17,016 nt of DNA from Candidatus Heimdallarchaeota archaeon. GTDB lineage: Archaea; Asgardarchaeota; Heimdallarchaeia; Heimdallarchaeales; Heimdallarchaeaceae. Shown here one piece after another: positions 1 through 17,016 of the stretch (position 1 is the first letter of the stretch; each line of letters starts with the position of its first letter). The stretch spans positions 1-17,016 of the forward strand of contig JAAFKJ010000200.1 of the NCBI GenBank assembly GCA_021399395.1, written 5' to 3'. Made by a program: the position numbers and the translations under genes. The notes under the pieces were generated by a model. It did not search any database. It saw only the letters and a list, made by a program, of their open reading frames with translations, and was not told the DNA's origin.

Positions 1-83
1 GTGCGGAGAGGGAGATTCGAACTCCCGGACCACTAAGGACTAGATCCTCATTCTAGCGCCTTTGACCACTCGGCAATCTCCGC
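1..83 (-). tRNA. tRNA-Leu(GAG); 3' CCA probably cut by the window edge
   Basis: The reverse complement folds as a cloverleaf: acceptor GCGGAGA/TCTCCGC, D-arm GCCGAGTGGTCAAAGGC, anticodon arm CTAGA-ATGAGGA-TCTAG (GAG), long variable arm, T-arm GGGAG-TTCGAAT-CTCCC, discriminator A, then C at position 1. Confidence 0.95.
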
Positions 84-110
84 TTGAGTATGTATTAGAC
101 CGAAACTACA

Positions 111-127
111 GATTTTTAACTTTATCG
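111..127 (-). promoter_or_regulatory. Putative BRE/TATA promoter of tRNA-Leu
   Basis: Minus strand reads CGATAAAG-TTAAAAATC about 30 nt upstream of the tRNA 5' end, the usual archaeal promoter spacing. Confidence 0.5.
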
Positions 128-276
128 ACAGTTGATTTTTGTTACTTTGGAAATAGTTCAACCGCAAAAGATTCCAAACAAAGAAAATCTTACCACGTAG
201 ATATATTTTCTTGTGGTAAGATTAAAAATTATTTATCTCAAATCCCTGAAAGTTAATCTGATTAAAGATGAGTGAT

Positions 277-1860
277 TTAAGGCATTGTTTTAATTATATC
301 AGTACCTTGCATCATTAGATAATTCGCTAACTTCTTTTCTAATCCACTAAATCCATACTGTTTACATTTTTTGATAGCCATGTACTGGAGAGCAGGTCCC
401 AATGGATCACCGTTCTTGAAAGCACCTACTTGAATAAAAGCTTCCATTAAGATACGCAATTCAAGAACTTCAATACGATGAAGTTGGTTTTCATACTTCT
501 TCAAGAGCGGATAAATTTCCGTAAAACGATTTATTCTATAATATTCCTGTGTTGCCAGTAAGTCTGCAAAAGCCTTCTCTACAAATGTCATTCGTTCTTC
601 TACTGGCCTCCTCTTCAATATGGAAATTGAATTTACAATTTGCTTTTCCTCTGTCTGAGTTGCTTTTTCAATAAGGAAATTGAGGATGTGTTCAACTCGC
701 TTAGTACTTGGATTGTTCAAATTTCTTATTTCTACCAGTTGTTCACTAGTAAGATCAGCGTTCAGAAGGAATTCACTAAAGAATATGGCATTGCCATAAT
801 ATCTGTGAATGTTGGCTAGAATAGTTTGTACTAATTTTTGTAAACTTCTTGATTGAAAGTTTTGTAATCTTGATTGAATGTAGAATTTTGTTAGATTAAA
901 GATGTGGTTCATCTGTTCTTTGCTAAAATTATCTAGATTTTTTGTTGCAATTCCTTCTTCTATCAATTCATCTACTTCCTTCATTTGTCTCTGTGCTAAT
1001 TCTAGCTTACCTTGAAGCGCATAAGTAGCAGTTAAATATGAAAGACCAGTTAAGTAATAACTAGAATAGATACTTGTTTTATAGATTGGTTTTAAAATCC
1101 TTTTTGCTTCTAACAGATGCTCTTCTGCTTTTCCGAGATTGAAGGATAATTCCTGGCTAAATCCAATGAAAAAGTGAATATTTGATCTTATTTCGCTTGG
1201 TATTTGATTCAGAAAATCACTTCTTCCAAGAATTTTTCTGGTTAATTTCATCGACTTTTCCTTATTTTGAGTTTGTAGATAGATTATTGCTAAAATCCCT
1301 AGTCCCATAACAAGACCATGGTAAAAACCTCTATAATAGAAATAGTTACAACACTCTTCTAATCTATCTTCAACTCCAGCATCACGATTTACCAGCCACT
1401 CATGAATCGCGAAAGAATAAGTACAAATATAATATGCATAATCTTTTGAATCCAGCTTACTTACATTATCTATTGCCTTTGCCAATGATTCTGTGCTTAT
1501 TTTCATGTTTCCCTGAGATTTCTCGATACCCCACTTAGTTGTATAAGCTAGTGCCAATCCCTCTACATAATCAATTTTAGTAGCTAATTCAATCATTTCG
1601 TCTAGATTTATTGAGAGTTCTTCTATATTAGCATCAAGATGAAAATTTTGTTTAATTTTCAATTCTAACAAATTAATGATAGCAATATTATTATTCAAGT
1701 TTCGACTTTTTGCTAACGCTCTATCTATTAATTTTGAGATATCAGCATTCTTCTTATTTGAAGCAATAATTCTAAGTTTGTCAGTTATAGCTTTAAGATT
1801 TTCTTCTGATTTCACTTGTTTAATAAGAATTTCTATATCTTGAAACATTAATCTACCCAC
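277..1860 (-). CDS. TPR-like alpha-solenoid protein (527 aa); start may be the ATG at 1848
   Basis: Long ORF with repeated TPR-like helix pairs: LALAYTTKWGIEKSQGNMKISTESLAKAI, GLGILAIIYLQTQNKEKSMKL, IHFFIGFSQELSFNLGKAEEHLLEA, GLSYLTATYALQGKLELAQRQMKEV. No enzyme motif, signal peptide or clear HTH was recognised. Confidence 0.75.
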   Translation of the reverse strand: MGRLMFQDIEILIKQVKSEENLKAITDKLRIIASNKKNADISKLIDRALAKSRNLNNNIAIINLLELKIKQNFHLDANIEELSINLDEMIELATKIDYVEGLALAYTTKWGIEKSQGNMKISTESLAKAIDNVSKLDSKDYAYYICTYSFAIHEWLVNRDAGVEDRLEECCNYFYYRGFYHGLVMGLGILAIIYLQTQNKEKSMKLTRKILGRSDFLNQIPSEIRSNIHFFIGFSQELSFNLGKAEEHLLEAKRILKPIYKTSIYSSYYLTGLSYLTATYALQGKLELAQRQMKEVDELIEEGIATKNLDNFSKEQMNHIFNLTKFYIQSRLQNFQSRSLQKLVQTILANIHRYYGNAIFFSEFLLNADLTSEQLVEIRNLNNPSTKRVEHILNFLIEKATQTEEKQIVNSISILKRRPVEERMTFVEKAFADLLATQEYYRINRFTEIYPLLKKYENQLHRIEVLELRILMEAFIQVGAFKNGDPLGPALQYMAIKKCKQYGFSGLEKKLANYLMMQGTDIIKTMP

Positions 1861-1884
1861 TCAGATGAATAATACTTACTTTCA

Positions 1885-1892
1885 TTTATATA
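1885..1892 (-). promoter_or_regulatory. Putative TATA box of the TPR gene
   Basis: TATATAAA on the minus strand, about 25 nt upstream of GTG 1860 and 37 nt upstream of ATG 1848. Confidence 0.5.
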
Positions 1893-1938
1893 CTCGTGAA
1901 ATATTCATTTGCTAAAAAATAAAAATTTTGGAGATTTT

Positions 1939-2010
1939 TTAATTTGGGAACCATGCTGGGGGTAAGATTCCATCGTCTCCTTCATCAGGGTCGTATCTTT
2001 CGTTGTACAT
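1939..2010 (-). CDS. Small acidic peptide, copy 1 (23 aa): MYNERYDPDEGDDGILPPAWFPN
   Basis: Hand-translated from ATG 2010 to TAA 1939. 17/23 residues are identical to copy 2, with only synonymous differences in the core. RBS-like AAGAGTGAAT and a TATA-like box lie upstream. An alternative in-frame ATG is at 2016. Confidence 0.85.
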   Translation of the reverse strand: MYNERYDPDEGDDGILPPAWFPN

Positions 2011-2056
2011 TATCATTCACTCTTAGGAAAGGGTTACCATAATAGTAGAACAAAAC

Positions 2057-2064
2057 TATTAAAA
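2057..2064 (-). promoter_or_regulatory. Putative TATA box of peptide copy 1
   Basis: TTTTAATA on the minus strand, 47-54 nt upstream of the ATG; conserved at the same offset in copy 2. Confidence 0.6.
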
Positions 2065-2085
2065 CACATCAAGGAAGAAGATGAC

Positions 2086-2116
2086 AAGAAAAAAGAGAAA
2101 AAAAGAAAAGCAAAAG
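2086..2116 (-). terminator. Putative oligo-T terminator after peptide copy 2
   Basis: Minus strand is a pyrimidine/T tract (CTTTTGCTTTTCTTTTTTTCTCTTTTTTCTT) starting about 9 nt after the TGA stop, matching archaeal intrinsic terminators. Confidence 0.55.
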
Positions 2117-2124
2117 CAATTGGT

Positions 2125-2196
2125 TCAGTATGGTGACCAAGCTGGGGGTAGTATTCCGTCGTCGCCTTCATCAGGGTCGTATGTTTTGTCATTCAT
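2125..2196 (-). CDS. Small acidic peptide, copy 2 (23 aa): MNDKTYDPDEGDDGILPPAWSPY
   Basis: Hand-translated from ATG 2196 to TGA 2125. Same length as copy 1, with start and stop at equivalent positions although the stop codon differs. Confidence 0.85.
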   Translation of the reverse strand: MNDKTYDPDEGDDGILPPAWSPY

Positions 2197-2242
2197 AGTT
2201 ATTCACTCTTGGATAAGGATTAAATTAACAGCTAAATTTGAT

Positions 2243-2250
2243 TATTAAAA
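2243..2250 (-). promoter_or_regulatory. Putative TATA box of peptide copy 2
   Basis: TTTTAATA on the minus strand, 47-54 nt upstream of ATG 2196. Confidence 0.6.
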
Positions 2251-2259
2251 CGCACAAAG

Positions 2260-2467
2260 AAAAAACTGACAGTTGAAATGTAAGCATCTTTCTTTCACAT
2301 TCAACACTTACAGATACTTTTAGTTTCAGTGTTGTTATTCAAACTGCATTTTAGACCCAGCAAAAACCGTTACAATACCACTAGCCCTTTTTGAAGGAAA
2401 ATCACTTTCAGACAAGTCTCTCTATTAAGTATAAATAGTAAATTCCCTTGAGTAAGTTAGAGAGGAT
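2260..2467. other. Candidate replication origin / Cdc6-binding region with mini-ORB-like motifs
   Basis: Non-coding stretch directly upstream of cdc6. Contains TGACAGTTGAAAT (2267-2279) and weaker inverted copies at 2323-2332 and 2337-2348. rfcS and rpa are nearby. Confidence 0.35.
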
Positions 2468-3691
2468 ATGATGCATACTTCAGATGAAGAGTATTTCAAC
2501 TCATTACTTAAGAAACCAACTGTGTTTAAAGACATTGGTTGTCTTTCTGTAACATATATTCCACCTTATCTTCCACATAGGGAGGAAGAACTCAGAACAC
2601 TGGCTAAATGTTTCAAAACGGTTTTTGATGGCCAAGATGGGCCATTAAAGAAAGTTTGTATAACTGGTCCTACAGGTTCGGGTAAAACAACTTTAGCAAA
2701 ACGATTTGGGCAATTATTAGAAAATATAGACAAGACTAATAATTTCATGTTAGTGTATATTAACTGCCGTATTTACAAAAGCCCATATTTGATTATTAGC
2801 ACTTTGGCTCGTAAATTGAATAAGGCTATACCTGCACGAGGATATTCGTTTGAGGAATTACAATCACTCCTAATTCGCTTACTTGATTTCTATTCTCCTA
2901 ATGTATTATTAATCTTAGATGAGGTAGATTATCTAATATCTAGAGTCGGAACTGATTTCCTTTACACTCTACTTAGGATCAGCGAAATGACAACAAAACA
3001 GTGGATTTCCTACATTTTTGTTGCTAGAAATCTCAATTTCGTATATCAAATGGATGCGAGTACTCAAAGTAGTTTTCAATCAAGCCATATATCATTAGAC
3101 AGATATTCAGAACCTGATTTGAAAGATATCATAAAATCACGTTCGGAACTTGCATTTTTTGATGATACTATAACAGAAGATGCAAACGAGCTAATTGCAG
3201 ATATTGCAAGCAGATCTGGTGATGCTAGATATGCTATAGAACTCCTGTGGGGTGCAGGACAATGTGCGGATGACGAGAATTCACCAATTGTGTATCCCGA
3301 TCATGTAAGAAAAGCGAAAGCATTAATTCACCCTGAAATTAGAAGAGAAATTATTCTAACACTAACACTTCATCAGAAATTAATCCTTCTTGCAATCATT
3401 AGAAAACTAAAGCACACCAAGAATGCGTATATTTCGACTAATGATTCTATAAGTTCCTACAAATTAGTCTGCGAGGAATACAAAGAGGAGCCAAGAAAAC
3501 ACACCCAGGTTTGGTCTTATTTGAAAGAACTTTCCAAACAGGATGTTATTACTACAAAGATTTCAGGTGAGGGTATGAGAGGGAAAACAACATTAATTAG
3601 CATTCCAGACATTTCAGTCGAAACCATTGAAATGTTCCTAGTAAAAGCAATAGAGAATCAAAAGAAAACAGTTGAACACGTAGAGAAATAG
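2468..3691 (+). CDS. cdc6: Orc1/Cdc6 family replication initiation protein
   Basis: YIPPYLPHREEE N-terminal motif, Walker A GPTGSGKTT, VYINC, Walker B LILDEVD, sensor II GDARYAIELL, C-terminal winged helix ending in GMRGKTTLISI. Confidence 0.97.
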   Translation: MMHTSDEEYFNSLLKKPTVFKDIGCLSVTYIPPYLPHREEELRTLAKCFKTVFDGQDGPLKKVCITGPTGSGKTTLAKRFGQLLENIDKTNNFMLVYINCRIYKSPYLIISTLARKLNKAIPARGYSFEELQSLLIRLLDFYSPNVLLILDEVDYLISRVGTDFLYTLLRISEMTTKQWISYIFVARNLNFVYQMDASTQSSFQSSHISLDRYSEPDLKDIIKSRSELAFFDDTITEDANELIADIASRSGDARYAIELLWGAGQCADDENSPIVYPDHVRKAKALIHPEIRREIILTLTLHQKLILLAIIRKLKHTKNAYISTNDSISSYKLVCEEYKEEPRKHTQVWSYLKELSKQDVITTKISGEGMRGKTTLISIPDISVETIEMFLVKAIENQKKTVEHVEK

Positions 3692-3705
3692 AGGGTTGGA
3701 AAAAA

Positions 3706-4005
3706 ATGGTAAACAAAATTGAAACAGAGAGTCTGCCCAGAGTAGCACTAGAAGATGTTTTTTCTTCTAAAGGCAGAGTAAGGATATTGAAGTTATTAGC
3801 AGAGATTGGAGAACTTAACGTATCTGCAATTTCAAGAACTATTAACCTCAACCATTCTGCAGTTAAGGAACATCTAAAATTCCTTACTAAGGTAGGCCTA
3901 CTTAAAGAAAAGAGATTTGGTCGAATATTGATCTATCAATTTAGGGATAGTAATATTCTGGCTCATTCTTTGAAACAACTTTTCAAAATATGGGATGAAA
4001 ACTGA
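3706..4005 (+). CDS. ArsR-like winged-helix DNA-binding protein
   Basis: VFSSKGRVRILKLL...ELNVSAISRTINLNHSAVKEHLKFLTKVGLLKEKRFGRILIY is a typical wHTH. It starts 14 nt after cdc6, so it is likely co-transcribed. Confidence 0.9.
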   Translation: MVNKIETESLPRVALEDVFSSKGRVRILKLLAEIGELNVSAISRTINLNHSAVKEHLKFLTKVGLLKEKRFGRILIYQFRDSNILAHSLKQLFKIWDEN

Positions 4006-4013
4006 AAGAAATT

Positions 4014-4091
4014 TGGTGCCTCGACCGGGATTTGAACCCGGGTCTGCGGAGTGAGAGTCCGCAATGATTGGCCGAGCTACACCATCGAGGC
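4014..4091 (-). tRNA. tRNA-Glu(CTC) with encoded CCA
   Basis: Reverse complement: GCCTCGA-TG-GTGTAGCTCGGCCAATCAT-T-GCGGA-CTCTCAC-TCCGC-AGAC-CCGGG-TTCAAAT-CCCGG-TCGAGGC-ACCA; no intron. Confidence 0.97.
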
Positions 4092-4180
4092 GATAATCTA
4101 ATGAGAATCAATTACTTTTTTAATCTTTCTTTATCATTGCAGTAGATTTTTAATTTCTTATCAGAAAATCTATACTGTAC

Positions 4181-5029
4181 ATGAGACGATATGCCATACG
4201 AACATTCTATGATGGTAGGAATTACCAAGGATATCAAAGACAACTTAATTTGCCAACAGTTGAAGAGACCTTAATTGACGCTTTGATAGAAATCGGATAT
4301 ATCGTATCTCCAGATGAGAATGAGTTTCGAAGTGCTAGTAGAACTGATAGATATGTCAATGCCATTGGTAATGTCTTTGCTTTTAATTCAGAAGAGAATG
4401 TAATCCTAGAACAACTAAATGCTTCACTTCCTAGTGATGGTTCGATAATCTGCTGGAGCTATGCTGAGGTAAGTGATGACTTCACTCCAAAGTATAGCAA
4501 ATCAAAAAAATATTGGTATGTTTTACCATTGAATTACTTGAAAACAACTACAAACATGGATTTAGATGAAATTTCCTTGATATGTTCATATTTCAAAGGA
4601 GAACATGATTATAGACTGTTTTGCAAGATGGATGACAGAAGTTCAATAAGAAAAATCGATGAATTCAATCTCATTGTCAAAGAGGATTTAATCATCTTTG
4701 AAATTGAAGCCAGTTCTTTCCTCTGGGAACAGGTTAGAAGAATGGTTGGATATCTTTTGAAATATGAGAAACTATCAGAAAAACTTCAAGATACGGAGAA
4801 TTTACTTCAGGCAGATACACAGATCACGGATCTAAACCTTGAACCAGCTGATCCAAGACAACTCATATTGGTTGAACACTTCTATGACAACATAGATTGG
4901 CAATCAAATAAAAAGGCAATTGAAAACATCAACAAAAGAAGTAACAGGCTTCTCATGCGTTTAAAACAAGATGAAATTGTTGTTTCCTCCATTCACGAGT
5001 TTTTTAAATCGAGGGAAATAGTAGAATGA
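4181..5029 (+). CDS. truA: tRNA pseudouridine(38-40) synthase TruA
   Basis: YDGRNYQGYQRQ..PTVE, catalytic SRTD, F.GEHDYRLF and SSFLWEQVRRMVG motifs. Confidence 0.92.
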   Translation: MRRYAIRTFYDGRNYQGYQRQLNLPTVEETLIDALIEIGYIVSPDENEFRSASRTDRYVNAIGNVFAFNSEENVILEQLNASLPSDGSIICWSYAEVSDDFTPKYSKSKKYWYVLPLNYLKTTTNMDLDEISLICSYFKGEHDYRLFCKMDDRSSIRKIDEFNLIVKEDLIIFEIEASSFLWEQVRRMVGYLLKYEKLSEKLQDTENLLQADTQITDLNLEPADPRQLILVEHFYDNIDWQSNKKAIENINKRSNRLLMRLKQDEIVVSSIHEFFKSREIVE

Positions 5030-5066
5030 GATTTTAGAATATAAAAAATTAATGGGAAAAAAGAGA

Positions 5067-6038
5067 TTATTCTTTTGTTCCTTCTTTTACAAGTTTTGCT
5101 AAAAATGCACTTAACTGAATATTACTTGAAGCTCCCTCAGATATTCTAAAGTCAACTTCAGCGAGATATTCATTTATTTCCAATTTCTTTAAATCTGGAA
5201 TATCAAGTGTGGGTATCTCTCTAAATATCTGATAAGTTACATCTGTTCCTGAAAGACCAAATTCTAGTATGAGTTTTTGTAAAACATCTCTTGATTTGTA
5301 AAAATCACCCTCGAGAGAATATTTGAGCATCTCTCTTATTCTTTCAGGATCAGCATGGCCTACAGTTTGAAGAACAGTTACTTTTTCTATAGACTTTCCT
5401 GAAGCAACAGTTGATTGAATGATATTAATTGCCTTCCTCAAATCACCCTCAGAGATGTATAGAACTGTGTCAAGACCTTCTTTATCATAAACCAATTTTT
5501 CATTCTTGCATATATGAATGAGAAAATCTTTCATACTTTTCTCATCTAGTGGTCTGAATCTAAAAATAGCACATCTTGATTGTATTGGTTCTATTATCTT
5601 ACTGGAATAATTACAAATCAAGGCAAATCTACTAGTTTTAACATATCTTTCCATTGTTCTTCTCAGAGCATGTTGAGCAGCAGATGTCAAATTGTCAGCT
5701 TCATCCAAACAAATTATTTTGAAAGGCACTCCTCCAAATGAAGCAGTTCTAGCAAATTCTTTTACTTTAGTCCTAATTGCATCAATACCACGATCATCAG
5801 ATGCGTTTAGTTCTAATAGATTTCTTGAAACATTACTTGGACCAAATAAATCGTTAGCTAATGCTAATAATGCGGTAGTTTTCCCAGTACCAGGGGGGCC
5901 TGCAAGAAGAAGATGGGGTAGATTCCCTCTTTCAACGAAACCCTTAAGCCTAGATATAATATCATCGTGCCCTCTAAGATCATCTAGCGTCTTAGGTCTA
6001 TATTTCTCTGTCCACATTACATCGTAATTGGTTTCCAT
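5067..6038 (-). CDS. rfcS: Replication factor C small subunit
   Basis: WTEKYRPKTLDD, PHLLLAGPPGTGKTT, LELNASDDRGID, DEAD and IIEPIQSRC RFC boxes; no intein. Confidence 0.98.
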   Translation of the reverse strand: METNYDVMWTEKYRPKTLDDLRGHDDIISRLKGFVERGNLPHLLLAGPPGTGKTTALLALANDLFGPSNVSRNLLELNASDDRGIDAIRTKVKEFARTASFGGVPFKIICLDEADNLTSAAQHALRRTMERYVKTSRFALICNYSSKIIEPIQSRCAIFRFRPLDEKSMKDFLIHICKNEKLVYDKEGLDTVLYISEGDLRKAINIIQSTVASGKSIEKVTVLQTVGHADPERIREMLKYSLEGDFYKSRDVLQKLILEFGLSGTDVTYQIFREIPTLDIPDLKKLEINEYLAEVDFRISEGASSNIQLSAFLAKLVKEGTKE

Positions 6039-6186
6039 TTTCCCACAACATCAAGTATAAGTTTTCTCTATTTAAAGTTATTACCTCTAAACCTAACAAC
6101 GTATTATTGTGTGATAGAAAAAACATTCTGTGTAACTAAATCCAATAAAAAATGTGGTGTTGAAATAGTAAGTAGTCTATTAAATA

Positions 6187-7614
6187 ATGCAAGAGATGGT
6201 TATCGATATGACTAGTACTAGTTATGTACAGGAAGAGAAACATAAACAAAATGAAACCAAAGAGGGAAAAGAATATACTATTAGAGGTTTCAAAATTAAG
6301 ATAGAATACAAAGAGGGGACGCTATTTTATAGAGCTCTACCTGAAATCGATTTGAATCAAGAACCTTTGCTGTTCGCTGAGCTTTCCTCCCTGATAAAGA
6401 ACAATCAAAATAGACTTGGGAAAGAGATACTAAAGTTTGATGAATTAGTTGATACAGTCAAATCCATCTGCATGTGGAAAATTCTTGAAATAAGCAATTT
6501 AAACATTGACCCAGAAATCTTTGCTGAGTTGTTTATCTATCGATTAATCAAAATTGACAGAATTATTCCTTTCCTAATCGACGATAATATAAATGAGATA
6601 TATATGGATCAGAAGGGTTCGCCCATATACCTAGACCATCAAACCTTTGGTAGGTGCAATACTCCTATCGTTTTAGAGGAAGAAGAATTAAAGGCTCTAC
6701 TTACAAGAATCAAATTAGAACACCCCATTACTATTTCCTCAAAAAAACCATCATTAAAAGTTGAATTTCAAACACGATTATTCCATTCTCGTATTTCCAT
6801 GGATTTTCCACCTTTATCTCCGAACGGACCTACTTTCAACATAAGAAAACTTAAGAGAAAACCCCTAAGACTTGTGGATTTGATTAACTTAAGTACTCTA
6901 CCTACAGCTGTTGCATCTTATCTAATTGAGGCAATTCAAAGTAGGTTAAATCTAACAGTAATAGGAGAACCAAATGCTGGAAAAACAACACTAGCAAACG
7001 CATTGGATTTGTATACACCAAAACATTGGAGAAAAATCGCAATAGAAGATGCCATAGAATCAATAAATCAAGCTCCTATGGGTTATAAACAGCTCTCAAT
7101 TCAGGTGGATTCTTTTGAATCAAATAAATCAATTCATACTAAGACTACAGAGATATTGAAATTACTACACAGATCACCAGATTGGATTTATTTAGGAGAA
7201 ATTCAATCTAGAGAGCATACTCAAGCTATGTTTGAAGCATTGAATGCAGGTTTAAAAGGGATACAAACAGCACATGCTGATTCTGCTGAGAAAATACTAA
7301 GAAGATGGGAAAACCTCCATAAGATTTCAAGAACGGACTTCTTATCACTAAATATTCTAGTTGTGATGAAAAGAGAAATCACTCAAAGCACGTTTGTTAG
7401 AAAAATATTGGAAATTTATGAGGTCGACCCTAGTAGCAATACAACTGAAGGATATGGTTTTCTAAAGAAAATCTATGACTGCGAAATGAATGAAAAACAA
7501 ACATTTGATCTGATTAAGAAGAATTCAATTCTGAAAGATAAATTAGTAGAGATTATGAAAAGGAAGGAGATGCTAGATAACATCTGCAATGAATCTTGGA
7601 GACAAGGTGAATGA
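6187..7614 (+). CDS. Type II/IV secretion / type IV filament ATPase (TadA/CpaF/VirB11/ArlI-like)
   Basis: DDNINEI, GPTFNIRK, Walker A GEPNAGKTT, Asp box IED..E, Walker B RSPDWIYLGEI, His box GIQTAHADS. Confidence 0.92.
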   Translation: MQEMVIDMTSTSYVQEEKHKQNETKEGKEYTIRGFKIKIEYKEGTLFYRALPEIDLNQEPLLFAELSSLIKNNQNRLGKEILKFDELVDTVKSICMWKILEISNLNIDPEIFAELFIYRLIKIDRIIPFLIDDNINEIYMDQKGSPIYLDHQTFGRCNTPIVLEEEELKALLTRIKLEHPITISSKKPSLKVEFQTRLFHSRISMDFPPLSPNGPTFNIRKLKRKPLRLVDLINLSTLPTAVASYLIEAIQSRLNLTVIGEPNAGKTTLANALDLYTPKHWRKIAIEDAIESINQAPMGYKQLSIQVDSFESNKSIHTKTTEILKLLHRSPDWIYLGEIQSREHTQAMFEALNAGLKGIQTAHADSAEKILRRWENLHKISRTDFLSLNILVVMKREITQSTFVRKILEIYEVDPSSNTTEGYGFLKKIYDCEMNEKQTFDLIKKNSILKDKLVEIMKRKEMLDNICNESWRQGE

Positions 7615-8455
7615 TCAAAGCATATCTAATTCAAGAAGGTGGAGTAAGATGGAAACCAGTTTAACGAGAAACACTTCAAAATCAAAAATGATGTCCTTCA
7701 GCATTTTTCCAAGAAAGTTGCTTTACAGAACTATCCTAGGCAAAATTAAAGATTCATCTAGTTTCTTTGTATCAGAAAAGGATTACAGAGATATCAGATT
7801 AGTAGGAAACCTAACCCCTATTGTTTTCATAATAACAACTGTTGTTATATTTCTTATCACCCAATTGAATATAGTATTAGGATTAATTATAGGTCTCATC
7901 TCTAGTATCGGGTTTCTATTCGTGTTTGGGGATCATATTCGATCAAAAATTATTGAAAGACACACGAAATTTGAGGAAACGGCATTTTTAATCCTAAATT
8001 CTCTCTCAATAAACATGTTGTCTACTGAATCCTTCCCACATTCAATTGAATTGTTACTTTCCAAAAGTGGCATAGATGAAGATTATAAGAAATATTTTCA
8101 GGAGATGATCCATAATCTAAATTTAGGAGAAAGTGAGGATCATATAATTCAAGAAGGTGGAAAAATCTTTCAAACTAAGAAATATGAGAATGCATTTCAG
8201 AACATTAAAACAGAGAATACCTTTATTGATTCCGATCCAGATTTTCTGTTAAGGGTTAGAAGAGGAATAAAGCTGACTGAAGATAATATAGTCATCTTTA
8301 TAGCTGTTTCATGTCTGTTACCATTGGTTCTAAGTATAGTGTTATCTTTCATATTACCATCAGATTCATTAATAATTTTCGTATTTCCTCTTCTTTATGC
8401 AATATTCGGAACACTAATACTTCGCTTTATGCAAAATAGAGGGTCTGGTGACTAA
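7589..8455 (+). CDS. Membrane protein, probable TadB/TadC (T2SS-F-like) platform protein; true start may be downstream (e.g. ATG 7649)
   Basis: Two N-terminal and two C-terminal TM segments flank a helical soluble domain (FQEMIHNLNLGESE). It overlaps the ATPase gene. The family call rests on topology and context. Confidence 0.65.
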   Translation: MNLGDKVNDQSISNSRRWSKMETSLTRNTSKSKMMSFSIFPRKLLYRTILGKIKDSSSFFVSEKDYRDIRLVGNLTPIVFIITTVVIFLITQLNIVLGLIIGLISSIGFLFVFGDHIRSKIIERHTKFEETAFLILNSLSINMLSTESFPHSIELLLSKSGIDEDYKKYFQEMIHNLNLGESEDHIIQEGGKIFQTKKYENAFQNIKTENTFIDSDPDFLLRVRRGIKLTEDNIVIFIAVSCLLPLVLSIVLSFILPSDSLIIFVFPLLYAIFGTLILRFMQNRGSGD

Positions 8456-9074
8456 AATAAGTAATCTAAACTGTACAGAATTTGATTTCCTTAGCAATGT
8501 AGCTTTTCGTTTAGAAAGTGGAGAAAACCTTGAACGTGCATTTTTCTTGACTGAAAATGTTCCTGGAGAGATTCTTGTAAGACTTCAACTCGGAGAAGAA
8601 CTCGCAAGTATTGTCACCTCTATTAGTTTCAAATATCCAGCTCTGGCAAATCTATTTGGTTCCATTGACAATGCTGATGAATCAGATATACTAGAGCGAT
8701 TAAAAATAACATCTAGACTTATCAGAATAAGGGAAGAAACTCTAAAAGAGAAAGAAACGACATTAAAAGTACATAGACGAAGAATCAAGATAATACGTTT
8801 TATTACATTGGTCATTATTGCAATAATTGCAGGTTTCTCACCAATTTTTTCAAATTTATATGAATTCATTAATACAGGAGAATTTACTACTTCGCTTTCT
8901 ATTGTTTCATATCTGTCAATTTCCTTCCTTATGATCAATCTACTAAATAACTATTTTCTCCTCAAGATGTCAAATGAAACTCACATTAAAATTAGGTTGA
9001 TTATCGTATTGGTCTTACATTCTATTATCTTAATAGGAGTGAGATACTTTTTAATAGGAGTTATTCCTTTTTAA
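8448..9074 (+). CDS. Membrane protein, probable TadB/TadC (T2SS-F-like) platform protein
   Basis: FLSNVAFRLESGENLERAF and RLQLGEEL resemble the T2SSF pattern; three C-terminal TM segments; 8-nt overlap with the upstream gene. Confidence 0.7.
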   Translation: MTKISNLNCTEFDFLSNVAFRLESGENLERAFFLTENVPGEILVRLQLGEELASIVTSISFKYPALANLFGSIDNADESDILERLKITSRLIRIREETLKEKETTLKVHRRRIKIIRFITLVIIAIIAGFSPIFSNLYEFINTGEFTTSLSIVSYLSISFLMINLLNNYFLLKMSNETHIKIRLIIVLVLHSIILIGVRYFLIGVIPF

Positions 9075-9109
9075 GAAAACTCCGTATTAGTTAAGATATC
9101 CAACATAAT

Positions 9110-10150
9110 TCAATCAAAACTTGAAGATAATCTCTCGCTGATTTCATTAATAATGTCTTCATAGTCATATGAAAACATGAATTCAGCATGATCTCTTATT
9201 GTAAACTCAGCAACATTTGTAGATTGTGCCACAAGCTTTTGTGTTAGAGCAGAAGAATGCTTTATCTTTCTAGATAAGAGCTTATCTGCAACATAAGCAG
9301 AAGCTGCTGAAAGAGGGTAGGGTCTTCTTCCTCCACGATCAGGATAAGGTATTCGTTCAAGAATTTTCAAACAAAGAAGCTGAAGCATCCTTTCATAGAC
9401 ATAAGCATCAATTGAATATTTCTTCTGAACTCTTTCCTTTATTGTAGAACAACTACAAATCAAAGAACAAATTCTGAAAACGTATTCTTCACTTCTTCTA
9501 ATTCCGCTTGAAGCTGGTTTGATATTTAGGTCTTGCATAAGACTCAACAGATTCTTTCCAAGAACTCTATGACCTAATTCCCTGTAAGTATTCACTATTT
9601 CTTTTAACGTTAAAGGACAATTGGTTCCTGATTCACGCACACTTAGAAATAGTGCCATAGCTGAAAGCAAAACATGGTTTGTTATCTTCTTTTTATGTTC
9701 TGACTTATACTGATGGTAAAGAAAGAGTGTTCTTTCTCGTATCTTATTTGGAACTTGAAGTCGTGAAAAAACTTCATTTAAAATCTTCAAAGTTCGAAAA
9801 TCAGTTTCTTTTCCTTTAATGGCTCCAGGAATATGATAATAAGTTTTGAATTTTCTAAACTTATATTGCATAGTTTCATCTAAAAGAGATCCATTTGAAT
9901 CCCTAAACATATATTCTTCCACAGAACCAATAGATGAACCTAGAGAACTTACAACAGCCAGATTGTTATTTATCGACGTATACTGTTGGCTTTTTCTATT
10001 TCCACCGGTTGTCACCGAACCTAATTGAAAAGACGAAGATTCCAGAATTGGATCATGTACAAGACCACACCTCTGGCACACATACTCCCCGTTCTCTTGA
10101 ATTATTCGAGATCCACATTCATCACACAAGCAATTTTCCATTTTACTCAA
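9110..10150 (-). CDS. tfb: Transcription initiation factor IIB (TFB) family protein, divergent paralog; start probably ATG 10141
   Basis: Zn ribbon CDECGS..ENGEYVCQRCGLV, two cyclin-like repeats, GRRPYPLSAASAY and C-terminal HTH LTQKLVAQSTNVAEFTIRD. Confidence 0.88.
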   Translation of the reverse strand: MSKMENCLCDECGSRIIQENGEYVCQRCGLVHDPILESSSFQLGSVTTGGNRKSQQYTSINNNLAVVSSLGSSIGSVEEYMFRDSNGSLLDETMQYKFRKFKTYYHIPGAIKGKETDFRTLKILNEVFSRLQVPNKIRERTLFLYHQYKSEHKKKITNHVLLSAMALFLSVRESGTNCPLTLKEIVNTYRELGHRVLGKNLLSLMQDLNIKPASSGIRRSEEYVFRICSLICSCSTIKERVQKKYSIDAYVYERMLQLLCLKILERIPYPDRGGRRPYPLSAASAYVADKLLSRKIKHSSALTQKLVAQSTNVAEFTIRDHAEFMFSYDYEDIINEISERLSSSFD

Positions 10151-10398
10151 GAGAAATAACTATACCGAAACTATTTAGAATTTTTAAGATTCAAACGGAG
10201 CTGTGGTTTACTGTTACTAGAATTCAATGTCTTCAAAAATAGTTTCAATGTATTTGAAAAGCAAGAGGAGGCAGTTGACTGAAAGTAATATATAATCGAT
10301 TTTTGTTGAAAAATGGTTAGAAAACTGAGATAATCTAAGACGAACAGTTTCTAGAAAATTGTGCTGTTTTTAAAATATAGTTTACATAGAATAATAGA

Positions 10399-13233
10399 AT
10401 GAAACACAAGAAAATGATAATGGCAGTTTTATTTTTCTATCTAATATTAGCATTAGAATCGCCAATCGCGATTAGTGATGATGGTTCTTACACTATTGAT
10501 AAAGAGCTAAGAAGCCTAAATGCTGATGGAAATTTCATCAAAGAAGACAGAGAGATAGAGGAGAAAAACACACAATTCAAAACTTTAGGAGAAGAAGAGA
10601 CATTAGAAGAAACACTGAATTCTTTCAATCCTAATGTAAATATAACTGGGGACTATGCTGGCGAGGATATAGAGGGCACTATAGGGGATAATTCAACCAT
10701 TATTCTTCCTGGAAATGGAGAATACTCACTCGAAGGAAATGTAACTAATTTAGAGTCACAATATATTCAGAATCCTGGAGCTGAGGAGGAATTACAGTTT
10801 TATTCAGAAGATGCAACTAACGTTGGTCTTGGGTTAGAAAGGATAGAAGAAGCAAATAGCTTTAATGGAGATTATGCATGGAAATTCTATTCTCAGAACA
10901 CCGAATCTATTACGTATGCATTATATCAGGAAGATTTACCATTATATCAGACAGATACAGAGATATCTTACAATTATTTTCTTGTTTCAAACTCAAGCTT
11001 ACAAAATGTTGTGAACTCATCATTGATATTCGATTTTGTATTTGATACATGTCGAATAATGGTAATTCATTGGCATTATACAGATATCGAACCCCCCTCA
11101 GTAGGTGATAATACTACATCTCCCTTCATTGTATATAGGCTTCTTCAGAATAGTAGTTGGGATGATCAATGGAATGATTTCACCTTATCAATCTCAGATT
11201 TATTCGCAGACGGAGATCCATTTATTCCTACTATGATGAAATCTTTTGGTATATATGTAATCTCACCGAAAATATCAGAATGTACAGTTTTAATCGATGA
11301 TTTTCAGGTCAAAACATCAGTTGACCCTTCAGACATCAATTTAACAATAAATGATATACAAGTGACTTCAATAGGTCCGGGAACAGGGTCTGTTGATGCT
11401 ATAATTACGTTCGAAGAAGCACAATATGTTTATGATATCATCTGGGATCATAATTCAAGTAAATCAATTACAGGTAATTTCTCAACGAAATTATTAGGAA
11501 TAGTTGAAATGACTTGGGAAAAACAAATTGTTTTTTACAATCAGTCTACACTTCTATATTCCATAAGTATTCTCAATTTGAGTGAATTAATTAATCAGAT
11601 AAATATCACATATCCAGATAACTGGTTAGACTTTGGTAGTCCAGTAGGTGCTGATATCATATCTAATGATGACTTAGGTAATGGATACAAGAGGTTGTCT
11701 CTTGCCAAGCAAGAAACATTTTACGTAATTCACTGTGATTTTGCACTGACAAATCATATAGTTGAAGTGAATTACGAAAATACATCAGTTTTTGAAACTT
11801 TGAATGCATCATTTGTATTCCAAGAGCTAGTATCTACACCATTCATTTACATATTTTGGGACGCAGGAGGTGCTACATGTGAGTTAGCCAGCAATAATAT
11901 ATCTTATTTATTCCCTCCATCGATTATTGATGGGTCTATTGATATTACTTTTCTAGTAGTTGATGGAAACTTCATTGGATATAGAAATGATACAATTGAC
12001 ATTCTTAGAAAGCCAGCAATTATGACTGTAGAAGAACAGATTAGCATACCAAAATATGCAATGAAAGAACTGAAGGTATCCTATGATAGTTTAGATCCAT
12101 ATGTAGAAATAGAAAATACAGTGGTTGAGGCGAATCTAGACGGTGAAATAATTCCAGCAATTATGCAGGATGGTGAGTATAGCATCTTTATTTCATCGTT
12201 TTACCTGACACAAAGTCAATATGTACTTGAAATTCGAGCTCAATCTCTAACCCATGCAACAATATCGAAATCGATCAATGTTACTATCGAGGATAGTGAG
12301 ATTGTAATTGGATTTCAATATGAACCATCTGAAAATCCAGCAGAATATGTTTTGTGCTTTAATATCACTTCAAGTGGAGCATCTGTGGGGTATGCACCAA
12401 TTACCATTGAAATAAATCAAGATATTCAACAAACTGGAATAACTAAAATTGATGGTATCTACACCTATGTTGTTGAATTACCTCTAGATATTTTATCTGT
12501 AAATGTTACATGTACAATATTCAAAGTTACACAAATTGTAGGTATAAGAACTTTTGAAATAGAATTTGAAAATAGTTTAGTCGGAGCAGAAAGAAGTGCT
12601 GATGATGTGCTCATTTCCACAAATATAACATTGATTTATGATATTCATTATTCAATAAATCATGATAGATGGATACACATGTTAGAGGAAGAGATGGTCC
12701 CAATATTGGATGCATACATAGAAACCTCTTCATTAAGAATTCCTGTAACATGGGATTCAAATGCTTGTTACTGGCAAATGCAAGCAAATGAGGAAACAGA
12801 CGATCATAAACTAGTAATCATAACAGAAGGACCAGATTTAGAAATTACTGATGAAGAAACTGATGATGAAATAAAAATCCACTTTGTGATAACAGCTGAA
12901 ACAAAAGAGTACTCAAATTTATCAGTTTTATACCATTTCAACGAAAGTTATACTACCTCAAAATATGACTGGAACCTTATAGTAAACAATCAAAACGATG
13001 TTACCAAACTCTATGGTTTGGAAGTAAATAATCTGTATGCATACTTTACCAATCTAGATGTTGTAAAAGGCAGTATTCTTGTTTTTGATCTGGTGGGGAG
13101 TAAAAATTCACAAACAAACCCATTTACAAATATAGTAATTCCCGTAGTTTCGAGTACAAGTGTGCTTCTAGGGGCAATAACAGTTGGAATTAAAATCTAC
13201 AATAAGAGAAAAGGCATGATACTAGAAATTTAG
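10399..13233 (+). CDS. Large acidic secreted, membrane-anchored surface protein (944 aa)
   Basis: N-terminal signal peptide (MKHKK plus hydrophobic stretch), beta-rich acidic body with many N-x-S/T sequons, C-terminal TM helix followed by basic NKRKG. Confidence 0.85.
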   Translation: MKHKKMIMAVLFFYLILALESPIAISDDGSYTIDKELRSLNADGNFIKEDREIEEKNTQFKTLGEEETLEETLNSFNPNVNITGDYAGEDIEGTIGDNSTIILPGNGEYSLEGNVTNLESQYIQNPGAEEELQFYSEDATNVGLGLERIEEANSFNGDYAWKFYSQNTESITYALYQEDLPLYQTDTEISYNYFLVSNSSLQNVVNSSLIFDFVFDTCRIMVIHWHYTDIEPPSVGDNTTSPFIVYRLLQNSSWDDQWNDFTLSISDLFADGDPFIPTMMKSFGIYVISPKISECTVLIDDFQVKTSVDPSDINLTINDIQVTSIGPGTGSVDAIITFEEAQYVYDIIWDHNSSKSITGNFSTKLLGIVEMTWEKQIVFYNQSTLLYSISILNLSELINQINITYPDNWLDFGSPVGADIISNDDLGNGYKRLSLAKQETFYVIHCDFALTNHIVEVNYENTSVFETLNASFVFQELVSTPFIYIFWDAGGATCELASNNISYLFPPSIIDGSIDITFLVVDGNFIGYRNDTIDILRKPAIMTVEEQISIPKYAMKELKVSYDSLDPYVEIENTVVEANLDGEIIPAIMQDGEYSIFISSFYLTQSQYVLEIRAQSLTHATISKSINVTIEDSEIVIGFQYEPSENPAEYVLCFNITSSGASVGYAPITIEINQDIQQTGITKIDGIYTYVVELPLDILSVNVTCTIFKVTQIVGIRTFEIEFENSLVGAERSADDVLISTNITLIYDIHYSINHDRWIHMLEEEMVPILDAYIETSSLRIPVTWDSNACYWQMQANEETDDHKLVIITEGPDLEITDEETDDEIKIHFVITAETKEYSNLSVLYHFNESYTTSKYDWNLIVNNQNDVTKLYGLEVNNLYAYFTNLDVVKGSILVFDLVGSKNSQTNPFTNIVIPVVSSTSVLLGAITVGIKIYNKRKGMILEI

Positions 13234-13235
13234 AA

Positions 13236-13346
13236 TCATGTGGTTTCTTCTTCTTTTCCAACACTAAATGCATGGTAGAAGAGTGCAAAAACTATTGCTA
13301 TTATTATAACGACTATAATTATGGTTTTTATTGCAAGGAAATCCAT
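13236..13346 (-). CDS. Small single-pass membrane protein (36 aa): MDFLAIKTIIIVVIIIAIVFALFYHAFSVGKEEETT
   Basis: Hand-translated; below the ORF track cutoff. One clean TM helix, fills the gap between convergent genes, and has a BRE/TATA-like sequence about 30 nt upstream. Confidence 0.7.
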   Translation of the reverse strand: MDFLAIKTIIIVVIIIAIVFALFYHAFSVGKEEETT

Positions 13347-13370
13347 ATTATTCGTTTGAAGCTGTTTCTT

Positions 13371-13390
13371 GTTTATTAATAAGCTTTTCG
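13371..13390 (-). promoter_or_regulatory. Putative BRE + TATA promoter of the 36-aa gene (leaderless)
   Basis: Minus strand CGAAAAGC-TTATTAATAAAC, with the AT box about 27-36 nt upstream of ATG 13346. Confidence 0.55.
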
Positions 13391-13413
13391 ACCCATTGCA
13401 AAAACTACTAATT

Positions 13414-15540
13414 TTAATCTGTATGAATCTGATTAATCATGGCTTTAGTTGCTTCATTATATTTCACTCTTTCAATAGAGTTAGCAATTATTTCCAAGCT
13501 CTTCAGATAGGGATTCTTATTTACTTTACCACTTATTATAAGCTCTGAGTTAACGAAATTTTTAGCTTTAAGATATTGGTATGGAGCTTTATCAGATTCA
13601 TTTTCATCAACCATTCTTGCTGCGTCATTAGCAGACATACCCAAAACAATCTCTGCTAGTTTTCCAGCACATAGAACATTGATATTTCCAGTACCATCAT
13701 TAGCTATGAAAGTAAATAAAATTCTATTTAGAGGTTCAGTTACTTTTCCGTGCTCAGAACAAGTATAATTAGAGTTCTCTTTTTTCGTCTTCTTTTTACA
13801 CTCAGGGCAGAGGGGATACACAAATTGTTTCTCGATTAACTTAATTACAGTAGCTTGAATAGTAACATCATCACCCTCTTCTATATCTTCAATATCTTTT
13901 AATTTCTCCAAATTTGTTTCTTTTGGGGATACGGTTAAACTAGAAACAAATCCTTGTGGATTAGATGAATTAGAAAGAGATTTTTTTACAATTGTATTTC
14001 TGGTAATAAGGAGTTCAGAACCATATCCTGTATCTTCTTTGACTTTAGCATTGAACAATTCTATATGATCTCCTACAGCTAAACCAGTAAGTTTTGATAC
14101 ATTTTCTCTCCAACTAGTTATTCGAATGGATGCTGTCTGGTCTTCAATTTTAAGTTTCCTTAATTGAACAGTATCATTGTTTTTTGTAACAATATCTTGA
14201 ACTGCAGATAAATCTGTTATTATCCCTTTAACATGAATTTCTACCAAGTCATCAGATATATCCTTAATATCCATAAAATCAAAGTCAAGAGGTTCAATAT
14301 CATCGGAATCAGATGGTTTTGTATCAAGAAGTGTTTGGTTTCCACAATGAATTTCAATATCATCGTTTCTACCTTTTCTTGTGTATCCATTTTTTATGAA
14401 CAAGACTTTATTGATGTCTTCTTCTGTGATTAGTTCTGTTTTATCATCCCACAGAACCACACCAATTATACCTGATTTATCAGAAATTGATACGTTTCTA
14501 ACTTTACCTTTAGTACCATCTTCTCTTGTGAATTCATGTATGGGGACTATATTGACAATTAATCCTTTAGTGGAAACAAGATCACTAACACCAGTAATCT
14601 GTTCGATGGTTGTTAATTGTGCATCAACAGCAGTCCCAGTCCCAGAACCAACAAAACCTTTCTTAACAATGATATCTTCTGCTTTATCTTGTTTGGAGAC
14701 ATTTGTATATCTACTGGAATGTAATTCTGTAAAACCCCGTAATCCTTCCTTAGCAGCTAATCCAACTACTTCTATAATATCACCAAAAGCTAAGCTATCA
14801 ATAGCATCTACTTTATCATTCCAAAAATTGATATGAATTTCACCAGTTTCGTCACCTACAAGTAGCCCTCGCTTTTTTCCTTTTGTTCCATCCTTCCTTT
14901 CAAACTCTAGCAAGTCATCAATTTGGGTAATTCTGGCCACTAAAGATAAATCAATCTCATTTCTTTTGATATCTTTTATTTTCACAAACATAGACTGGAC
15001 TTCAGGAAGATTGGTTTCATCAACTCCTGAAGGACGAATTTGAACTTGACTACGAATTCCTAAGTGTACTTCTACTGATTGATCTCGACTTAGTTTTGTA
15101 TAACCATTTAAAATACGAATTGGATCTCCCACTTTGACATTTTTATCTTGTAATTCAGACACAATCTGATCCCAAAATACAACCCTTACCTTGCCAGTTG
15201 TATCTTCAATTAGGATTGATTGTAGTACTCCATCTGTACCATCCTTTTTCTTAAAGGAATAACGATCATAAATTCTTAAAATTCTTCCAAGAATATTAAC
15301 ACTTGTTATTTCAGGAGCCAACTGGTCAACTGTTAGCTGAGATTGTACTTGAATTGGAGGTTCAGAAGATAAGTCAACACTCATTTCTCTTGCAACAATA
15401 TGAGCAGCGCCCAATTCGGTCACAAACTCCCCTAGTTCTTCCATTTTATCATTTATGCGTTTGTGAATCTCCTCTTTACCTAAGCTAGTTTCATTAGAGA
15501 TTATTTCTATTATTTCTTTTAGTGAGCGTTGACTTGACAT
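13414..15540 (-). CDS. rpa: Replication protein A (ssDNA-binding), multiple OB folds plus Zn finger
   Basis: Repeated OB motifs (F.R.DGT.G...D.TG...V.W) four times, then a fifth OB fold containing CPECKK..CSEHG and DGTGNI, and a C-terminal helix. Confidence 0.93.
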   Translation of the reverse strand: MSSQRSLKEIIEIISNETSLGKEEIHKRINDKMEELGEFVTELGAAHIVAREMSVDLSSEPPIQVQSQLTVDQLAPEITSVNILGRILRIYDRYSFKKKDGTDGVLQSILIEDTTGKVRVVFWDQIVSELQDKNVKVGDPIRILNGYTKLSRDQSVEVHLGIRSQVQIRPSGVDETNLPEVQSMFVKIKDIKRNEIDLSLVARITQIDDLLEFERKDGTKGKKRGLLVGDETGEIHINFWNDKVDAIDSLAFGDIIEVVGLAAKEGLRGFTELHSSRYTNVSKQDKAEDIIVKKGFVGSGTGTAVDAQLTTIEQITGVSDLVSTKGLIVNIVPIHEFTREDGTKGKVRNVSISDKSGIIGVVLWDDKTELITEEDINKVLFIKNGYTRKGRNDDIEIHCGNQTLLDTKPSDSDDIEPLDFDFMDIKDISDDLVEIHVKGIITDLSAVQDIVTKNNDTVQLRKLKIEDQTASIRITSWRENVSKLTGLAVGDHIELFNAKVKEDTGYGSELLITRNTIVKKSLSNSSNPQGFVSSLTVSPKETNLEKLKDIEDIEEGDDVTIQATVIKLIEKQFVYPLCPECKKKTKKENSNYTCSEHGKVTEPLNRILFTFIANDGTGNINVLCAGKLAEIVLGMSANDAARMVDENESDKAPYQYLKAKNFVNSELIISGKVNKNPYLKSLEIIANSIERVKYNEATKAMINQIHTD

Positions 15541-15566
15541 ACAACAAACATCCTTCTTTACGTTGT

Positions 15567-16838
15567 TTAAGTTTTTTGATTTAAATGTAATAATATTTTT
15601 TCATTATCTGTAGTTTGATCAAGGACATTTTTTTCAATTACTTGAAAAATGTCTACTGATTTATTGCTTTTTTTGTATATAAAATTGAAGTCACTTGGGA
15701 AAATAGAGAGAAATGTCATCCATTTGACATTGTTATCACCATCTTGTACCTCATATGATCTTATGAAAGGAACCTTGTTGTAAAACTCAACAAGCTCCTT
15801 TTCTGAAATCATCAATATTATCATCAATTCTTTATTTTCTAAGATTATTCTTGGTTCAAGTATGCCTATATCCTTTAGTTTGGATTTTATTCTGAACAAA
15901 GTACGGATTGAAACATCGAAAATATTTGCAATTTGTTTAATATTAGGTCTCTTAAAATTTGTTTCACAGTTTCTAACTAATCGTAAAATGTAGTCCTTAC
16001 TTACTGGAGTAACATAAAAATCAGTTTGTTCTCCCTGGATTGGGGTAGGCATTTTTACTCGTCTAACAGAGTTTTTACTCCAGTCTTTTAGAGAAATCCC
16101 CAGAGTTAGAATTCTAGTATTGCATATGATCTTTTTATTTATTACATCATATATCGATGACGCACTGATTTTCTCAGAAGAGACACCATAACCCATAGAA
16201 AAACTGGGAAAGAGTTCATATTTATGCACTACAACCATGGTATCATCATGCAGAGCATGCGTCCCTAATGTAAAAAATTCATAGAAACCTAAAGCGGAAT
16301 AGTCGACTGAAGATCCTAAGGAGATACCTTTAGCTCTTAGACCATTCATTAGATGACTTATTTTTTTCTCAGAAACATGGAATTTTTTCGCTAAATCTTT
16401 GTTCAAAAAATAAGGAGTCTGATCAAGTTGTTCAATTACTCGTTGTTCAAGATAACTAAGACGTGGTTGACTGTTAGTCGAAGAGAGGGTTTCTTCAAAA
16501 AATTGTATAACTTCAGTAAAATCCATGCTTCTAGAATAGATATAATCGTGGAAATTCCGCAATTGCACCCAAAAGTCTTTGTAATCGACGAATTTCCATA
16601 AATCATTATCTTGATATGATTCATTATTGAAAAAATAACGAAAAAATACATCAGTAGTTTTTGAGCGCAAATTTGAAATAAATTTAGGTAAACTATCTCT
16701 AAATAGATTTTTTGTCATAGTCTGTGAGTATTGGTTGATTTTGACTCCAAAATCACTTGGATTAATCTCACCACTTGTTAATGAATCTATTAGTTGTGAA
16801 ACATAATAACTAGTATCCGTACTATCTTGAACATCCAT
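15567..16838 (-). CDS. Protein with two winged-helix (AsnC/Lrp-like) HTH domains, putative regulator
   Basis: HTH1 LSYLEQRVIEQL..NKDLAKKFHVSEKKISHLMNGLRAKGI..VDYSALG; HTH2 PNIKQIANIFDVSIRTLFRIKSKLKDIGIL. Ends 26 nt upstream of rpa. Confidence 0.7.
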   Translation of the reverse strand: MDVQDSTDTSYYVSQLIDSLTSGEINPSDFGVKINQYSQTMTKNLFRDSLPKFISNLRSKTTDVFFRYFFNNESYQDNDLWKFVDYKDFWVQLRNFHDYIYSRSMDFTEVIQFFEETLSSTNSQPRLSYLEQRVIEQLDQTPYFLNKDLAKKFHVSEKKISHLMNGLRAKGISLGSSVDYSALGFYEFFTLGTHALHDDTMVVVHKYELFPSFSMGYGVSSEKISASSIYDVINKKIICNTRILTLGISLKDWSKNSVRRVKMPTPIQGEQTDFYVTPVSKDYILRLVRNCETNFKRPNIKQIANIFDVSIRTLFRIKSKLKDIGILEPRIILENKELMIILMISEKELVEFYNKVPFIRSYEVQDGDNNVKWMTFLSIFPSDFNFIYKKSNKSVDIFQVIEKNVLDQTTDNEKILLHLNQKT

Positions 16839-16860
16839 CAGTTAGATATCAAAACTTCAA

Positions 16861-16869
16861 TATTTATAC
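16861..16869 (-). promoter_or_regulatory. Putative TATA box for the double-HTH/rpa unit
   Basis: GTATAAATA on the minus strand, 23-31 nt upstream of ATG 16838. Confidence 0.5.
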
Positions 16870-17016
16870 ACCACTTTTAAAAAATAGAAAATGTAACAAA
16901 GTGAGACTAAGATAGGAATCTCACTGTAGTCAACTGCTGAGTGAAATATTGCTCAATCTTACCCAAAAACAAGAAAATTTTTGGAATGAACAGTAAAGGT
17001 AAAACTATGTTAGGAA

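Follow-up and report, generated by a model that had tools for sequence, protein, structure and literature searches.

The window, that is, the whole 17,016-nucleotide stretch of DNA analysed here, carries a gene module made up of three minus-strand open reading frames (277-1860, 1939-2016 and 2125-2196). The longest of them encodes a TPR protein. Its open frame extends to a GTG at 1860 (527 amino acids), but the ATG at 1848 is the more likely start codon judging from the sequence, so that the TPR receptor gene is placed at 277..1848 (minus strand, 523 amino acids), a placement based on the open frame, the choice of start and the AlphaFold2 model. Upstream of it lie two short genes in the same orientation, each with 23 codons and a stop: a proximal peptide gene at 1939..2010 (MYNERYDPDEGDDGILPPAWFPN) and a distal one at 2125..2196 (MNDKTYDPDEGDDGILPPAWSPY), both on the minus strand. 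An in-frame ATG at 2016 precedes the proximal gene and would give an ORF of 25 amino acids (1939-2016, MIMYNERYDPDEGDDGILPPAWFPN); the start at 2010 (MYNER..., 23 amino acids) is more likely, since an SD-like AGAGTGA is located 8 nt before this second ATG, as in the paralogs. A preliminary description had reported two paralogous, co-oriented micro-ORFs 78 nt upstream of the TPR gene, with no modifying enzyme, protease or transporter in the window. The ORFs were confirmed and the start codons refined to 2010 and 1848: the distance from the proximal peptide stop (1939) is 78 nt to the GTG at 1860 and 90 nt if the TPR gene starts at 1848. Searches of Pfam and NCBIfam found no protease or modifying-enzyme domain in the TPR protein, and no transporter adjoins the module in the window. 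A tRNA gene flanks this copy of the module, and a T2SSE-family ATPase is encoded at 6187-7614, about 4 kb away.

Both peptide genes, together with their promoters, are contained in a 142-nt direct repeat (1938-2079 and 2124-2265, 73% identity). Within the 17-codon core shared by the two genes there are six base differences, five of which are synonymous. The two peptides have the same core; the residue after the tryptophan, a specificity position, is S in the distal and F in the proximal peptide. Across the family the consensus is M-x-K-x-K-Y-D-P-(E/D)-(D/E)-G-D-(E/D)-x-I-(L/T/G)-P-P-x-W-x-P, an acidic sequence of 21-23 amino acids that ends in W-x-P followed by the stop codon or by one further residue. 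The 98 distinct peptides collected are 18-40 amino acids long, and reading their sequences bears out the earlier observation that they are acidic and have no signal sequence, since none shows an N-terminal hydrophobic stretch. In 92 distinct copies the codons Y-11, D-10, P-9, G-6, D-5 and P+5 have an entropy of at most 0.35 bits at codon positions 1-2 and of 0.86-1.73 bits at position 3. This freedom at third codon positions, with Y, D, P, G, D and the final P unchanged, argues that the peptide is translated and under purifying selection, and the micro-ORFs are thus probably coding genes.

The repeats lie within the 607-nt spacer next to a divergent Orc1/Cdc6 gene (2468-3691), and their core contains a short dyad and a plus-strand G-run, as might be seen in a non-coding repeat such as origin-recognition boxes beside a divergent orc1/cdc6. 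The third-position variation in the 92 copies contradicts such a reading; moreover, the repeats are direct and not inverted, and no Orc1 is found among the ORFs listed within 6 kb of the other copies examined in the same genome. We consider the probability of a non-coding repeat to be close to nil.

As read from the sequence, the peptide genes and the TPR gene each have their own conserved promoter-like element, and these elements differ between the two gene types. All of the elements described here are on the minus strand. The putative promoter of the proximal peptide gene (2056..2086) has the form TGTCA-N2-TTCTTyCTTG-N3-GTTTTAATAG, an upstream box followed by a TATA element, and its counterpart before the distal gene is located at 2242..2271; both are proposed from genus-wide conservation. 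In the window's own genome this pattern, with up to two mismatches, gave ten matches, eight of them before peptide genes, compared with two for a reversed control. SD-like motifs (AGAGTGAAT) precede the proximal (2015..2023) and the distal gene (2201..2209), and (A)GAGTGA is conserved 5-8 nt upstream of the ATG in the peptide genes compared. Downstream of the proximal gene, a T-tract at 1914..1925 is a candidate archaeal terminator, as is a T-rich tract at 2085..2110 after the distal gene; a run of at least five T within 60 nt past the peptide stop was found in 44 of 53 loci. The TPR gene has a probable TATA-like element (GTATATAAATGAAAGT) at 1878..1893, 30-45 nt before its ATG, and an SD-like GAGTGGGTAG directly before the ATG (1853..1862). 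A box of the TTTATAAAT type is conserved downstream of the proximal peptide gene in paralog loci. TATA-like words occur in 51 of 53 intergenic regions, at a median distance of 36 nt to the TPR ATG, and since such words are expected by chance in AT-rich DNA, the argument rests on the visible conservation of the box. The separate promoters and the T-tracts between peptide and receptor genes point to a peptide level that is under independent control.

This arrangement also bears on the possibility that the micro-ORF encodes a cis-acting leader or arrest peptide that controls the downstream TPR gene and has no function in trans. A micro-ORF upstream of and co-oriented with a larger gene, with T-tracts after it, would suit such a role, and an acidic run with prolines and a P-P-x-W-x-P-stop ending resembles sequences known to disturb ribosomes. 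However, past the T-tract and ahead of the TPR ATG lies a conserved TATA-like box that would give the TPR gene a promoter of its own, which speaks against the shared transcript of a leader peptide. In addition, there are loci with two or three complete tandem units, each with promoter and SD, and an orphan copy without a TPR gene, and the groove co-variation and predicted complex described below have no place in a model acting in cis only. A leader peptide is therefore very improbable.

The association of the two gene types extends far beyond the window. Full-length, non-redundant TPR paralogs number 69 in 22 genomes of the genus, and 64 of them are preceded within 700 nt by one to three co-oriented peptide genes (one in 39, two in 16 and three in 9 cases). 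The other five comprise one with PPxY variants, one degraded copy, two without upstream sequence and one distant paralog. The window's own genome contains nine peptide copies; five loci have a paralogous TPR gene of 490-535 amino acids directly downstream, and an orphan peptide gene without a TPR gene is found on another contig (C21), with a second Orc1/Cdc6 gene about 12 kb away. Extra distal peptides are present at 25 of the 69 receptors; no receptor was identified for them, and a simple scheme of one ligand for one receptor does not predict them.

Of 41 genomes of relatives, 24 contain the TPR family, with up to 11 matches per genome; these all belong to one genus, and the family was found in none of 16 genomes from the order's other families. 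A search of 400 genomes of the phylum with a back-translated pattern of the peptide motif gave matches in 20, every one from the same genus, and in none with the reversed pattern; the motif thus occurs far beyond chance, and only in the genus that carries the TPR family. This genus appears in public records as Candidatus Heimdallarchaeaceae, and all named relatives are from Heimdallarchaeaceae, Heimdallarchaeota or Asgard archaea.

Restriction to one genus, up to 11 matches per genome and tandem arrays that include pseudogenes and fragments are also what a toxin-antidote, defence or self-recognition cassette could look like, in which expanded and rapidly diversifying tandem arrays would serve conflict (virus defence, addiction or kin discrimination) and the peptide would neutralise or arm the TPR protein. 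A TnpB/IS605 element inserted at one module locus, the tRNA gene beside the window copy and the diversifying specificity residues fit this as well. Against it, PADLOC gave no match at E<=0.01 for any of the four receptors tested, neither an enzymatic nor a toxic domain was detected and no relative was found in viral contigs; to our knowledge, TPR-only proteins are not known as toxins. We regard a conflict role as improbable.

Likewise, short, multi-copy, tandem peptide genes with a conserved frame and few variable positions recall the precursor arrays of RiPPs, so that the peptide might be the precursor of an exported or modified product and the TPR protein its chaperone, immunity protein or processing scaffold. 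In three relatives (loci L041, L042 and L044), genes for an ABC ATPase and an FtsX-type permease are located directly upstream of the peptide-TPR units, and Pfam identified the homologous pair in the window's own genome as well. This pair is, however, found beside modules at one syntenic site only, and no C39 peptidase or exporter was found in the window's own genome (81.8% complete). Furthermore, the ORF tables examined, which list neighbours for a minority of loci, contain no modifying or other cluster enzyme beside the modules, and conservation runs across residues 6-22 of the peptide without a division into leader and core. A RiPP-like precursor is accordingly highly improbable.

The AlphaFold2 model of the TPR protein (pLDDT 90.5, pTM 0.87) is an all-helical solenoid with 27 helices; a receptor of this family has approximately 525 amino acids and about 13 helical hairpins. 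This agrees with the earlier reading of the protein as all-helical and TPR-like. Of 949 chains ranked by Foldseek, 564 align at Z>=8, and those among the listed matches are TPR proteins, placing the tandem hairpins in the TPR structural superfamily. The best VIA-align match is APC5 (5a31_O; Z 22.0, rmsd 9.0, 465 aligned), and the best-fitting long alignment is with APPBP2 (8jal_A; Z 18.8, rmsd 5.0, 367 aligned). Phage and Bacillus Rap proteins follow with Z 17.9 and rmsd 5.4-5.6 over 314-315 residues, nearly the whole Rap chain, and NprR with Z 16.5, a likeness to RRNPP receptors that is at the fold level only (7-12% identity). Further matches are LGN (Z 16.1-16.5, rmsd 7.2-7.9, 310-316 aligned), CDC26-APC6 (3hym_L; Z 14.3, rmsd 6.5, 293 aligned) and Cut9-Hcn1 (2xpi_A; Foldseek E 8.4e-4).

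At the sequence level the window protein does not reach the Pfam cut-off for TPR families, with TPR_MalT as its only match (E=0.0016, 18.3 bits against a cut-off of 45), and NCBIfam returned no family; some family members have precomputed matches to PF13424, PF13374 or PF17874. When a profile built from 77 family members was compared with the sequences of all PDB chains, no match fell below E 0.01 and RRNPP proteins were absent from the list. The absence of a clear HTH, which had also been noted before, is in line with the lack of any HTH family match at E<=0.01. The N-terminus is modelled as further helical hairpins, from which a Rap-like three-helix bundle is indistinguishable in the model.

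The most conserved part of the receptor is the C-terminal cap (residues 400-523), which is 53-87% identical among paralogs, compared with 38-75% for the whole protein, and lies outside the predicted peptide interface. When these 124 residues alone were compared with 48,161 chains, the top matches included the C-terminal ends of Rgg2 (Z 12.3, rmsd 3.2, 116 aligned), and also PlcR (Z 11.3), NprR (10.9), PrgX (9.8) and RopB (9.0), but these values tie with those of LGN and TSK and are below the noise mark of approximately 13 for helical repeats.

Complex prediction placed residues 6-23 of the proximal peptide in the concave groove of the TPR solenoid with an ipSAE of 0.82, compared with 0.01 for the best of three controls. 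Among solved complexes 116 of 157 score this high, as do 2 of 215 mismatched pairs, a scale that is rough here (own alignments, no calibration chain below 30 residues and hence none as short as the peptide); the score itself comes from a model that had seen many TPR-peptide structures. Three runs scored 0.82, 0.87 and 0.80 with a contact agreement of at least 88% and a partner pLDDT of at least 70. The predicted footprint is long, with more than 100 contacts, and extends along most of the solenoid; the groove is formed by receptor residues about 26-384. It holds several of the invariant or near-invariant receptor residues (Y144, D306, Q312 and R384), and the conserved peptide residues Y6, D7, P8, G11, D12, P17, P18, W20 and P22 are predicted to sit in it. 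The proximal peptide is therefore the predicted cognate ligand of the adjacent TPR protein.

Co-variation between the two partners is consistent with this prediction. Among the three TPR positions with the highest mutual information for each of six variable peptide positions, 7 of 18 are in the predicted interface, compared with 1.45 for entropy-matched random positions (p ~0.0004); for the top ten it is 10 of 60 compared with 4.5 expected, and the top-30 lists are not enriched, so that the enrichment is clear only at the very top ranks. Peptide T16 occurs with TPR N264 in 18 of 18 pairs. At the variable position of PP-x-W, A is found with M181 in 12 of 15 pairs, L/M/F/I with Q181 in 40 of 44 and G with H181 in 5 of 7; at that of W-x-P, F is found with K66 (11 of 11), H with L66 (9 of 9) and W with H104 (7 of 8). 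The proximal peptide of the window follows this pattern, its F21 being matched by K66 of the TPR protein as in the other F-type pairs. On quick trees, E13 and T/S316 gave 10 independent pairs, of which 7.4 changed the same way and none the opposite way (p 0.016), and T16 and N264 gave 3.5 of 4 the same way and none opposite; most single tests had only four pairs each, with which significance is unreachable. The fit of the proximal pairs to these rules (25 of 25 and so on) is circular, since the rules were derived from proximal pairs. Where a locus has more than one peptide gene (25 loci), the distal peptides follow the rules of the downstream receptor in 1 of 23 cases at 21/66 and in 15 of 29 at 19/181, and this poor fit suggests that the signal belongs to the adjacent pair and is not explained by the history of the locus alone.

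A long buried strand (residues 6-23, more than 100 contacts) suits a fixed partner as well as a reversible ligand, and the peptide might thus be a permanent structural subunit that fills and stabilises the TPR superhelix and has no signalling role. The fold matches include TPR subunits of the APC/C with small partners (Cut9-Hcn1, CDC26-APC6), and tight linkage and co-variation would also be expected of obligate partners. On the other hand, the peptide genes and the receptor gene each have a conserved promoter element of their own kind and are divided by T-tracts, one to three different peptide genes accompany a receptor, and the orphan peptide gene on C21 has no receptor beside it. On balance, a permanent subunit appears rather unlikely.

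We therefore favour a cognate peptide-receptor module that works like Rap-Phr and the other RRNPP systems but is not a member of that family, and consider this reading probable. The linkage, the purifying selection on the peptide, the separate promoters, the restriction to one genus, the predicted complex and the co-variation were all obtained by computation. The preliminary description had suggested an analogous ligand-receptor or inhibitor-target pair in an archaeon, and co-occurrence, co-variation of the variable peptide positions with predicted contact residues and predicted groove binding each came out in its favour.

We infer that the peptide is a regulatory ligand and not a fixed subunit, that its binding changes the output of the receptor and that the C-terminal cap provides the surface for output or oligomerisation. 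Each peptide would be made from its own short transcription unit, consisting of promoter box, SD, 23 codons and T-tract, and would bind as an extended 18-residue strand along the concave channel of the neighbouring TPR solenoid in the cytoplasm. Its variable residues 13, 16, 19 and 21 would be read by groove residues 316, 264, 181 and 66/104, respectively, so that each paralog would recognise its own gene-proximal peptide. A filled groove may alter the receptor's shape or its oligomeric state, and this change could control the action of the cap, common to all paralogs, on a common partner. Since no DNA-binding domain was found in the receptor, the output would probably be through protein-protein contact.

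It might also be possible that the module serves an independently evolved archaeal cell-to-cell communication, in which the acidic peptide leaves the cell by a non-Sec route (possibly the ABC/FtsX pair beside some arrays), returns via one of many Opp-type importers and meets a bank of cytoplasmic TPR receptors, with co-evolving specificity codes that define pherotypes within the Heimdall genus. The window's own genome encodes ten Opp-type binding proteins over the cut-off, and peptide import is therefore conceivable; nevertheless, we regard this extension as unlikely. If true, peptide quorum sensing would be recorded in Archaea for the first time, and in organisms closely related to the ancestor of eukaryotes.

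Gene pairs dedicated to a peptide and its receptor, with a specificity code that can be read, are known from Bacillota and their phages. The module had been thought to be undescribed, and our literature search indeed found no description of it or of such pairs in Archaea. It would provide Asgard archaea, a group studied for its relationship to the ancestor of eukaryotes, with a family of peptide sensors of up to about ten paralogs in a genome. The ligand half is invisible in current annotations because the peptides are too short for gene callers; none of the six peptides tested is present among the 15 billion proteins of a large collection. The contact predictions (16/264, 19/181, 21/66 and 104, and 13/316) make the specificity testable without growing the organism, and the C-terminal cap, shared and highly conserved, suggests a single common partner.

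Several known systems share parts of this design. The TPR subunits of the APC/C (Cut9-Hcn1, APC6-CDC26 and APC5) are likewise long superhelices, and in Cut9-Hcn1 and APC6-CDC26 a short partner occupies the TPR groove; however, they are constitutive subunits of a eukaryotic E3 ligase, have neither adjacent genes nor paralog arrays and show no sequence similarity to the archaeal protein (9-15% identity in the alignments). Since the archaeal family is confined to one genus, it is not the ancestor of the APC/C subunits. APPBP2, the CRL2 substrate receptor for the RxxGP C-terminal degron, is also a TPR receptor that reads a short proline-containing C-terminal motif, but it is a eukaryotic ubiquitin-ligase adaptor, and nothing found ties the archaeal module to a ligase. 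The TPR domain of LGN/Pins (partners NuMA, Inscuteable and Frmpd) similarly takes up a long extended peptide in the inner channel of its superhelix, with a footprint comparable in length to the 18 residues predicted here, whereas this eukaryotic scaffold binds segments of large proteins and not the products of dedicated micro-genes.

The RRNPP(A) systems, especially Rap-Phr but also NprR-NprX, PlcR-PapR, Rgg-SHP, PrgX and AimR-AimP, are set apart by several features. Neither the PDB profile search nor Pfam or NCBIfam matched the archaeal receptor to Rap, NprR, PlcR, Rgg, PrgX or AimR. RRNPP systems belong to Bacillota and mobile elements, whereas the present family is confined to one Heimdall genus. 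The archaeal peptide is strongly acidic, without the signal sequence or hydrophobic stretch of an exported pro-peptide in any of the 98 sequences; its gene lies upstream with its own promoter, in one to three copies per receptor of approximately 525 amino acids. About 18 of its residues are predicted to be bound, compared with mature RRNPP peptides of about 5-10 residues. According to passages in two papers, secretion, processing and re-import define RRNPP signalling (PMC7564271, PMC11343458). The likeness is in gene arrangement, fold and predicted binding: a small peptide gene lies beside that of a cytoplasmic receptor with the TPR fold (64 of 69 paralogs), no HTH match was found in the receptor, and Rap lacks an HTH too, the predicted complex has the peptide in the concave groove, and many paralogous cassettes per genome carry co-varying specificity residues.

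The tiny acidic peptide genes and the TPR protein gene located downstream of them most likely encode a cognate peptide-receptor pair, and all support for this module is computational, coming from sequence comparison and structure prediction. In the window, all three ORFs are located on the minus strand. The TPR gene (277-1860) encodes 527 amino acids if translated from a GTG, or 523 amino acids from an ATG at 1848; the micro-ORF proximal to it (1939-2016) encodes 25 amino acids, or 23 from a second ATG at 2010, and the distal micro-ORF (2125-2196) encodes 23. As the preliminary description had claimed, the two micro-ORFs share a motif (YDPDEGDDGILPPAW-x-P) and are co-oriented with the TPR gene, and its figure of 78 nucleotides for the gap between peptide and TPR gene is right for the GTG start (1860). 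Both micro-ORFs are part of a 142-nucleotide direct repeat with 73% identity, which also contains an SD-like AGAGTGA and a promoter-like box. Within the 17-codon core common to both, five of the six base differences read from the sequence are synonymous.

The module is flanked by a tRNA-Leu(GAG) gene (1-83), which directly adjoins the TPR gene at its 3´ end, and on the other side by a divergent orc1/cdc6 gene (2468-3691), followed by an ArsR-type HTH gene (3706-4005) and a tRNA-Glu(CTC) gene (4014-4091). Further genes in the window encode the RFC small subunit (5067-6038), a TFIIB-like protein (9110-10150) and an RPA-like protein of 708 amino acids with CDC24_OB3 and Rep_fac-A_C domains (13414-15540), which together with Orc1/Cdc6 form a cluster of replication and transcription genes. 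The same genome carries a second orc1/cdc6 gene on contig C21, about 12 kb from an orphan peptide copy. Between the distal peptide promoter and orc1/cdc6, an imperfect palindrome (GTTGAATGTGAAAG...CTTACATTTCAAC) is present at 2272-2305, which could, judged by sequence, be an Orc1-binding or regulatory site; a similar string is found 5´ of peptide genes in a relative's locus (L012).

For the codon analysis, 92 distinct peptide copies with common spacing were picked by PP-x-W and at least three acidic residues, and these features are therefore fixed by construction. The codons for the unselected residues Y, D, P, G, D and the last P have an entropy of at most 0.35 bits at positions 1 and 2 and of 0.86-1.73 bits at position 3. 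By this codon evidence, the peptide is translated. The codon-position pattern rules out that the peptide repeats are origin-recognition boxes of orc1/cdc6, a reading also contradicted by the other loci, where the ORFs listed within 6 kb include no Orc1 gene. The peptide consensus reads M-x-K-x-K-Y-D-P-(E/D)-(D/E)-G-D-(E/D)-x-I-(L/T/G)-P-P-x-W-x-P, after which comes a stop, N or G. None of six peptide sequences tested was present in a collection of 15 billion proteins, thus the peptides are unrecorded by gene callers. Two variants with Y for the otherwise invariant W (..LLPPLYFPN and ..LTPPMYFPN) are encoded in one relative (G009:C23, locus L046, minus strand) 5´ of a TPR gene at 9642-11174; a compensating change in the receptor was looked for, and no clear change is seen at the predicted W-contacting positions. 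In the long arrays of another locus (L040, G002:C330; e.g. 921-1099, 7356-7500 and 11586-11739), some of the distal peptide ORFs extend beyond W-x-P and some overlap the next one, e.g. ...AISPPLWCLRKEMIYDEN running into MKTKYDPDEG..., which suggests that duplication and decay of the peptide genes continue.

Peptide and TPR genes look separately transcribed, since their upstream boxes are distinct and T-tracts follow the peptide genes. Located 5´ of each peptide gene is a genus-wide box, TGTCA-N2-TTCTTyCTTG-N3-GTTT(TAATAG), with a GAGTGA about 40 nucleotides further on, 5-8 nucleotides before the ATG, and in 44 of 53 loci T-tracts follow the stop codon of the peptide gene. The TPR genes have a different conserved TATA-like box (TTTATAAAT...) at a median of 36 nucleotides before the ATG. 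A role of the peptide as a leader peptide in cis was rejected because of this box and the tandem peptide units, each of which has its own promoter and SD. Allowing up to two mismatches, the peptide promoter box occurs at ten places in the genome of the window, eight of them at peptide genes; the remaining two equal the number obtained with the reversed control, therefore no wider regulon is seen in this genome. For some of the TPR genes, the direct repeat TGCAAT-N5-TGCAA(T/C) (e.g. AACTGCAATTTAACTGCAAT) is present 5´ of the TATA-like box, located between peptide stop and TPR start (L005, L041, L044, L046, L053 and contigs C21/C22 of the same genome); the element is also present after the orphan peptide on C21. 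This repeat is a candidate operator for a regulator.

The flank scan of TPR homologs bears out the co-occurrence of the two genes. Among 69 non-redundant full-length TPR ORFs from a six-frame scan of the fetched loci, 64 have co-oriented peptide genes within 700 nucleotides upstream (one in 39 cases, two in 16 and three in nine). Two of the other five have less than 100 nucleotides of upstream sequence and one is a distant paralog with about 20% identity; of the last two, one has a degraded copy and one has the two Y-for-W peptides (PPLY, PPMY), which were missed because the scan is W-anchored.

The module family is confined to one uncultured genus. In a large protein collection, the TPR protein has 171 relatives (E ≤ 0.001), which are named only 'hypothetical' or 'TPR repeat protein' and come from Candidatus Heimdallarchaeaceae, Heimdallarchaeota or Asgard archaea. 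The TPR family was found in 24 of 41 relatives' genomes, all from one genus (23 of 24 and the genome of the window), and in none of 16 genomes from other families of the order; up to 11 matches are present per genome, often in tandem arrays. The search for the peptide across the phylum agrees with this distribution: a DNA pattern back-translated from the motif matched 20 of 400 genomes, all from the genus holding the TPR family (19 of 24 and the genome of the window), and none of the 375 other genomes, including six from other genera of the family, and the reversed-pattern control gave no match. Relatives were not found in viral contigs, none of four receptors gave a PADLOC match, and the ESM Atlas yielded only unnamed or TPR-poor clusters and thereby no lead. 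DNA of the stretch is present in eight of the nine sequencing runs listed, which are sediment and cold-seep metagenomes from four studies, and no RNA run containing it is among the nine.

The genome of the window (2.8 Mb, 201 contigs, 81.8% complete) has nine peptide copies. A paralogous TPR gene for 490-535 amino acids directly follows the peptide in five places (C126, which is the window, C170, C22, C9 and C6), and another copy is truncated at the end of a contig. The orphan copy (C21:26158-26232, plus strand, locus L061) has a TGA at the tryptophan codon (..ILPPM*RP), a complete promoter box and no TPR gene after it, and is probably a decaying copy; about 300 nucleotides further on, G+C-rich 23S rRNA-like sequence is located on the opposite strand. 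Its neighbourhood encodes PPase, PEPCK, a pilin-like DUF7289 protein, an ABC ATPase and an FtsX permease, and three relatives have intact peptide-TPR units there. Just 5´ of the C170 peptide gene is a TnpB/OrfB_IS605-type gene (C170:43403-44677, plus strand; L060:1004-2278) with a Cas12f1-like TNB domain (E 3e-12), and between the two lies the 3´ remnant of a further peptide gene (...PPAWFPN-stop), thus the insertion probably destroyed a distal peptide gene. A distant clade of TPR paralogs (L033 and L065-L069, from G007, G002, G018, G008, G005 and G004; 20-25% identity, about 550-560 amino acids) is always located downstream of a larger gene with a product ending in ...HISGHSSP...VMVHTPEKT..., and a YDP...PPxW peptide gene was not found upstream of it. 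A conserved 29-amino-acid ORF considered there as a second peptide family is merely the C-terminal end of the larger upstream gene.

The AlphaFold2 model of the receptor is a confident solenoid of 27 helices (pLDDT 90.5, pTM 0.87), and all Foldseek and VIA-align matches listed are TPR proteins, so the all-helical TPR-like protein of the preliminary description stands. In VIA-align, the matches include APC5 (Z 22.0, rmsd 9.0, 465 residues aligned), APPBP2 with its RxxGP degron (Z 18.8, rmsd 5.0, 367 aligned), phage phi3T Rap and B. subtilis RapF, each with peptide (Z 17.9, rmsd 5.4-5.6, 314-315 aligned, nearly the whole Rap chain), and NprR and LGN (both Z 16.5). The family profile found nothing below E 0.01 in the PDB sequences, Pfam gave only a sub-threshold TPR_MalT match and NCBIfam none. 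Conservation is highest in the C-terminal 124 residues, which share 53-87% identity with paralogs, versus 38-75% for the whole protein. Folded alone (pLDDT 89.2) and compared with 48,161 chains, they have their best matches in the C termini of Rgg2 (Z 12.3), a Listeria Rgg-like regulator (11.7), PlcR (11.3), NprR (10.9) and PrgX (9.8). TSK and LGN (11.5) score equally well, and none of these values reaches the noise level of the tool for helical repeats. This likeness of the models to the ends of RRNPP receptors, the Bacillota systems of a TPR receptor and a small peptide gene, is a lead that falls short of proof of kinship.

Binding of the peptide in the groove was predicted from the receptor family alignment together with an alignment of 65 peptides, with a complex score of 0.82 (runs 0.82, 0.87 and 0.80) versus 0.01 for the best of three controls. 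In the calibration of the tool, this mark is met by 116 of 157 solved complexes and two of 215 mismatched pairs, counts that apply only roughly here because the calibration included neither chains under 30 residues nor these alignments; part of the confidence may be likeness to solved structures, because many TPR-peptide complexes have been solved. At least 88% of contacts are shared between the runs, and the peptide pLDDT is 71-78. Peptide residues 6-23 are predicted to contact residues of the receptor distributed between 26 and 384, with the W20-x-P22 end near 104-148 and 177-185 and L16 near 263-267 and 309. The predicted interface contains the invariant or near-invariant receptor residues Y144, D306, Q312 and R384 and is more conserved than the other residues of 1-390 (mean entropy 1.58 versus 2.05 bits). 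It might also be possible, on this model, that the peptide is a permanent groove-filling subunit instead of a reversible signal, in a manner resembling the APC/C, whose TPR subunits bind small partners and also figure among the fold matches.

For the cognate pair, co-variation of peptide and receptor was analysed. When 71 receptors were placed on a quick maximum-likelihood tree, the gene-proximal peptide was of a type that tracks the receptor clade, which is expected from linked duplication alone. Mutual information was calculated between six variable peptide positions and 523 receptor positions in 66 pairs, including two that duplicate loci from the genome of the window. The predicted interface is enriched among the top-ranked receptor positions, with 3/6 for top-1, 7/18 for top-3 versus 1.45 for entropy-matched random positions (p about 0.0004) and 10/60 for top-10 versus 4.5 (p 0.037), and the top-30 lists have no enrichment. 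Direct contacts rank high: receptor 181 is second for peptide position 19, 104 is third for position 21, and 264 is 13th for position 16 and highest after normalisation. At peptide position 16, T goes with N264 in 18/18 pairs and L or G with Y or F at 264. Position 19 pairs A with M181 (12/15), L/M/F/I with Q181 (40/44) and G with H181 (5/7), position 21 pairs F with K66 (11/11), H with L66 (9/9), R with S66 (8/10) and W with H104 (7/8), and G13 goes with D316 (6/6). Counting independent changes in 64 non-redundant rows on a quick tree, E13 versus T/S316 gave ten independent pairs, 7.4 the same way and none opposite (p 0.016); T16 versus N264 and G13 versus D316 gave 3.5-4 the same way and none opposite, without significance because there are only four pairs each. 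In 25 multi-peptide loci, distal peptides fit the four rules much more rarely than proximal ones, in 22/34, 15/29, 1/23 and 12/24 cases; the proximal figures (25/25, 21/21, 13/17 and 12/18) are circular, since the rules were derived from proximal pairs. The misfit of the distal peptides nevertheless shows that the co-variation is a property of adjacent pairs. In the window, F21 of the proximal peptide fits K66 of the receptor and S21 of the distal peptide does not. The idea that distal peptides bind the receptor encoded before them in an array was rejected, as the fit is only 3/7, 3/7 and 1/6; in an incomplete sampling of loci, a full match to a receptor encoded at another place in the genome was found for 5/34.

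The peptides read from the sequences are acidic and have no hydrophobic leader, in line with the earlier claim that they lack a signal sequence. In the genome of the window (81.8% complete), a C39 exporter (Peptidase_C39) was not found and at least ten Opp-type binding proteins are encoded. In three relatives from the genus (L041, L042 and L044; G002, G018 and G008), at a single syntenic site, genes for an ABC ATPase (about 282 amino acids) and a 603-amino-acid FtsX-type permease are located directly upstream of, and co-oriented with, a peptide-peptide-TPR unit. Judged by gene order, this pair might export the peptide or reflect no more than synteny.

Under the reading as a cognate pair, the acidic peptide, which is unusually short and would be transcribed separately, would thread the groove of its own TPR receptor. 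The paralogous receptors would form a bank with differing peptide codes and one common conserved C-terminal surface, presumably the output or oligomerisation face. Pairs of a peptide and a TPR receptor are a known kind; for the archaeal case, no earlier description was found in the literature covered, in agreement with the preliminary description, which did not recognise the module as described. The passages covered of a preprint on cultured Heimdallarchaeaceae (10.1101/2025.11.06.686947) make no mention of TPR, transcriptome or proteome. The module differs from RRNPP systems in the lack of sequence homology, the archaeal host, the lack of an export signal and the much longer predicted bound segment, and is therefore not a member of that group. 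The likeness drawn in the preliminary description, to Rap proteins without an HTH, holds: as in Rap-Phr of Bacillus, there are many paralogous TPR receptors, no DNA-binding domain is found, and by analogy the output would here also be by protein contact.
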